The notes under the pieces were generated by a model. It saw only the letters and a list, made by a program, of their open reading frames with translations, was not told where the DNA came from and searched no databases. The position numbers were made by a program, and so were the translations under genes. 64,000 bases of DNA, from the NCBI GenBank assembly GCA_026128965.1, contig JAHCIY010000002.1, positions 1,512,108-1,576,107 on the forward strand, read 5' to 3'. This document shows, piece by piece, positions 1 through 64,000 of this stretch (position 1 is its first letter; each line of letters opens with the position of its first letter). The DNA comes from Labilithrix sp. Its GTDB lineage: Bacteria > Myxococcota_A > Polyangia > Polyangiales > Polyangiaceae.

Positions 1-928
1 ATCGCGCACCGGGCTCTTCGGCGACGAGGACGGCCCCGGCGGCATCATCATCGAGGCCGACGCGAGCGTCGACGTCCGCGTCCGCTTCGACGCGAGCGGC
101 TTCATCGACGGCGAGCCGCCGCCGATCGACGCGCGGCCGCCGCCGGTCGACGTGTACCGCGCCGACTGCCCCGACAGCGACGCGCTCCTCGTCTACACGA
201 TCACGAACGACCACCGCCTCCAGAGCTTCGACCCCGCGGCGGGGACCTTCCGCGACGTCGGGCGCATCTCGTGCCCGGCCTCGCCCGGCGCGACGCCGTT
301 CTCGATGGCGGTCGATCGCAAGGGCACCGCGTACATCCTCTTCACCGACTACAAGATCTACCGCGCGAGCACGTCGAACGGCGCCTGCATCGAGACGCCG
401 TACGTCCCGCGCCAGAGCAACTTCGCGCGCTTCGGCATGGGCTTCGTCACGATCGCGGGCGGCCCGGAGGAGAGGCTCTACGTCGCCGGCGACGACGACA
501 ACGTCGGCTCGGGCGATCCGAACGGCGCGCGCGGGATCGCGTCGATCGATCCCGAGACCTTCAAGCTCACCGTCATCGGGGACGATCCTCGGTTCGACTC
601 CGCCGAGCTCACCGGCACCGGCGACGGCCGGTTGTTTGCATTCTACAGGCATACGGACGGCTTCGGCGACTCGTACATCGGCGAGGTCGACCAGGAGAGC
701 GGCTTCATCCGCGCGGAGCGCCACTTGCCGACCGTCGAGCTCGGCCAAGGATGGGCGTTCGCGTTCTGGGGCGGCGACTTCTACATGTTCCACGCGCCGT
801 CCTCGATCGGCGCCACCCTCATCACCCGCTGGCGGCCGGCGGACGACACGGTCGAGACGGTCGCGTCCGCGCCGCCCGGCACCATCATCGTCGGCGCGGG
901 CGTGTCGACCTGCGCGCCGCAGAACTGA
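1..928 (+). CDS. hypothetical protein, 5' partial (frame open to the window edge)
   Basis: The frame of ORF 152..928 stays open upstream to base 2, so the gene starts outside the window. It is followed 15 bp later by a GGAGG RBS and the next gene. No recognisable domain. Confidence 0.5.
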   Translation, partial: SRTGLFGDEDGPGGIIIEADASVDVRVRFDASGFIDGEPPPIDARPPPVDVYRADCPDSDALLVYTITNDHRLQSFDPAAGTFRDVGRISCPASPGATPFSMAVDRKGTAYILFTDYKIYRASTSNGACIETPYVPRQSNFARFGMGFVTIAGGPEERLYVAGDDDNVGSGDPNGARGIASIDPETFKLTVIGDDPRFDSAELTGTGDGRLFAFYRHTDGFGDSYIGEVDQESGFIRAERHLPTVELGQGWAFAFWGGDFYMFHAPSSIGATLITRWRPADDTVETVASAPPGTIIVGAGVSTCAPQN

Positions 929-943
929 GAGGAGGAGCGGGAG

Positions 944-2482
944 GTGGAGGGCAAAGTCACGTTCGTGGGCGCGGGCACCGGCGATCCGCGCCTCCTCACC
1001 GTACGCGCGGTGGAGGTACTCGAGTCCGCCGACTACGTGCTCTTCGATCCGGAGGTCCACCCCGACGTCCTCGGGCGCCTGCCCGAAGGCACGCCGCGCC
1101 ACCCCGTCCAGCCGCCGCTCACGCCGGAGCGGGTCGCGCAGATGCTCGCGACGGAGGCGAAGGCGGGGCGTCACGCGGTCCGGATCATGTGGGCGGACCC
1201 GCTGTTCTTCGGCCACGGCGACGTCGAGGGCCTCGCCGTCGCGCGGCACGAGGTGCCGATCGAGGTCGTCCCCGGCATCGGCCCGCTCATCGCGGTCGGC
1301 GCCTTCGCCGGCGCGGCCCTCACGCGCACGAGCGACGCGTCGCCGAGCGTCGCCGCGGTCAGCGTCACGCGCGGTCACGAGACGCTGCACGAGTGGGACA
1401 AGCTCGCCCTCGCGACCGACACGCTCGCGATCGTCTGCGACGCCGACAGCATCGCCGAGACCGCGCGCTCGCTCGTCTTCTACGGCCGCCCTCCGAGCGA
1501 GCGCGTCACCATCGTCGAGAACGTCTCGCTCCCGACCCAGACCGTCACCGACACCACGCTCTCGCAGGTCCCGCTCCTGCCGCGGATCAAGGCGTCGCGC
1601 GCGGTCGTGGTCGTGGGCGATCGCGCGGCGCGGCTCCGCGAGCTCTCGTGGCTCGAGCGCACGCCGCTCTTCGGACGTCGCATCCTCGTGACGCGCGCGA
1701 AGGAGCAGGCGACGAAGACGGCGGCGCTCCTCCGCGAGAAGGGCGCCGATCCCGTCGTCGTCCCCACGATCGAGATCCATCCGCCGCCCGATCCGGCCCC
1801 GGTGGTCGACGCCGTGACCGGCCTCGATCGCTACGACTGGGTCGTCCTCACGAGCGCGAACGGCGTCGAGAAGCTCTGGGCCGAGATCGCGCGCCAGGGC
1901 AAGGACGCCCGCGCGTTCGGGCGCGCGAAGATCGCCGCGATCGGGCCCGGGACCGCGGCCGCGCTCGCGGGCCACGGCCTCACCGCCGACCTCGTCCCGC
2001 GCGAGCACAAGGGCGAGGGGCTCGCCGCCGAGCTCCTCCGCGCGATCGGCGACGCGAACGTCCGCGTGCTCCTCGCGCGCGCTCGTGTGGCCCGCGACGT
2101 GGTCCCCGACGCCCTGAAGGGGGCGGGCCACGCCGTCGACGTCGTCGCGGTCTACGAGACGAAGAGCCCGCCGCGGCCGCTTATCGAAGCGCTCGCGGCG
2201 CTCCTCGAAGGCGAGGAGATCGACGCGGTGACCTTCACGTCGTCGAGCACGGTGGAGCACCTCGTCGCCGCGCTCGAGGACCGCGCGGTCCCGCTCCTCG
2301 CGAACACCTGCGTCGCGAGCATCGGACCGATCACGACCGAGACGGCGGAGCGGCTCGGCATCCGCGTCGACGTGACGGCCGACACGCATACCGTCCCCGG
2401 CCTCGTCGCCGCGATCGAGGCCCATTTTGCGGGCCTGAGCGACCTCGCGCTGTCGGGGATGCGAAGGGTTTCGACAAGTTGA
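944..2482 (+). CDS. cobA: uroporphyrinogen-III C-methyltransferase / uroporphyrinogen-III synthase fusion (CobA-HemD)
   Basis: GTG start preceded by GGAGGAGCGGGAG. The N-terminus reads VTFVGAGTGDPRLLTVRAVEVLESADYVLFD, a tetrapyrrole SAM-methylase signature. The C-terminal half reads LFGRRILVTRAKEQA...DWVVLTSANGV, a HemD-like fold. Confidence 0.85.
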   Translation: MEGKVTFVGAGTGDPRLLTVRAVEVLESADYVLFDPEVHPDVLGRLPEGTPRHPVQPPLTPERVAQMLATEAKAGRHAVRIMWADPLFFGHGDVEGLAVARHEVPIEVVPGIGPLIAVGAFAGAALTRTSDASPSVAAVSVTRGHETLHEWDKLALATDTLAIVCDADSIAETARSLVFYGRPPSERVTIVENVSLPTQTVTDTTLSQVPLLPRIKASRAVVVVGDRAARLRELSWLERTPLFGRRILVTRAKEQATKTAALLREKGADPVVVPTIEIHPPPDPAPVVDAVTGLDRYDWVVLTSANGVEKLWAEIARQGKDARAFGRAKIAAIGPGTAAALAGHGLTADLVPREHKGEGLAAELLRAIGDANVRVLLARARVARDVVPDALKGAGHAVDVVAVYETKSPPRPLIEALAALLEGEEIDAVTFTSSSTVEHLVAALEDRAVPLLANTCVASIGPITTETAERLGIRVDVTADTHTVPGLVAAIEAHFAGLSDLALSGMRRVSTS

Positions 2483-2547
2483 CTTGATCATCGTCGCAAG
2501 CGACTCTCGTTTCTCCCTCGCAAAGCCGGCGAGGTCGCCCGCGGCCC

Positions 2548-5500
2548 ATGTCCCTCAGCTCTCTCATCGTTCAGCGCGGCGTCGCGACGATCCGCGAGAT
2601 CGAAGAGGCGCTCGCGCGGCAAGTGCTGTACGGCGGCGACTTCGTCACGAACCTGCTCGAGGTGAGCCGCGTCGAAGAGGGCGCGCTCATGCCGGTGGTG
2701 GGCGAGTTCTACGGGCTGCCGGCCGCGCCGCCCGGGGAGCTGCCGCAGCCGGCGGGGACCGCGCTCCGCATCGTCGCGGCGGACGTGGTGCAGGAGCGCA
2801 CGTTCGTGCCGCTCGAGGCGGGCGCGTCGCTCGTCGTCGCGGTCGCGGAGCCGCTCTCGAAGGAGGCGGAGCAGGAGCTCACCTTCGCGCTCGCGCTCCC
2901 GATCGAGCAGAAGGTCGCGCCGCTCTTCCGCATCCGGCAGGCGCTCGCGCGCGACTACGGGATCCCGATCGACAAGCGCATCGCGCGCCTGATCCAGAAG
3001 GTCGTCACGAAGGGTCCGATCATCGCGAGCACCTTCCCGCCGCCGCTCGACTCGGCGCCGAAGATCCGCGTCCCGCCGCGACCGCCGAGCATGATCCCGC
3101 CGCCGGTCGCGCCCGCGCCCGCGTCGCCGAAGATGTCGGTGGAGCCGCGCACCGCCGCCGCCCCGCAAGGCACCTACGTGCGCGAGATCGAGCCGCAGCA
3201 GGCGCGTCCGCCGCGCCGGCGTCGCGGCCCGCTCACGCTCGCGGTCGCGGTCGAGGAGCTCGAGGCGTCGGTCGAGCGCGACTTCATCTTCGACGTGCTC
3301 TTCGAGTTCACGCGCCAGTTCTTCGACTACACCGCGCTCTTCGTCGTCCAGGGCGACGTCGCGGAGGGACGCGACGCCTTCGGTGACGGCGCCCCGCGCG
3401 ACAAGGTCGCGCGCCTCGCGGTGCCGCTCGACGACGAGGGGATCCTCGGCGGCGCGCGGAAGGAGAAGAAGCCGGTCCGCCGGAGGCCGAGCGCGGTCGC
3501 CGACGCGGTGCTGATGACGGACCTCGGCCGCGACGGGCAGACCGAGTGCATCGTGTTCCCGATCGTCGTGCGCACGCGCGTCGTGTCGCTCATCCTCGGC
3601 GACGGCGGCACGAGCGGGATCGAGGACATCGGCGTGCGCCAGGTCGAGAGCCTCATCGACACGGCGGCGGGCGCGTTCGAGCGCGTCATCATGCGCCGCA
3701 AGCTGAAGGGCGAGGCGCCCTCCGACGCGAAGGGGAAGAAGGACACCGTTCCGCCCCCGCCGACGATGGTCTCCGAGCCGGCGCAGCAGGAGGACCGCAT
3801 CTCGGCGGAGGAGCTCGCGGCGCCGATCCGCGAGATCATGATGGAGCCGCCGTCGAAGCGGCACGTCGTTCGCCTCGATCCCGAGCCCCCCATCAGCGCG
3901 CGGCCGCCGCTGCCGATCGAGAGCGGGCCGCCGCCGCCGAGCGGACGTCCCGGCGCGACGAACCCGCCGCGCCGCCGCGCGACCGCCCCGAGCTTCGAGT
4001 TCGGCTTCAAGTCGGAGCCGAGCATCGTCAGCGAGAGCAAGCGCCCCGAGGGCCTGCCCGTCATTCACGTGCATCATGCAAGTGTCCCGGCGAGCGATCC
4101 GGTCCCGAACATCCACGAGGCGGTGACCGCGCCGCCGCCGCCGTCACCGCGCGCGCTCGAGACCGCGCTCGAGACCGGGAACGAGGCGCCGTCGACGACG
4201 CGCGATCCCGTCCCCGGCGTCTCGCTCCCGGCGCATCCGTGGGCGGAGGGCGTCCCGCCGGTGAGCGACGCGCCGCACTCGCCGAAGGCGGAGTCGCCGC
4301 CGCCGATGCGCGCGGCCCCGATCACGGACGTGTCTCCGCAGCCGATCCAGATCGGTCCCATCAGCGAGGCGGTCCCCGACTTCAGCGAGGATCAGCTCGC
4401 GACGAAGGTCGGCCACACGACCGATCCCTCGCCGCCGAGCCTCGATCTCCCGCCCTCGAAGCCGCCGCCGCCGGTGGAGCTCGCGGAGCCGAGGACGTTC
4501 GTCGCCAGTGAGCCGCTCTTCGACGAAGAGGAGGCGGCGTCGTTCTCCCAGCTCGTCGTGCAGAACCTCGATCAGGACGCGGACATGCCGGTCTTCGATC
4601 CGGAGGCGACGCCGGTCGCGCCGACCGTGATCGAGGGCGAGACGCCGGCCGCGCCGGCGGTGCTCCGGAGCGAGCCGGTCCTCGCGCTGTCGACGCGCAA
4701 GGGCGACGCGCCGCTGCCGATCCCGTCCTTTCAGCAGAAGCCGATGCCGCCGTCGGAGGGGCAGGTCTCGGTCGGCCCGCACCATCCGCCGTCGTCGCAC
4801 AGCGATCACTCGCGCGTCCTCCCGAGCGTCATCGTCGACGTCTCGAGCGAGTACGTCGGCCTCGTCGAGCGCGCGATCGCGGGCGAGGACGAGGAGGCGG
4901 AGGCGCAGCTCCTCCGCGCCGGCGGCTACGCGATGCCGGCGATCATGGCGAAGTTCCCGGGCCCGATCACGATCGAAGCGGAGCGCCTCGACCTCGACGC
5001 CCTCCCGCGCGTCGCCGACTGCGGTCCCGTCATCCGCCTCATCGCCTCGCAGCGGCGGACCGCGCTCCCGTTCGTCCTCGCCCACGTCGAGGCGCCCGAC
5101 GCCGAGTCGCGCTTCTGGGCGACGTACCTCCTCACCGAGCTCGTCTACCCCGACGCGATCGACGCCGCGATCGCGCGCGCGTTCGACGACGACGCGAAGG
5201 TCCGCCGCGCCGCGCGGGCCGCGGTCCACGCCCTCGCGGAGTCGCATCCGCAAGCGGTGGTGGAGCGCCTCGGCGAGCTCACCCTCGCGCAGACGGTCGA
5301 CCTGCGCATCCGCGCGATCGAGGCGCTCGCGGAGACGCGCGAGCCGAGCGCGGTGCAGGTGCTGTTGCCGCTCCTCGACGAGAACGACAGCGAGGTCGCG
5401 ATCGCGACGCAGAAGGGGCTCGTCCTCCTCACGCGCCAGGACTTCGGGCTCGACCTCGAGAAGTGGACCGCGTGGTGGGACGCGAACAAGGGCCGTCATC

Positions 5501-5712
5501 GCCTCGAGTGGCTGATGGACTCGCTGATGCACGAGCAGCGTCGCATCCGCGGCCTCGCGGGCGAGGAGCTGAAGTGGATCACGAAGGAGTCCTTCGGCTA
5601 CTACGACGACCTCCCCCGCCGCGAGCGCGAGCGCTCGCAGCAGAGGTTCCGCGACTGGTGGGAGCACGTCGGCCGCGTCCGCTTCAGCCGCGCCGCCACC
5701 CGCGGCGCGTAG
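2548..5712 (+). CDS. T2SS-E N-terminal (MshEN-like) domain protein with a long Pro-rich linker and C-terminal HEAT/PBS-lyase repeats
   Basis: The N-terminus LIVQRGVATIREIEEALARQVLYGGDFVTNLLE is GspE_N-like. The central roughly 400 aa are Pro/Ser-rich and low complexity. The C-terminus has repeated DxxVRxxAxxAL HEAT-like units. Confidence 0.7.
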   Translation: MSLSSLIVQRGVATIREIEEALARQVLYGGDFVTNLLEVSRVEEGALMPVVGEFYGLPAAPPGELPQPAGTALRIVAADVVQERTFVPLEAGASLVVAVAEPLSKEAEQELTFALALPIEQKVAPLFRIRQALARDYGIPIDKRIARLIQKVVTKGPIIASTFPPPLDSAPKIRVPPRPPSMIPPPVAPAPASPKMSVEPRTAAAPQGTYVREIEPQQARPPRRRRGPLTLAVAVEELEASVERDFIFDVLFEFTRQFFDYTALFVVQGDVAEGRDAFGDGAPRDKVARLAVPLDDEGILGGARKEKKPVRRRPSAVADAVLMTDLGRDGQTECIVFPIVVRTRVVSLILGDGGTSGIEDIGVRQVESLIDTAAGAFERVIMRRKLKGEAPSDAKGKKDTVPPPPTMVSEPAQQEDRISAEELAAPIREIMMEPPSKRHVVRLDPEPPISARPPLPIESGPPPPSGRPGATNPPRRRATAPSFEFGFKSEPSIVSESKRPEGLPVIHVHHASVPASDPVPNIHEAVTAPPPPSPRALETALETGNEAPSTTRDPVPGVSLPAHPWAEGVPPVSDAPHSPKAESPPPMRAAPITDVSPQPIQIGPISEAVPDFSEDQLATKVGHTTDPSPPSLDLPPSKPPPPVELAEPRTFVASEPLFDEEEAASFSQLVVQNLDQDADMPVFDPEATPVAPTVIEGETPAAPAVLRSEPVLALSTRKGDAPLPIPSFQQKPMPPSEGQVSVGPHHPPSSHSDHSRVLPSVIVDVSSEYVGLVERAIAGEDEEAEAQLLRAGGYAMPAIMAKFPGPITIEAERLDLDALPRVADCGPVIRLIASQRRTALPFVLAHVEAPDAESRFWATYLLTELVYPDAIDAAIARAFDDDAKVRRAARAAVHALAESHPQAVVERLGELTLAQTVDLRIRAIEALAETREPSAVQVLLPLLDENDSEVAIATQKGLVLLTRQDFGLDLEKWTAWWDANKGRHRLEWLMDSLMHEQRRIRGLAGEELKWITKESFGYYDDLPRRERERSQQRFRDWWEHVGRVRFSRAATRGA

Positions 5713-5722
5713 CTCACGCCGC

Positions 5723-7105
5723 TCACGCCGCGTTCGGGAGCCGGCGCGCGGCGGGGAGGCGGATCATGAAGGCGGTGCCGCGGCCGACCTCCGTCTCGAA
5801 GGTGAGCTCGCCGCCGTGTTTGTCGACGATGATGCGGCGGGCGATGGCGAGGCTCTGCCCCGTGCCGCGGCCGACCTCCTTCGTCGTGAAGAACGGGTCG
5901 AAGATCTTGTCGCGGATCGCGACCGGGATCCCGTTCCCGGTGTCGCGGACGCAGACGTGCGCCCAGCCGTCGTCTTGCCACGTCCGCACCTTGATCCGGC
6001 CGCGCGTGCCCGCGCCGTGGTTCGCGTCGGCGACGGCGTGGGCCGCGTTCACGATCAGATCGAGCAAGACCTGGTTCACCTCGCCGCCGTGGCAGTGCAC
6101 CGGGGCGAGCTCGCCGAGCTCGGTCTGCAGCTCCGCGACCTCGGCGTACTCGGGCGCCGCGATCGCGAGCGTGCTGCGGATGCACGCGTTGAGGTCGACG
6201 GCCGATTTTTCGGTCCGGTCCGGCTGCGAGAAGTCCTTCAGCGATTTTACGATGTGGCCGATCCGCTGGAGCCCGTCGAGCGCGTTGTCGAGCGCGATCG
6301 GGACGTTCTCGAGCGCGAAGTCGGTGTCGGCGCTCTCGTCGGCGTCGCGCGCCTTCTCCATCACGTCGGGCGGCGCGAGGGAGACGGCCTCGCGGTAGCT
6401 CTCGATCACCGAGCTCACCGCGGGGAAGGTGCTCTTGATGTAGTGGACGCTGTCGGCGACGAACTGCACCGGGGTGTTGATCTCGTGCGCGATGCCGGCG
6501 GCGAGGCGGCCGAGCGACTCGAGCTTCTGCGCCGATCGCAGCTCGGCCTCGAGGCGATGGCGCGCGGTGACGTCGAGGAAGATGCCGCTCAGGAACGGCC
6601 GCGACTCGGCGTCGAGCAGCGTCTGCACGATGCCGCGGAGCACGAGCTCCTTCCCGCCCGCGGCGGCGAGGCGGAGCTCGACCTCGCGATGGGTCCCCTC
6701 CGCGACGGAGCCGAGCGCGCGGCGGAGGTCGGCGAGGTCCTCCGCGTGGACGTGGCGTTCGAGGAAGTCGGTGTCGGTCCACGCGCGGATGGGGTGCCCG
6801 ACGATCGCGACCGCCTGCGGCCCGACGTAGGTGAAGCGGAGGCTCTCGGGCGCCATCCGGAACGGGATCGCCTGCGTCGTCTCGAGGAGCTGGCGGTACT
6901 CCTCGCGGCTCACGGTGAGCTCGCGCGTGCGCTCCTCGACGCGCGCCTCGAGCTCGCGCTGCTGTCGCGAGCGCACGATCAGCGTGCCGGTCGCGGCGAT
7001 CAGCACCGTCGCGACCGGCGCGAGCTTCGCGGGCGCCGCCCACATCGTCACCACGGTGGCGATGACGGCCACCACACAAGGTTTCGCGGTCCTTCGACCC
7101 ATCTT
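5723..7105 (-). CDS. sensor histidine kinase with TM/PAS region
   Basis: H-box HEINTPVQFVADSVHY and HATPase motifs (DTGNGIP, GTGQSLAIARRI). The start is placed at MGRRTAKP, which has a GAGGG RBS. The upstream part of the 507-aa ORF is probably not coding. Confidence 0.8.
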   Translation of the reverse strand, partial: KMGRRTAKPCVVAVIATVVTMWAAPAKLAPVATVLIAATGTLIVRSRQQRELEARVEERTRELTVSREEYRQLLETTQAIPFRMAPESLRFTYVGPQAVAIVGHPIRAWTDTDFLERHVHAEDLADLRRALGSVAEGTHREVELRLAAAGGKELVLRGIVQTLLDAESRPFLSGIFLDVTARHRLEAELRSAQKLESLGRLAAGIAHEINTPVQFVADSVHYIKSTFPAVSSVIESYREAVSLAPPDVMEKARDADESADTDFALENVPIALDNALDGLQRIGHIVKSLKDFSQPDRTEKSAVDLNACIRSTLAIAAPEYAEVAELQTELGELAPVHCHGGEVNQVLLDLIVNAAHAVADANHGAGTRGRIKVRTWQDDGWAHVCVRDTGNGIPVAIRDKIFDPFFTTKEVGRGTGQSLAIARRIIVDKHGGELTFETEVGRGTAFMIRLPAARRLPNAA

Positions 7106-7217
7106 GCCCTCAGTACGGCGCGATCGGGCGGGCCTTGAGAGAGAAACGGGGACTGAACGCGCCGCCGATCGGGCCGTTTGGATCGGGGGTGAGCATGAAA
7201 CGATCGGGGGAACGAGA

Positions 7218-8168
7218 GTGCACAGCGAGTTGAAGCGGCAGCTCACGCGCCTGGGGATCGCCGGCGACGGCCGAGAGCCCCCGAGCGCGGAGCAGTGGAG
7301 CGCGTTCGTCGAGGCGATGAACGCGCGGTTCGTCGAGGTCGACGAGGAGCGGCGAGCGGTCGGGCACCGTCAGAAGCTCGAGGAGGTCGGGCGGCTCGCG
7401 GCGGGCATCGCGCACGAGATCAACACGCCGGTGCAGTTCGTGAGCGACAACGTCCACTTCCTGCAGTCGTCCTTCGAGACCGTCACCGACCTCGTCACGC
7501 GCCTCGTCGCGCTCGCTTCGAGCGAGGACGCCGCGCGCGAGGCCGTCGCCGACGCCGACTGGGGGTACCTCGGCGACGAGATCCCGTGCGCGATCAAGCA
7601 GACGCTCGAGGGCCTCACGCGCGTCGCGAGCATCGTCCGCTCGATGAAGAACTTCGCGCACAACGATCGCGGCGAGGCGACGGAGACGGACCTCAACGCC
7701 GTGCTCCGCACGACCCTCACCGTCGCCGGGCACGAGCTGAAGAGCATCGCGCACACGGTCGAGGACTTCGGCGACATCCCGCGCGTCGTCTGCTGTCGCG
7801 GCGAGCTCTCGCAGGTCTTCCTCAACCTCATCGTGAACGCGGCCCACGCCACCGCCGACGTCGTGAAGCGGACCGGGGTGCTCGGGCGGATCGCGGTCTC
7901 GACCGCGCTCGACGGCGATCACGTCGTCGTCGCCGTCTCCGACACCGGCGGCGGCATCCCCGATCACGCTCAGGGCCACATCTTCGAGCCGTTCTTCACG
8001 ACGAAGGATCCGGGCCGCGGGACCGGGCAGGGCCTCGCGCTCGCCTTCGGCGTCGTGAAGAAGCACGGCGGCACGCTCCGCTTCGAGACGGAGCAGGGGG
8101 CCGGCACCACCTTCTTCGTCCGTCTTCCGATCGCGGGTGCTCCTTCTTCTTCCGTCCGAGCAGCATGA
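7218..8168 (+). CDS. cytoplasmic histidine kinase (HisKA+HATPase)
   Basis: GTG start after GGGGGAA. H-box HEINTPVQFVSDNVHF. Motifs DTGGGIP and GTGQGLALAF. Divergent from the preceding kinase with a roughly 110 bp intergenic region. Confidence 0.8.
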   Translation: MHSELKRQLTRLGIAGDGREPPSAEQWSAFVEAMNARFVEVDEERRAVGHRQKLEEVGRLAAGIAHEINTPVQFVSDNVHFLQSSFETVTDLVTRLVALASSEDAAREAVADADWGYLGDEIPCAIKQTLEGLTRVASIVRSMKNFAHNDRGEATETDLNAVLRTTLTVAGHELKSIAHTVEDFGDIPRVVCCRGELSQVFLNLIVNAAHATADVVKRTGVLGRIAVSTALDGDHVVVAVSDTGGGIPDHAQGHIFEPFFTTKDPGRGTGQGLALAFGVVKKHGGTLRFETEQGAGTTFFVRLPIAGAPSSSVRAA

Positions 8169-9304
8169 ACCTCGAAGCTTCCTCCTCTCCCGTCGTCCCC
8201 GGCCTCCCGAAGCAGCGCGCCCTCCTCGTCGACGACGAGGCGCGCGTCGTCGACGCGATGCAGCGCGCGCTCCGCCCGCATCGCAAGACGATCGAGGTCC
8301 ACACCGCGACCTCCGGCGCCGCCGCGCTCGCGCTCCTCGAGGCGACGCACTTCGACGTCCTCGTGACCGACATGCGGATGCCGGGCATGGACGGCGCGGC
8401 GCTCCTCGCGCAGGCGCGCGTCGTCCGCCCGCAGACGATGCGGATCGTCCTCTCGGGCCAGACCGACATGGACGCCGCCCTCCGCGCGGTGCCGTACGCG
8501 CATCAGTTCCTGACGAAGCCGACCGAGCCGTCGGTCCTCGGCGAGCTCCTCGCCCGCCGCGCGTCGGCGCAGTCGGCCGTCGGCGACGCCGCCCGCGCCG
8601 CGCTCGGCGGCATCGAATCGCTCCCGAGCCCGCCCGCCTTCTGCCGCGCTCTCGCGCGCGTCCTCCTTCACGAGGAGGCCTCCGTCGAGGAGATCGCGCG
8701 CCTCGTCGAGCGCGATCCGGCGATGGCGGCGAAGGTCCTCCAGATCGTCTCCACCTCCTTCTTCGGCGTCCGCAAAGGGATCTGCTGCGTCGCGGAGGCG
8801 GTCTCGTACCTCGGCCCCGAGCTGATGGAGCGCGTCTGCATCTACGGCGGGATCATGAGCCCCGCGACCTCGAGCTCGGTGGGCTTCGACGTCGAGCGGC
8901 ACCACGAGCGCGCGGTCGAGGTCGCGACGCTCGCGCGCGCGCTCGCCGGTCCCGGCGCGGCCGGCGACGGCGCCTTCGTCGCGGGCGTCCTCCACGACGT
9001 GGGGCGCCTCGCGACCGCGATCGCGATGCCGGCCGCGTACGCCGCCGCTCCCGACGCGTGTTACGTGTCGAACGCGGTCTACCTCCTGAACCTCTGGGGC
9101 CTCCCCGCCGGCGTCGTGACCGCGATCGCGGAGCAGGCGACGGCGGACGGCACCGGCCGCGGCCCGCTCCGCCCCGCCGACGCGGTCTACGTCGCGCGCC
9201 GCCTCCTCGACACGGAGGGCGCCTACGGCTCCGCGCCGGAGGAGCGCGCGTACCTCGAGCGGCTCGGCATCCTGGACCGGGTCGTGCAGCGGAGGGCGGC
9301 GTGA
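8165..9304 (+). CDS. response regulator, REC + HDOD domain
   Basis: ATGA overlap with the kinase stop. REC: LLVDDEARVVDAMQRAL...DVLVTDMRMPGMDG. The C-terminus (EIARLVERDPAMAAKVLQIVSTSFFG) is HDOD-like. Confidence 0.85.
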   Translation: MNLEASSSPVVPGLPKQRALLVDDEARVVDAMQRALRPHRKTIEVHTATSGAAALALLEATHFDVLVTDMRMPGMDGAALLAQARVVRPQTMRIVLSGQTDMDAALRAVPYAHQFLTKPTEPSVLGELLARRASAQSAVGDAARAALGGIESLPSPPAFCRALARVLLHEEASVEEIARLVERDPAMAAKVLQIVSTSFFGVRKGICCVAEAVSYLGPELMERVCIYGGIMSPATSSSVGFDVERHHERAVEVATLARALAGPGAAGDGAFVAGVLHDVGRLATAIAMPAAYAAAPDACYVSNAVYLLNLWGLPAGVVTAIAEQATADGTGRGPLRPADAVYVARRLLDTEGAYGSAPEERAYLERLGILDRVVQRRAA

Positions 9305-10392
9305 GCGCGCCGCGCGTCCTGATCGTCGACGACGACGCGCGCGTCCTCGAGAGCCTCGGCCGCGTGCTCCGCGGATCGTTCGACGTGATCACGGCCTCGT
9401 CGGGCGCGGCCGGTCTCGAGGCGCTCGCGAAGGACCCCACCGTCGCGGCCGTCGTCTCGGACATGCGGATGCCGCTCATGAGCGGCGCCGCGTTCCTCGC
9501 GGAGGCGTGCGCGCTCCACCCCGACGCGACGCGCCTCCTCCTCACCGGCGAGTCCGACCTCGACGACGCGATCGCGGCGGTGAACCAGGGCCACATCTTC
9601 CGCTTCCTCCGCAAGCCGTGCGCGCCGGCCGACATGCGCGCCGCGCTCCTCGCCGCGGCGGAGCAGAACCGCCTCGTCCGCGCCGAGCGCGAGCTGCTCG
9701 AGCAGACCCTCCGCGGCGCGGTCCACGCCCTCACCGAGGCGCTCGCGATCACGTCGCCGACGGTCTTCGGCGCCGCGACGCGCGTGAAGCAGAACGCGTG
9801 CGCGATGGCGGCGAAGCTGGGCCTCGCGTCGACGTGGAAGCTCGAGATCGCGGCGATGCTCTGCCAGCTCGGCGCGCTCTCGCTCCCGGCGGGCGTGTAC
9901 GAGCGCCGCGCGCTGCGCGAGACGCTGGGCGTGGCGGAGGTGGCGATGCTGGAGCGGGTGCCGGTGCTGACGGAGCAGCTCCTCGCCCCGATCCCGCGCC
10001 TCGAGCCGATCGTCTCGATCATCCGCCACGCGCTCGCGGGCCCGTGCGTGTGCGAGCTCGAGGCCGACATCCTCCGCGCCGCCCTCGACTTCGAGGAGCA
10101 CGAGGAGATCGGCTCGACGAAGACCGCCCTCGCCGCGGTGCGCGGCATGGAAACGCGGCATCGCCCGGAGGTCGTCGACGCCCTCGCGGCGGTGTTCTTC
10201 GGCGCGGAGCGCGCGGAGGGCGAGATCTCGATCGCGGCGCTGAAGGAGGGCATGGTCATCGCCGCCGACGTCCGCACGACGACGGGCATCCTCGTCGTCG
10301 CCCGCGGCCACACGATCACGGAGGCGCTGGTGGAGCGCCTCCGCAACTACGTCCCGGTCCTCCCGAGCGGAACGGTGCGCGTCGCGGCGTAG
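9301..10392 (+). CDS. response regulator, REC + HDOD/HD-related non-catalytic output domain
   Basis: GTGA overlap with the upstream stop. REC: VLIVDDDARVLESL...VVSDMRMPLMSG. The C-terminal domain has no HD or GYP catalytic motifs. Confidence 0.75.
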   Translation: MSAPRVLIVDDDARVLESLGRVLRGSFDVITASSGAAGLEALAKDPTVAAVVSDMRMPLMSGAAFLAEACALHPDATRLLLTGESDLDDAIAAVNQGHIFRFLRKPCAPADMRAALLAAAEQNRLVRAERELLEQTLRGAVHALTEALAITSPTVFGAATRVKQNACAMAAKLGLASTWKLEIAAMLCQLGALSLPAGVYERRALRETLGVAEVAMLERVPVLTEQLLAPIPRLEPIVSIIRHALAGPCVCELEADILRAALDFEEHEEIGSTKTALAAVRGMETRHRPEVVDALAAVFFGAERAEGEISIAALKEGMVIAADVRTTTGILVVARGHTITEALVERLRNYVPVLPSGTVRVAA

Positions 10393-10396
10393 CCGC

Positions 10397-10801
10397 TTAG
10401 CGGAGCAGCTTCAGGCTCTCGTCCTCGCTGCCCGCGTAGGTCCCGTCGAGCCAGGCGTCGACGATCTCGTCGGCGACCGGCTCCGACAAGAGGCGGAGGC
10501 TCAGCGCGAGCACGTTGGCGTCGTTCCATTTCCGCGCGCCCGCGGCGGTGGCGGCGTCGGTGCACAGCGCCGCGCGCACGCCCGGCACCTTGTTCGCCGC
10601 GATCGACGCGCCGGTGCCGGTCCAGCAGCACACCACGCCTTGGTCGAACTCGCCCTTCGCGACGCGCTCGGCGACGCCCTTCGCCATCGCGCCCCAGGTC
10701 GTCACCGGCGCCACCGTCGCCTCGTGGCCCTTCTCGCGGAGCCGCGCCGCGAGGTGCGCCACCACCGGGCGGTCCTCGTCACTGCCGATCAAGAATCGCA
10801 T
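10397..10801 (-). CDS. rpiB: ribose-5-phosphate isomerase B (RpiB/LacA family)
   Basis: MRFLIGSDEDRPVVAHL...GVVCCWTGTGASIAANKVPGVRAAL is the typical RpiB core. Confidence 0.85.
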   Translation of the reverse strand: MRFLIGSDEDRPVVAHLAARLREKGHEATVAPVTTWGAMAKGVAERVAKGEFDQGVVCCWTGTGASIAANKVPGVRAALCTDAATAAGARKWNDANVLALSLRLLSEPVADEIVDAWLDGTYAGSEDESLKLLR

Positions 10802-10810
10802 CTATCCCCT

Positions 10811-11935
10811 CTATCCTCCGGCGGAGAGCCGCGCGCGCCAGTCGGACGGCAAATCCAAGAAGCCGTCGTTGTAGAGCATGTCGTAGACGGCGTCGCACAC
10901 GACCTCGCAGACCTCGCTGAAGATGACAGGGTCGGCGATGAAGCGGATCGTCTCGGAGCGGAACTGGCTGCTCTGCAGGCGCACGCGCGAGAGCATCTCC
11001 TCTTCCACGAACGGGACGAGGCGGCGCATGAAATGGCGCTCGAAGGCGACGCGGAAGACGGGGAACGTCGTCGCGCTGATCTTGTATCCGCCGGTCGTGC
11101 CGCGGTCGGCGAGGGAGGCCGCTTTGACCACGTCGAGCGAGAGGAAAAAGAGGTTCGGCGGTAGCTCGCGCGTGAAGAAGGTGGAGAGGACCTCGTTCAG
11201 ATAGCTGATCAGCGTATTGAGCTCCGGCGTCGTGCGGGCGAGGAAATCGTTCCGGAGCTGTTTCAGTAATTCATAATATTTGGTGGCGGCCTTCTCGCGG
11301 ACGTCGTTCTCCGGGTCGAACGCGAAGCCGTCGAGCGCGGCGAAGATGGTCGGCTCCGCGTGCTGGAGCGCGTGGAAGAGCGCCTGCTCGTAGAAGCGCA
11401 TCGTCTTCAGCTCGTCCTGCGAGCCGCGGATCTTCTCCGCGAGCTCGCTCTCGAAGAAGACGCGCGCGAAGCGCTTCGCGACCTCGCCGAGCTTCCGCTC
11501 GATCATCGTCGCGAGGCGGTCGGGGCGGAAGATGCGCCCGAGCATGTCGGCGAGGCCCTGGATGAGGTCGTGCTCCAGCTGCGCGCGGTCGAGGACCGGC
11601 GCCGGCCGCGCGTTCGGCGTGACCGACTGGGCGTACTTCACCGCCGTCTGCAGCCCCTGGAGCTCGTGCACCACCTGCGCCGTGATCGCGTCGAGATCGG
11701 GGTTCGTCTCGAGCTCGGCGCGGTAGTGGATGACCTGCGCCTCGAGCTGCTCGTCGCGGAGCGCGAGCGCGATCTCGGCGAGCGACAGCTTGGCCGCGGC
11801 CGTCATGTACCCGGCCGAGTTCGGCATCGGGTTCGAGACGGGCATCGACTCCGACGGCCGCGGCTCGGGCGGCCGCGGCTCGGACATGGGGACGCGATCG
11901 GAGCTCGGTCCCTCGCGCTCGTCCTGTTCCGCCAT
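10811..11935 (-). CDS. hypothetical protein (Pro-rich N-terminus, alpha-helical)
   Basis: Long ORF with coding-like composition and no recognisable domain. Adjacent to rpiB on the same strand. Confidence 0.55.
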   Translation of the reverse strand: MAEQDEREGPSSDRVPMSEPRPPEPRPSESMPVSNPMPNSAGYMTAAAKLSLAEIALALRDEQLEAQVIHYRAELETNPDLDAITAQVVHELQGLQTAVKYAQSVTPNARPAPVLDRAQLEHDLIQGLADMLGRIFRPDRLATMIERKLGEVAKRFARVFFESELAEKIRGSQDELKTMRFYEQALFHALQHAEPTIFAALDGFAFDPENDVREKAATKYYELLKQLRNDFLARTTPELNTLISYLNEVLSTFFTRELPPNLFFLSLDVVKAASLADRGTTGGYKISATTFPVFRVAFERHFMRRLVPFVEEEMLSRVRLQSSQFRSETIRFIADPVIFSEVCEVVCDAVYDMLYNDGFLDLPSDWRARLSAGG

Positions 11936-11969
11936 CGCTAGGCGGGATGATACCTCGTTTGGCCTCCAT

Positions 11970-13703
11970 TTAGCCGTAGCGGTTCGTGAAGCGCATCGCC
12001 TCGGAGTAGGCGAAGAGGTCCTCCTGGATCCCGGCGCGGAGGCGCTCCTGCTGCTCGCGCCAGAAGTCGGCCCGCGCGAGGTCGGGGTGGAGCTCGGTGA
12101 ACGTGTCGCGCTGCGGCCCCGGCGGGAACAGGAACGTCGGGAACTGCTCGGGAAACACGTCCCCCTTCTCGACGTTGAACCACGGCTCGCTGCTCATCTC
12201 GTCGTCGTGGTCGCGCGCCTTCGGGAGGGTGCGGAACCGACACTCGCTCATCGTCACGAGCTCGTCATAATCGTAGAACACGATCCGGCCGAACCGCGTC
12301 AGCCCGAAGTTCTTGAGGAGGAGGTCGCCGGGGAAGATGTCCGCCGCCGCGAGCTCCTTCAGCGCGCGCCCGTACTCGTCGATCGCCGCGCGCTGCTTTC
12401 TGGGGTCCTGGTTCTTCGGGTCCTTCAGGTACACGTCGAGCGGCACGAGCCGTCGCTCGACGTAGAGGTGGCGGATGACGAGCTTGTCGCCGTCGCGCTC
12501 GAGGAGCGACGGCGCGAGCTCCTCGAGCTCGGCGACGAGGCTCGGATCCATCCGGTCGAACGGGAAGGCGACGTGGGTGTACTCGAGCGTGTCGCTCATG
12601 CGGCCGACGCGGTCGGCGAGCTTCACGAACTTGTACCGCTCCTCGACGCTCTTCCGGTCGGTGTCCTTCGGCGGCACGAACCAGTCGCGGATGATCTTGA
12701 AGACGTACGGGTACGACGGCAGCGTGAAGACGACCATGACCATGCCCTTCGTCCCCTCGGCGAGCACGAACGTGTCGGTCGAGTGGCGGAGGTGGTGCTG
12801 GAGGTCACGGAAGAAGAGCGTCTTGCCCTGCTTGCCGAGCCCCACCATCGTGAAGAGCTCCGCCTTCGACTTCGCCGGCGCGACGGTCTGGAGGAACTCC
12901 ACGTAGGCCGACGGTACTTCCATATCGACGAAGAAATACGATCTGCCCAAGCTGAATATCCGCCCGATGTTCTTCTCGTCGAGCAAGAAGGCGTCGAGCT
13001 CGGCTTTTCCGTCGTCGTCGTGCCGAATGGGAATGATGAAAGGGGTAATCACGCCCCCGTTCACCACCCGCCCGATCGCGAACGCGGCTTTGTTGCGGAA
13101 GAACAGCGACCGCAACATCTGGATCTGGAAGTTCGGCCGCCGCTCGAACCCCTTCGGGAAGTGGTCCGCGACCGCGCGCTGGACGTAGGCGAGGTCCCGG
13201 TCGAGGTCGGCGAAGGGCGTCGTGAGCTGGAAATCGAGGAGCGCCTGCTTCAGCGTCTCCTTCAGGTCCGTGTCGTGCGGGTAGTAGCAGCGGTAGGTCG
13301 GCTCGGTCCCCTCGAGGTGCTCGGTCGACGTCGCGGGCCGCGAGAAGATGTAGTCGTTCCGGTAGTACCGCCGGTCGAGGATGCGCCGCGCGACGGAGTT
13401 GAAGAACGTCTCGGCGCACTCGGGCTGGTAGTGGTCGTGGAGCAGTCCGATGTACGCGCGCTTGATCGCGGGCCACAGCGCCTCTTCGATCACGGCGCCC
13501 TCGAGCGCGACGTGGATCGCGTCCACGCCCTCGCGGACGCGCTGATCGTACATGTCGATGCGCGTCCGTGACGCCTCGCGGACCTCGGCCCAGTCCTGCC
13601 GCTCCCAGCGCTCCTTCGCGCGCGCGCTCGTGGCGCGGAAGAGCCGGTAGTGGCGGTCGAACCCATCCAGGATCGTGCGAGCAATCGAGACCGCGTCGGG
13701 CAT
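11970..13703 (-). CDS. aceK: bifunctional isocitrate dehydrogenase kinase/phosphatase AceK
   Basis: The N-terminus IARTILDGFDRHYRLFRATSARAKERWERQDWAEVREASRTRIDMYDQRV aligns with the E. coli AceK N-terminus. The length is about 577 aa. Confidence 0.9.
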   Translation of the reverse strand: MPDAVSIARTILDGFDRHYRLFRATSARAKERWERQDWAEVREASRTRIDMYDQRVREGVDAIHVALEGAVIEEALWPAIKRAYIGLLHDHYQPECAETFFNSVARRILDRRYYRNDYIFSRPATSTEHLEGTEPTYRCYYPHDTDLKETLKQALLDFQLTTPFADLDRDLAYVQRAVADHFPKGFERRPNFQIQMLRSLFFRNKAAFAIGRVVNGGVITPFIIPIRHDDDGKAELDAFLLDEKNIGRIFSLGRSYFFVDMEVPSAYVEFLQTVAPAKSKAELFTMVGLGKQGKTLFFRDLQHHLRHSTDTFVLAEGTKGMVMVVFTLPSYPYVFKIIRDWFVPPKDTDRKSVEERYKFVKLADRVGRMSDTLEYTHVAFPFDRMDPSLVAELEELAPSLLERDGDKLVIRHLYVERRLVPLDVYLKDPKNQDPRKQRAAIDEYGRALKELAAADIFPGDLLLKNFGLTRFGRIVFYDYDELVTMSECRFRTLPKARDHDDEMSSEPWFNVEKGDVFPEQFPTFLFPPGPQRDTFTELHPDLARADFWREQQERLRAGIQEDLFAYSEAMRFTNRYG

Positions 13704-13752
13704 TGCCGCCCCACTCTACACCGTCGGCTCACGGCGCCGGCACAAATATACC

Positions 13753-13783
13753 TTGACGAGTACATACCTTTCAGAGCATATAA
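13753..13783 (+). promoter_or_regulatory. sigma70-like promoter for the arsR-SRPBCC operon (-35 TTGACG, -10 TATAAT)
   Basis: TTGACG, then a 19-bp spacer, then CATATAAT, ending 6 bp before the ATG at 13789. Lies in the divergent aceK/arsR intergenic region. Confidence 0.5.
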
Positions 13784-13788
13784 TCCTC

Positions 13789-14142
13789 ATGCTTCAGACG
13801 ACGCTCGCGGCGCTCGCGGAGCCGAACCGTTTCCGCATCGTCGAGCTGCTCCGCACGGGGCCGCGCGCGGTGAGCGAGATCACCGAGGGCCTGTCGCTCT
13901 ATCAGGTGCAGGTCTCGAAGCACCTCCGCGTGCTCAAGGAGGCGGGGCTGGTCGAGGTGCAGCCGCGCGCGCAGCAGCGCGTCTACACGCTGCGCTCGGA
14001 GCCGCTGCTCGAGCTCCACGGATGGTTGGAACGATACCGGCAGCTCTGGGAAGCACGCTTCGAAGAGATGGACGAGCTCCTCGAGGAGCTCAGGAAGAAG
14101 AAGGAGACGAGCCATGGCCGAAAAACCAAGCGCAAAGACTGA
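13789..14142 (+). CDS. ArsR/SmtB family transcriptional regulator
   Basis: LAEPNRFRIVELLRTGPRAVSEITEGLSLYQVQVSKHLRVLKEAGLV is an HTH_20 signature. Confidence 0.85.
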   Translation: MLQTTLAALAEPNRFRIVELLRTGPRAVSEITEGLSLYQVQVSKHLRVLKEAGLVEVQPRAQQRVYTLRSEPLLELHGWLERYRQLWEARFEEMDELLEELRKKKETSHGRKTKRKD

Positions 14143-14620
14143 CACCAAGGTGGAGCTCCGCGGCGATCGCGAGATCGTCATCGAGCGCACCTTCCGCGCG
14201 CCGCCGCGCGTCGTGTTCGAGGCGTGGACGAACCCCGACTTCGTGCGCCGCTGGTGGGCGCCGAAGTCGATGGGCGCGGAGATGAGCGAGGTCCGCGCCG
14301 ACGTGCGCGCCGGCGGCACCTACCGCTACGTGACGCGCGCCGGCGATCAGGAGCTCGCGTTCTCGGGCACGTACAGCGAGGTGACGCCGCCGAGCCGCCT
14401 CGTCTACACGATGTTCTTCGAGCCGATGAAGGACGCGGGCGCGTCCGTCGTCACGGTGACCTTCGAGGCGCGCGGCGAGCACACGCACGTCGTGTCGCAC
14501 GAGGTCTACCCCTCCGCCGAGGCGCGCCAGGCCGCGGTCGCGTCGGGGATGGAGGACGGCCTCCGCGTCACGTACGACCAGCTCGACGAGCTCGTCGTCG
14601 AAATGCACACCACGCGCTGA
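14114..14620 (+). CDS. SRPBCC family protein (AHSA1/activator of Hsp90 ATPase homolog-like)
   Basis: IVIERTFRAPPRVVFEAWTNPDFVRRWW is the SRPBCC signature. Overlaps the arsR 3' end by 29 bp, which is the classic ArsR-AHSA1 pairing. Confidence 0.8.
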   Translation: MAEKPSAKTDTKVELRGDREIVIERTFRAPPRVVFEAWTNPDFVRRWWAPKSMGAEMSEVRADVRAGGTYRYVTRAGDQELAFSGTYSEVTPPSRLVYTMFFEPMKDAGASVVTVTFEARGEHTHVVSHEVYPSAEARQAAVASGMEDGLRVTYDQLDELVVEMHTTR

Positions 14621-14660
14621 CGTCGTTCACGAGCTCGTCATGAGCTCGTCGACGAGCTCG

Positions 14661-16259
14661 TCACGAGCTCGTCGCGGGCACGTCGAGGCGCGGCGGCGTC
14701 TTGCCGAGCTTGGCGATGCGCGACCAGTCGAGGTGCACGCGCCCGCCGCTCGCGACGTGTTGCTTCTCCCACGCGGCGAGCGCCTCGTAGCAGGCGTGGT
14801 CGATGTGGTTCACGGCGTCGACGTACACGTGCACCTCGTGACCGGCGGGGATCTTCGCGAGCGTCGACGCGAGGGCGGGGAGGCGCAGGAACGTCGCCGA
14901 CCCTTCGAGCACGAGCACGGAGCGCTTCATCTCCGCGTCGTGCTCGAGGCGGACGCGGAGCTGCGTCAGCATCCACAGCACCTTGCCGAGCGCGAGGACG
15001 AGGCCGGTGAGGACGCCTTTCAGGAGGTCGGTCGACACGATCATCGCGACGGTGACGAAGAAGATGGCGACGTCGAAGCGCCCGCCGCGCGCGAGGATCG
15101 TGCGCACGTCCTGACGAACGAGCTTCGCGCCCGTGTACACGAGGAGGGCCGCGAGCGCCGACACGGGGACGAGTCGCAAGACGAACGGCACCGCCGCGAT
15201 GGCGGCGAGGAGCCACGCGCCGTGCATGATCGCGGAGAGCCGCGTCGTCGCGCCGGCCTGGATGTTGGCGCTGCTGCGGACGATGACGCCGGTCATCGGC
15301 AGCCCGCCGACGAGCCCGGCGAGGGTGTTGCCGATCCCTTGCGCGAGCATCTCGCGGTCGTATTTCGTGCGCGGCCCTTCGTGCATCCGATCGGTCGCCG
15401 TCGCGCAGAGCAACGTCTCCGTGCTCGCCACGAACGCGAGCGCGAGCGCGGCGCCGAGGACACGCGCGTCGAGGAGCACCGCGAACGTCGGCGCGGTGGG
15501 GATCTGCACGTTGGCGACGAGCCCATCCGGCATGTCCACGTGCGCGATCGGCGCGTGCACGACGTTGGCGACGACGGTGGCGAGGAGGATCCCGACGAGC
15601 GTGCCCGGAATGATCTTCGCGCGCGGCAGCCACCTCGCCGTGACCGCGTTCCACCCGAGGATCGTCACGAGCGTGAGCGAGCCGATGAGCGCCGCGTCGT
15701 CATGCGGCAACCCAGCGTGCGGGATCACGCCCTTCCAGACGGCGCCGGGGATCCCGGCGAGGTTGGCGAGCCCGCCCCCACGCGGCGCGTCGTCCACCAT
15801 CACGTGAAACTGGCTCGCGAAGATCAGCACGCCGATGCCACACAGCATCCCGAGCACGACCGCATGCGGCACGGCCTGAAACCACCGCCCGAGCCTCGCC
15901 ACACCTGCAACGATCTGCACCACACCAGCGACGACGACGATCGGCCCCAGTGCCGCGAACCCATGCGTCTGCACGAGATCCCAGACGATGACCGCGAGCC
16001 CAGCCGCGGGCCCACTCACCTGCAACGGCGCGCCCCCGATGAATCCGACGACGAGCCCCCCGATCACACCGGTGAGCAACCCAGCCGCGGGCGGCGCCCC
16101 CGACGCGATCGCGATCCCCAAACAGAGCGGCAACGCGACGAGAAACACGACGATCGAGGCAAGGAGGTCACGCACGATCGCCGCGCGCGCCCCGCCATGT
16201 TCGTCGTGATTCGCAGCGTTCATGATGTCGCAATCAGCAACGCGCGTGCCGCCATGCAT
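14661..16259 (-). CDS. SulP family inorganic anion transporter with C-terminal STAS domain
   Basis: Multiple TM segments. SulP motifs (GLVVGFIGGAPLQVSGPAAG). C-terminal STAS domain. The start may be the internal MNAANHDEH. Confidence 0.85.
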   Translation of the reverse strand: MHGGTRVADCDIMNAANHDEHGGARAAIVRDLLASIVVFLVALPLCLGIAIASGAPPAAGLLTGVIGGLVVGFIGGAPLQVSGPAAGLAVIVWDLVQTHGFAALGPIVVVAGVVQIVAGVARLGRWFQAVPHAVVLGMLCGIGVLIFASQFHVMVDDAPRGGGLANLAGIPGAVWKGVIPHAGLPHDDAALIGSLTLVTILGWNAVTARWLPRAKIIPGTLVGILLATVVANVVHAPIAHVDMPDGLVANVQIPTAPTFAVLLDARVLGAALALAFVASTETLLCATATDRMHEGPRTKYDREMLAQGIGNTLAGLVGGLPMTGVIVRSSANIQAGATTRLSAIMHGAWLLAAIAAVPFVLRLVPVSALAALLVYTGAKLVRQDVRTILARGGRFDVAIFFVTVAMIVSTDLLKGVLTGLVLALGKVLWMLTQLRVRLEHDAEMKRSVLVLEGSATFLRLPALASTLAKIPAGHEVHVYVDAVNHIDHACYEALAAWEKQHVASGGRVHLDWSRIAKLGKTPPRLDVPATSS

Positions 16260-16649
16260 CGGCCGAGCTCACGCCACACGAACCAGTCCCGTTCGGCTCG
16301 TCAAACGCGCCGCGCGCGCGAGCAGGCAGGAGCGTTGGTGAGGAGCGCAACGTCGATCGCGTCTTGGCCGCCATCGCGCGCGGTCCGCTCGAAGAGCCGA
16401 GCTCTGCTCCACGAGGAGGAGCGCGGCTCACGGCGCCGAGGTGCTCCAGCGATCAGCGTTCGTCCGTGCCTTCACCGAGGAGCCCGTACGCCAGCTACGT
16501 GAAGCATCCCAAGCACCAACCCCTCCGCGAAGCGCCCGCGCCCTACGCGAACCGCGCGAAGATCCGCACCGAACCACAGCCGCGCGAAGGGTGTTGACCT
16601 CCGTCACGCCGCGCATTACTACGACATCGTTCCGTTTCGACGGACGTGA

Positions 16650-16723
<74 letters not shown>

Positions 16724-16772
16724 CTGATAGCCGTACCACGACCCAGCCCTCGGCCCTCCGCCGGGGGCTTCG

Positions 16773-18039
16773 TCATTTCGGCGAGCGCGACGAGCGGGAG
16801 GAAGGTTGCCTCCGCGACGTAGACGCCGTCGTCTCCGGGGGTGAGCAGGATTCGTCCGCCTTCGAACATCCGGCGTAGAGCCTCGCGGGCGCGGAGGGGG
16901 TCCGCGGCGAGCACGGCGTCGAGGTCCTTCGCGCGTTCGAGGACGCGGTCGGGGTCGGGAGGTCCACGGGAGCGTTCATCCGGTCCTTGATGTTCTGAAT
17001 CGCCGTGCGTTCCGTGAGAGCTTGTGCCTCAAGGTCCCGAAGGGCGTCGCGGACCGAACTGGAATGGTCGCCGTCGGCGATGAAGGTGACGAGCCCGCGT
17101 ATGCGTTGCTCCGTCCGGGCGAGGCGGTCGAGCCTCTCCTTCATCTCGTGCTGTGCGAGCCGCGCGGCCTCACCGAGGTGCTCTGCAATGCGCTTGCGAA
17201 GGTGGGCCACCGCAGCCGGTGTGAAGACGGCTTCACGAAGCGCGCCATAGATGCGGGCGCGGACGAGGTCCTCTCGTACCGACAGGGCGTTCTTGCAGAC
17301 GCCCCGCTTCTTCGAGTCCCCGCAGCGATAGTACGAAGTTCGCGGTCCGACCGCCTTGCCGTCGACCTCCGCTCGGGAGCCGCCGGAGATGACCATCGGC
17401 GAGTGGCACGCTGCGCAGATGAGGAGTCCGGAGAGAGGGTAGGCCGTGCGGGCGCCGGGCGCAGACCGCGTCATCCGCTTTACCGTGTATCGACTCCGTA
17501 CTTCGGCGAGACGGGTCCGGACTCTTGTCGGGGACGCTGCAGTATCCAAGCGGGAGCCCGCCGGTCGAGTAGCCGGCGTTGAACTGACTCTCAAGCCCGC
17601 GCAGAGTCTTGTCGCGAAGAGCGTCGAGATAGAGGTCGGCGACCAGGCTCGACATCGTGAACGTCAGCTTGGCCGTCTTCAGTCCCGTGTTGACGCCATC
17701 GGCGACGCCTATGAGGGCGACGTCGAGGTACTGGAGGCGCTTGAAGATGAACGCCGCGTCGGCGAAGTCTCGCGACACGCGCGACATGTCCTCGACGAGA
17801 ATGACGTCGACCCGCTTCTCTTCGACGGCCTTCATCAGCCGCTCGAACCCCGGGCGTTGGAGGCTAGCGGCGCTGACGGCCTCGTCCTTGAAGATGAGCG
17901 CGGGAATCACCTCGGCTCCCGACGCTCGCGCCGCTTCCACGCACCGTCGTACTTGGTCATCGGTTGACCGTTCGTTCTGCAGGGCCGACGAGTGCCGTGC
18001 ATAGACGGCGATTTGCTTGCCGGCAAGGGTACTAGTCAT
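16773..18039 (-). pseudogene. large serine recombinase, disrupted by a frameshift and an internal deletion
   Basis: The resolvase domain (KQIAVYARHSS...VDVILVEDMSRVSR) plus GGLPLGY lie in the frame of ORF 17233..18162. The zinc ribbon (YPLSGLLICAACHSPM) and coiled coil lie in the frame of ORF 16773..17594. Only about 25 codons separate GY from the zinc ribbon where about 90 aa of recombinase domain are expected. Confidence 0.65.
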
Positions 18040-18685
18040 CGCGTACACCGGGTACGTCAGCATGACGAGCATCTCGGACGTCGGTCGTGGTCGAGGTCCG
18101 GCACCAGCCGAGCGCTTCACCGCCGAGACGCACATCGCGCCGACGCAGGTGGGCAAGGGCATCGCGGGTCCTCTCTCCGATGGCCTCGCGCTCCCACTGC
18201 GCCACCGACCCGATGATGTGGAGCACGAGACGTCCCGAGGCGGTACGGGTGTCGATGGAGTCGCCGAGGGAGAGTAGGGAGTGGCGCCGGGAGAAGTACC
18301 GCTCGACGAGGTCGCCGAGGTCGCGGACGCTGCGGGTTAGGCGGTCGAGTTTCACGACGAGAAGTCCGTCGGCTTCGTCGGCGTCGAGGCGCCCGAGGGC
18401 GCGGAGCAGTCCGGGTCGGCCCACCACCGTCTTCGCGGAGATGCCCGCGTCCTCCTCAATGGTGACGAGGTCGAGGTCCATCGCCTCTGCGTAGGCGGTG
18501 AGCTTGGCCCTCTGTGCTTCGAGGGAGGTGCCGGCGTCCGCCTGACCGTCCGTGCTGACCCGGATGTACCCGACCACGCGTGTTCCCAAGGCGTCACCTC
18601 CTTGCGAAGGGGTACCCCGGGGTGGTCCTCGTTTTCGAGATGGGCATCTCGTAAACGGCAAGTACCCCATTCCGATGGCTTCCAC
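18032..18685 (-). CDS. small serine recombinase, catalytic domain only (C-terminal HTH missing)
   Basis: VVGYIRVSTDGQ...LLVVKLDRLTRS...GSVAQWEREAIGERT is a resolvase/invertase catalytic domain. It has no DNA-binding HTH. It ends 7 bp inside the next recombinase gene. The true start is likely the GTG at 18577. Confidence 0.55.
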   Translation of the reverse strand: MEAIGMGYLPFTRCPSRKRGPPRGTPSQGGDALGTRVVGYIRVSTDGQADAGTSLEAQRAKLTAYAEAMDLDLVTIEEDAGISAKTVVGRPGLLRALGRLDADEADGLLVVKLDRLTRSVRDLGDLVERYFSRRHSLLSLGDSIDTRTASGRLVLHIIGSVAQWEREAIGERTRDALAHLRRRDVRLGGEALGWCRTSTTTDVRDARHADVPGVRDD

Positions 18686-18738
18686 TTGGCTGCGCCAGGC
18701 GGCTTGACATCCATCCAGGTCGCCATCATCATTCTTGG

Positions 18739-19212
18739 ATGACAGTTCGTCTTTCGGTCTTGCGACGCGGAACTCAGGTCGAGATTGAGGGGCCCGAGGC
18801 CTTCGTAACGAGCACTTTCGAGAGCTTGAGGGACCTGTTCGACAAGCCGAATGTTAAGGATGATAGCGCGGATGAACCGCCCACCAACGATGGCGAAAAG
18901 GCTGGCGAGGAAGGTTCGAGGGTGTCGCTCAAGACGTTCCTTGAGCAGAAGAAGCCTCAAAACTCCTACGAGGCCATCGCGTGCGTTCTCTATCACCACC
19001 AAAAGTTCCGCGAGCAGAGCGAACTGAACTCTGACGAGATACGGAAGGCGCTCCTCCAAGGCCGCGTGAAGCCGCCGGGGAACATGACGCAGACGCTTAC
19101 AGACTGCCGTCGCCGCTACGCGTACATCGAGCCTGGGACGAAGAAGGGACTCTGGAAGTTGAGCCACGACGGAGAGGTGACGGTCGACCTGGACCTGCCG
19201 CGCGAAAAATGA
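18739..19212 (+). CDS. hypothetical protein with a winged-helix-like domain shared with the two downstream proteins (cassette gene A)
   Basis: Low-GC gene with an ATGA overlap to the next gene. The region SLKTFLEQKKPQNSYEAIACVLYHH...KKGLWKLSHDGE aligns with 20391..21020 and with the N-terminus of 19209..20336. Confidence 0.6.
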   Translation: MTVRLSVLRRGTQVEIEGPEAFVTSTFESLRDLFDKPNVKDDSADEPPTNDGEKAGEEGSRVSLKTFLEQKKPQNSYEAIACVLYHHQKFREQSELNSDEIRKALLQGRVKPPGNMTQTLTDCRRRYAYIEPGTKKGLWKLSHDGEVTVDLDLPREK

Positions 19213-20336
19213 GTGAGACGTTTTCGGAGCTGTATGCGCAGCTACCTCGGGGGAAAAGGTCTCCAAGGAATGCCGTTCTTCTCGGTCTCCTCGTTCTTCG
19301 CGCGGATAAAGCCGCCTCGGCCGTCGACAGTAATGCCATTTCGGCTGAGCTGAAACTGCGCCTCGGCAAGGCGGCTCCTGGCAATGTGCCTGACGTTTTG
19401 AGGAAGGCCATTCCTCGAGTGGAATGCACTCGGGTCGCTAAAAGCGGACTGCGTTGGCATCTCACGAGGACAGGTGTCGACGAGCTTCGATCATACGGAC
19501 TTCAAGTGTCGCAGGAGAAGGCGGCACCGCCTGCTCGGTCGTTCGATGTCGCCATTGTCTGCGCTCTGCACAGTCCTGAACTTCACGAGGTTCTGAACGC
19601 GTTCGGAGGCGAGTCGAAATGGCAGAGCCAGCCCGACTTCGGTCAAACCCACATATACAAATCAATTGACGTGCCGTTGTCGGGCGCACCGCCTCTGAGT
19701 GTTGTGGCCGGAGCCCCCACGCACATGGGGCTTACTGCAACTGCCATCATCTCCACGCAAATGCTGCTCATGTTTAGACCTCGGCTCATCGTGATGGTCG
19801 GAATTGCAGCGGGCACGAAGGCCTCGGGACGAAACTACGGTGACATCTTGGTCGCTAACCCCAGCGTGGACTACGCGTCCGGCAAGATTGCGGTAGTTGA
19901 CGGCGTTGAGACATTTCAGCCCGATCCGTTTCCCTTGCCGGTCGACTCCAGACTGCACACGCTGGTCCAGGAAGATCGACGTACGAGAGAGGGACTGGAC
20001 GAGATCGCTGGTACTTGGGGCGGCGCCCGGCCCCGAACTTCGCTCAATATCCACATTGGTGCACTCGGGGCAGCGGACCAAGTGGTTGATAGCGAAAAGC
20101 GAATCCTCGATATCAAGAAGAACTGGCGAAAGTTGATCGGCGTCGAGATGGAGACGTATGCCCTCTACCGTGCTGCGCATGAGGCCCCGCGGCCGAAGCC
20201 TCTCTACGTGAGCTTCAAGTCAGTCTGTGACTTTGCTGCCGCGAAGGACGACGCGTGGCAGGAGTACGCCGCCTTTACAGCGGCTCAGTACTGTCGCCGT
20301 TTCCTGCTCAAAAACTGGTCTGTGCTCAGTGCCTGA
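19209..20336 (+). CDS. fusion of the shared winged-helix-like domain (N-terminus) with a PNP/UDP-phosphorylase family nucleosidase (MTA/SAH-nucleosidase fold) domain (cassette gene B)
   Basis: The C-terminal 270 aa read FDVAIVCALHSPE...IVMVGIAAGT...GVEMETYALYRAA, which is the PNP_UDP_1 fold. The N-terminus PRNAVLLGLLVL...PGNVPDVLRKAI...KSGLRWHLTRTG resembles the domain in genes A and C. Confidence 0.7.
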   Translation: MSETFSELYAQLPRGKRSPRNAVLLGLLVLRADKAASAVDSNAISAELKLRLGKAAPGNVPDVLRKAIPRVECTRVAKSGLRWHLTRTGVDELRSYGLQVSQEKAAPPARSFDVAIVCALHSPELHEVLNAFGGESKWQSQPDFGQTHIYKSIDVPLSGAPPLSVVAGAPTHMGLTATAIISTQMLLMFRPRLIVMVGIAAGTKASGRNYGDILVANPSVDYASGKIAVVDGVETFQPDPFPLPVDSRLHTLVQEDRRTREGLDEIAGTWGGARPRTSLNIHIGALGAADQVVDSEKRILDIKKNWRKLIGVEMETYALYRAAHEAPRPKPLYVSFKSVCDFAAAKDDAWQEYAAFTAAQYCRRFLLKNWSVLSA

Positions 20337-20390
20337 CAACTGAGTTCATTCATATCCAATATTCATTTTCGTGCGAGCGCAAGAGCGCCA

Positions 20391-21020
20391 TTGGGGACAG
20401 GAAGCTTTATGAGCGAAGATGCGAAGTCTGATTTTATGGCGGCGGAAGAGATTAAGAAGATTCTGCACGGTCGGCAAAAGGCAGAACAGGAACGCATCGT
20501 CCGATGGGTGAGTGAGAGCCTTGAGCTTGCCGGTGCAGCGGTCAAGCCGAAGGTCGAACACGCGCACCCGGGCGTTCACGTTCCCGCGACGCTTGCGGAC
20601 ACGCCCTCGAGGCCCAGAGACGGAGAGGCAGGGCCCAAGGACTTTCGAAGCTTCTTCCAAGAGAAGCAGCCGAAGAACGATGTTCAGTTCGTGGCCGTGG
20701 CCGCGTACTACCACCGCTTCATGGCACCCGCCGCTGACCGCAAGGAGGCGATTTCGTCTGCAGACCTCCAGGACGCAGCGCGTCTCGCCCCCTGGACCGT
20801 TTTCGCGAAACCGAGCAAGACACTCGGCAACGCTGTGCGGCAAGGCTACATGAACGGCTCTGGAAGAGGCACGTACCGATTGAATGCAGTGGGCGAGAAC
20901 CTGGTGTCCATGACACTTCCGGGGACGGCCACGACTGGTTCAACTAAGGGCGGCCGCGGGAAGCGGCGACCATCGAAGAAGGCGGGAGCAAAGAAGTCAC
21001 GGAAGTCCGGCAAGGGATGA
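20391..21020 (+). CDS. hypothetical protein with the shared winged-helix-like domain and a Lys/Arg/Gly-rich C-terminal tail (cassette gene C)
   Basis: DFRSFFQEKQPKNDVQFVAVAAYYHRF...GRGTYRLNAVGE is a paralogue of gene A. The tail is GSTKGGRGKRRPSKKAGAKKSRKSGKG. ATGA overlap with the next gene. Confidence 0.6.
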   Translation: MGTGSFMSEDAKSDFMAAEEIKKILHGRQKAEQERIVRWVSESLELAGAAVKPKVEHAHPGVHVPATLADTPSRPRDGEAGPKDFRSFFQEKQPKNDVQFVAVAAYYHRFMAPAADRKEAISSADLQDAARLAPWTVFAKPSKTLGNAVRQGYMNGSGRGTYRLNAVGENLVSMTLPGTATTGSTKGGRGKRRPSKKAGAKKSRKSGKG

Positions 21021-21820
21021 GTGACACACTCGGACATATCGAGGCGGCCATCGCCGAGGTGGCACGGGCACGAAGCGCAGTGCAGCGTTCAAAGTCCCCC
21101 CAAGTCCGTGGCGCCGAAGAACGTGACGGTCTGAAGGCCGTGGCCTATGCGTGGTTCAAGACCCACAAGCCGCGCGTCGGAGACCTCGACGTGAGTGCTG
21201 TCGACAATGCATACCAGAAGGTTCTCGACGCCACCGCGAAGGCCGCCGCTCGGTCTACCTACGTGAGCACGCTGAAGGCGGCAAAGGACGCGCTCGTCAC
21301 TCTCCGTCGCCTTGTGACTGCAGTCCCTGTCCGGAATAGCAAGACGACAGCGGATGCGCCGCCGCCATTTGCGTCGCTTACCGGAGATGTCGCCATGCAG
21401 GAGATTCTCACCCGACGATGGACTGAGGTGCAGACCTGCATCAACGCGGGAGCCAATCTGGCGGCGACCGTGATGATGGGCGGCCTAATGGAGACGCTGC
21501 TTCTTGCGCGCATCAACGTCGTCGCGAACAAAGCCCCCATCTACACTGCGAAGAATGCACCCAAGGACAAGGCCGGCAAGACACTGTCGCTCAATGACTG
21601 GAAGTTGGTCGCCATGGTAGAAGTTGCGCACGAAGTTGGATGGATAACGAAGTCCGCCAAGGATGTCGGGAACGTCCTTAGAGACTTTCGGAACTACATT
21701 CACCCGCACAAGGAACACACCGATGGCATCTTGATAGGCGCGGAAGACGCGCGTGTGTTCTGGGAGGTTTGCGGGGCTATCAGTCGGCAACTCCTGGCCT
21801 CGACTGGCAAGATTCCCTGA
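21017..21820 (+). CDS. HEPN-like protein with a putative R-x6-H nuclease motif (cassette gene D)
   Basis: Alpha-helical protein. The C-terminal motif DFRNYIHPHKE fits the Rx4-6H pattern of HEPN RNases. Translationally coupled to gene C. Confidence 0.55.
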   Translation: MSDTLGHIEAAIAEVARARSAVQRSKSPQVRGAEERDGLKAVAYAWFKTHKPRVGDLDVSAVDNAYQKVLDATAKAAARSTYVSTLKAAKDALVTLRRLVTAVPVRNSKTTADAPPPFASLTGDVAMQEILTRRWTEVQTCINAGANLAATVMMGGLMETLLLARINVVANKAPIYTAKNAPKDKAGKTLSLNDWKLVAMVEVAHEVGWITKSAKDVGNVLRDFRNYIHPHKEHTDGILIGAEDARVFWEVCGAISRQLLASTGKIP

Positions 21821-21854
21821 ACCCCGCCGCAAGCAGCTCGTAGCAACTTCCCGC

Positions 21855-22499
21855 CTAAGACACGTCGTCTACACGACACAGCCGGACGCCGACACGCTGC
21901 CTGAGGTCGTGGTACGGCCCGCGTATCGCCCCCGCGCAACTACTCGCAGAATACCGCGGATCTTGGTCCGCACCCCGCCGCCCTCCCTGGTCCGCCACGG
22001 AGGGCGGAGTCGTTAGTAGGACCAGCGGGAGGATCTCGGACTCGGCGACGTAGAACCCGCCCGGTTGAGGGTTGAGTCGAATCTTCCCGTCATGGAAGAG
22101 GCGCCTGAGCTCTTCCCGTCCCTTGGAGACGTCCGCCATCAGGCGACGCTCGAGATCGAAGACCAGCGCGGTCATCCCCTCCGGCGTCGGGAGGGAGATC
22201 GGCACCGTGGCGTCGCGCTCGAGGGCCTTTACCTGGCGACGGAGGACCTTCGCTTCGGTTTCGAGCGTCTTCAACCGTTCGCGGATCGTCGGCGAACCTT
22301 GGCCGTCCGCGATGAAGTCGACCATCGACGAACCGCAGACCCCGCAGACAAGGAGCGAGGAGAAGAGGTACGAGCTCGCGCGTCCCGGAAGCGCGCGCCC
22401 CTTCGGCGAAGTCCGACGACATGATCGCGACGCTCGTCGTCTTCGGGCCACCGAGCTCGGGCGGCAACGTGAGGAAGGCATCGCCGTAGCGGTCTCCAT
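21855..22499 (-). pseudogene. C-terminal remnant of a second large serine recombinase (zinc ribbon + coiled coil)
   Basis: SSYLFSSLLVCGVCGSSMV...LKTLETEAKVLRRQVKALE parallels the C-terminus of 16773..18039. There is no catalytic or recombinase domain upstream. Confidence 0.55.
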
Positions 22500-22657
22500 T
22501 GTTGGCTACTGCCGTCCCTCAAAAGAACCCCTCGTGGCCATCCACTTCGTTCCGCCAAGGGCCTCGTCGGCGAATCACGTCGGCCGTGAAGATGACCGTC
22601 TCCGCTAGCGCGCTGTCGCTCTTGAGCGAGTTCGACACGTGCCAGCCGACGATCGAC

Positions 22658-22843
22658 CTAGACGACGCCCGCCCAGGTCGCATCGTAGGTGAGGTCGGCG
22701 ACCCAGAGCTGGTTCGGTCGCTCGGCGTGGAACTCTCGCGGCGCGAGGCCCGGCGGCCGCGGCGACGCGTCGTCGGCCTCGGTGGTGATCTTGAACGCGC
22801 GTCCGCGGACGGCGGCTGCGAAGCGTTCGCCACGAAGTGACAA
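22658..22843 (-). mobile_element. IS3-family transposase (rve integrase core) fragment
   Basis: FHAERPNQLWVADLTYDATWAGVV matches the start of the IS3 OrfB catalytic core. Only about 60 codons remain. Confidence 0.5.
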
Positions 22844-22884
22844 GTGGCGTCCCCTTCAGGTATGGTCGGCTCGGAAGCGCGGTC

Positions 22885-23577
22885 ATGGTCGTCTTGCGTC
22901 AGCGGAGCACGCGGATTCGTTTCGTCATCCCTCACGCGCTGTTGGCGTTGCTGGCCGTGGTTGCGGCGTGCAGCTCATCGAGCACGGCCGGTGGAACTGT
23001 GCCGTGCGAGGTCGAATGCGACGGGGACGAGGTCTGCTCCGCAGGGAAGTGCGTCCCAGCGACGGACGCCTCGACATCCGAGACGGGCACGAAGCAGGAC
23101 GGCGAGTCGTGCGTCATCACCGGCTCGAACTGTGACCCGTCTTGCTTGGAGTCCTGCGGTGCGTCGTCGTCCTGCGTCGACCGGTGCTGTCCCGATACGA
23201 AGGGCGCGGGCATCCTCTGCGGCGGTCAGTGCGTCGCGCCGAAATGCAAAAAGGGCGAGACCTCCTCGACGTGGGAGGGGTTCTCGGAGCGCGAGTGGAC
23301 CTGCTACGAGATAGCCGGCGGCTGCGACTGCACGAACACGTCGACGCGCGCCGAACTGGTGGCGGACGGCATGAAGATCTTGCCGAGCTGCGCTGGCGCC
23401 TCCTGCGCAATCGATCTCGACTCGCCTGCTCTGACCTGCACGTGCCGCGCGACGGGCACATCACTCCCGCGCGACTGCCCCGGGACCGTCTGCACGGCAG
23501 GCGTCTTGGCTTGCACGGGACCGTTCAACTTCAAGTGCGATGACCCGTGCGTCGGGGTCGCCGTGCTCCATCCGTAA
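22885..23577 (+). CDS. cysteine-rich secreted lipoprotein
   Basis: Signal peptide with lipobox (LLALLAVVAAC-SSS). More than 30 Cys in CxxC/CxC arrangements. Native high GC, so it lies outside the island. Confidence 0.6.
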   Translation: MVVLRQRSTRIRFVIPHALLALLAVVAACSSSSTAGGTVPCEVECDGDEVCSAGKCVPATDASTSETGTKQDGESCVITGSNCDPSCLESCGASSSCVDRCCPDTKGAGILCGGQCVAPKCKKGETSSTWEGFSEREWTCYEIAGGCDCTNTSTRAELVADGMKILPSCAGASCAIDLDSPALTCTCRATGTSLPRDCPGTVCTAGVLACTGPFNFKCDDPCVGVAVLHP

Positions 23578-23984
23578 ACGACACCTGGAACGGTCCGCCG
23601 AGCACGGCGCGGTAGCCGAGCTCCGGGCGCGGGTACCGTGCAAGCGTCATCTCCGCCAAACGGGCGACGTACGGTCCGATCGTGGTTCGTGCACGAGCAA
23701 GGCGCGCTCGTTTCGGTGCTCCGCGTGGCGGCGGCGCGTGACGAGCAGATGTTCGCTTCGATGCAAAGGAAGCCTGGATGAGAGGCGCATCGCGCGGGCG
23801 GATGGGAATCGGGCGCCGGGGGCTCGGCGATCGCGCGCTCGATCACGGCGGCGATGGTCGGGGATGGCCGGTGCGACGTGGCATCCGTCCCAGAAGGCGT
23901 CGGCGAAGTCGTACGGCGCGGCATGGCCGCTCCTGCGCTCTCCGCCTCGGCGGCCTCGTCGCGGCCTCGTGTTAGCCTCCGGGC

Positions 23985-26900
23985 GTGTGGGAGCGCTTTG
24001 AGCTTGGCGCGCGTGTGAACGGCGGCGGGATGGGGGACGTGTATCGCGCGGTCGATCGCGTGACGGGGGACGTCGTCGCGGTGAAGCGGATGCGCACCGT
24101 TCAGGCGGAGGCTACGCAGCGCTTCTTGCGGGAGAGCCGGCTCCTCGAGGCCGTGAGCCATCCTGGCATCGTGCGCTACGTCGCGCACGGCATCGATGAC
24201 GACGGCGCCGCGTGGCTCGCGATGGAGTGGCTCGATGGCGAAGACCTCGGGGAGCGGCTCGCGCGAAAGGCGCTCGCGCCGGCGGAGTCGCTCGAGGTGG
24301 CCGCGCTCGTCGCGGAGGCGCTCGGCGCCGCTCATCGCGCCGGCGTCGTCCATCGCGACGTGAAGCCGAGCAACGTGTTCCTCGTCGGCCGCGACCCGAA
24401 GGACGTGCGGCTGCTCGATCTCGGGATCGCGAAGCCGCTCCGCGGCACGGCGATCACGGCCGCCGGGATGATGGTCGGTACGATCGGTTATCTCTCGCCC
24501 GAGCAGGCGCGCGGCAAGCCCGTCGACGCGCGGAGCGACGTCTTCTCGCTCGGGTGTCTGCTCTTCGAGTGCCTCACCGGGCGGTCCGCCTATCACGCGG
24601 AGCACGCCGCCGCCGTGGTCGGGAAGCTCCTCACCGAGGCGCCGCCCGCGCCGAGCAGCGTCGACCCGAGCTTCGCGCGGTACGACGCATTGTTCGCGCG
24701 GTTGCTCGCGCCGCTCGAGCAGCGCCTCTCGGACGGCGCCGCCGTGGCGCGGGCGATCCGCGCGCTCGAAGCGGAGGCGTCGGGCGCGGCGGCGAAGTCG
24801 GTCCCGCCCTCGAAGCTCACCGACCGCGAACGACAGGCGCTCACCGTCGTGCTCGCGCGCCCGCATGGGCTCGACCCGAGCGGCGCGACCGAAGCGGAGG
24901 CCTCCGAAGAGCGCAAGCGACAGCGCCTCGCGCATGCGGCCGCGGCCGCACATGCACGGCATGAATGGCTGCCGGGCGGCCTCTTCCTCTTCGTTTGGGA
25001 GCTCGACTCGGCGCGCGATCAGACCATCCGCGCCGCGCGTTTCGCGCTCGCGCTGCAGCACGAAGGCGGATACACGATCGCGCTCGCGACCGGCTTCGGC
25101 GAGCGCGCCGGCTCGAACGCGGTCGGCGGCGTCATCGATCGCGCCGCGAGCCTCGTCTCGCGCGCGGGCGAGGTCTCCGTCGCGCTGGACCCCGCGTCGA
25201 TCGAGATCCTGCGCCATCGCTTCGAGATCGACGGCGCGCGGCTGGGCGCGGAGCTCGCGCGCGCGCACGAGATCGCGGACCGAACGCCGTTCGTCGGACG
25301 CGACCGCGAGATGCGGCTCATCACGAGCTTGCTCGACGAGTGCGTCGCCGACGGCACGACGCGGGCGATCCTCGTCACCGGCGAGGCCGGCGCGGGGAAG
25401 TCGCGGCTCCTGCGCGAGCTCCTGCGACGAAGCGCTCCCGAGCGCGTCTGGATCGCGCGCGGCGATCCGATGCGCCCGGGCTCGCCCTACACGATGCTCT
25501 CGCAGCTCCTTCGGCGCGCCGCGGGAATGAGCGCGACGGCGACCGATCGCGGGGCCTTCGTCCGCGCCCTCCGCGCGCTCGTCGCGGACGAAGGCGCGCT
25601 CGAGCTGCTCGCGCACGTCGCGGGCTTCGTCGATGAAGCGCCGAGCGCCGCGTTGCGCGCGGCGCAGAATAGCCCGTCCGTCATGGCGACGCACATCCGG
25701 CAGGCGGCCCTCGCCCTCTGCGCGGCGGGCGCGGGCGAAGGCCTGCTCGTCGTGATGCTCGAAGACCTGCATTGGGCGGACGCGCCGAGCCTTCGAGTCT
25801 TCGAGTCGCTCGTGCACGCGGTGGAGCACCCGATCTTCATCGTCGGCGCCGCGCGGCCGACCTTTCACGAGACGTTCCCCGGGATCTGGACGAGCCAGGG
25901 CGTCGAAGAGCTGCGCCTCGCCGGGCTCGCGCGCAAGGCCGCGGAGGCGCTCGCGCTCGCCCTTCGGCCCGGCGCGAGCAGCGAAGCCGTTCGCCACGCC
26001 GTCGATCGCGCCGGCGGCAGCCCGCTCTGGCTCGAAGAGCTGTTCCGGCACGGCGGGGGCGACTCCGCGGAGACGCCCGATTCGCTCCTCGCCGTCATCC
26101 AGACGCACTTGGCGCGGGAGCCGTCGAACGAGCGCCTCGTCCTGCGCGCGGCGGCGGTGTTCGGCGAGCGCGCGTGGCTCGACGGTATCGCCCTGCTCGC
26201 CGGACGAGCCGCGTCCGAGATCGAGCTCGCGGTCGCTTCTCTCGTCGAGAAGGAGTGGCTGGTGCCCCTCGAAGCGTCGCGCTTCGCCGGCGAGCGCGAG
26301 GTGCGCTTCCGCCATGGCCTGCTCCGCGACGCCGCCTACGCCGCCTTGACGAGCGAAGACCGCAAGGTGGGGCACCGCCTCGCGGCGGAGTGGCTCCGGG
26401 CCGCCGGTGAACGCGACGCGCTCTCGCTCGCGGAGCACTACGAGCGCTCCGAGACGCCGGCGGCGGCGATCCCACATTTCGTCGTCGCCGCGCGCGAAGC
26501 CTCGATGGCCAACGATCTCGACGCGGCGCTCCTGTGCGCTGCGCGCGGGATCGCGCTCGGCGCCACCGGCAGCGACCTGCATCGACTCTTGCTCGCCGAA
26601 GGGAGCGCGCTCAGCTGGCGTGGCAAGGTGAGGGAAGGCTGGCGATCGTTCGACCGTGCGTTGCGCGAGACGGCGACCGCGAGCGCGGATCCGGCCGTCG
26701 TCTCGTGGGCAGCGATGAGCGGCGCGATGAACATGGACGCGTCGATGACGAGGCGCGCCGCGAACGCGCTCGAGTCGCTCGACCCCGCCACGTGCCCCGG
26801 CGACGACTACCAGCAAGCCGCTAGCTTCGTCGTCGTCGCGCTCTATTGGGACGGCGAGCGCGAGCGCGCCGACGCGGTGCTCGCCAAGCTCGCGCTCCTG

Positions 26901-27713
26901 CCCGACGATCCCGATCCGCGGGCGCGCGGCTGGAACGCGCACAGCCGCGCGCAGCACGCCCGCTTCAGCCTGGGGAACACGTGGCTCGATCGAGCGGCGT
27001 GCTTGGAGAGCGAGCGGGCCTTCGAGGAGGCGCGCGACCCCGCGGGCTACGGCCACTCGCTCAGCCAGCTCGTCATCGCGGAGCTCTCGCTCGACGCGCG
27101 TGAAGAGGCGACGGCGTACGGTACACGCGGGTACGCGCAGGCGCAGAAGTACTCGTTGCCGATCCTGAACGCGTGGTCGCTCCCGGTGACCGCGCTCGCG
27201 ATGCCCGATCCCGCCTCGGCGAGGGCGCGCGTCGAAGAGTCGATCCGCAGCGCCTCGATGCTGGGCGACGGCGTCTTCGGCGCGTATTCGCTCGTGCTCA
27301 CGGCTCACGTGCAGCGCATCCTCGGCGATCCCGAAGGCGCGATCGACACGCTGACGAAGGTGCTGTCGCAGGAGCCGGCCTTCGCCGTCGACTGCGCCTG
27401 CCACATGCAGCTCGCCGGCGCGCTCTTCGAAGCCGGCCGCGCGGAGGAGGCCGCCGCGGAGTGCATGACCGTCGTCGCGGCGACGCAGCACCGGCATCTT
27501 CACGGCGCGCTCGACCTCGACTTCTTCGCGACGAGCGCCGAGACGATGCTCGCCGTCGGACAGGTCGATGCGTGCCGGATGGTGCTCGCGCGCGGGCAGA
27601 AGGTCATCGCGCGCCGCGCGGACGCGATCGACGAGCCCGCGCGACGAGAGCGCTTCCTGACGTGCACGTTCGCGCAGCGGCTTCGACGTGTCGCCGCCGA
27701 GCTCGCCCGGTGA
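23985..27713 (+). CDS. serine/threonine protein kinase with degenerate cyclase-like domain, AAA/STAND NTPase domain and TPR repeats
   Basis: Kinase motifs VAVKRM, HRDVKPSNV, DLGIAK. Walker A GEAGAGKSRLLRE. C-terminal TPR-like repeats. This is the myxobacterial PknK-like architecture. Confidence 0.85.
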   Translation: MWERFELGARVNGGGMGDVYRAVDRVTGDVVAVKRMRTVQAEATQRFLRESRLLEAVSHPGIVRYVAHGIDDDGAAWLAMEWLDGEDLGERLARKALAPAESLEVAALVAEALGAAHRAGVVHRDVKPSNVFLVGRDPKDVRLLDLGIAKPLRGTAITAAGMMVGTIGYLSPEQARGKPVDARSDVFSLGCLLFECLTGRSAYHAEHAAAVVGKLLTEAPPAPSSVDPSFARYDALFARLLAPLEQRLSDGAAVARAIRALEAEASGAAAKSVPPSKLTDRERQALTVVLARPHGLDPSGATEAEASEERKRQRLAHAAAAAHARHEWLPGGLFLFVWELDSARDQTIRAARFALALQHEGGYTIALATGFGERAGSNAVGGVIDRAASLVSRAGEVSVALDPASIEILRHRFEIDGARLGAELARAHEIADRTPFVGRDREMRLITSLLDECVADGTTRAILVTGEAGAGKSRLLRELLRRSAPERVWIARGDPMRPGSPYTMLSQLLRRAAGMSATATDRGAFVRALRALVADEGALELLAHVAGFVDEAPSAALRAAQNSPSVMATHIRQAALALCAAGAGEGLLVVMLEDLHWADAPSLRVFESLVHAVEHPIFIVGAARPTFHETFPGIWTSQGVEELRLAGLARKAAEALALALRPGASSEAVRHAVDRAGGSPLWLEELFRHGGGDSAETPDSLLAVIQTHLAREPSNERLVLRAAAVFGERAWLDGIALLAGRAASEIELAVASLVEKEWLVPLEASRFAGEREVRFRHGLLRDAAYAALTSEDRKVGHRLAAEWLRAAGERDALSLAEHYERSETPAAAIPHFVVAAREASMANDLDAALLCAARGIALGATGSDLHRLLLAEGSALSWRGKVREGWRSFDRALRETATASADPAVVSWAAMSGAMNMDASMTRRAANALESLDPATCPGDDYQQAASFVVVALYWDGERERADAVLAKLALLPDDPDPRARGWNAHSRAQHARFSLGNTWLDRAACLESERAFEEARDPAGYGHSLSQLVIAELSLDAREEATAYGTRGYAQAQKYSLPILNAWSLPVTALAMPDPASARARVEESIRSASMLGDGVFGAYSLVLTAHVQRILGDPEGAIDTLTKVLSQEPAFAVDCACHMQLAGALFEAGRAEEAAAECMTVVAATQHRHLHGALDLDFFATSAETMLAVGQVDACRMVLARGQKVIARRADAIDEPARRERFLTCTFAQRLRRVAAELAR

Positions 27714-29057
27714 TCAGGACGTGCTCTTGAGGCCCATGCCGCCGCCGCGCCGGACGTGCTCCAAGTCGTTGGTGGCTGCGTCGAGGATGTCGCTCGCGCC
27801 GCAATCCATCGCCAGCGCGCGCGCTCGCTCGAGCGTGCTCACGCCGCTTCGCCGGCCGGTGGCGATTTCGGTTCGGCCGAGGAGGAGCCAGAGCTCGGCG
27901 ATCATGCGCCGTAGCTCCTCGGAGAAGGCGGCGCCGCGCCGGTCGAGGTTCGCGAGCGCGTCGCGGAGGCGGTCGGCGCCCGCGGCGGCGCGCCCGAGAG
28001 CGATGTGGGCGGTGCAGTCGAGACCGCACGCGCTCAAGTACGCGTCCGTCGAGCGAGCGTCGCCGCGGAGCGCCGGGATCATCTTCTTGCAGAGGCCCAT
28101 GACCCGGCCCCACTGCTGCCGTGTCGCCTCGACCTGCGCGAGCATGACGAGCATCTTCGCCGTTCGCGGGCTGGCGCCTCCGAACGTCTTCTCCTCGATC
28201 GCGCACGCACGCTCGAGCCGCTTCGCGCCCGCCGCGACGTCGCCGGACGTCAGCTCGACGAGCCCCAGCGTCGCGTGCGCGACCGACGCGCGCGGATCGT
28301 CGGCGCGGCCGATGGCCTCGAGCGTCGCCATCGCGTCCCGCGCGAGAGGGCACGCGTCGTCGGTCCGTCCGCTCGCGAGCAGGAGCTGCGCGAGGCTGAG
28401 CTTCGCCATGAGGACGCGCACGTTCGTGGGCCCCCAGAGGCTCGTCCGGAGCTCGACGCAGCGCTCCTCGTTCTCGATCGCCGCCGCGTTCGCGCCCTCC
28501 GTCTGAAGCGTGGCCGCGAGCTGGAGATGCGCGGTCGCGCGCGCCGCGCGACGTGCGTCGTCGGAGTCGGAGTCGGAGTCGGGCATGACCGCGAGCAGGC
28601 GCTCGAGGATCGCGCGTGCGCGTGGCGTTCCGCCGAACGCCTGATGGAGCACGGCGAGGACGATCCATCGTCCCGCGTGCGCGACGGTGAGGTCCTCGGC
28701 CGGCCCGGCGGCGGGGTCGGGGTCCACCTGCGCGAGCTGCGCCGTGGCGCCGTCGACGTCGTCGAGCGTGTGGAGGACGATGCCGAGCGACGCGCGCGCG
28801 TAGCGCACGTCGTTTTCGTCGGCTCCGCTCGACTCGAGCTCGGTGACGGCGCGCTTCAGCTCGTCGCGGGCCTCCGGGTAGCGGAGCCGATCGTAGGCGA
28901 TCTCGCCGCAGAGCGTCCGTGCGCGCCCCGTCGCGGTCATGTCGCCGGCGGCCTTCGCCGCAGCGAGGCAAGCACGCGCCGCGACGAGCGCGCCGTCCAG
29001 CTCCCCGCGGATGAACTGCGCGCGCGCCTCCTCGAGCCCTCCGTCTTGATCGCTCAC
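27714..29057 (-). CDS. TPR repeat protein
   Basis: Repeated Ala-rich helical TPR-like units. Convergent with the kinase and abuts its stop codon. Confidence 0.65.
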   Translation of the reverse strand: MSDQDGGLEEARAQFIRGELDGALVAARACLAAAKAAGDMTATGRARTLCGEIAYDRLRYPEARDELKRAVTELESSGADENDVRYARASLGIVLHTLDDVDGATAQLAQVDPDPAAGPAEDLTVAHAGRWIVLAVLHQAFGGTPRARAILERLLAVMPDSDSDSDDARRAARATAHLQLAATLQTEGANAAAIENEERCVELRTSLWGPTNVRVLMAKLSLAQLLLASGRTDDACPLARDAMATLEAIGRADDPRASVAHATLGLVELTSGDVAAGAKRLERACAIEEKTFGGASPRTAKMLVMLAQVEATRQQWGRVMGLCKKMIPALRGDARSTDAYLSACGLDCTAHIALGRAAAGADRLRDALANLDRRGAAFSEELRRMIAELWLLLGRTEIATGRRSGVSTLERARALAMDCGASDILDAATNDLEHVRRGGGMGLKSTS

Positions 29058-29123
29058 GCCCCGAAGATACCCGAGACGTCGCGCTCGGTCGCTACCGCTT
29101 CTTCGGCTACAGGAGGGAAAGAA

Positions 29124-29966
29124 ATGAGCACGTCTCTCGATACCGCCTCCGACGCCGAGCTGCTCGCCGCTGCGCGCGGCGGGGACAAGGCCGCGCTCTC
29201 GACGCTACTCGAGCGCTACCAGGCGCAGGTCTACCGGTTCGGGATGAAGATGTGCCGCGATCCCGAGGACGCGCAGGACGTCTTGCAGGAGACGCTGCTC
29301 GCGATGGCGCGCGGGGTTCGAGACTTCCGCGGTGCGTCGTCTCTCTCGACGTGGCTCTACACCGTCGCGCGGAGCTTCTGCATCAAGAAGCGCCGCCGCA
29401 GCAAGTTCGCGCCGAACGAGACGTCGCTCGACGCCGCCGACGCGAGCGAGGTCGAAGCGCAGGGCGATCCGGGGCGAGCGCCGGACGAGGTCCTCGCGGG
29501 CAAGGAGGTCGAGCAGGCGCTCGAGCATGCGATCCGCGCGCTCGAGCCGATGTATCGCGAGGTGCTGATCCTTCGCGACGTCGAGGGGCTCACCGCGCCC
29601 GAGGTCGCCGAGGTCCTCGGCATCAGCGCGCAGGCGGTGAAGAGCCGACTGCATCGCGCGCGCGTCGCCGTGCGTGACGGTGTCGCTCCGGTGCTCGGCA
29701 TCCCCGGCGATGCGCCTGCCGCGGCCGGCGCGTGCCCGGACGTCCTCACGCTGTTCTCGAAGCACCTCGAGGACGAGATCAGCGCGGAGGTCTGCCATGC
29801 GATGGAGCGGCACCTCGAAGGGTGCGTCCGCTGCCGCGACGCCTGCGACTCGCTCAAGCAGACCCTCGCCCTTTGCCGCACGACGGGCCCCAAGACCGAA
29901 GTGCCGACTTCGGTTCAGAGCGCGGTGAAGCGGGCGCTCAAGGACTTCCTCCAAGAGAGTCCATGA
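29124..29966 (+). CDS. ECF sigma-70 factor fused to a C-terminal zf-HC2 anti-sigma-type zinc-finger domain
   Basis: AGGAGGG RBS. Sigma region 2 (QVYRFGMKMCRDPEDAQDVLQETLL) and region 4 (EVLILRDVEGLTAPEVAEVLGISAQAVKSRLHRAR). The C-terminus CPDVL...H-x3-C-x2-C is a zf-HC2 motif. Confidence 0.8.
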   Translation: MSTSLDTASDAELLAAARGGDKAALSTLLERYQAQVYRFGMKMCRDPEDAQDVLQETLLAMARGVRDFRGASSLSTWLYTVARSFCIKKRRRSKFAPNETSLDAADASEVEAQGDPGRAPDEVLAGKEVEQALEHAIRALEPMYREVLILRDVEGLTAPEVAEVLGISAQAVKSRLHRARVAVRDGVAPVLGIPGDAPAAAGACPDVLTLFSKHLEDEISAEVCHAMERHLEGCVRCRDACDSLKQTLALCRTTGPKTEVPTSVQSAVKRALKDFLQESP

Positions 29967-29972
29967 TGACCG

Positions 29973-31010
29973 TCAGAAGATCACCGTCACTTGCGCGCCG
30001 AGGCGATCGCCGTCCGGAAGGGAGAGCCAGCGCTTCTCGTACGTCGCTTGGAGGCGTACGCGAGGGACGACGTCGTACTCGAGCATCGGGGCGAGCGACT
30101 TCGAGGCACGCACGGCGTCGTACCGAAGGCCGACGCGCGCGCGACCGAAGACGCGGGCTCGCGCTTGCACGGTTCCGCCGATCGCGCGCTGCCCGACGGA
30201 GAGCGCGCCGCTCGCGTGGACGAGCTCGGCGCGGACGCGCAGCGGCTCCTTCTCGAGGTGGACGCCGACGCCCGAGCGGATCCGCTGCGTGGGAACGCCG
30301 TCGAGCGTCCGCTCTCCGCGCTGTCCCCAAGCGAACAGCGACAGCTCCTGGCGGTGCGGATCGGTGACGTCGCCCGAGAAGACCCAGGACGCCGTCGTCC
30401 GCGCCGTAATGTCTTTCGTGTCGTTTGCATCGAAGCTGCGGCGTTGTCCGTTCGAGAGCGCGAGCGCGTAGGAGAGCGCGACGTGCCCGCGCTGGTACGT
30501 GTCGAACACCTCGACGCCGACATCGCGAAAGCCCGAGGCGCCTCCGCTGAAGCGCCCGTTCCGTACGGGGTCCTCCATGACGAGGGCCGACGCCGGGAGC
30601 GAGAGGTTGATCCACTCCGCCGCCTGGGCGTTCGACTCCACGCCTTCATCCATCAGCGGAAGGCGGAATTGTCCGATCCGGACGCGCGCGCCGGGGATGT
30701 AGCCGAGGGTGATCGACGCGTCGGCCAGCGTCGGGCCGTCGCGCGCGATCGGAGCCGTTCCGAGCTCGGCCGTGAGGTAGTAGGAGACGCGACCGTCCGT
30801 GCCGGGGAGGGCGCCGCGGAGGCCGGGGCGCGCTCGGCGAACGGTCGGCCTCGGCGACGCGGTGACCTGCACGACGCCGAACGGGCGAACGGCGGGGGCG
30901 TCCGGAGCCTCGGTGCCTTGCACCATCGGCCAGTCGGCCGCGTGCGCCGTCGAGGTGAGGGCGCACGTCGAGACGCAGGCGAGGAGGAGCCGCGCGCGTT
31001 CGATCTTCAT
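29973..31010 (-). CDS. outer-membrane beta-barrel porin-like protein
   Basis: Signal peptide MKIERARLLLACVSTCALTSTAHA. Alternating amphipathic beta strands. C-terminal Phe. Confidence 0.65.
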   Translation of the reverse strand: MKIERARLLLACVSTCALTSTAHAADWPMVQGTEAPDAPAVRPFGVVQVTASPRPTVRRARPGLRGALPGTDGRVSYYLTAELGTAPIARDGPTLADASITLGYIPGARVRIGQFRLPLMDEGVESNAQAAEWINLSLPASALVMEDPVRNGRFSGGASGFRDVGVEVFDTYQRGHVALSYALALSNGQRRSFDANDTKDITARTTASWVFSGDVTDPHRQELSLFAWGQRGERTLDGVPTQRIRSGVGVHLEKEPLRVRAELVHASGALSVGQRAIGGTVQARARVFGRARVGLRYDAVRASKSLAPMLEYDVVPRVRLQATYEKRWLSLPDGDRLGAQVTVIF

Positions 31011-31125
31011 GGTGGCCTCGCCGGTGAGAGCCGCTCCTCGTCGTTTGGGTTCCGATTTCGGCGAACCCTTTTCGTCCGCGCTGGCTCGTACACGGCATGC
31101 TGCGAGGCGGAACGTGACCACGACG

Positions 31126-32313
31126 ATGCTCGTCGCCGGCGGGCTCGCCCTGCTCATCGGCGTCGTCCTCGGGATGCTCGGCGGTGGCGGCGCGATCTTG
31201 ACCCTTCCGATGCTCGTCTACGTCGCCGGCGTCGAGCCGAAGGCCGCGATCGCGACGTCCCTCTTCGTCGTCGGCGCGACGAGCCTGGTGGGCTCGGCGA
31301 CGCATGCTCGCGCGAAGCGGGTGCGGTGGAGGATCGGCGCCACCTTCGGCGCTGCCGCGATGGGCGGCGCGTTCATGGGAGGGCGCCTCGCCCGCTTCGT
31401 CCCGGGGACGGCGCTCCTCGTTGCGTTTGCGGTCGTCATGCTCGTGACCGCTGCGGCGATGTTCAGGGGGCGCGCGGGGCGCGACGGAGCGGGGCGGGCG
31501 CCGGCGCCGCTGCGGATCCTGGCGCTCGGCGCGGCGGTCGGGATGCTCTCGGGGCTCGTGGGCGCGGGCGGCGGTTTCCTCATCGTGCCTGCGCTCACGT
31601 TCTTCGGGGGGCTCTCGATGCGCGAGGCGGTCGGGACTTCGCTCTTCGTCATCACGCTGCAGTCGTTCGCCGGGCTCGCCGGCCACGTCGGTCACGTCGA
31701 GGTGAACTGGGCCCTCGCGGCGCTGGTTACGGGCGCGACGGTGACGGGCAGCCTCGCCGGCGCGTTCTTCGGAGGGAAGGTGCCCTCCGAGGTCCTCCGG
31801 CGCGGCTTCGCGTGGTTGGTCCTCGCGATGGGGATCTTCGTCCTTGGAAAGCAGCTCTCGCTCCTGGCGATCATGGCGATGCTCGTCGCCGCGGTCGATG
31901 TCTCCGCCCTGATGGGAGGCGCGCTCGTCGGGGCGAGCGCGTCGCTGCTGTTGCTCGCGCTCGGAAGGGTCGCTGGAGTCAGCGGGTTGTACGGGGGCAT
32001 CTTCCGGAGAGGCGCCGGCGATATGCCGCTGCGAATCGCTTTCATCGCCGGGCTCCTCGCCGCCGGCGCGCTGGTTCACGCGGTTCATCCTGCGGCGTTC
32101 GAGACGACGTGGTCGCCGGCGCCGGTCCTCGCGCTCGCCGCGGGTCTGTTGGTGGGATTTGGTACCCAACTTGGCAATGGCTGCACGAGCGGTCACGGTG
32201 TGTGCGGGCTCAGCCGGCTCTCGGTTCGCTCGCTCGTCGCGACGATGACGTTCATGTTGACCGGGGGCTTTACGGTGTTCGTCGTGCGGCACATCCTCGG
32301 AGGGGGACGATGA
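31126..32313 (+). CDS. TauE/SafE family sulfite exporter domain fused to a YeeE/YedE (sulfur-transport) half-domain
   Basis: Gly-rich TM helices of TauE/SafE (DUF81). The C-terminal LGNGCTSGHGVCG motif is a YeeE/YedE signature. Confidence 0.7.
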   Translation: MLVAGGLALLIGVVLGMLGGGGAILTLPMLVYVAGVEPKAAIATSLFVVGATSLVGSATHARAKRVRWRIGATFGAAAMGGAFMGGRLARFVPGTALLVAFAVVMLVTAAAMFRGRAGRDGAGRAPAPLRILALGAAVGMLSGLVGAGGGFLIVPALTFFGGLSMREAVGTSLFVITLQSFAGLAGHVGHVEVNWALAALVTGATVTGSLAGAFFGGKVPSEVLRRGFAWLVLAMGIFVLGKQLSLLAIMAMLVAAVDVSALMGGALVGASASLLLLALGRVAGVSGLYGGIFRRGAGDMPLRIAFIAGLLAAGALVHAVHPAAFETTWSPAPVLALAAGLLVGFGTQLGNGCTSGHGVCGLSRLSVRSLVATMTFMLTGGFTVFVVRHILGGGR

Positions 32314-32729
32314 GGCAGAGAATCGTGATTGGCTTTGGCGCCGGCGCGCTATTCGGTATTGGCCTCGCGGTGTCCGGAATGACGAAGCCGTCGAAGGTCA
32401 TCGGTTTCCTCGATGTCTTCGGAGCATGGGACCCGAGCCTCGCCTTCGTGATGCTCGGCGCCATCGGAGTGCACGTCGTCGCTCTTCGCCGGATCGGCCG
32501 GTGGAGCTCGCCGCTCTTCAATCCGCATTTTCACCTCCCGACGCGGAAGGACATCGACGTTCGGCTCGTCCTCGGGGCGGCGATCTTCGGTGTTGGCTGG
32601 GGCCTCGGCGGCTACTGCCCAGGTCCCGGCCTCGTGAGCGCGATGACCGGCGCGCTCCCTGCCTTGCTGTTCGTGGCGGGCATGACCGCGGGCATGAAGG
32701 CGGAGCACCTCGCGTCGCGAGCGCTCTGA
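32310..32729 (+). CDS. YeeE/YedE family protein (second half)
   Basis: ATGA overlap. GWGLGGYCPGPGLV motif. About 140 aa TM protein. Confidence 0.7.
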   Translation: MRQRIVIGFGAGALFGIGLAVSGMTKPSKVIGFLDVFGAWDPSLAFVMLGAIGVHVVALRRIGRWSSPLFNPHFHLPTRKDIDVRLVLGAAIFGVGWGLGGYCPGPGLVSAMTGALPALLFVAGMTAGMKAEHLASRAL

Positions 32730-32742
32730 CGTCGCAGACCCG

Positions 32743-33327
32743 CTAGAGAACCACGCGACAGACGATCATGGGCTCGCCGTGATAGGCGTAGCCGACGCCG
32801 AACGGCGCGGCGATCGGCAGGGACGCGAAGTGACCGCCGTCGACGAGGCGATCGACGACGCGCGCGAGCACCGCGCGGGTGTGCCCCTCGACCCATCCGT
32901 CTTTGGACGCGGTCGCGTTGAGCGTCGCGTAGATCGGGTCGCGGACGAAGCTCGCCAGGGGCGCGTACTTCAGGTCGGCGAGCATGTGATGCGAGAAGTC
33001 GGCGACCTCGTGGTTGTAGAGCGGGAGCGATTCGAAACGGGCATGTTCGTGGGCGTTCTTCCACGCTTCGTCCGAGGTGTCCTTCAGCCAGGCGCGCCTC
33101 TCGAGGACCGAGGCCTGGTGGCCTTTCATGACGGCGGCCGCGTTCGAGCGGGTATCGAGCGAGGGCAAAAACTCCCCGTAGTACGGATTCGCGTCGATCG
33201 CGAAGAAGACGGCCGGATCCTCGCGACCGATCTCGCTCTGGACGGAGGCGATCGCTTCGGCGCAGCCGTCGAAGAGATGCTCCTCGAGAGCCTCGAAATC
33301 GAACGGGGTCGTGCTCATCCAACCCAA
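32743..33327 (-). CDS. hypothetical protein
   Basis: Coding-like composition with no recognised domain. The start may be MSTTPF at 33315. Confidence 0.5.
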   Translation of the reverse strand: MGWMSTTPFDFEALEEHLFDGCAEAIASVQSEIGREDPAVFFAIDANPYYGEFLPSLDTRSNAAAVMKGHQASVLERRAWLKDTSDEAWKNAHEHARFESLPLYNHEVADFSHHMLADLKYAPLASFVRDPIYATLNATASKDGWVEGHTRAVLARVVDRLVDGGHFASLPIAAPFGVGYAYHGEPMIVCRVVL

Positions 33328-33376
33328 CGTACACCATGCGGACGTCGGCTCGCCGAGGAGGGCGCCGCAGTCACGA

Positions 33377-33901
33377 CTACCGCGCGAGCTTTTGCACCGT
33401 CTCCCACGAGCGCGTCGTGACGTCCTTGCCGAACGTCTTCTCGATGAGCGTCATGAAGACGGCGCCGCGCGGGCTCGGGACGTAGACGGTGAAGACTTCG
33501 CGGTCCGTGGCGCGGAGGATGCGCGCGCCGTCGACCTCGATCGGCAGCTCGAGGGTGGCGCGAGGTGGGGTCCGGAGGAAGGTCACGACGCGCTTCGCCC
33601 CGGGCGCCGAGCGAACCTTCGCGAACGGATCGGCGGCGAGGATCGCCCGCAGATCGTCGACCGCGCGCACGATGGTCGCGAACGAGCGATCCATGTGCTC
33701 GGACATCGCGGCCTCGGCCTTCTTCGCCAAGGTCGCCTCCGTGGCGGCGCGAGCGCTGAAGACGACGTTGCCGCTCGACAGCACCGTCTTCACGTCCACG
33801 AACCCCGCCGCCTCGAAGGCCCGCGCGAGCTCGGGCATCTTGCAGTTCATGGGGCTCACGCCGCGCAGGAGCGCCGCGTAGCGGACGAGCGACTTCGTCA
33901 T
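33377..33901 (-). CDS. DUF1697 family protein
   Basis: MTKSLVRYAALLRGVSPMNCKMPELARAFEAAGFVDVKTVLSSGNVVF is characteristic of DUF1697. Confidence 0.75.
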   Translation of the reverse strand: MTKSLVRYAALLRGVSPMNCKMPELARAFEAAGFVDVKTVLSSGNVVFSARAATEATLAKKAEAAMSEHMDRSFATIVRAVDDLRAILAADPFAKVRSAPGAKRVVTFLRTPPRATLELPIEVDGARILRATDREVFTVYVPSPRGAVFMTLIEKTFGKDVTTRSWETVQKLAR

Positions 33902-33948
33902 TTCGCGGTCATTCTATCCGGCCCGCGCTCGTCTATCATCGACGTCGC

Positions 33949-34692
33949 TTGATGGATGCCGGTGAGCTCACCAGCGACGCCCTGACCGCGTCGTTTCGGA
34001 TCGTGCAGCGGCGGCGGGGGCATCGGTTCTCGGTCGACGATCTCGCGACCGCGTGGGAGGCCGTGCACGCCGCGCCCGCGGCGGCGAGCTTCCTCGATCT
34101 CGGGTGCGGCATCGGCTCGGTGCTGCTGATGGTGGCATGGCGCCTCGCCGCGGCGCGCGGCTTCGGCATCGAGGCGCAGGACGTCAGCATCGAGCTCGCG
34201 CGGCGGAACGTCTGCGAGAACGGGCTCGACGAGCGGGTGCGGCTCGTTCACGGCGACCTCCGCGACGCGACGCGCGGCTGGCCGCACGGCGCTTGCGATC
34301 TCGTCACCGGCACGCCGCCGTACCTGCCGCTCGGGACCGCGTCGGCGTCGCCCGATCCGCAGCGCGCGGCGGCGCGCATCGAGCTCCGCGGCGGCGTCGA
34401 GGACTACCTCGCCGCCGCGGCGCGCGTGCTCTCGCCCGACGGCGTGGTCGTCGTCTGCGCCGACGGGCGCGCGCCCGAGCGCGTCGCTCGCGGCGCGGCG
34501 GCGGCGGGGCTCGTGCCGGTGCGGCGCGTCGACGTCGTGCCGAGGGCCGGACGTTCGAGCCTCTTCTCGGTGTGGACCTGCGCCCGCGCAGCTCGCGGCG
34601 CGATGGAGCACGCCCAGGTGGTCATGCGCGACGAAGCAGGCGCGCGCACCGACGCGAGCCGCGCGATGCGGCAGACGTTCGGGCTCGGTTGA
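33949..34692 (+). CDS. class I SAM-dependent methyltransferase (N6-adenine/small-domain type, TGTPPY motif)
   Basis: LDLGCGIGSVLLMVA (motif I) and DLVTGTPPYLP (motif IV). Confidence 0.75.
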   Translation: MMDAGELTSDALTASFRIVQRRRGHRFSVDDLATAWEAVHAAPAAASFLDLGCGIGSVLLMVAWRLAAARGFGIEAQDVSIELARRNVCENGLDERVRLVHGDLRDATRGWPHGACDLVTGTPPYLPLGTASASPDPQRAAARIELRGGVEDYLAAAARVLSPDGVVVVCADGRAPERVARGAAAAGLVPVRRVDVVPRAGRSSLFSVWTCARAARGAMEHAQVVMRDEAGARTDASRAMRQTFGLG

Positions 34693-34733
34693 CGTTCGGG
34701 CTCGGTCGGCGGTCGCGACGGGCGCGCGAGGCG

Positions 34734-36965
34734 TCAGCGCGCCTTCATCATGTCGGCGAGGATGCGCGTCGTCTCGTCGACCCAGAGGTCGCGCGCGAGG
34801 CTGTCCTTCCATTTGTCGACGCGCTTCTGCGCGCGCGGATCGGCGGCCGGCGCGTCCTGCGCCGTGAGCGGCACGACCTCCAGCAGCGGCTTCGGCTCGT
34901 TCTTCTTCGGGTCGAGCGCGTCGAGCTCCGACTTCATGCGCTTGTATTCGGCCTGCCACGCGTCGCGCGCGAGGGGGCGCATCGTCTTGTCGCGCCGCGC
35001 TTCCATCAGCTTCGCGAACTTCGTGACGGTCGCGAGATCGGCGTTCGCGCCGGTGCGGGCGGCGCTCGCGGACGCGAGGGCGGCCGTCTTCCACGCGTGC
35101 GGCACCTTCGTGAAGGAGGCGGGGGCGATCGTCGACCACGGGATCGCGTGGAAGAGCGTGCGCTCGCCGGACTCGACGAAGGAGGTCGGATCGGGGAGGA
35201 GGACGTCGGGCACGATGCCCTTCAGCTGGGTGGAGCCGCCGCTCACGCGGAAATACTCCTGGACCGTGATCTTGTAGACGCCGAGCGGATCGGCCTGCGG
35301 CGGCTGCTTCACCGTGCGATCGAGGTCGAGCACCGCCTGGACGGTGCCCTTGCCGTGCGTCGCGCTCGACCCGACGACGACGGCGCGCTCGTAGTCCTGG
35401 AGCGCGCCCGCGACGATCTCGGCCGCGGAGGCGCAGAAGCGATCGACGAGGACGACGACGGGGCCGTCGAACGCGATCGAGGCGTCGGTGTCGCGCAGCA
35501 CCTCCACCGCGCCGCTGCCGTCCTTGGTCTGGACGACGGGACCTTCTTTGATGAAGAGGCCGCTGATGTCGCGCGCGTGGGTGAGGAGGCCGCCGCCGTT
35601 GCCGCGGAGATCGAAGACGAGCGACTTCACGCCCTTCTTCGTGAGCTGGGTCAGGAGCGCGCGCATGTCGGCGGTGGCGTTGCGCTCGCCGGGCTTGGGC
35701 CTGCCGCCCTCGCCGTAGAAGCCGGGGAGGTGCACGTAGCCGACGTCGCCGTTCGCCTTCGTCTTCAGGACGGCGCCGCGGGCGTAGGTCGCCTCGATGC
35801 GGACGACGTCGCGCGTGATCGAGATCGTCTTGATGCTGTCGTCGGGCTTCTTCACGGTGAGGATGACGACGGTGCCCTTCGGGCCGCGGATCATGCTCAC
35901 GACTTTGCCGATCGGCATGTCGGTCACGTCGACGGGCTCTTTGCCCTCTTGCGCGACGGCGAGGATCAAATCGCCTATCTCGAGCTTGCCCTGCTGCTCC
36001 GCCGCGCCGCCGGGGACGAGGTCGTTCACGAGGATGTAATGGTCTTGCTCGCGGAGCGTGGCGCCGATTCCCTCGAGCCGGCCCGTCATCGCAATATCGA
36101 AATCGGCCTCTTCCGCCGGGGGTAGGTAATTCGTATGCGGATCGTAAACGGCATTCAGCGCGTTGATGAACGTCTGCGCCGGCTCGAGCTTGTCCGCGGT
36201 CGCGAGGCGCACGAACTGCGTCGCGTAGCGCGTGGCGATCTCCTTTTGCACCTTGTCGCGACGCCCTTCGAACGTCGCCGGGATCTCGCCGAGCGCCTTC
36301 TCCGCCGCCGCCTCGCGCCGCGCGTCGTCGGCGTCGGCCGGCTTGTCGCCCGGCTTCGGGTTGGCCTTCCGCTCGAGGATGTCCTCGAGCTGCTGCGCGC
36401 GCTCGAGGACCTGGAGCTTGAGGACGCCGCGCCACCGCGCCGCGAGCTCCTCCTCCGTCTTGCAGAATGCACGCTTCTTCGGGTCGGTCTCGATCGTCTC
36501 GTTCGCGCTGAAGTCGAGCGGGGCGGCGAGCGTCCGCGCGATCACGTCGGCGACGACGCGGCGACGGCCGGTGAGCAGCGCGACGCCCTTGCGTCCGAGC
36601 GCGAGGTCGCCGGCGCGGAGCTCGTCGTCCATGACCGTCTCGAAGCGGGCGAGTCGCTGCACGTCGCTCTCGAGGAGGAAGAGCTTGCCGCTGTCGAGCT
36701 CCTCGATGAAGCGCTGGAAGGCCTCCTTCGAGATCGCGTCGTCGATCGCGTGCGCGCGGACGTGCTGCTGTCCGAGCAGCGTGCCGGCCGCGCTCGCGAG
36801 GAGGGGCTCGCGCGGATCGCGCGGGGCCTCTGCGAGATCGGCGTCGACGGGGCGCGCCGACGCGGTCGCCGACGGCGGCGGGGCGGTCCCGTCGCGCTTG
36901 TCCGCGGGGCGCGGCGAGCCGCACGAGAGCGCGAGCACGAGGAGGAGGAGGAGCGAACGACGCAT
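34734..36965 (-). CDS. S41 family carboxy-terminal processing (tail-specific) protease lipoprotein
   Basis: Lipoprotein signal LLLLLVLALSCGS. PDZ region. S41 catalytic region (VVILTVKKPDD...DLRGNGGGLL). Prc-like length. Confidence 0.85.
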   Translation of the reverse strand: MRRSLLLLLVLALSCGSPRPADKRDGTAPPPSATASARPVDADLAEAPRDPREPLLASAAGTLLGQQHVRAHAIDDAISKEAFQRFIEELDSGKLFLLESDVQRLARFETVMDDELRAGDLALGRKGVALLTGRRRVVADVIARTLAAPLDFSANETIETDPKKRAFCKTEEELAARWRGVLKLQVLERAQQLEDILERKANPKPGDKPADADDARREAAAEKALGEIPATFEGRRDKVQKEIATRYATQFVRLATADKLEPAQTFINALNAVYDPHTNYLPPAEEADFDIAMTGRLEGIGATLREQDHYILVNDLVPGGAAEQQGKLEIGDLILAVAQEGKEPVDVTDMPIGKVVSMIRGPKGTVVILTVKKPDDSIKTISITRDVVRIEATYARGAVLKTKANGDVGYVHLPGFYGEGGRPKPGERNATADMRALLTQLTKKGVKSLVFDLRGNGGGLLTHARDISGLFIKEGPVVQTKDGSGAVEVLRDTDASIAFDGPVVVLVDRFCASAAEIVAGALQDYERAVVVGSSATHGKGTVQAVLDLDRTVKQPPQADPLGVYKITVQEYFRVSGGSTQLKGIVPDVLLPDPTSFVESGERTLFHAIPWSTIAPASFTKVPHAWKTAALASASAARTGANADLATVTKFAKLMEARRDKTMRPLARDAWQAEYKRMKSELDALDPKKNEPKPLLEVVPLTAQDAPAADPRAQKRVDKWKDSLARDLWVDETTRILADMMKAR

Positions 36966-37029
36966 CCGCAGAAAGTATCACGCGATCGGGGAGGGTTGCG
37001 GCGGCGGTCGGCCGCGCCGCGGCGGGGCG

Positions 37030-38319
37030 TCAAACGTAGAGCTTTGCGCTCGCGAGGGACCTGGTCTCCTGGAGCGCCTTCTTGCCCTTCGGCGTGAGCC
37101 CGTTGCCGCCGACGTGGAGCGTCCGCAGGCTCTTCGCCCTGGCGAGCGCGGGGATCGCGGCGTCGGTCAACGCGTTCTTGCGGAGGTCCAGCGCGTGGAG
37201 GCGGGCGAAGAGCGGGGACTTCGCGAGCGTCGCCAGCGTCGCGTCGGTGACGCCGGACTTCTGGAGCCCGAGGCTGCGGAGCGCGCCGAGGCCCTCGCCG
37301 CTCGCCAGCGCCGCGAGCGCACCTCGGGGGAGGTCGTTGTTGCCGAGATCGAGCACGCGCAGCGCGGCGAAGCCGGCGCCGAGCGCCTTCGTGTCCGCCG
37401 CGCCGAGCTTGTTCGTGCGGAGATCGAGGGCGGCGAGGCCCGACGCCGCGAGCTCGGCGAGGAGCGGCGCGATTTCTCCAGGCCCCAGCTTCGCGTGCCG
37501 TAGCGCGAGGACGCGCAGCGTCTTCGGGAGCGAGAGCGCGCCGAGCGCCGCGGCGCCGATGCGCGTGTCGACGAGCTGCAGCTCTTCGAGCTTCGGCGTC
37601 TTCGCGACGAGGGCGGCGGCGTCGGCGGCGCTGTCCGCGAGCGAGAAGCCGCCGAGCACGAGGCCCGTCAGACGCGGGAGCCACTTCGCGCGGCGCAGGA
37701 GCGCGAGCTCGTGCGGGCCGCCGGTGTGGTTGAGGAGCAGGCGACGAAGACCCGGCAGCGGGGCGTCGGCGTACGGAGCGAGGCCGTGGCCGTGCACGTC
37801 GTAGATCTCGCGGACGCGCGCGAGGGCAGGGCGCGCGAGGAAGTCCGCGAGCTCGGCAGCGCTCTTCGCGTTGCTCGGCATCACGTAGTCGAGCGGCGTC
37901 CGCGCGGCGACCGCCTCGACGCCGCCGTCGACGCGGGCGCGAAGGTCCCACGCGACGCGCTCGGGGAACCCGCGCCAGAAGGTCACCCGCGCGGGGGCCA
38001 CGCCGCGCGGGAGGCACGCCGCGTGGAACGCCGCGCCGTGTTTCTTGAGGAGCGCCGCCTCTCGCGCGCGGAGCTTGGCGATGCGGCCGCCGGCGAGCGC
38101 CGTCTCGTCCGCGAACGCGTCGCCGACCCACTCGAGGAAGAGTCGATCGCTCGGACCGCAGCCGAGCCGCGCGAGCTCGCACTGCACCGCGACGAGCTCG
38201 CCGCGCGGATCGCCCGCCGCCTGGAGCGCGTCGGCGTAGACGAGGCGGGCGGCGTCGTCCTCCGGCTCGGCGAGCACGGCGGCGAGCAACGCGTCGATGG
38301 TCGATCCGTGGTTCCCCAT
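37030..38319 (-). CDS. TIGR02996 domain + leucine-rich repeat (RNI-like) protein
   Basis: The N-terminus LLAAVLAEPEDDAARLVYADALQAAGDPRGELVAVQ is the TIGR02996 repeat-companion domain. It is followed by about 10 LRRs (LxxLxLxxNxL). Confidence 0.8.
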   Translation of the reverse strand: MGNHGSTIDALLAAVLAEPEDDAARLVYADALQAAGDPRGELVAVQCELARLGCGPSDRLFLEWVGDAFADETALAGGRIAKLRAREAALLKKHGAAFHAACLPRGVAPARVTFWRGFPERVAWDLRARVDGGVEAVAARTPLDYVMPSNAKSAAELADFLARPALARVREIYDVHGHGLAPYADAPLPGLRRLLLNHTGGPHELALLRRAKWLPRLTGLVLGGFSLADSAADAAALVAKTPKLEELQLVDTRIGAAALGALSLPKTLRVLALRHAKLGPGEIAPLLAELAASGLAALDLRTNKLGAADTKALGAGFAALRVLDLGNNDLPRGALAALASGEGLGALRSLGLQKSGVTDATLATLAKSPLFARLHALDLRKNALTDAAIPALARAKSLRTLHVGGNGLTPKGKKALQETRSLASAKLYV

Positions 38320-38346
38320 GGCCGCATCCTAGGCGAGGATGCCGAG

Positions 38347-39318
38347 ATGATCGGGGCAGGACGTTTCCGCGGGCTGGTGGTCATGGGCGCGTGCGCGACG
38401 TTCGTCGTCGCGTGCGACAAGCGGAGCCCCAATCCCGCCGCGGGGGCGCCGGTGGGGTCCGCGACGTCGGGGACCTCCGGGACGTCGGAGCTCGATCGCC
38501 TGTGCGGGACGACGCCGCCGGCCGCGTGCGGGGCCGATCCCACGACCGAGTACGGGGCGCCTCAGCTGCACGTCGACGCGTGCAAGCTCGGCGGCGCCGC
38601 GCGCGCGATCGCCGAATGGCCGCAGGTGCAGGCCGCGCCGTCACGACCCACGCTCGCGTCCTTCGGCGCGACGAGCTCGGGCGGCGTCTATTGTCCCGCC
38701 GCGCTCGGCGGGCGTCCGGCCGTGGTCTTCGAGCGTCACGGGTTCACGCTCCCCGCCGCCGCCGCCGCGTCGTTGGACTCCGCGTCCGGCAACTTCACGC
38801 TCGTCGCCGTCATGCGCTACGCGGGCACGAAGACGCCGCTGACCGAGGCGTCCGGGATCGTGTTCCAGCGCAACGAGCCGGCCGCGCCCCACTTCAAGGG
38901 CCCTCAGCTCGGGGCAAACTTCGCCTTCGCCGCCGCGCCCGGCGGCACGGACCTCGTCCGGACCGATCGCCTCGGCATCAGCTTGCAGTTCGGCACCGAG
39001 GGCGGCGTCGACGCGACGCGATCGGTCTCCGCCGTCACGACCGCGCGCGTCGTGGGCCCGATCGTGGTGACCGCGCGGCGCGCGGGGGCGACGCTCGAGC
39101 TCCGCGTCAACGGCGCCCTCGTGAAGAGGGAGACGATCCCGGGCTCTTTCTCCGGCGGCGGCGGCAACGGCCAACCCGTCAACGTCGGCCGCACCGGCGG
39201 CGAGAACAACTACTTCGACGGCGCGCTCGGCGAGCTCGTGTACTGGAACGAGAGCCGCCCCGACGCCGCGGTCGTCGCGCTCGAGAAGGGCCTTCGCTCC
39301 AAGTGGGGGCTCCCGTAA
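38347..39318 (+). CDS. secreted lipoprotein with LamG/concanavalin-like domain
   Basis: Lipobox VVMGACATFVVAC. The C-terminus ...NYFDGALGELVYWN is typical of a LamG jelly-roll. Confidence 0.7.
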   Translation: MIGAGRFRGLVVMGACATFVVACDKRSPNPAAGAPVGSATSGTSGTSELDRLCGTTPPAACGADPTTEYGAPQLHVDACKLGGAARAIAEWPQVQAAPSRPTLASFGATSSGGVYCPAALGGRPAVVFERHGFTLPAAAAASLDSASGNFTLVAVMRYAGTKTPLTEASGIVFQRNEPAAPHFKGPQLGANFAFAAAPGGTDLVRTDRLGISLQFGTEGGVDATRSVSAVTTARVVGPIVVTARRAGATLELRVNGALVKRETIPGSFSGGGGNGQPVNVGRTGGENNYFDGALGELVYWNESRPDAAVVALEKGLRSKWGLP

Positions 39319-39427
39319 CCTGACGCCGTGCGATCGCGTCTTGCCCGCTTCGGTGAAGGCGCTCACCAAGACCCTCCGCCTCGCCAGGATGCGCGACTTC
39401 GACTGAGCGCGCTGCGCGCCAGGCGAG

Positions 39428-42400
39428 GTGGAGGCTTCGTGTGGTAAGAGACGGCGCGTGATCCCGCGTTTGACGGAGCTCGAGCCCGCTTCGGCGAGGA
39501 CGCTCGCGTTCCTGGAGGAGATCCGGCGGGGTGGGTTCGGCGGGGACTGCGCGGACGATCTCGCGACGCGCGTCGTCGGGGCGACGGACAACTCCATCTA
39601 CCAGATCCTCCCGCAGGCCATCGTCTACCCGCGGACGACGGAGGACGTCGCGACGCTCATGCGCGCCGCGGCGGGCGAGGCGTACCGGGAACTGAAGCTC
39701 ACCGCGCGCGGGGGAGGGACCGGGACGAACGGGCAGTCGCTCACGAGCGGGATCGTCGTCGACGTCGGGCGGCACATGACCCGCATCGGCGCGCGCGACG
39801 GGGACGTCGTCGAGGTCGAACCGGGCGTCGTCCTCGATCAGCTCAACGCCGCGCTCGCGCCCGACGGGGTGTTCTTCGCGCCGAACCTCTCGCCGAGCTC
39901 GCGCGCGACGATCGGCGGGATGATCTCCACCGACGCCTGCGGTCAGGGCTCGCGCGTGTACGGCAAGACCTCGCAGCACGTCTCCGCGCTGGAGGTCGTG
40001 CTCTCCGACGGCTCCGTGCTCCGCACGCGGCCGATGAAGCGGGACGAGGCCCTCGCGCTGCCGGCGTGGGACGCGGACGCGCCGCTCGCGGAGCGGATCC
40101 CGCGCGCCGTCCTCGAGCTCGCGATGCGCGTGCGCGGCGACTTCGTCGAGAAGCTCCCGCGGCTCCATCGCTTCCTCACCGGCTACAACCTCGAGCGCGC
40201 GTACGATCCCGAGACCGATACGTTCGACCTCAAGTGGGTCATCACCGGCGCCGAAGGCACGCTCGGGATCGTCACCCGCGCGTGGCTCGGCGTCGTGCCC
40301 GTCCCGACCGCGCGCCGCCTCGCCGTCCTCGAGTTCCCCAGCTTCGACGCCGCGCTCTCGTCCGCCGAGATCGTCATCGCGCGCGATCCGTCGTCGATCG
40401 AGACCGTCGACGAGCGCGTGATGGACCTCGCGCGCGAGGACGTGATCTTCCCCGCCGTCGCGGCCTACCTCCCGTCGCGGCCGGCGCCGTTCCCCAAGAC
40501 GGCCGCGATCAACCTCGTCGAGTTCGAGGGCAACGACGCGGCCGCCGTCGAGGCGAAGATGGCCGACCTCGTCGCGGCGTGCGAGCAGCATCGCGGCGAG
40601 CCAGGCTGGCCGATGGAGTGGTCGGTCGCGAAGAGCGACGCCGACCGGAACGCGCTGTGGCAGCTCCGCGCGAAGGGGGTCGGGCTCCTCGGCAACACGA
40701 AGGGGAGGCGGAAGCCGGTGCCCTTCGTCGAGGACACGGTCGTGCCGCCGGAGAAGCTCGCCGCCTACGTCGCCGAGTTCCGCGCCGTCCTCGACGGCGA
40801 AGGCCTCACCTACGGGATGTTCGGTCACGTCGACGTCGGCTGCCTCCACGTGCGGCCCGCGCTCGACCTCCGCGATCCCGAGGACGAGGCGCGCGTCCGG
40901 CGCATCTCCGATCAGGTCGCTGCGCTATGCACGAAGTACGGCGGCGTCATCTGGGGAGAGCACGGCAAGGGCTTTCGCTCGGAGTACAGCCCGCTCCACT
41001 TCGGCGAGCTGTTCGTCCACGTCGAGGCGGTGAAGGGGCTCTTCGACCCGAGCGAGCGCTTGAACCCCGGGAAGATCGCGACGCCGCCGGGGAAGCGGCG
41101 CCACCTCGCGACGATCGATCAACCCACGCGCGGCCAGCAGGACCGGCAGATCGCGCGCGCGGCGCAGGACGCGTTCGCGCTCGCGATCGACTGCAACGGC
41201 AACGGGCAGTGCTTCCACTGGGACCCCGACCACGTGATGTGCCCTTCGTCGAAGGTCACGCGCGACCGGATCCACACCCCGAAGGGGCGCGCCGGCGTCA
41301 TGCGCGAGTGGCTGCGCCAGCTCTCGAACGCGAAGGGACCGCTCCCCGGCGTCGACCCTGCGCCCGGCGCCGTCGCGACCGCGCTCGCGACGCCGCTCCG
41401 CGCGGTCCACACCCTCGCGAAGAGCTTCGGGCGCTTCGACTACTCGCACGAGGTGAACCGCGCGATGCAGGGGTGCCTCGCGTGCAAGGCGTGCGCGACG
41501 CAGTGCCCGGTGAAGGTCGACGTCCCCGCGTTCCGCAGCGAGTTCCTGCAGAGCTACCACACGCGCTACCTCCGCCCGGTCCGCGATCACCTCGTCGCCG
41601 GGCTCGAGGGCGCGCTCGCGGTGATGGCCTTCGCGCCGTGGCTCTTCAACTTCTTCCTCCGCTCGTCGCTCTTCCAGCGCGTCTTCGGCCGCCTCTCCGG
41701 CCTCGTCGACACGCCGCTCCTCGCGCGCCGCCCGCTTCGTGCGCTCCTCCGCGATCGCGGGATCCCGGTCCTCGCAGGTGGCGAGATCGCGGCGTCGAAG
41801 AAGGAGCGCGTCGTGTTGGTGCAGGACGCGTTCACCAGCTTCTACGAGCCGGAGCTGGTGCTCACGGTGCGGGAGCTGCTCACGCGCCTCGGCTGCGAGG
41901 TGCACGTCGCGCCGTACGAGCCGAACGGGAAGGGCCTCCACGTGAAGGGGTTCCTCCGCGCGTTCGAGCGGCGCGCGCGGAAGACGGCCGGCCTCCTCCG
42001 CGAGCTCGCGGCGTCGGGCGCGACGCTCGTCGCGATCGAGCCGGCGGTGGGGCTGACCTACCGCGACGAGTACCGCCACGCGCTCGGGAAGGACCTCGGC
42101 TTCGAGGTCTCGCTCCTCCAGGAGCTGCTCGTGCGTATCGTCCCGAAGGACGCCGGCGCGACGAAGGCGAGGGGACCGCGCTATCGGCTGTTCGGTCACT
42201 GCACCGAGAAGACGCTCGCGCCGGCCTCGCAGAAGCAGTGGGCCGAGGTCTTCGCGCGGCTCGGGCTCGGCCTCGAGCTCGTCGCGACCGGATGTTGCGG
42301 GATGAGCGGCGCGTTCGGCCACGAGCGCGTCCACCGCGACGAGTCGAAGGGGATCTGGGAGCTCTCGTGGGAGCGCTGGATGGGCGACGATCCCTCGCTC

Positions 42401-42523
42401 GTCCTCGCGACCGGGTATTCGTGCCGGAGCCAGGCCCACCGCTTCGGGAAGATCGCGCCGCGGCACCCGGCCGAGGTGCTCCTCGCCCACCTCTCCGCGA
42501 CGACTCCATGCGCGCGCGCGTGA
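39428..42523 (+). CDS. FAD-binding and (Fe-S)-binding domain oxidoreductase, YdiJ/D-2-hydroxyglutarate dehydrogenase-like
   Basis: FAD_binding_4 domain (ARGGGTGTNGQSL). C-terminal cysteine clusters (CLACKACATQCP, CCG domains). About 1030 aa, like E. coli YdiJ. Confidence 0.85.
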   Translation: MEASCGKRRRVIPRLTELEPASARTLAFLEEIRRGGFGGDCADDLATRVVGATDNSIYQILPQAIVYPRTTEDVATLMRAAAGEAYRELKLTARGGGTGTNGQSLTSGIVVDVGRHMTRIGARDGDVVEVEPGVVLDQLNAALAPDGVFFAPNLSPSSRATIGGMISTDACGQGSRVYGKTSQHVSALEVVLSDGSVLRTRPMKRDEALALPAWDADAPLAERIPRAVLELAMRVRGDFVEKLPRLHRFLTGYNLERAYDPETDTFDLKWVITGAEGTLGIVTRAWLGVVPVPTARRLAVLEFPSFDAALSSAEIVIARDPSSIETVDERVMDLAREDVIFPAVAAYLPSRPAPFPKTAAINLVEFEGNDAAAVEAKMADLVAACEQHRGEPGWPMEWSVAKSDADRNALWQLRAKGVGLLGNTKGRRKPVPFVEDTVVPPEKLAAYVAEFRAVLDGEGLTYGMFGHVDVGCLHVRPALDLRDPEDEARVRRISDQVAALCTKYGGVIWGEHGKGFRSEYSPLHFGELFVHVEAVKGLFDPSERLNPGKIATPPGKRRHLATIDQPTRGQQDRQIARAAQDAFALAIDCNGNGQCFHWDPDHVMCPSSKVTRDRIHTPKGRAGVMREWLRQLSNAKGPLPGVDPAPGAVATALATPLRAVHTLAKSFGRFDYSHEVNRAMQGCLACKACATQCPVKVDVPAFRSEFLQSYHTRYLRPVRDHLVAGLEGALAVMAFAPWLFNFFLRSSLFQRVFGRLSGLVDTPLLARRPLRALLRDRGIPVLAGGEIAASKKERVVLVQDAFTSFYEPELVLTVRELLTRLGCEVHVAPYEPNGKGLHVKGFLRAFERRARKTAGLLRELAASGATLVAIEPAVGLTYRDEYRHALGKDLGFEVSLLQELLVRIVPKDAGATKARGPRYRLFGHCTEKTLAPASQKQWAEVFARLGLGLELVATGCCGMSGAFGHERVHRDESKGIWELSWERWMGDDPSLVLATGYSCRSQAHRFGKIAPRHPAEVLLAHLSATTPCARA

Positions 42524-43621
42524 TCGCTCGACGGCACGTCGTCCCGCTCGTCGCGTCGATCGTGGGGACGGCGCTCGCCGGGCTCGTCTCGGTCGGGACG
42601 TTGCCCGACTGGTGGATCCCGGAGTCGATTCACGACTCCACGCTCGCCTACCGTCACGCGCGGGCGATCTCGGACGCGATGCTCGTCGCCACGAGCGTCG
42701 CCTTCGTCGTCGCCGCGCTCGTTCCATTTCTTCTGCTCCTCCGCCGCGCGCGATCGTCGAAGCTGACGCTCGAGGACGGGCTCGTTCGCGCCGGCACGAC
42801 GACGCTGCGCGCGGGAGAGGTGACGGGGCTCAGCGTCGCGCCCGACGGCCACGGCTTCAGCGTCGCGGTGCACCGGCGCGACGACGACCTTCCTCGAGGT
42901 CGACTCGCTCGACGACGCGCGCCGGATCGCGACCGCGCTGCGAAGGCGCTTCCCCGCGGACGGCGATCTCGCGTTGACGCTGCCGCGCCAGTCGCCGGTC
43001 CTCGCGGTCGCGATGTTCTCCCTCGTCGCCGTCGTCTACGCGCTCTTGTTCCCGCTCTACTACTACGCGAGCGACGCGAGGATCGAGGGCCTGTGGTTCA
43101 TCGGTGGGTTCCTCTCGCTGCTCCTCGCCGTCCTCGTGGTGCTTCGTACGCGCGCGCCGATGGAGCTGCGCTGGGGCGTGACCCGCGCGATGGGGGCCGC
43201 GCGCCGGCTCGATCGATCGCCGATCGAGCGGCACGTCCGGCGCCACCTCAAGGAACGTCTGACCGTCGCGCCTGCGCCGCCGCGGGTGAGGGTCGACCTC
43301 TTCGCTCGACGCGACGAGAGCGTCACCGCGTGGCTCGGTCGGATCGACGCGCTCGATCGCGGCGAGGGCTATCGCGGCGAGTCGGCGCCACGGGAGCTCC
43401 TCTTCGAGACCGTCGCGGACGCGCACGCGCCGATCGACGTCCGGCTCGCCGCGGCCCGCGTCCTCCGGGTACGCGATCGGGAGTCGCCGGAGCGCATCGC
43501 AGGTGCGACCTCGGACGAGGACGTCCGCGTGCGGATCGCGGCCGTGACGGTCGACGACGCGACCGCCGCCGCCGCGGAGCTCGAGGAGGTTGGCTCGATG
43601 TTCCGCGCGCGCGACGATTAG
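42508..43621 (+). pseudogene. membrane protein gene with an apparent +1 frameshift near 42860-42880
   Basis: The N-terminal TM protein (MRARVIARRHVVPLVASIVGTALAGL...) runs in frame 1 to about 42870. After that, only frame 2 looks like protein (ATTTFLEVDSLDDARRIATALRRRF...MTLPRQSPVLAVAMFSLVAVVYALLF... to 43621). Frame 1 continues as RG-rich junk. Confidence 0.45.
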
Positions 43622-43627
43622 AAGACG

Positions 43628-45241
43628 ATGGCGAGCGCGAAGACGATCGAGGCATGGTTCAGGGACCTGCGCGAAGGGACGGCGAAGAAGCGTGAGTCGG
43701 CGGCGAAGAGGCTCGTGGCGGTGGACGCGGCGCGTGCGCGCGCGGTGTTGCTGGAGGTCCTCGACGCGGCGCGCGCGGCGTCGCGTCGGCCGATCGGGCG
43801 GAGCCTGTGCTGGGTCGCCGACGCCGCCACCGCGCTGAGGATCGCCGCCGACCGGACGCTGACGCTCGTGCCGGAGCGGCTCACGCCCGCCGTGCTCGCG
43901 GAGCTCTACGAAGACCTGCGCCGTGAGCTCCCCGCCCTCGACGCGGACGGCGCACGCGAGCGGCTCGCCGCGCTCGAGGTGCTCGCGCCCACGACGGCGC
44001 ACGCGGCGAGGCTCGACGATCATCCCGCGCGGCGTGAGGCGCTCGCGGGGTTGCTCCTCGCCGTGCTCGACGATGCGCGTCTGCCGGCGGAGCAGCCTGC
44101 GGCGGCGGAGGTGCTGCGCCGGCTCGGGTCCGAGCGCGGGAGCGAGGCGCTGCTTCGTCGTTGGATCGCGGGCGGCGCGCACGTCGGTGCGCTCACCGCG
44201 TTCGCCTCGTGGGCTCGCGTCGGCTGCCCCGATCTCGGCGGCGGCGAGACGCGGCTCGTCGCGGCGCTCGTCTCGTCGATCGCGGAGGAGACACAGGACG
44301 CGCTCGAGGACGCACGGCTCGACGTGCTCCTGCCGCGCGCGATCCCGTACGTTCCGCCCTCGTTCGCGATCCCGCTCCTCGTCGCGATCGAGCGGCGTGG
44401 AGGTCTGCCCGACACCGCGGCGGCGGCCGTGCGGCGCGTGCTCGACCTCGCGACGGAGACGGACGCGCTCCTCGCGCTCCTCGACGACCGTCGGCTGACC
44501 GCGTGCCATCGCGACGCGGCGGAGGCGTTGATGGCGCGCGGGCCGATCGCGGCGCGCGCGGTGATCGAGCGCGCTCCTCGCCTCGGTCCCGAGGTGCGGA
44601 GGGCCGCGCTGGCGAAGGCCGCCGCGGCGGACGTCTACGCGCTCCTCGTGTCCGCGTCCGGTGACGGCTTCGTCGACGCATGCTGGTACGATGTCGTCGT
44701 CGAAGCACCGGGCGCGCTGCGCGATCCGCGGTGGATGGACCTCGCTGCGAACCTGCACGACGGCGGCCGCGCGCTGTACGTCGCGATCGCGCGCGATCCC
44801 TCGAACGACGCGCGCGCGGACGCGGTCGCGATGCTCTCGCAGCGGGCGGCGGAGGCGACCGATCGCCTCCAGAAGCGCCATGCGCTCTACGCCCTCGGCG
44901 AGACCGGCCACCCTGCCGCGACGACGGCGCTCGTCGCGGCGCTCGACGATCACGACGTTGGGGACTCCGCGCCGCTCGTCTGCACCGCGCTCGCGCAGTG
45001 CGGCGACACGCGGGCGATCCCGGTGCTGGAGCGGCGCCTCCACGGGCCGCACGCCTCGTTCGTGCGGGCCGCGATCGTTCGCATTCGCGAGCGCGCGGCG
45101 GAGATCCACGCGAGCGTCCTCCTCGCCGCCTGCCAGGACGACGATCCCACGCTCGCCGACCTCGCGCGCCGCGCCCGCGACGGTGACACCGACGCCGCCG
45201 TCGTCCTCGAGGACGCCTTGCGCGAGCGCGGCCGCCTGTGA
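43628..45241 (+). CDS. HEAT repeat-containing protein
   Basis: Ala/Leu/Arg-rich helical repeats. HEAT/PBS-lyase-like units (ALYALGETGHPAATTALVAALDDHD...). Confidence 0.65.
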   Translation: MASAKTIEAWFRDLREGTAKKRESAAKRLVAVDAARARAVLLEVLDAARAASRRPIGRSLCWVADAATALRIAADRTLTLVPERLTPAVLAELYEDLRRELPALDADGARERLAALEVLAPTTAHAARLDDHPARREALAGLLLAVLDDARLPAEQPAAAEVLRRLGSERGSEALLRRWIAGGAHVGALTAFASWARVGCPDLGGGETRLVAALVSSIAEETQDALEDARLDVLLPRAIPYVPPSFAIPLLVAIERRGGLPDTAAAAVRRVLDLATETDALLALLDDRRLTACHRDAAEALMARGPIAARAVIERAPRLGPEVRRAALAKAAAADVYALLVSASGDGFVDACWYDVVVEAPGALRDPRWMDLAANLHDGGRALYVAIARDPSNDARADAVAMLSQRAAEATDRLQKRHALYALGETGHPAATTALVAALDDHDVGDSAPLVCTALAQCGDTRAIPVLERRLHGPHASFVRAAIVRIRERAAEIHASVLLAACQDDDPTLADLARRARDGDTDAAVVLEDALRERGRL

Positions 45242-45270
45242 CGCGCGGTCGCCGTCGCCGTCGCCGGACG

Positions 45271-46164
45271 CTACCCCGGCTCTTCTTCGCGCGGGCGGCC
45301 GAAGACCTTCGAGCCCGGCGCGACCGAGTGCGTGAGCCACACGTTGCCGCCGATGACCGAGCCTTTGCCGATCACGGTGTCGCCGCCGAGGATCGTCGCG
45401 CCGGCGTAAATCGTGACTTCGTCCTCCAGGGTCGGGTGGCGCTTCTTCTGATCGTCGCGGCGCGGGACGCTGAGCGCGCCGAGCGTGACGCCCTGATAGA
45501 GCTTTACGTGATTGCCGATCAGCGTGGTCTCGCCGATGACGACGCCGGTGCCGTGGTCGATGAAGAAGTGCTCGCCGATCGTCGCGCCGGGACTGATGTC
45601 GACGCCGGTGCGCGAGTGGGCGTGCTCGGTGATGATGCGCGGGACCATCGGGACGCCGGCGCGGTAGAGGCGGTTCGCGATGCGGTAAGCGACGATCGCC
45701 TCGAGCGACGGGTAGGCGAAGACGATCTCCTCCACGTTCTTCGCGGCGGGATCGCCGGCGTAGGCGGCGCGCACGTCGTCGTTGAGGAGGCGGCGCAGCT
45801 CGGGGATGGCGTTGAAGAGCGCGAGCACGATGCCCTCGCCCGAGCCGGCCGCGAGCGGCTTCTCGGTGCGCTTCATCCAGTGGTCGTAGGAGAGCGCGCG
45901 CTCGATCTGGTCGACGAGGATGTGATGCGCGGCGTAGAGGTGCTCGGCGATCGCCTGGCGGAGGTTGTCGCGGTGGAGCGCGCGCGTGGCGTAGAAGCCC
46001 ACGAAGAGCGCGGACTTCAGGTGCTCGAGCGCCTCGATGACCCGGCGCTTGCTCGGCAGCGCCGCGCTCTCCAGGTTGTCGATCTCGAGCGCGCCGGTGT
46101 AGCTGGCGACGACGCCGTCGATGGCCGACTCCAGCTCGCGAAAACGTTTCGGCTCGGTTGCCAT
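45271..46164 (-). CDS. cysE: serine O-acetyltransferase
   Basis: SATase N-terminal domain followed by hexapeptide repeats (DISPGATIGEHFFIDHGTGVVIGETTLIGNHVKLYQGVTLG). Confidence 0.9.
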   Translation of the reverse strand: MATEPKRFRELESAIDGVVASYTGALEIDNLESAALPSKRRVIEALEHLKSALFVGFYATRALHRDNLRQAIAEHLYAAHHILVDQIERALSYDHWMKRTEKPLAAGSGEGIVLALFNAIPELRRLLNDDVRAAYAGDPAAKNVEEIVFAYPSLEAIVAYRIANRLYRAGVPMVPRIITEHAHSRTGVDISPGATIGEHFFIDHGTGVVIGETTLIGNHVKLYQGVTLGALSVPRRDDQKKRHPTLEDEVTIYAGATILGGDTVIGKGSVIGGNVWLTHSVAPGSKVFGRPREEEPG

Positions 46165-46188
46165 GGTCGTTACCGTACTCGAGCTCGC

Positions 46189-46697
46189 TCAGCCGCGGAG
46201 CATCGCGACGAGGTCCGTCACGCCGGGGTCGTGGCCCGCCTGCATGAGGAGGGTCGTCACCTGGCCGCGGTGGTGGGTCTGGTGGTTGAACAGGTGGGCG
46301 ACGGCGTGCCAGAGCGGGAGCTCGTTCCTGCTGCCGCGGCGGACGAAGGAGAGGGGGCCGGCGAGCTTGTCCGCCGTCAGCGCCGCGACGTACGCGTCGA
46401 GCTCGTCGTCGGTCTTCGCGCGCTCGCGGCGGAGCTCGACGAAATCGGCGTAGAGCTCCTGATCGAGCGTCCGGATCCCGCCCGGTCCCATCTCTCCCTC
46501 CGCGAGCGCCGCGCCGGTGAAGCGCCCGAGCCACACGCGGTCGGCGAGGAGGAGGTGGTTCAGCGTGCGGTGGATCGATCCGAAGAACGCGCCGCGATCC
46601 TGCTTTCGCTCCGCGTCGGCGAGCTTCTCCGCCGTCGCGTAGAGCTTGTCGTTCATCCACCGGTTGTAGCGTGCCATCACGCGGGCGTGCTCGGGCG

Positions 46698-46701
<4 letters not shown>
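46189..46701 (-). CDS. DinB family protein
   Basis: His triad in a four-helix-bundle pattern (HRTLNHLLLADRVW...HLFNHQTHHRGQ). Confidence 0.8.
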
Positions 46702-48167
<1,466 letters not shown>

Positions 48168-48301
48168 CTCAGACCTCCGCATGCGCGTGACTTTGCGGCA
48201 CGACCGGGGGCTTGCCGCAAGCCCCCGGCTCTGGCATAGATTGGAAATGAGAGGGGCGCTGGTGGCGCTCCTTTTTCGTTTCCATGGCGCGGCCTTCGCG
48301 A

Positions 48302-48619
48302 TCACATCGGTCCGCTGGTCGAGCCGATGGGGGTAGGGCCGCCGGTCGAGCCGACGACGGTGCCGCTCGCGCCGACGCTCCCGCTCGCCCCGACGCCCGG
48401 CCCGCCGCTCGTGCCGTCCGTCGTGCAAGGCTCGCGGCCCGTGTTCGTGTTGTCCTTGTCGCCGCTGCCCTCGGTCGCGCCGCTCGTGCCCGATCCGGGC
48501 AGCGGGCAGTTCGGCCCCGTCGTCGTGGTCTCGCCGTCGTCCTGGTCTTCGTCGCCGCAGGCGCCGACCGCCCCGAGCCCCACCAGCGCGACAACCCCGA
48601 GCGCATGCTTCAGTTTCAT
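48302..48619 (-). CDS. small Gly/Ser/Thr-rich secreted lipoprotein
   Basis: Signal peptide plus lipobox (VALVGLGAVGAC). Low-complexity remainder. Confidence 0.4.
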   Translation of the reverse strand: MKLKHALGVVALVGLGAVGACGDEDQDDGETTTTGPNCPLPGSGTSGATEGSGDKDNTNTGREPCTTDGTSGGPGVGASGSVGASGTVVGSTGGPTPIGSTSGPM

Positions 48620-48749
48620 GGCCGCCCACCTCTCGCTCCCGGACCTGCAACCGACGGACCGTCGTGCGAGACCGTTCCGTTGCGACCGGCATCCCCTCTA
48701 AGATGAAGGGGAATGGTGAGCGGCCTGCTGAGAGTCGGGGCATAAATCC

Positions 48750-50372
48750 TTGTTCGCCCATGACCTGCTCGAGCTGTCGCCGCTCATCGTGGCCACGCTC
48801 GTCCCCACGCTCCTCGTCCTGGCTGCGCCCTTCGCCGCGAAGCGCGCGCCCTTCCGCGCCGCCACGTTCGCCACCGCGTTGACGGCGGGCCTCTCCGCCG
48901 TCGCGGTCCTCCTCCGCGCGACGATCGCGCTGCTCGGCGTCGCGCCGTCCACCTCGAAGCTCGGCGCCGCGCTCCACGCGCTCGTGCAGCTCGACCTCGT
49001 CTCGAGCGCGATGCTCCTCCTCGTGAGCACGCTCGCGATCGTCGTCGTGCGCTACTCGCGGACCTACCTCGCCGGCGAGCGCGGCCTCGACCGCTACGTG
49101 CGCTCGCTGCTGATGACGCTCGCGTCGGTCACGATGCTCGTCGTCTCGAACCACCTCGTGTTCCTCATCGGCGGCTGGTTCGCGGCCGGCGTCTTCTTGC
49201 ACCAGCTCCTGATGTTCTATCGGACGCGGCGCCAGGCGGTCATCGTCGCGCACAAGACGTTCCTCCTCAGCCGGCTCGCGGACCTCTTCTTCGTCGGCTC
49301 GCTCGCGTTCCTCTCCGCCGAGGTCGGCTCGCTCCGCATCGACGTCGTCAACGCGTACGCGGCGGAGGCGTCCGCGTTCACCTCGCCGCTCCACGTCGCG
49401 ACCGTCCTCCTCGTCGTCGGCGTCCTCCTCAAGACGGCGCAGGTCCCGTTCCACGGCTGGGTCACGACCGTGATGGAGGCCCCCACGCCCGTCTCCGCGC
49501 TCCTCCACGCCGGCGTCGTGAACATCGGCGGCTTCGTGATGATCCGCCTGAGCCCGCTCATGGCCCACGCCTCCATCGCGCAGGGCATGCTCGTCGGCTT
49601 CGGCCTCGCCACCGCGATCATCGGCTCGCTCGTGATGACGACGCGCCTGAGCATCAAGGTCGTGCTCGCCTGGTCCACGATCGCGCAGATGGGCTTCATG
49701 CTGATGCAGTGCGGCCTCGGCGTGTGGCACCTCGCGCTCCTCCACCTCCTCGCGCACTCCTTCTACAAGGCGCACGCCTTCCTCACCGCCGGGTCGGTCG
49801 TGTCGACCTGGCGCGGCGCGTCGCTCGTGCAGCCGAAGAAGCCGTCGCTCGGCGTCGTCGCCGCGGCCGTCCTCGTCCTCTCCGTCGCCGCCGCTCCGTT
49901 CTATGCCCTCTTCAAGCTGGCCGGCGGGCACGCGTCGCCGTCGCTCACCTCGCTCGCGCTGGTGCTCGGGCTGAGCTTCGTCCCGATGGTCGGCCGCGCC
50001 CTCGCGGCGGGGTGGCGCGCCTTCGGTCTCACCGCGCTCTTCACCGCCGGCGCGGCGGCCGCGTATTTCGCGGGTCACGTGCTCTTCGAGGAGATCGTGC
50101 CTCCCCTCGAGGCGGGGGCGGCCTCGCCGTTCCAGTGGACCGTCGTCGTCGCCGGCCTCGGGGTCCTCTTCGTCGTGCAGGTCGTCGTTCAAACGAGCCC
50201 GAGCGGCGGGCTCGCGCGCTTCCTCCATCCCCACCTCCTCAGCGGCCTCTACATCGACGATTGGTTCACGCGCGTGACGTTCCGCCTCTGGCCGCCGCGC
50301 GTCGAGCGCACCACCGCCCCGAGCCCCTCCTCGATCCGCCCGCGCGCGCCGCTGGAGTCGCGGCAGTGGTGA
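48750..50372 (+). CDS. dabB: DabB, NuoL/MnhA-like proton-pumping subunit of the DAB inorganic-carbon transporter
   Basis: Multi-TM NuoL-family motifs (WVTTVMEAPTPVSALLHAGVVNIGGF). Immediately followed by the DUF2309 gene. Confidence 0.8.
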   Translation: MFAHDLLELSPLIVATLVPTLLVLAAPFAAKRAPFRAATFATALTAGLSAVAVLLRATIALLGVAPSTSKLGAALHALVQLDLVSSAMLLLVSTLAIVVVRYSRTYLAGERGLDRYVRSLLMTLASVTMLVVSNHLVFLIGGWFAAGVFLHQLLMFYRTRRQAVIVAHKTFLLSRLADLFFVGSLAFLSAEVGSLRIDVVNAYAAEASAFTSPLHVATVLLVVGVLLKTAQVPFHGWVTTVMEAPTPVSALLHAGVVNIGGFVMIRLSPLMAHASIAQGMLVGFGLATAIIGSLVMTTRLSIKVVLAWSTIAQMGFMLMQCGLGVWHLALLHLLAHSFYKAHAFLTAGSVVSTWRGASLVQPKKPSLGVVAAAVLVLSVAAAPFYALFKLAGGHASPSLTSLALVLGLSFVPMVGRALAAGWRAFGLTALFTAGAAAAYFAGHVLFEEIVPPLEAGAASPFQWTVVVAGLGVLFVVQVVVQTSPSGGLARFLHPHLLSGLYIDDWFTRVTFRLWPPRVERTTAPSPSSIRPRAPLESRQW

Positions 50373-52771
50373 CGGAGCCGAAGGAGATCGCGGAGCGCGC
50401 GTGCGCCCGCATCGCGCCGGTGTGGCCGCTCGATCGCTTCATCGCGGTAAACCCGTTCTGGGGCCACATCGACAAGCCGTTCCCCCGCGTCGCCGGCGAG
50501 CTCGCCGCGCTCTCGGGCGCGCGCCTCATCATGCCGCGGGCGTGGTTCGCGGAGGAGTGGCGCGAAGGCCGCCTCCGCCAGCAGCACCTCAGCGCCGCGA
50601 TCGGCGAGCTCGGCTCCCACCTCACCGAGGAGCAGCTGACGGCGCTCTTCTGGATCGAGGACAAGCCGCCGCCGCGGCGCCCGCTCGTCGTCGACGTCAT
50701 GGACACGCGCTGCCACCGCGCGCTCGAGCTCTCGTGGCGGGACTTCATCGTCGCGCGTCTTGGCCTCTTCTGCGCTTCCTACTTCGATGACGGCCAGGCC
50801 CAGATTCACCCCGATCGCAAGGGCGGCCTCTACAAGACGTGGCGCGCGCAGGCCCGGCGCGATCGGGGCATTTCCCTCTTCATGGGGCTCGACGAATACC
50901 GCACCGCGGTCGCGGCGCTCCCGAAGACGGCGGACGAGATGCTCGCTACGGCGTGGGCGGAGCTCGAGGTCCCCGCCGAGCAGCGCGAGGCTTACCTCAC
51001 CGCCCTCCTCCTCGACATCAACGGCTGGTCGTCGTGGTGCGCCTATCTCCGCTGGACCGCGCGCCTCGCCGATCGAGACGATCATCACATCGTCGAGCTG
51101 CTCGCGATCCGCGTCGCCTGGGAGTGGATCCTCCTCCGCGCCGGCGGGCAGGAGCTCCGGGCCGACTGGCGTCACGCCCTCGCGAGCTGGCCGGTCATCG
51201 ACAACGCGGCGCAGATGTCGCGCACCGAAGACTGGCTCCTCCAGCGCGCGGCGGAGATCGCGTGGACGTCGCGGATAACGGAGAACCTGCCGCGGGGGTT
51301 CGCCGCGGCGCGGTCCGCGAATCCCGATTTGCAGGCGGTCTTCTGCCTCGACGTGCGGTCGGAGCCTTACCGTCGCGCGCTCGAGGCAGAGAGCAAGGAC
51401 ATCGAGACGCTCGCGTGTGCCGGCTTCTTCGGATTGCCGGTGGAGTATTCGCCGCTCGCGGCCGACGGCGCGCGGCCGCAATTGCCGGGTCTCCTCGCGC
51501 CGAAATACCGTGTTACGGACGTCGGCGCGCCGGCGGGGCTCGAAGAAAAGCGGAAATCGCGCCTCTACGCGGCGCAGGCGTGGAAGGCATTCCGCTCCAA
51601 TTCGCTGTCGAGCTTTGCGTTCGTGGACGCGATTGGCCTCTTGTTCGGCGCCGACATCCTCCGTGAGTCGTTCGGAAGAGGCGCGCGGCCGTCGGCTTAT
51701 CATGAGAGCGTGGGCCTCGACCCGAAGGAGCACGTCGCGCGCGCGCCGCGGATCACGAGCCGGGTGGACGGCGCGCCGATCTCGCTCCCGGAGCGGTGCG
51801 AGCTCGCGGAGGGGATGCTGCGCGCGATGAGCCTGACGCGCGGGTTCGCGCGGACGGTGCTCCTCGTGGGGCACGGGGCGGGGACGCGGAACAACCCGCA
51901 CGCCGCGGGGCTCGACTGCGGCGCGTGCTGCGGGCAGACAGGCGAGGTGAACGCGCGCGCGGCGGCGGCGCTGCTGAACGACGCGGAGGTCCGGGCGGGG
52001 CTGGCAGGGCGGGGGATCGAGATCCCGGCGACGACGCGGTTCGTGGCGGGCCTCCACAACACGACGACGGACGACGTGGTGTTGTTCGAGGAGGCGGCCT
52101 CGATGGGGGAGCTGCGCGGCGTGCTCGAGCGGGCGAGCGTCGCGGCGCGGCGGGAGCGCGCGCCGAAGCTGGGGCTCGGGGGGCGCTCGGACGCCGAGGT
52201 GCACGCGGCGGTGCTGGAGCGCGCGAAGAACTGGGCGGAGGTGCGGCCGGAGTGGGGCCTCGCCGGGAACGCGACGCTGATCGTGGCGCCGCGCGAGCGG
52301 ACGCGGCACCTCGACCTGAGCGGGCGCGCGTTCTTGCACGACTACCGCTTCGACGAGGACCAGGACGGCGCGATCCTCGAGCTGATCATGACGGCGCCGC
52401 TGGTCGTCTCGCACTGGATCAACTTCCAGTACTACGCGTCGATGGTGGACAACCGCCGCTACGGCAGCGGGAACAAGGTCCTCCACAACGTCGTGGGCGG
52501 GCACCTCGGGGTGTACGAGGGGAACGGCGGCGACCTCCGCATCGGCCTCTCGATCCAGTCGCTCCACGACGGGGAGCGCTGGATGCACGCGCCGCTGCGG
52601 CTCAGCGTCTTCATCGAGGCCCCGCGCCCCGCGATCGACCGGGTGCTGGAGAAGCACGCCACGGTCCGGAACCTCGTCGACAACGAGTGGGTCCACCTGT
52701 TCCAGATCGACACGACCGAGCGCGGCGTCCACGCGCGCCGAAACGGGGAGTGGGTCGCGATCGTCGCGTAG
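50366..52771 (+). CDS. dabA: DabA (DUF2309), carbonic-anhydrase-like subunit of the DAB inorganic-carbon transporter
   Basis: RFIAVNPFWGH...HGAGTRNNPHAAGLDCGACCGQ...YGSGNKVLHNVVGGHLGVYEGNGGDLRIGL is diagnostic of DUF2309. GTG start overlaps the dabB stop. Confidence 0.85.
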   Translation: MVTEPKEIAERACARIAPVWPLDRFIAVNPFWGHIDKPFPRVAGELAALSGARLIMPRAWFAEEWREGRLRQQHLSAAIGELGSHLTEEQLTALFWIEDKPPPRRPLVVDVMDTRCHRALELSWRDFIVARLGLFCASYFDDGQAQIHPDRKGGLYKTWRAQARRDRGISLFMGLDEYRTAVAALPKTADEMLATAWAELEVPAEQREAYLTALLLDINGWSSWCAYLRWTARLADRDDHHIVELLAIRVAWEWILLRAGGQELRADWRHALASWPVIDNAAQMSRTEDWLLQRAAEIAWTSRITENLPRGFAAARSANPDLQAVFCLDVRSEPYRRALEAESKDIETLACAGFFGLPVEYSPLAADGARPQLPGLLAPKYRVTDVGAPAGLEEKRKSRLYAAQAWKAFRSNSLSSFAFVDAIGLLFGADILRESFGRGARPSAYHESVGLDPKEHVARAPRITSRVDGAPISLPERCELAEGMLRAMSLTRGFARTVLLVGHGAGTRNNPHAAGLDCGACCGQTGEVNARAAAALLNDAEVRAGLAGRGIEIPATTRFVAGLHNTTTDDVVLFEEAASMGELRGVLERASVAARRERAPKLGLGGRSDAEVHAAVLERAKNWAEVRPEWGLAGNATLIVAPRERTRHLDLSGRAFLHDYRFDEDQDGAILELIMTAPLVVSHWINFQYYASMVDNRRYGSGNKVLHNVVGGHLGVYEGNGGDLRIGLSIQSLHDGERWMHAPLRLSVFIEAPRPAIDRVLEKHATVRNLVDNEWVHLFQIDTTERGVHARRNGEWVAIVA

Positions 52772-52782
52772 CCGCGGCGGCG

Positions 52783-54264
52783 TCAGTGGCTGTCCGGGTC
52801 GACGCACGTCGCGGCGTCGCCGCGGGCGGCGCTGTCGTCGGTGAGGCCGATGTCGGCCGGGCCGGTGTGGCGGTGGTAGATGCCGAGCACCTCCTCCGCG
52901 ACGTCCTGATAGACGGCGCGCTTCGCCTCCGAGTCGAGCCAGATCGTGAGCTCGCGGAGCCGCGTGCCGCCGAGCATCACGTGGCGGCGGAGCGTGTTCA
53001 TCATCGCGCTCGCGCACATCTCGATGCTCACGCGGCCGACGCCGGTCCCGAGCGCCGGCGCCGCGAGCGTGGCGCAGCCCTGCTCGTCCGCGAGCAGGAG
53101 CGCGCGCGCGAACGCGCGGCCGACGCAAGAGACCTCGCTCCACGCGCTCACGGCGTGGAACACGTGACGCGCCTCGAGCGCGCCCGCGCCGGTGCGCACG
53201 CAGGAGCCGAGCGCCTGCTCGCCGTTCCGCATCGCCTCCTCTTCGATCTCGGCGCCGCCCCGCGCCTTGAGCGCGCCCGCGACGCCGAGCTCCATCCGCA
53301 TCTTGAAGTTCGCGCTCGACACGATCGCGGCCACCGACGCGTCGGCGATGTCGCCGACGACGAAGCGGAGCTGCACGCGGCCGACGCCGAGCTCGTGCGC
53401 GAGCGTGCGCGTCGCGACGGGGGGCGGCGGCTCGATCGCGTTCGAGAGCATCGTGAAGTGCGCGAGCGGCGCGAGGATGTCCCGCGGGCGCACGGCGAGG
53501 TCCTTCGCGACCATACGCCGGATCACGTCCTGGAAGTACGCCTCCGCGGGCGACGCCGGCTGCGGGAGCCGCGGCGGCGTGTCGGGATCGAGGAGCTCCT
53601 CGACGTTCGCGAACGGCCCGCGGCCGTAGCGGAGATCGCACGCCGTCGCGCCCGCGCCCCACACGTCGGTGAAGCGGCCGATCTCGCCGCGCCGCAGCTG
53701 CTCCGGCGCCATGAAGGCGGGCGTGCCCGCGCCGACCGCGCCCTCGGGGACGCTCGTGTCGCTCCGCGCGACGGCGATGCCGAAGTCGCCGAGGCGGATG
53801 CCGATCTCGGGATCGCCGAACACGTTCGACGGCTTGAGATCGCGATGGATGACGCCCGCCTGGTGCGCGGCGCGAAGACCCATGCATACTTCACACATCA
53901 CGCGGCAGACCGTCCAGAGCGGCAGGCCGACGCCGAGCGCGACGCGGCGGCGGCGGTCGAGCTCGGCGAAGTCGAGGCCGTCGACGTACTCCTGGACGAG
54001 GTACGGCGTGGGCTGCCCTTCGTCGATGACGTGCCCGGCGTCGAGCGCGCGCACGATGCGGGGGCTCGAGACGCGCGCCATCAGCCGCGCCTCGGAGAGG
54101 ATGCGGTCCGCCGCGTCGGGCGTCGTCGCGCGCAGCTCGCGGCGGAGCGTCTTCACGACGACCGGCGCCGCGAGCGCGACGTGCTTCGCGAGCCACACCT
54201 CGCTCATCCCCCCTTCGCCGAGGTGCCCCCAGACCTCGTACCCGGGAACGACGAGGTTCTTCAT
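52783..54264 (-). CDS. serine/threonine protein kinase fused to a C-terminal macro (ADP-ribose-binding) domain
   Basis: Kinase motifs GEGGMSEVWLAKH, VVKTL, HRDLKPSNVF, DFGIA. Macro motifs in the C-terminus: FVVGDIADASVAAIVSSANFKMRMELGVAGALKARGG...LAAPALGTGVGRVS. Confidence 0.8.
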   Translation of the reverse strand: MKNLVVPGYEVWGHLGEGGMSEVWLAKHVALAAPVVVKTLRRELRATTPDAADRILSEARLMARVSSPRIVRALDAGHVIDEGQPTPYLVQEYVDGLDFAELDRRRRVALGVGLPLWTVCRVMCEVCMGLRAAHQAGVIHRDLKPSNVFGDPEIGIRLGDFGIAVARSDTSVPEGAVGAGTPAFMAPEQLRRGEIGRFTDVWGAGATACDLRYGRGPFANVEELLDPDTPPRLPQPASPAEAYFQDVIRRMVAKDLAVRPRDILAPLAHFTMLSNAIEPPPPVATRTLAHELGVGRVQLRFVVGDIADASVAAIVSSANFKMRMELGVAGALKARGGAEIEEEAMRNGEQALGSCVRTGAGALEARHVFHAVSAWSEVSCVGRAFARALLLADEQGCATLAAPALGTGVGRVSIEMCASAMMNTLRRHVMLGGTRLRELTIWLDSEAKRAVYQDVAEEVLGIYHRHTGPADIGLTDDSAARGDAATCVDPDSH

Positions 54265-54270
54265 GCAGGT

Positions 54271-54431
54271 TCGAGAGGGCTCTGCCCTCTCGAGCTCTCC
54301 CGCCGGGGGTCGCTGCGCGCGCGGGGCGCGCTCCGCCGCCCCCGGACCCCCGCGAGAGGGCGCTGCCCGCGCTGTCCTCTCGAGCCGCGTGCGGGGCGCG
54401 CTCCGCCGCCCCCGCCGCCCCCGCCGCCCCC
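54271..54431. repeat. two imperfect about 75-80 bp tandem direct repeats, each containing a GAGAGGGC...GCCCTCTC hairpin, ending in a (GCCGCCCCC)x3 microsatellite
   Basis: Unit 1 is 54271-54343 and unit 2 is 54352-54431. Shared blocks are gagagggc.ctgccc, tctcgagc and gcggggcgcgctccgccgcccccg. Located between the gcvH 3' end and the kinase start. Confidence 0.6.
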
Positions 54432-54457
54432 GGGAGGGGCTTTGCGGTTCTGTCGGG

Positions 54458-54841
54458 TCAATGGGCGGAGTCTTTTACGTGGGTTTGGTAGGCGGACTGG
54501 TCCATCAGGCCGTCGATGGGGGTGTCGGTCTCGATCACGATCATCCACGCGGCGTAGGGGTCGGCGTTCACCGACTCCGGGGACGCGTCGAGGGCGCCGT
54601 TGACCTCGACGACCTTGCCGCTGATCGGCGCGTAGAGATCGGAGAGGGTCTTCACGCTCTCGATCGTGCCGAAGGTCTTCCCCGCGACGAGCTGGTCGCC
54701 GACCTTCGCGTCGATCGTCACGAGGGTGATGTCACCGAGCTGCTCGACCGCGAAGGCGGTGATCCCCACCTTGACGCGTTTTCCGTCGACCTTCGCCCAC
54801 TCGTGATCTTTGGTGTATTTGAGATCTGCGGGGAAATCCAT
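54458..54841 (-). CDS. gcvH: glycine cleavage system H protein
   Basis: Lipoyl-lysine motif FGTIESVKTLSDLYAPISG. 127 aa. Confidence 0.9.
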   Translation of the reverse strand: MDFPADLKYTKDHEWAKVDGKRVKVGITAFAVEQLGDITLVTIDAKVGDQLVAGKTFGTIESVKTLSDLYAPISGKVVEVNGALDASPESVNADPYAAWMIVIETDTPIDGLMDQSAYQTHVKDSAH

Positions 54842-54857
54842 CTCGCTTGTCTTCTCC

Positions 54858-55952
54858 TTATTGGGCGCGCTTGTAGAACGGAGTCTTCACGACGACGGCC
54901 TCGACGTCCTTGCCGCGGCAGTCGACGAGGAGCTTGGTGCCGATCGCGGTGAGCTCGGCCGGCAGGTACCCGAGCCCGATGTTCTTGCCGACGGTGGGGG
55001 CGGGGCTCCCGCTCGTGCACGCGCCGACGACCTTGCCGCTCGTGTCCTTCAGCGGGTAGCCGCCGCGTGCGATGCCGCGGCCGGTGACCTCGAAGCCGAC
55101 GAGCTTCCGCGGGAGCGGCGCGGCCTTGATCGCGGCGAGCGCCTCCTTGCCGACGAACATCGCCTTGTCGAGCTTCGTCACCCAGCCGAGGCCGGCCTCG
55201 ATCGGGTTCGTCGTCTCGTCGATGTCGTTGCCGTAGAGCGAGAGGCGCGCCTCGAGCCGCAGCGTGTCGCGCGCGCCGAGCCCGATCGGCTTCGCGCCCT
55301 TGCCGACGAGCGCGTCCCAGACCTTCGGCGCGTCGTCCCACGGGCAGAAGATCTCGACGCCGTCCTCGCCGGTGTAGCCCGTGCGCGCGGCGGTGCAGTG
55401 GACGCCCGCGATCTCGGCGTCGCGGAAGTGGAAGCTCTTGAGCTCGCGAAGCTTCGCCGCGTCTCCGCCGAGCGCGTCGAGCAGATCGAAGGCCTTCGGT
55501 CCCTGCAGCGCGAGGAGCGCGGTCGCGTCGGTCTGGTCCTTGAACTCGCAGTGGTCCACGGCCGCCTTCGCGAAGTGCGCCGCCATCTTCTCGTGGTTCG
55601 ACGCGTTGCAGACGATGAGCCACTGGTCCTTCGCCGCGCGGTAGACGATGAGGTCGTCGAGGATCGTGCCCTTCTCGTTGCAGGCGCAGGTGTACATCGC
55701 CTGCCCGTCGACGAGCTTCGACGCGTCGTTCGTGACGAGGTAGTCGACGACCGCGGCGGCGTGCTCGCCCGACATCGAGAGCTCGCCCATGTGCGACACG
55801 TCGAAGATGCCGGCGCCGGTGCGCACCGCCTGATGCTCGTCGACGATGCCGGTGTACTGGATCGGCATCTCGAAGCCGGCGAACGGCACCATCCGGGCCT
55901 TGGCCGCGACGTGGCGATCGTAGAGCGAGGTCCGGCGTGTAGCTTCCGTCAT
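54858..55952 (-). CDS. gcvT: glycine cleavage system aminomethyltransferase T
   Basis: LYDRHVAAKARMVPFAGFEMPIQYTGIVDEHQAVRTGAGIFDVSHMG is the canonical GcvT N-terminus. Start placed at MTEATRR (55952). Confidence 0.9.
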   Translation of the reverse strand: MTEATRRTSLYDRHVAAKARMVPFAGFEMPIQYTGIVDEHQAVRTGAGIFDVSHMGELSMSGEHAAAVVDYLVTNDASKLVDGQAMYTCACNEKGTILDDLIVYRAAKDQWLIVCNASNHEKMAAHFAKAAVDHCEFKDQTDATALLALQGPKAFDLLDALGGDAAKLRELKSFHFRDAEIAGVHCTAARTGYTGEDGVEIFCPWDDAPKVWDALVGKGAKPIGLGARDTLRLEARLSLYGNDIDETTNPIEAGLGWVTKLDKAMFVGKEALAAIKAAPLPRKLVGFEVTGRGIARGGYPLKDTSGKVVGACTSGSPAPTVGKNIGLGYLPAELTAIGTKLLVDCRGKDVEAVVVKTPFYKRAQ

Positions 55953-56055
55953 GCGGAGCCAAGGTACTCGGGATGCGCCGACATCGGAAGAGCGCGCCAA
56001 GCGGCGCTTCTTGCCGCTCTCGACAGAGGGAGCCGATCGCTTATCCTCCGCGTCG

Positions 56056-56967
56056 ATGGGCACGCCCTGGGATCGCGCGGCGACGAAGTACCTCGACGAG
56101 TGGGTCCCGCGCTTCGTGCCTTACCACCTCGATCTCGTGCAGGAGCTCACGCTCATGCAGGGGCAGCGCGTCCTCGTCGTCAGCGCGGGCCTCGGCGCGG
56201 AGGTGCTCGCCCTCGCGCGCGCGGTCGGTGACAAGGGCGTCGTCCGCGCGACCGATCCGAGCGAGGATCTCGTCGGCATGTGCCAGGAGCAGGTGTCGAA
56301 GGCCGGCTTCGCGGGCGTCACCTGCGAGCGCGCCGAGCCGGACGACGTCGGCGCCGGCGGCTGGCACGCGATCGTCTGCGCGTTCGGCCTCTGGAGCGTC
56401 AAGGACCGCGTCTCGCTCATGAAGGCGTGGGCCTCGGCGCTGGTCCCGACCGGCAAGGTGGGCGTCCTCATCTTCGGGCCGCCCGATCAGGAGGACCCGT
56501 TCGAGCTGCTCGCGCAGTCGCTGCGGGAGCTCGAGCCCGACGCCGTCGCGACCCCGGCGCGCATCGACTCCGATCGCGAGTCGATGGCGCGGATGTTCGA
56601 GGACGGCGGCCTCTCCCTCGTGCGCCACACCGTGCTCCGCCACACGCTGACGTTCCCGAGCGCGGAGGCGTTCATCGCCGCGATCCGCGAGGGCCGCACG
56701 TGGCGGCGCGTCTGGCAGGAGCTCGGAGACGAGCGGATGGGCCTCGTCACCGCGCGCTTCTACGATCGCGTCGGCGGCCCGACCGAGCCGATGACGTTCG
56801 AGCCCGCCGTCACCTGCGCCATCGCCGCGCTGCCCGGCGCCGAGGTCGAGCTCGCGACGCGCTCGCGCGTGACGGTGCCGCCGCTCAGCTCCGCCTCGGC
56901 GGTCCCGAACCCGGAGCCGTCGAAGCCGCAGGTCGACCCTTACAAGGACGATCCGTTCCGAGACTGA
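56056..56967 (+). CDS. class I SAM-dependent methyltransferase
   Basis: VLVVSAGLGAEVLALAR (motif I). Divergent from gcvT with a roughly 100 bp intergenic region. Confidence 0.7.
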   Translation: MGTPWDRAATKYLDEWVPRFVPYHLDLVQELTLMQGQRVLVVSAGLGAEVLALARAVGDKGVVRATDPSEDLVGMCQEQVSKAGFAGVTCERAEPDDVGAGGWHAIVCAFGLWSVKDRVSLMKAWASALVPTGKVGVLIFGPPDQEDPFELLAQSLRELEPDAVATPARIDSDRESMARMFEDGGLSLVRHTVLRHTLTFPSAEAFIAAIREGRTWRRVWQELGDERMGLVTARFYDRVGGPTEPMTFEPAVTCAIAALPGAEVELATRSRVTVPPLSSASAVPNPEPSKPQVDPYKDDPFRD

Positions 56968-56981
56968 GGGTCCGAGCCCAT

Positions 56982-57013
56982 CCGTTATAACGGAGACGTC
57001 CGCAATAACGGAC
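56982..57013 (+). promoter_or_regulatory. AT-rich palindromic pair CCGTTATAACGG / GTCCG-caataa-CGGAC upstream of metK (candidate operator)
   Basis: A perfect 12-bp palindrome is followed 4 bp later by a 5-bp inverted repeat. The half-site TAACGGA recurs. Located 75-105 bp upstream of the metK ATG. It is the most AT-rich spot in its neighbourhood. Confidence 0.4.
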
Positions 57014-57087
57014 GGTTTAGGCTTTCTCTCGGCGCGGGGCCGCGGTATTGGGGTGCCCGAACCCTCAACCCACCGGAGCACGAGCGC

Positions 57088-58359
57088 ATGGCACGTTATC
57101 AATTCACGTCGGAATCGGTCACCGAGGGGCACCCGGACAAGCTGTGTGACCACGTCTCCGACGCGATCCTCGACGCCATCCTCGCGCAGGACAAGCGCGC
57201 GCGCGTCGCGTGCGAGACGCTCGCGAAGACCGGCATGGTCGTCGTCGCCGGCGAGATCACGACGTCGGCCTGGGTCGACATGGCCAAGATCGTCCGCAAG
57301 ACGGTCGCGGACATCGGCTACACGAGCTCGGAGATGGGCTTCGACGCGGCCTCGTGCGCGGTCCTCACCGCGATCGAGCAGCAGAGCCCGGACATCGCGC
57401 AGGGCGTGACCGAGGGCGAGGGCCTCCACAAGGAGCAGGGCGCGGGCGATCAGGGCCTCATGTTCGGCTTCGCGTGCGACGAGACGCCGAACCTCATGCC
57501 GGCGCCGATCGACTACGCGCACCAGCTCGCGCGCCAGCTCGCCGCGGTCCGCAAGGCGAAGAAGGTCGACTTCCTCCGCCCCGACGGCAAGACGCAGGTC
57601 ACGCTCGAGTACGAGAACAACGTCCCCGTCCGCATCGACGCGGTCGTCGTCTCCACGCAGCACGACGAGGACGTGAAGTACAAGACGCTCCGCGAGGCCA
57701 TCGTCGACCTCGTGATCGAGAAGGTGCTCCCGAAGAAGCTCCTCGACAAGAACACGAAGTTCCACGTCAACCCGACCGGGCGCTTCGTCGTCGGCGGGCC
57801 GATGGGCGACTGCGGTCTCACCGGCCGCAAGATCATCGTCGACACCTACGGCGGCATGGGCCGTCACGGCGGCGGCGCCTTCTCGGGCAAGGACCCGTCG
57901 AAGGTCGATCGCTCGGCTTGCTACTACGCGCGCTTCATCGCGAAGAACGTCGTCGCGGCGGGCCTCGCGAAGCGCTGCGAGGTTCAGATCGCGTACGCGA
58001 TCGGCGTCGCGAAGCCGGTCGGCGTGCACATCAACACGTTCGGCACCGGCAAGGTCGACGACGAGAAGCTCGAGAAGTACATCCTCGAGAAGTTCGACAT
58101 GCGTCCGAAGGCGCTCATCGACGAGCTCGGCCTCCTCGCGCCGCAGTACCTCCCGACCGCCGGCTACGGCCACTTCGGCCGCAGCGAGTTCGCGTGGGAG
58201 AAGACGAGCCGCGCCGCGCAGCTCACCGCCGACCTCCTCGGCGGCAAGGGCAAGGGCGCCGCGCACACGAACGGCACCAACGGCACCGCGAAGAAGGCCG
58301 ACAAGAAGGACAAGAAGAAGTCCGGCAAGAAGGAGCGCTCCGCCTCGGCGAGCGCCTGA
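57088..58359 (+). CDS. metK: S-adenosylmethionine synthetase
   Basis: [25 protein letters not shown] is the canonical MetK N-terminus. GAGG(GGGAF)[11 protein letters not shown] motif. Lys-rich tail. Confidence 0.95.
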
Positions 58360-58632
58360 CGTCCGCGCGGCTCCACGTCTGCGACGTCCGCGACGTCCAC
58401 TACGTCCGCGAAGCGAGCGCCCCTCCTCACGGAGCGGCGCTCGCCGCCGTTTGTGCGCGTCGCTGGAATTTTCCAAGATCGACCGGATCATCATGGTCGC
58501 GCGTGCTGAGCGGGCGGGGATCGGCGTGTGCCCGATGTAGGCACCTGGCGGGACCCCTGATTTTCGCGGATCCCCGCGGCATCTTCAGGGATCACCCTGC
58601 GTGGCATGTGGGCTGCTCACCTACCTCGCATC

Positions 58633-59973
58633 ATGAAGTCGACGGTTCGTTGGGTGGTCCTCGGTTCTCTCCTCGCGCTCGCGGCCGGCTGCGCCGCGGA
58701 GCCGGAAGGGGCGGGCGAAGAGGTGAAGGAGGAGGACTTCGCGGTCCTCCCCGTCGACAGCACCTCGTCGATCCTCTCCGCGATCGAGGTCTCGGAGGGC
58801 ATGCCCGACGTCTGCGTCGGCATGATCGGCTACTCCGAGGCCGAGCGCCCCGCCGCCTACGCGCGGCTCACCGCGGCGATCACGAGCGCGGCGAACCAGT
58901 GGAACGCGCTCCTCGTCGGCAACCCGATGTGGCGCCTCAAGGCGCGCATCTCGCCGAACTACATGCTGCAGACGACCGAGTGCACGCAGATGATGTACAC
59001 CGGCTTCAACGTCAACATCTGGAAGGACGTCGAGCGCTTCAAGAACGAGTACTGCGCGAAGTCGAACATGGCCGACGGCTGCTCCGCCGCCGCCTCGTGG
59101 CGTCGCCGCACCTTCTCGCTCGGTCCGTGGAACCGCTACCGCGAGGTCGATCCGCTCGACAGCTTCACCGTCCTCCACGAGTACGGCCATCTCCTCGGCC
59201 TCGGCGACACGTACCGCATCCTCGGCAAGAACGACTGGAGGGGCGAGCAGCCGCCGTCGGTCATGAACGGCGAGTCGGCGACGCTGACGGAAGACGACAA
59301 GCTCGGCCTCGCCGCCACGCTCCGCGCCGTGAAGACGGGCGTTCGCAGCTGCGACGGGATCGCGAAGCCGGCGCAGCTCACGTCGAACGTGTTCGGCTCG
59401 ATCCTCTGCAACCCGAAGGCGGACCCGATCTACACGCACCCGGGCCGCGAGGACGAGCCAGCGATCGCCGAGCCGCCGACGGGCCCGATCCCGGAGACCA
59501 CGCTCCGCGAGGTCTTCGACTACGAGGTCGCCGCGATCCAGCTCAACTGCCGCGCCGGCGCGGGCACGGAGCACGCGGTCGTGCAGAAGCTCCTCCAGGG
59601 CGCGGCGATCCGCTCCACCGGCCGCATCGGCTACTCGACCGAGGGCCGCCCCTGGATCCAGGTCAAGGCGAACGGCGCCACCTGCTACGCGTCCGCGAGC
59701 CTCCAGTTCATCATGCCGCAGGGCCCGATCCCGTACTCGACGATCGACGAGATCGACGACTACGCGATCTCCACCCTGCGCCTGAACTGCCGCTCGGGCC
59801 CCGGCACGGAGTACCCGGTCCTCACGGAAATGCCGATGGGCACGCGCGTCACGATCGAGCCGGACCGCGTCCGCTACTCGACCGAGGGCAACCCGTGGAT
59901 CCACATCCGCGCCAACTCCCGCGTCTGCTACGCCTCCGCGAACTTCAAGTTCCTGGTCCCGCAGGTGCTCTGA
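58633..59973 (+). CDS. secreted lipoprotein: zinc metalloprotease-like domain (HEYGHLLGLGD) with two C-terminal SH3b-like domains
   Basis: Lipobox LALAAGCAA. HExxHxxGxxD zinc-binding motif. Two repeated about 70-aa modules (LNCRAGAGTEHAVV...GRPWIQVKANGATCYASASL, then LNCRSGPGTEYPVL...GNPWIHIRANSRVCYASANF). Confidence 0.7.
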   Translation: MKSTVRWVVLGSLLALAAGCAAEPEGAGEEVKEEDFAVLPVDSTSSILSAIEVSEGMPDVCVGMIGYSEAERPAAYARLTAAITSAANQWNALLVGNPMWRLKARISPNYMLQTTECTQMMYTGFNVNIWKDVERFKNEYCAKSNMADGCSAAASWRRRTFSLGPWNRYREVDPLDSFTVLHEYGHLLGLGDTYRILGKNDWRGEQPPSVMNGESATLTEDDKLGLAATLRAVKTGVRSCDGIAKPAQLTSNVFGSILCNPKADPIYTHPGREDEPAIAEPPTGPIPETTLREVFDYEVAAIQLNCRAGAGTEHAVVQKLLQGAAIRSTGRIGYSTEGRPWIQVKANGATCYASASLQFIMPQGPIPYSTIDEIDDYAISTLRLNCRSGPGTEYPVLTEMPMGTRVTIEPDRVRYSTEGNPWIHIRANSRVCYASANFKFLVPQVL

Positions 59974-61351
59974 GCACCTCGAGCGCGCGCTCCATCACGG
60001 TGTCGACGCCGCGGGCGAGGTCCTCCGGCTCGAGCTCGACCGCGATCGTCGGCTCGGTGCCTTTGCCCTCCAGGACGGAGCCGTCGTCTTCGACGCCGAG
60101 CCATGGATCGGTGCGGACGACGACGCTCGGGAACTGGCCGACCGTGACCGTCTCGCCGCCGCCGCCGTATGCGCCGGCGGCGGGGGCGCCGAGGAGGACC
60201 GCGTCGCTCGCGAGCTTGGCCGCGCGCGCGGTGTAGTCCGCCGCGCTGATGGTGAGGCCGTCGATGAGCATCGCCACCTTGCCGTCGTAGGCGAAGACGC
60301 CGCGGGCGGGGAGGCGATACGTGTAAGGGTCACGGAACACGTTCGTGCCCGCGTGGCGGCCGCGGTAGGTGCCCGCCGCCGCGCCTGCGCGCGCACCGGG
60401 GAAGCCGGCGACGATCTCGAGGCCGAAGGGGGTCGTGCCGCCGCCGTTGTTGCGGAGGTCCCAGACGATCGCGCGCGCGTGCTTCACCTGCTCGAACGCC
60501 GCGACGAGCTCGGCGTGCATGCGCTCCTGGGCCTGCTCCATCGTCTCGCCGTCACGCTGCGGCGTGTTGAAGCTCGGGACGCGCACGACGCCGACGTCGC
60601 CTTGCATCCACGACTTCGCGACGAAGCGCGTGTCGCGGCCGAACGCGTCGCGGCACTCGAGCGGCTGCGTGACGGCGGTGACGGTCTTCGTCTCGATCGT
60701 GCCGTCGACGTGCTTCACCTCGATCTGCATCCCCGGCTTCGCGAGCGCGAAGAGCGAGGTCGCCGCGGTGTAGCGGCGGTTCGAGGGCGACGCCGAGGCC
60801 GACGTGCACATCGGTTGCTCGAGCGACGCGGTGAGCATCTCCTCGCCGCGCCGCCCGTCCACCGCGAGGACCTCGTCGCCGGCCTTCAGGATCGAGCCCG
60901 GCCCCGCGACCGACACGACGGCGTGATCGCCGTACGGCTGCGTGCACGCCGCGAGCTTCGTCGTGCTCGCGAGCGCGACGTCGCCGCCCGACCAGCACGC
61001 GTTGTCGTTCGTCCAGAAGCCGAGGTGCCCGCTCGGGTACGCGAGCGTCGCCTTGCGGAGCGCGCCGATGAACGCGGCCGGCGCCTCGGGCGCGGCGAAG
61101 AGCTCCTGCTCGAGGCGGGCGTAGAGGGCCGTCCGATCGACGCGCGCGCTCGGCGCGACGGCGGTGTTCACGTCGATCGCGTCGATCGTCGCGCGCAGCG
61201 ACTGCGCCCACGCGATCTGCTGCGGCGACGGCGCGGAGGTGAGGTCGGCGTCGGAGGCCGCGGCCTCCTCTTCCGCCGACTCCGCCGACTCCGCCGCGCA
61301 GCCGGCGAGGGCGGCGAGCCCCAGGACGAGCCCATAAGCAAAGAAGCGCAT
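59945..61351 (-). CDS. S41 family peptidase lipoprotein
   Basis: Lipobox LAALAGCAA. S41 motifs (VWDLRNNGGGT...GAPAAGAYGGG). Confidence 0.75.
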   Translation of the reverse strand: MRFFAYGLVLGLAALAGCAAESAESAEEEAAASDADLTSAPSPQQIAWAQSLRATIDAIDVNTAVAPSARVDRTALYARLEQELFAAPEAPAAFIGALRKATLAYPSGHLGFWTNDNACWSGGDVALASTTKLAACTQPYGDHAVVSVAGPGSILKAGDEVLAVDGRRGEEMLTASLEQPMCTSASASPSNRRYTAATSLFALAKPGMQIEVKHVDGTIETKTVTAVTQPLECRDAFGRDTRFVAKSWMQGDVGVVRVPSFNTPQRDGETMEQAQERMHAELVAAFEQVKHARAIVWDLRNNGGGTTPFGLEIVAGFPGARAGAAAGTYRGRHAGTNVFRDPYTYRLPARGVFAYDGKVAMLIDGLTISAADYTARAAKLASDAVLLGAPAAGAYGGGGETVTVGQFPSVVVRTDPWLGVEDDGSVLEGKGTEPTIAVELEPEDLARGVDTVMERALEVLRAPAGPGT

Positions 61352-61396
61352 GCGCCGGGGTCTAGCGCACGGCGGCCGGCGCGCCAGGCGCGCGCT

Positions 61397-62506
<1,110 letters not shown>

Positions 62507-62550
62507 GCGGCCCAGTCTCGCGCGACCCGGCCTCCGCGGACAAGAGTCGC

Positions 62551-62952
62551 TTGGATCCGGCCGCCACTCGGCTTAGGTTCGGGCGCGTGGCCAGCGAGAC
62601 TTTCCACGAACGCTTCGAAGACCTGACGCCGGAGACGCGCGACATGCACCGCGCGATCACCTCCTTGATGGAGGAGCTCGAGGCGGTCGACTGGTACCAG
62701 CAGCGCGTCGACGCGACGACGGACGAGGAGCTCAAGGCGATCCTCGGCCACAACCGCGACGAGGAGATCGAGCACGCGATGATGGTGCTCGAGTGGATCC
62801 GCCGCCGGAACCCGACCTTCGACGCGAACGCGAAGACGTACCTCTTCTCGGAGGGACCGATCACCGAGGTCGAAGACGCGGCGACGGAAGGCGAAGGCGA
62901 GCCGGAGCAGCCCGACGACGGCTCGCTCGGCATCGGCAGCCTCAAGACCTGA
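62551..62952 (+). CDS. encapsulated ferritin-like protein (EncFtn/Flp cargo) with C-terminal encapsulin targeting peptide
   Basis: Ferritin-like ExxH motifs (EELEAVDWYQQR, EEIEHAMMVLEW). The C-terminus DGSLGIGSLKT matches the family-1 cargo-loading peptide. An alternative GTG start at 62587 is possible. Confidence 0.8.
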   Translation: MDPAATRLRFGRVASETFHERFEDLTPETRDMHRAITSLMEELEAVDWYQQRVDATTDEELKAILGHNRDEEIEHAMMVLEWIRRRNPTFDANAKTYLFSEGPITEVEDAATEGEGEPEQPDDGSLGIGSLKT

Positions 62953-62966
62953 TCAGGAAAGACAAA

Positions 62967-63791
62967 GTGGACCTCCTCAAGCGCAAGCTCGCCCCGATCC
63001 TCCCCGAAGCCTGGAAGCTCATCGACGAGGAGGCCACGCGCGTCCTCAAGCTCCACCTCGCCGGCCGCAAGATCGTCGACTTCGACGGCCCGAAGGGCTG
63101 GCGCAAGGCGGCGGTGTCGACCGGCCGCCTCGAGCTCCTCGACGACGAGTCGCTCGGGTCCGACGTCGGCCTCGGCATCCGCGAGGTGCAGCCGCTCATC
63201 GAGGTGCGGATCCCGATCAAGCTGTCGATCATGGAGCTCGACACGGTCGCCCGCGGCGCGGACGATCCCGATCTCGAGCCGGTCGTCCGCGCGGCGGAGA
63301 AGATCGCGGCGGTCGAGAACCGCGCGATCTTCCACGGCCTCGCGACCGCGCACATGCACGGCATCCTCGAGTCGAGCCCGCACCCGACGTTCCCGCTCCA
63401 CAACGACGCGACGGACCTTCCGCGCGCGATCCTCGGCGCGAAGGACGTGCTGCGGAAGGCGGGCGTGAACGGCCCCTACGCGCTCGTGCTCGGCCCGTAC
63501 CTCTACGATCAGGTCTACGCGACGACGGACGAGGGCTACCCGCTCGCGAAGCGCATCGAGCAGCAGCTCGTCGATCGCCCGATCATCCGCGCGGAGGGCG
63601 TCCGCGGCGCGGCGGTCGTCTCGCTCCGCGGCGGCGACTACGAGCTCACCGTCGGCCAGGACCTCTCGATCGGCTACGCGTACCACACGAAGGACGAGGT
63701 CGAGCTCTACATCACGGAGTCGTTCACCTTCCGCGTCCTCGAGCCGAGCGCCGCCGTGTGCATCGCCGCCGCCGACGTCGTGAAGGCCTGA
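62967..63791 (+). CDS. family 1 encapsulin nanocompartment shell protein
   Basis: AGGAAAG RBS plus GTG. The N-terminus DLLKRKLAPILPEAWKLIDEEA and the overall sequence match linocin M18/encapsulin. Placed 15 bp after the cargo gene. Confidence 0.85.
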   Translation: MDLLKRKLAPILPEAWKLIDEEATRVLKLHLAGRKIVDFDGPKGWRKAAVSTGRLELLDDESLGSDVGLGIREVQPLIEVRIPIKLSIMELDTVARGADDPDLEPVVRAAEKIAAVENRAIFHGLATAHMHGILESSPHPTFPLHNDATDLPRAILGAKDVLRKAGVNGPYALVLGPYLYDQVYATTDEGYPLAKRIEQQLVDRPIIRAEGVRGAAVVSLRGGDYELTVGQDLSIGYAYHTKDEVELYITESFTFRVLEPSAAVCIAAADVVKA

Positions 63792-64000
63792 AGCGCGCGC
63801 AAGCACTGAGCGCGCGGTGCGTGTCGCACCTTTCCGCCGGATCTTCCTGGTCCGCGCTGTTGCGTGGCGGTGACGCTCTCCCGGCTCCGAGCGCTCGAAA
63901 TCGCGGCCATTTTCAACGATCGTCGCCGGCATCGCTCGTGCACGAAGGGAGGCATGGCGGCCGTCGAAGTTCCCGCGCTCGGGACGATGCTCGTGAAGCG

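Follow-up and report, generated by a model that had tools for sequence, protein, structure and literature searches.

The standard layout of bacterial Ser/Thr kinases combines an N-terminal kinase with a C-terminal sensor. To our knowledge, few ADP-ribose readers have been described in bacteria. Little is understood of endogenous ADP-ribosylation signalling in these organisms, which goes back, in Myxococcus, to decades-old observations (as cited in PMC8120803).

Among macro domains, those of the MacroD type carry the loop-1 motif N-x6-G-G-[VLI]-D, as defined in PMC5413906. TTHA0132 is described as MacroD-like, with A34 at the position of the Asp (PMC5413906). In OiMacroD, the G37V substitution kept ADP-ribose (ADPr) binding, lost the catalytic water and lowered the activity (PMC5413906). 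Af1521 is without the MacroD Asp yet active, through a substrate-assisted mechanism (PMC5413906). In hMacroD2, loss of the loop-2 aromatic residue (Y190N) hampered ADPr binding, according to work cited in PMC5413906. Hydrolase activity depends on this aromatic in the PARP14, PARP9 and viral macro domains, and loss of one determinant sufficed to abolish the activity of PARP14 and alphavirus macro domains (PMC10221186).

Here, we describe a protein of Labilithrix sp., hereafter STK-Macro, in which a macro domain follows a Hanks-type kinase. The gene lies in a window (the whole stretch of DNA analysed) of 64,000 nucleotides, corresponding to positions 1,512,108 to 1,576,107 of contig JAHCIY010000002.1; coordinates below are those of the window.

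An intact kinase joined to a macro domain

The STK-Macro coding sequence (52783..54264, minus strand), delimited by ORF call and homology, has an ATG start and encodes 493 amino acids, followed by a stop codon. The N-terminal start is common to the homologs in the alignment. Codon-position GC was 0.74/0.50/0.96 (GC3 0.96), which is typical of genes in a 72% GC genome, and the ORF was therefore taken as a real gene. The protein (55 kDa) is 100% identical to MBX3229194.1 / MCW5813078.1 (NCBI, Labilithrix sp. MAG), which are annotated only as "serine/threonine-protein kinase", and has an ortholog, AKU99463.1, in the cultured Labilithrix luteola DSM 27648 (locus L023 in the genome scan). No transmembrane segment was detected by Kyte-Doolittle(19), with a maximum of 1.53, so the protein is taken to be soluble. 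The gene is thus confirmed as real, with an intact kinase joined to a macro domain.

The kinase domain extends from residue 9 to about residue 263 (53476..54240, minus strand), based on Pfam, alignment and similarity to PknB. The sequence-only reading had described a complete N-terminal Hanks-type kinase, and this was borne out: Pfam Pkinase (PF00069) matched residues 9-223 (E=1.5e-34; 120 bits versus a cutoff of 31.7), and all catalytic motifs were present, namely the Gly-rich loop (G16-S21), K38, E58, the catalytic loop HRDLKPSN (residues 140-147; 53824..53847, minus strand), DFG (160-162) and APE (186-188). K38, E58, HRDLKPSN, DFG and APE were invariant or nearly so in an alignment of 20 family members. 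STK-Macro belongs to the RD kinases, with a disordered activation loop (165-179), and its nearest solved kinase structure is PknB (E=8e-31). With every catalytic residue present, the kinase is complete and predicted to be competent. Its score with the PASTA-kinase model NF033483 of NCBIfam was 151.9 bits against a cutoff of 450, for the kinase core only. Similarly, the PADLOC PD-T4-6 and Mad6 models matched only the generic kinase core (E down to 8.5e-49), and the NCBIfam MAD6 score was 112 against a cutoff of 460.

The macro domain, which is TTHA0132-like (MacroD-like), occupies residues 297-460 (52885..53376, minus strand), as delimited by Pfam, NCBIfam PRK00431 and the solved structure 2dx6. 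A C-terminal macro domain had been proposed earlier from the strings AAIVSSANF, GVAGAL and GTGVG, with the outcome of a profile search left to decide the matter. These strings were located at residues 312-320, 327-332 and 406-410, and Pfam Macro (PF01661) matched residues 315-421 over its full length (model 1-118 of 118), with E=5.9e-17 and 62.1 bits versus a cutoff of 22. Moreover, the ADP-ribose-binding and O-acetyl-ADP-ribose deacetylase models of NCBIfam matched residues 292-460 (E down to 1.8e-19), every one of these matches being far under the equivalog cutoff (e.g., 70 bits versus 246). The best solved match to the C-terminal 204 amino acids was TTHA0132 (2dx6; E=7.7e-20). In the AF2 model, residues 284-459 form alternating strands and helices (block pLDDT 55-92). 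As judged by these matches, the C-terminal domain is a bona fide macro domain with a predicted MacroD-like fold of the TTHA0132 type.

Two clades of the family, A and B, are only about 30-35% identical overall; D305 (the adenine-contacting Asp), N319, G327-V328 and P403-A-L-G-T-G408 were nevertheless invariant, or nearly so, in both. Since these residues are concentrated in the canonical ligand loops, the ligand pocket appears to be under selection.

The two loops depart from the MacroD pattern at three positions. Loop 1 (N319-FKMRME-L326-G327-V328-A329-G-A-L332; 53269..53310, minus strand) was placed by an ungapped alignment with TTHA0132 and by OiMacroD numbering (PMC5413906). It keeps the Asn and the flanking Gly, but has Leu for the first Gly of the MacroD GG pair and Ala in place of the catalytic Asp, giving N-x6-L-G-V-A versus N-x6-G-G-V-D. 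The signature N-x6-G-G-[VLI]-D was absent from both clades, the corresponding consensus being S-G-V-G in clade A and [VL]-G-V-A in clade B; the first-Gly position, Leu in STK-Macro, is Ser or Val elsewhere in the family, and the Asp position is Ala or Gly. Because it concerns the equivalent position, OiMacroD G37V is the experimental reference for this first Gly. In loop 2 (P403-A-L-G-T-G408-V409-G410-R411; 53032..53058, minus strand), examined in the alignments against the criterion of PMC10221186 and PMC5413906, the phosphate-binding GTG is invariant, but the signature G-[VIA]-[YF]-G is replaced by G408-V409-G410-R411. The aromatic is Gly in STK-Macro, and Ala or Gly in both clades. With the first loop-1 Gly, the MacroD Asp and the loop-2 aromatic all missing, the predicted role of the domain is more likely that of a reader or sensor than that of an eraser. 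Earlier, macro domains had been said to read or remove ADP-ribosylation; for this one, reading or sensing is retained here as the likelier half of that statement, and removal becomes the less likely one, as three MacroD-type hydrolase determinants are missing.

The interdomain linker (residues 264-296; 53377..53475, minus strand), defined by the AF2 model and family conservation, was characterized by a conserved helix (264-277) followed by two short strands entering the macro sheet. Block pLDDT was 88-97 for residues 241-310 and pTM was 0.76 for the whole model; this pTM and the high-confidence linker suggest that the modelled geometry between kinase and macro domain is fixed. A fold search of the PDB with the full-length model returned only kinases, and no solved structure spans both domains. 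The C-terminal tail (residues 461-493; 52786..52884, minus strand), delimited by alignment and AF2, is predicted to be disordered (pLDDT <50 for residues 465-493) and bears a motif conserved in clade A, D471-x-G-L-P ... A485-T486-x-[LV]-D489-P490. Clade B proteins are without this tail and end right after the macro domain.

Distribution of the fusion and gene neighbourhood

Loci were retrieved with separate clade-A and clade-B alignments; no stretch was conserved enough across both. In clade A, which exceeds 120 clusters at 90% identity, the macro subfamily was kinase-fused in 59 of the 59 GTDB species loci, all from Polyangia. Clade B comprised about 95 clusters, at about 36-40% identity, from Myxococcota, Acidobacteriota and Planctomycetota. 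Clade-B macro domains of at least 45% identity with enough upstream DNA were all kinase-fused; at 41% or less, none was. Kinase and macro identities co-varied (rho=0.84). In the clade A subfamily, the two domains are therefore always fused and evolve together. Other architectures observed in the family include phosphatase-kinase-macro and kinase-macro-kinase. In P0140 and P0215, two proteins with a DSP-phosphatase, a kinase and a macro domain, the latter is input-like, as it is the sole non-phosphotransfer domain. Neither clade was found in a search of 2.9 million viral contigs. The sequence-only reading had called the architecture uncommon, which holds relative to all kinases but not for this conserved orthologous family. 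It had also called it non-standard among characterised myxobacterial kinases, and we found no publication or experiment on a kinase-macro architecture in prokaryotic kinome surveys or ADP-ribosylation reviews.

Upstream of STK-Macro lies gcvH, encoding the glycine cleavage H protein (54458..54841, minus strand; Pfam GCV_H, E=5.6e-34, and synteny), preceded by gcvT, encoding an aminomethyltransferase (54858..56063, minus strand; Pfam GCV_T, E=9.4e-95), which is the first gene of a co-directional gcvT-gcvH-STK-Macro run. Relatives of GcvT are about 369 amino acids long, and the true gcvT start is probably internal to the longest ORF. The spacer between gcvH and the kinase gene (54265..54457, minus strand) is 193 bp long and contains a GC-rich hairpin element duplicated in tandem with 70-nt spacing; in relatives the spacer is usually far shorter, with gaps of 7-76 bp in many. 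Only the two tandem copies of the element were present in the window and none in the 147 loci (L001-L147), and a dispersed repeat was rejected. A glycine riboswitch or other structured RNA was also sought upstream of gcvT and in the spacer, with no Rfam match at an E of 1 or better, and no convincing promoter or terminator was found. STK-Macro may be co-expressed with gcvT-gcvH in Labilithrix.

Neighbour genes were clustered across 65 loci. Among the 54 assessable clade-A species loci, gcvTH was upstream of STK-Macro in 27 and absent in 27; in four of the latter, unrelated genes took its place and the downstream EamA/mutS genes were unchanged. An extra gene was inserted between gcvH and the kinase gene in nine loci. 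STK-Macro is situated in a conserved housekeeping block, metK-MTase-gcvTH-STK-EamA-mutS, whose identities co-vary, as expected for vertical descent; this context had been overlooked in the sequence-only reading. Inherited gene order, rather than a dedicated operon, seems to account for the gcvTH linkage. Within about 8 kb, the window also contains genes for a methyltransferase, metK, DabA/DabB, a DinB-family protein, a hexapeptide-repeat acetyltransferase, an SH3-domain protein and an S41 peptidase. The profile search of these neighbours revealed no ADP-ribosyltransferase or sirtuin within about 8 kb, and neither SirTM nor LplA2, the adjacent partners expected of a SirTM operon. No defence genes, and no cognate system for PD-T4-6 or Mad6/MADS, were found near STK-Macro in the window.

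In the clade-B loci examined, there were no gcv neighbours. In one clade-B sub-lineage, represented by only 3 contigs, a SIR2_2 NADase-type gene, with or without an nSTAND1 NTPase, was directly upstream; the other clade-B contexts were heterogeneous. SIR2 enzymes make ADP-ribose-type products, and this adjoining NADase was counted in favour of a sensor. The phosphatase-kinase-macro proteins and the SIR2-STAND-linked relatives suggest repeated use of the module, in several signalling contexts and possibly in immune ones.

Possible roles of the kinase-macro fusion

We favour, with middling confidence, a soluble cytoplasmic Hanks-type kinase in which the C-terminal macro domain serves as an input or targeting module. 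The macro domain would bind an ADP-ribose-type ligand (free ADP-ribose, O-acyl-ADP-ribose or a protein-linked ADP-ribosyl group) and, with three determinants of MacroD-type catalysis missing, would have little or no hydrolytic activity towards it. Occupancy by the ligand would alter the activity of the kinase by way of the conserved, rigid linker or, alternatively, dock the kinase onto ADP-ribosylated substrates, so that an NAD+-turnover or ADP-ribosylation signal would be converted into Ser/Thr phosphorylation. The family thus probably places protein phosphorylation under the control of ADP-ribose signals derived from NAD. The true ligand may not be ADP-ribose itself, given that Y190N hampered ADPr binding in hMacroD2 (as cited in PMC5413906). 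The link between signalling and ADP-ribosylation suggested by the sequence-only reading remains the most reasonable reading, with both kinase and macro domain genuine.

The pocket could also be that of an enzyme active as an (ADP-ribosyl)hydrolase or OAADPr deacetylase; STK-Macro would then be a bifunctional writer-eraser that phosphorylates and de-ADP-ribosylates the same substrates. The matches to the O-acetyl-ADP-ribose deacetylase and ADP-ribose-binding models (E of 1e-15 to 1e-19), the conservation of N319 and G327 and the MacroD-like class of TTHA0132 (PMC5413906) are consistent with such an enzyme and, by analogy with Af1521, which is active without the MacroD Asp through its substrate-assisted mechanism (PMC5413906), STK-Macro may have residual hydrolase activity. 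The NCBIfam scores, however, are far under the equivalog cutoffs, and three determinants are jointly missing here, when a single loss was enough to inactivate the macro domains of PARP14 and alphaviruses (PMC10221186); this makes an eraser rather unlikely. An opposite departure is a degenerate macro domain with no nucleotide ligand, acting as a structural, dimerisation or protein-protein module; STK-Macro would then simply join the myxobacterial kinases that bear an accessory domain. Replacements do affect positions that contact the distal ribose and phosphates in canonical macro domains, namely the loop-2 aromatic and two of the three glycines of loop 1, and hMacroD2 mutations at such positions hampered ADPr binding (as cited in PMC5413906); but invariance concentrated in the ligand loops (D305, N319, G327-V328 and PALGTG), across clades at about 30-35% identity, is not expected of a purely structural domain, and we consider this very unlikely.

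The neighbourhood raises two further possibilities. As a dedicated regulator of glycine cleavage, STK-Macro would be co-transcribed with gcvT-gcvH and would read or reverse an ADP-ribosyl group on lipoyl-GcvH, phosphorylate proteins of the glycine cleavage system (GCS), or both. Such a regulator would fit the co-directional arrangement, the 7-76 bp gaps of many relatives, the 27 of 54 loci with gcvTH upstream, and the precedent of a macro domain acting on a GcvH-like carrier (PMC4518038, PMC8120803). The same survey, however, counted as many loci without the linkage, four of them with unrelated genes and EamA/mutS kept, and nine with an inserted gene; the block is a housekeeping one whose co-variation fits vertical descent, no clade-B locus examined has gcv neighbours, SirTM/LplA2 are not nearby, and the 193-bp spacer of the window carries strong hairpins. 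A GcvH-specific function, echoing SirTM/GcvH-L/macro, was thus downgraded, the gcvTH linkage being half-penetrant and part of a larger block in the 65 loci. It is distinctly unlikely, and we do not think that STK-Macro function is specific to glycine cleavage. Extremely improbable is an anti-phage or conflict component, i.e., a defence kinase sensing NAD+ breakdown. The PD-T4-6 and Mad6 matches, the clade-B sub-lineage behind SIR2_2 and an nSTAND1-TPR NTPase, and variants with DSP-PTPase domains, named in Pfam after polymorphic toxin systems, point in this direction. Against it, the PADLOC and NCBIfam matches are limited to the generic kinase core, with scores below cutoffs, the clade-A genes belong to a housekeeping block passed on by vertical descent, the window has no defence genes near STK-Macro, the remaining clade-B contexts are heterogeneous, and there were no copies of either clade in the 2.9 million viral contigs; membership of a defence system was rejected on these grounds.

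A stronger form of the input-module reading, which we put forward only tentatively, is that ADP-ribose or an ADP-ribosyl mark is a direct input to a bacterial Hanks-type kinase, with the macro domain as a dedicated reader. The kinase would be switched on or targeted when NAD+ is consumed, for example by sirtuins, SIR2-type NADases or ADP-ribosyltransferases. If true, it would represent the first known relay in prokaryotes to hard-wire ADP-ribosylation to phosphorylation, and in Labilithrix it could connect to lipoyl-GcvH and one-carbon metabolism. If the macro domain is a plain accessory domain, STK-Macro is just another entry in the large and diverse myxobacterial kinome. The family couples a conserved, predicted ADP-ribose-type pocket physically to an intact kinase, and offers an entry point for asking whether NAD+-derived nucleotides regulate Ser/Thr phosphorylation. 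It is also tractable, with one soluble 55-kDa protein, a cultured species (L. luteola DSM 27648) and clear point mutants.

Comparison with described kinases and macro domains

PknB/StkP-type kinases, such as M. tuberculosis PknB (1mru/1o6y), share with STK-Macro the catalytic fold and motifs (E=8e-31; about 28% identity; Foldseek TM-score normalised to target of 0.71-0.80 versus the STK-Macro model), as well as the layout, with the kinase at the N-terminus and an input domain at the C-terminus. STK-Macro differs in having neither a transmembrane segment nor PASTA repeats, an intracellular macro domain replacing the extracellular sensor.

In TTHA0132 (Thermus thermophilus HB8; 2dx6), loop 1 reads as in STK-Macro, x-G-V-A-G-A-[IL], its MacroD Asp position being occupied by Ala, and loop 2 (L-G-T-G-V-G) is likewise devoid of an aromatic. 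Unlike STK-Macro, TTHA0132 is stand-alone (159 aa, no kinase), and its residue at the first-Gly position is Ala, where the kinase-fused family has Leu, Ser or Val. The next-closest solved macro domains were PARP14/PARP9 macrodomain 1 and coronavirus Mac1 (E of 1e-12 to 2.5e-11). The GVAGAL string of STK-Macro is, we assume, the same as in SARS-CoV-2 Mac1. These domains occur in eukaryotic or viral multidomain proteins, with ADP-ribosyltransferase or viral replicase domains instead of kinases, and they keep the loop-2 aromatic needed for hydrolase activity (PMC10221186), which STK-Macro is without. Af1521, MacroD1/2, YmdB and OiMacroD (E of 1e-4 to 1e-6) have the predicted fold, the Asp that binds adenine, the Asn of loop 1 and the phosphate-binding loops in common with STK-Macro, but both N-x6-GG-[VLI]-D and G-[VIA]-[YF]-G are broken in STK-Macro.

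In the SirTM/GcvH-L/Zn-macrodomain/LplA2 operon of Staphylococcus and Streptococcus, a macro gene is found beside an H-type lipoyl carrier (PMC4518038, PMC8120803), an arrangement seen here in the window and in 27 of the 54 assessable species loci. By comparison, the GcvH next to STK-Macro is canonical and paired with GcvT, no sirtuin or lipoate ligase is nearby, the macro domain is kinase-fused and TTHA0132-like, and the GcvH linkage is missing in half of the family. Overall, STK-Macro is a conserved, uncharacterised variant of the sensor-coupled bacterial kinases, already deposited under a generic annotation.

Gene and domain architecture of STK-Macro

The gene encoding STK-Macro, the 493-aa protein under study, occupies positions 52783..54264 on the minus strand and comprises 493 codons with an ATG start. 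Its GC content by codon position (0.74/0.50/0.96) has the pattern that real genes show in this window (72% GC), and its homologs align from the same N-terminal start point. Using Pfam, we identified a Pkinase domain at residues 9-223 (E = 1.5e-34; 120 bits versus a cutoff of 31.7) and a Macro domain (PF01661) at residues 315-421, which covered the entire model (E = 5.9e-17; 62.1 bits versus a cutoff of 22). In NCBIfam, residues 292-460 matched ADP-ribose-binding and OAADPr-deacetylase models (best E = 1.8e-19), all below the equivalog cutoffs, and the C-terminal 204 aa matched the solved Thermus thermophilus macro domain TTHA0132 (PDB 2dx6; E = 7.7e-20). The fusion of a Hanks-type kinase to a macro domain, proposed in the sequence-only reading, was thus borne out by the ORF, Pfam, NCBIfam and the 2dx6 match; a profile search that missed the macro domain had been named beforehand as what would refute it, and the domain was recovered. 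The protein is 100% identical to MBX3229194.1 / MCW5813078.1, named "serine/threonine-protein kinase [Labilithrix sp.]" by NCBI, and has an ortholog in cultured Labilithrix luteola (AKU99463.1 / UniProt A0A0K1Q0Z9).

The kinase domain, whose closest solved relative is PknB, is an RD kinase with an activation loop that is disordered in the predicted structure. Its Gly-rich loop (G16-S21), K38, E58, HRDLKPSN (140-147), DFG (160-162) and APE (186-188) were invariant or nearly so in 20 family members. Since no TM segment was found in the protein, it is expected to be cytoplasmic. The interdomain linker (residues 264-296) is conserved and was modelled with high confidence (whole-protein pTM of 0.76), which hints at a fixed interdomain geometry. 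The C-terminal tail (residues 461-493; 52786-52884) is predicted to be disordered and contains a motif conserved in clade A, the macro subfamily of this protein: D471-x-G-L-P ... A485-T486-x-[LV]-D489-P490, in which the residue after T486 is F or C and Thr486 itself is almost invariant. This tail, which is absent from the second kinase-fused clade (clade B, P0134-like), could serve in docking or autoinhibition, or as a phospho-acceptor.

An old and conserved kinase-macro family

Varied accessory domains are to be expected in myxobacterial kinases. A Pkinase+Macro architecture of about 500 aa was found in 120 of the 120 best clusters (60-100% identity). When 1.84 billion representatives were scanned exhaustively with HMMER, further full-length matches came up at 36-58% identity, each with one alignment stretch across both domains, and Pfam upheld the architecture of ten of these. 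Among them, P0140 and P0215 carry a DSP-type phosphatase (PTP-SAK / Tc-R-P / PTP-NADK families) in addition to the kinase and macro domains, and P0126 is arranged as kinase, macro and kinase; these three-domain relatives suggest that the kinase-macro pair may be a reusable signalling cassette.

When one genome per GTDB species was scanned with a macro-only alignment, 59 clade-A loci were obtained, from Polyangia or other Myxococcota MAGs and from L. luteola, with the kinase directly preceding the macro domain and fused to it in every one (59/59). Clade B comprises about 95 clusters, with source names including Myxococcales, Kofleriaceae, Pyrinomonadaceae and Planctomycetota. On metagenome contigs, macro domains at least 45% identical to clade B were all kinase-fused wherever upstream DNA exists, whereas none of those at most 41% identical were. 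Among 2.9 million viral contigs, neither clade was found. In some genomes (L044 and L045, in tandem; L050), another, shorter protein of the same cluster (344-353 aa) is encoded beside the kinase-macro gene or elsewhere in the locus, pointing to local duplication.

The architecture had been called uncommon. This holds against kinases overall, among which the fusion is rare: about 465,000 representatives matched the query at E <= 1e-10, mostly via the kinase domain. It does not hold for the family itself, in which the fusion is an old, conserved and obligate architecture and no oddity of the Labilithrix sp. genome.

Genomic context of the two clades

In the window, gcvT (54858-56063), gcvH (54458-54841) and STK-Macro follow one another on the minus strand, with metK and methyltransferase genes transcribed divergently upstream of gcvT. 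Taken at their longest, the gcvT ORF and that of the methyltransferase (55951-56967, plus strand) share 113 bp. GcvT has 401 aa here versus about 369 aa in relatives, so translation of gcvT probably begins about 30 codons further in, an arrangement that would make room for a short promoter region between the two divergent genes. No Rfam riboswitch match was found upstream of gcvT or in the gcvH-kinase spacer, no terminator was detected, and no sirtuin, ART or lipoate ligase gene lies within about 8 kb of STK-Macro in the window. Downstream, an inorganic-carbon transporter pair on the plus strand (48750-52771) is convergent on STK-Macro, with stop codons 11 bp apart: the proton-antiporter-like DabB (48750-50372) and DabA (ending at 52771; PF10070, E = 5.6e-255). 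This pair was the downstream neighbour in no related locus.

The metK-methyltransferase-gcvT-gcvH-STK-Macro order is found again in relatives, in which 7-76 bp separate gcvH from the kinase gene. Overall, gcvTH was present upstream in 27 of the 54 assessable loci (of 59 clade-A species loci) and absent in 27. The kinase directly adjoined gcvTH in 18 of the linked loci; in the other nine, the gap exceeded 1 kb, consistent with an inserted gene. Where gcvTH was lacking, EamA and mutS were often still downstream, and the most distant loci had no conserved neighbour. Identity to the window co-varied among the kinase, the macro domain and GcvT (rho 0.79-0.88). With its half-penetrant gcvTH, retained EamA/mutS and co-varying identities, the gene shows the pattern of vertical inheritance within a housekeeping block and not that of a dedicated operon.

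The gcvH-kinase spacer (54265-54457, minus strand) is 193 bp long, usually much longer than in relatives, and contains a GC-rich hairpin element duplicated in tandem at 70-nt spacing (RNA fold z-score of -2.05). The exact 22-mer GGGGCGGCGGAGCGCGCCCCGC is present in two copies, and a perfect 10-bp hairpin (TCGAGAGGGC/GCCCTCTCGA) stops a few bases 5' of the STK-Macro ATG. The element, found neither in 147 related loci nor elsewhere in the window, may have arisen by local insertion or duplication, or may control transcription or translation.

Clade-B neighbours vary, and include peptidase M10, MFS transporters, PGA_cap, HEAT-repeat proteins and unannotated genes. In one sub-lineage, from soil metagenome contigs of about 56% GC (L066 1074-7479; L072 477-6577; L074 5658-8525), SIR2_2 directly precedes the kinase-macro gene, with an nSTAND1-TPR NTPase of about 1,335 aa between them in L066 and L072, a 10-bp gap before the kinase-macro gene in L066, and an additional upstream YjbQ/UPF0047 gene in L066 and L074. 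The gene order resembles a defence-type NADase operon with a terminal ADP-ribose reader kinase.

Macro-domain pocket, proposed role and relation to known systems

Residues were mapped by combining an ungapped alignment to TTHA0132 with a study of the MacroD-type reference OiMacroD (PMC5413906). Both clades, although only about 30-35% identical, have kept D305 (the Asp of adenine binding), N319 (the Asn of loop 1), G327 (the second Gly) and the phosphate loop PALGTG (403-408). The MacroD motif N-x6-G-G-V-D corresponds to N319-x6-L326-G327-V328-A329, and G-V-Y-G to G408-V409-G410-R411, so that neither sequence signature of active MacroD-type hydrolases is present. The first Gly of loop 1 is replaced by Leu here, by Ser in the clade-A consensus and by Val or Leu in clade B; in kinase-fused macro domains, Ala or Gly stands in for the MacroD Asp, and Gly or Ala for the loop-2 aromatic. 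The helix that follows the HAV strand bears a Cys-x-x-Arg pair (C380 and R383; about 53116-53127) that is invariant in both clades, with Thr and Lys at these positions in TTHA0132.

In OiMacroD, G37V keeps ADPr binding, removes the substrate-coordinated water and lowers activity (PMC5413906). Loss of the Asn, Gly or hydrophobic-aromatic residue accompanies hydrolase loss in PARP14, PARP9, alphavirus and coronavirus macro domains, for which the authors suggest that reader function is likely retained (PMC10221186). Of the two roles first considered, reading or removing ADP-ribosylation, sequence therefore favours reading, and the domain is more likely a reader or sensor than an eraser.

We consider it an even chance that STK-Macro is a cytoplasmic Hanks kinase whose macro domain serves as an ADP-ribose-type input or targeting module. 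The domain would bind free ADPr, O-acyl-ADPr or an ADP-ribosylated protein, with poor or absent hydrolysis and, via the presumably rigid linker, would tune kinase activity or bring the kinase to marked substrates, converting NAD+-consumption or ADP-ribosylation signals into Ser/Thr phosphorylation. This proposal draws on a pocket that is retained while catalytic determinants are lost, on the obligate fusion, on phosphatase-kinase-macro variants whose sole input-like domain is the macro domain, and on the SIR2 linkage in one clade-B sub-lineage. A bifunctional enzyme with an active eraser is unlikely given the missing determinants, with the caveat that Af1521, another MacroD-type reference, is active without the MacroD Asp (PMC5413906). 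The same substitutions could instead mark a degenerate, ligand-less domain, which the pocket shared by two divergent clades makes improbable.

A glycine-cleavage-specific regulator would suit the loci with gcvTH upstream and not the equally numerous ones without it; we regard it as doubtful, slightly less so than degeneracy. A defence role, to which the SIR2_2 sub-lineage lends itself, is very improbable for clade A with its housekeeping neighbours. The input-module proposal keeps part of the original interpretation and sharpens it, towards a reader or sensor over an eraser, a conserved family over a rarity, and inherited gcvTH synteny.

A PDB fold search gave no solved structure spanning both domains, and no description of the kinase-macro architecture was found in the literature searched. 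The closest solved macro domain, TTHA0132, is itself uncharacterised. STK-Macro resembles the SirTM/GcvH-L/macro system only in adjoining gcvH, the defining sirtuin and ligase being absent within about 8 kb, and it fails the NCBIfam equivalog test for PASTA kinases. It is a Hanks kinase from bacteria, deposited in databases and unstudied, whose probable input domain is of a macro type not described before, and it offers a concrete and testable way into endogenous ADP-ribose signalling in bacteria; in its mode of working, it is likened to the sensor-coupled bacterial STKs of the PknB/StkP type.
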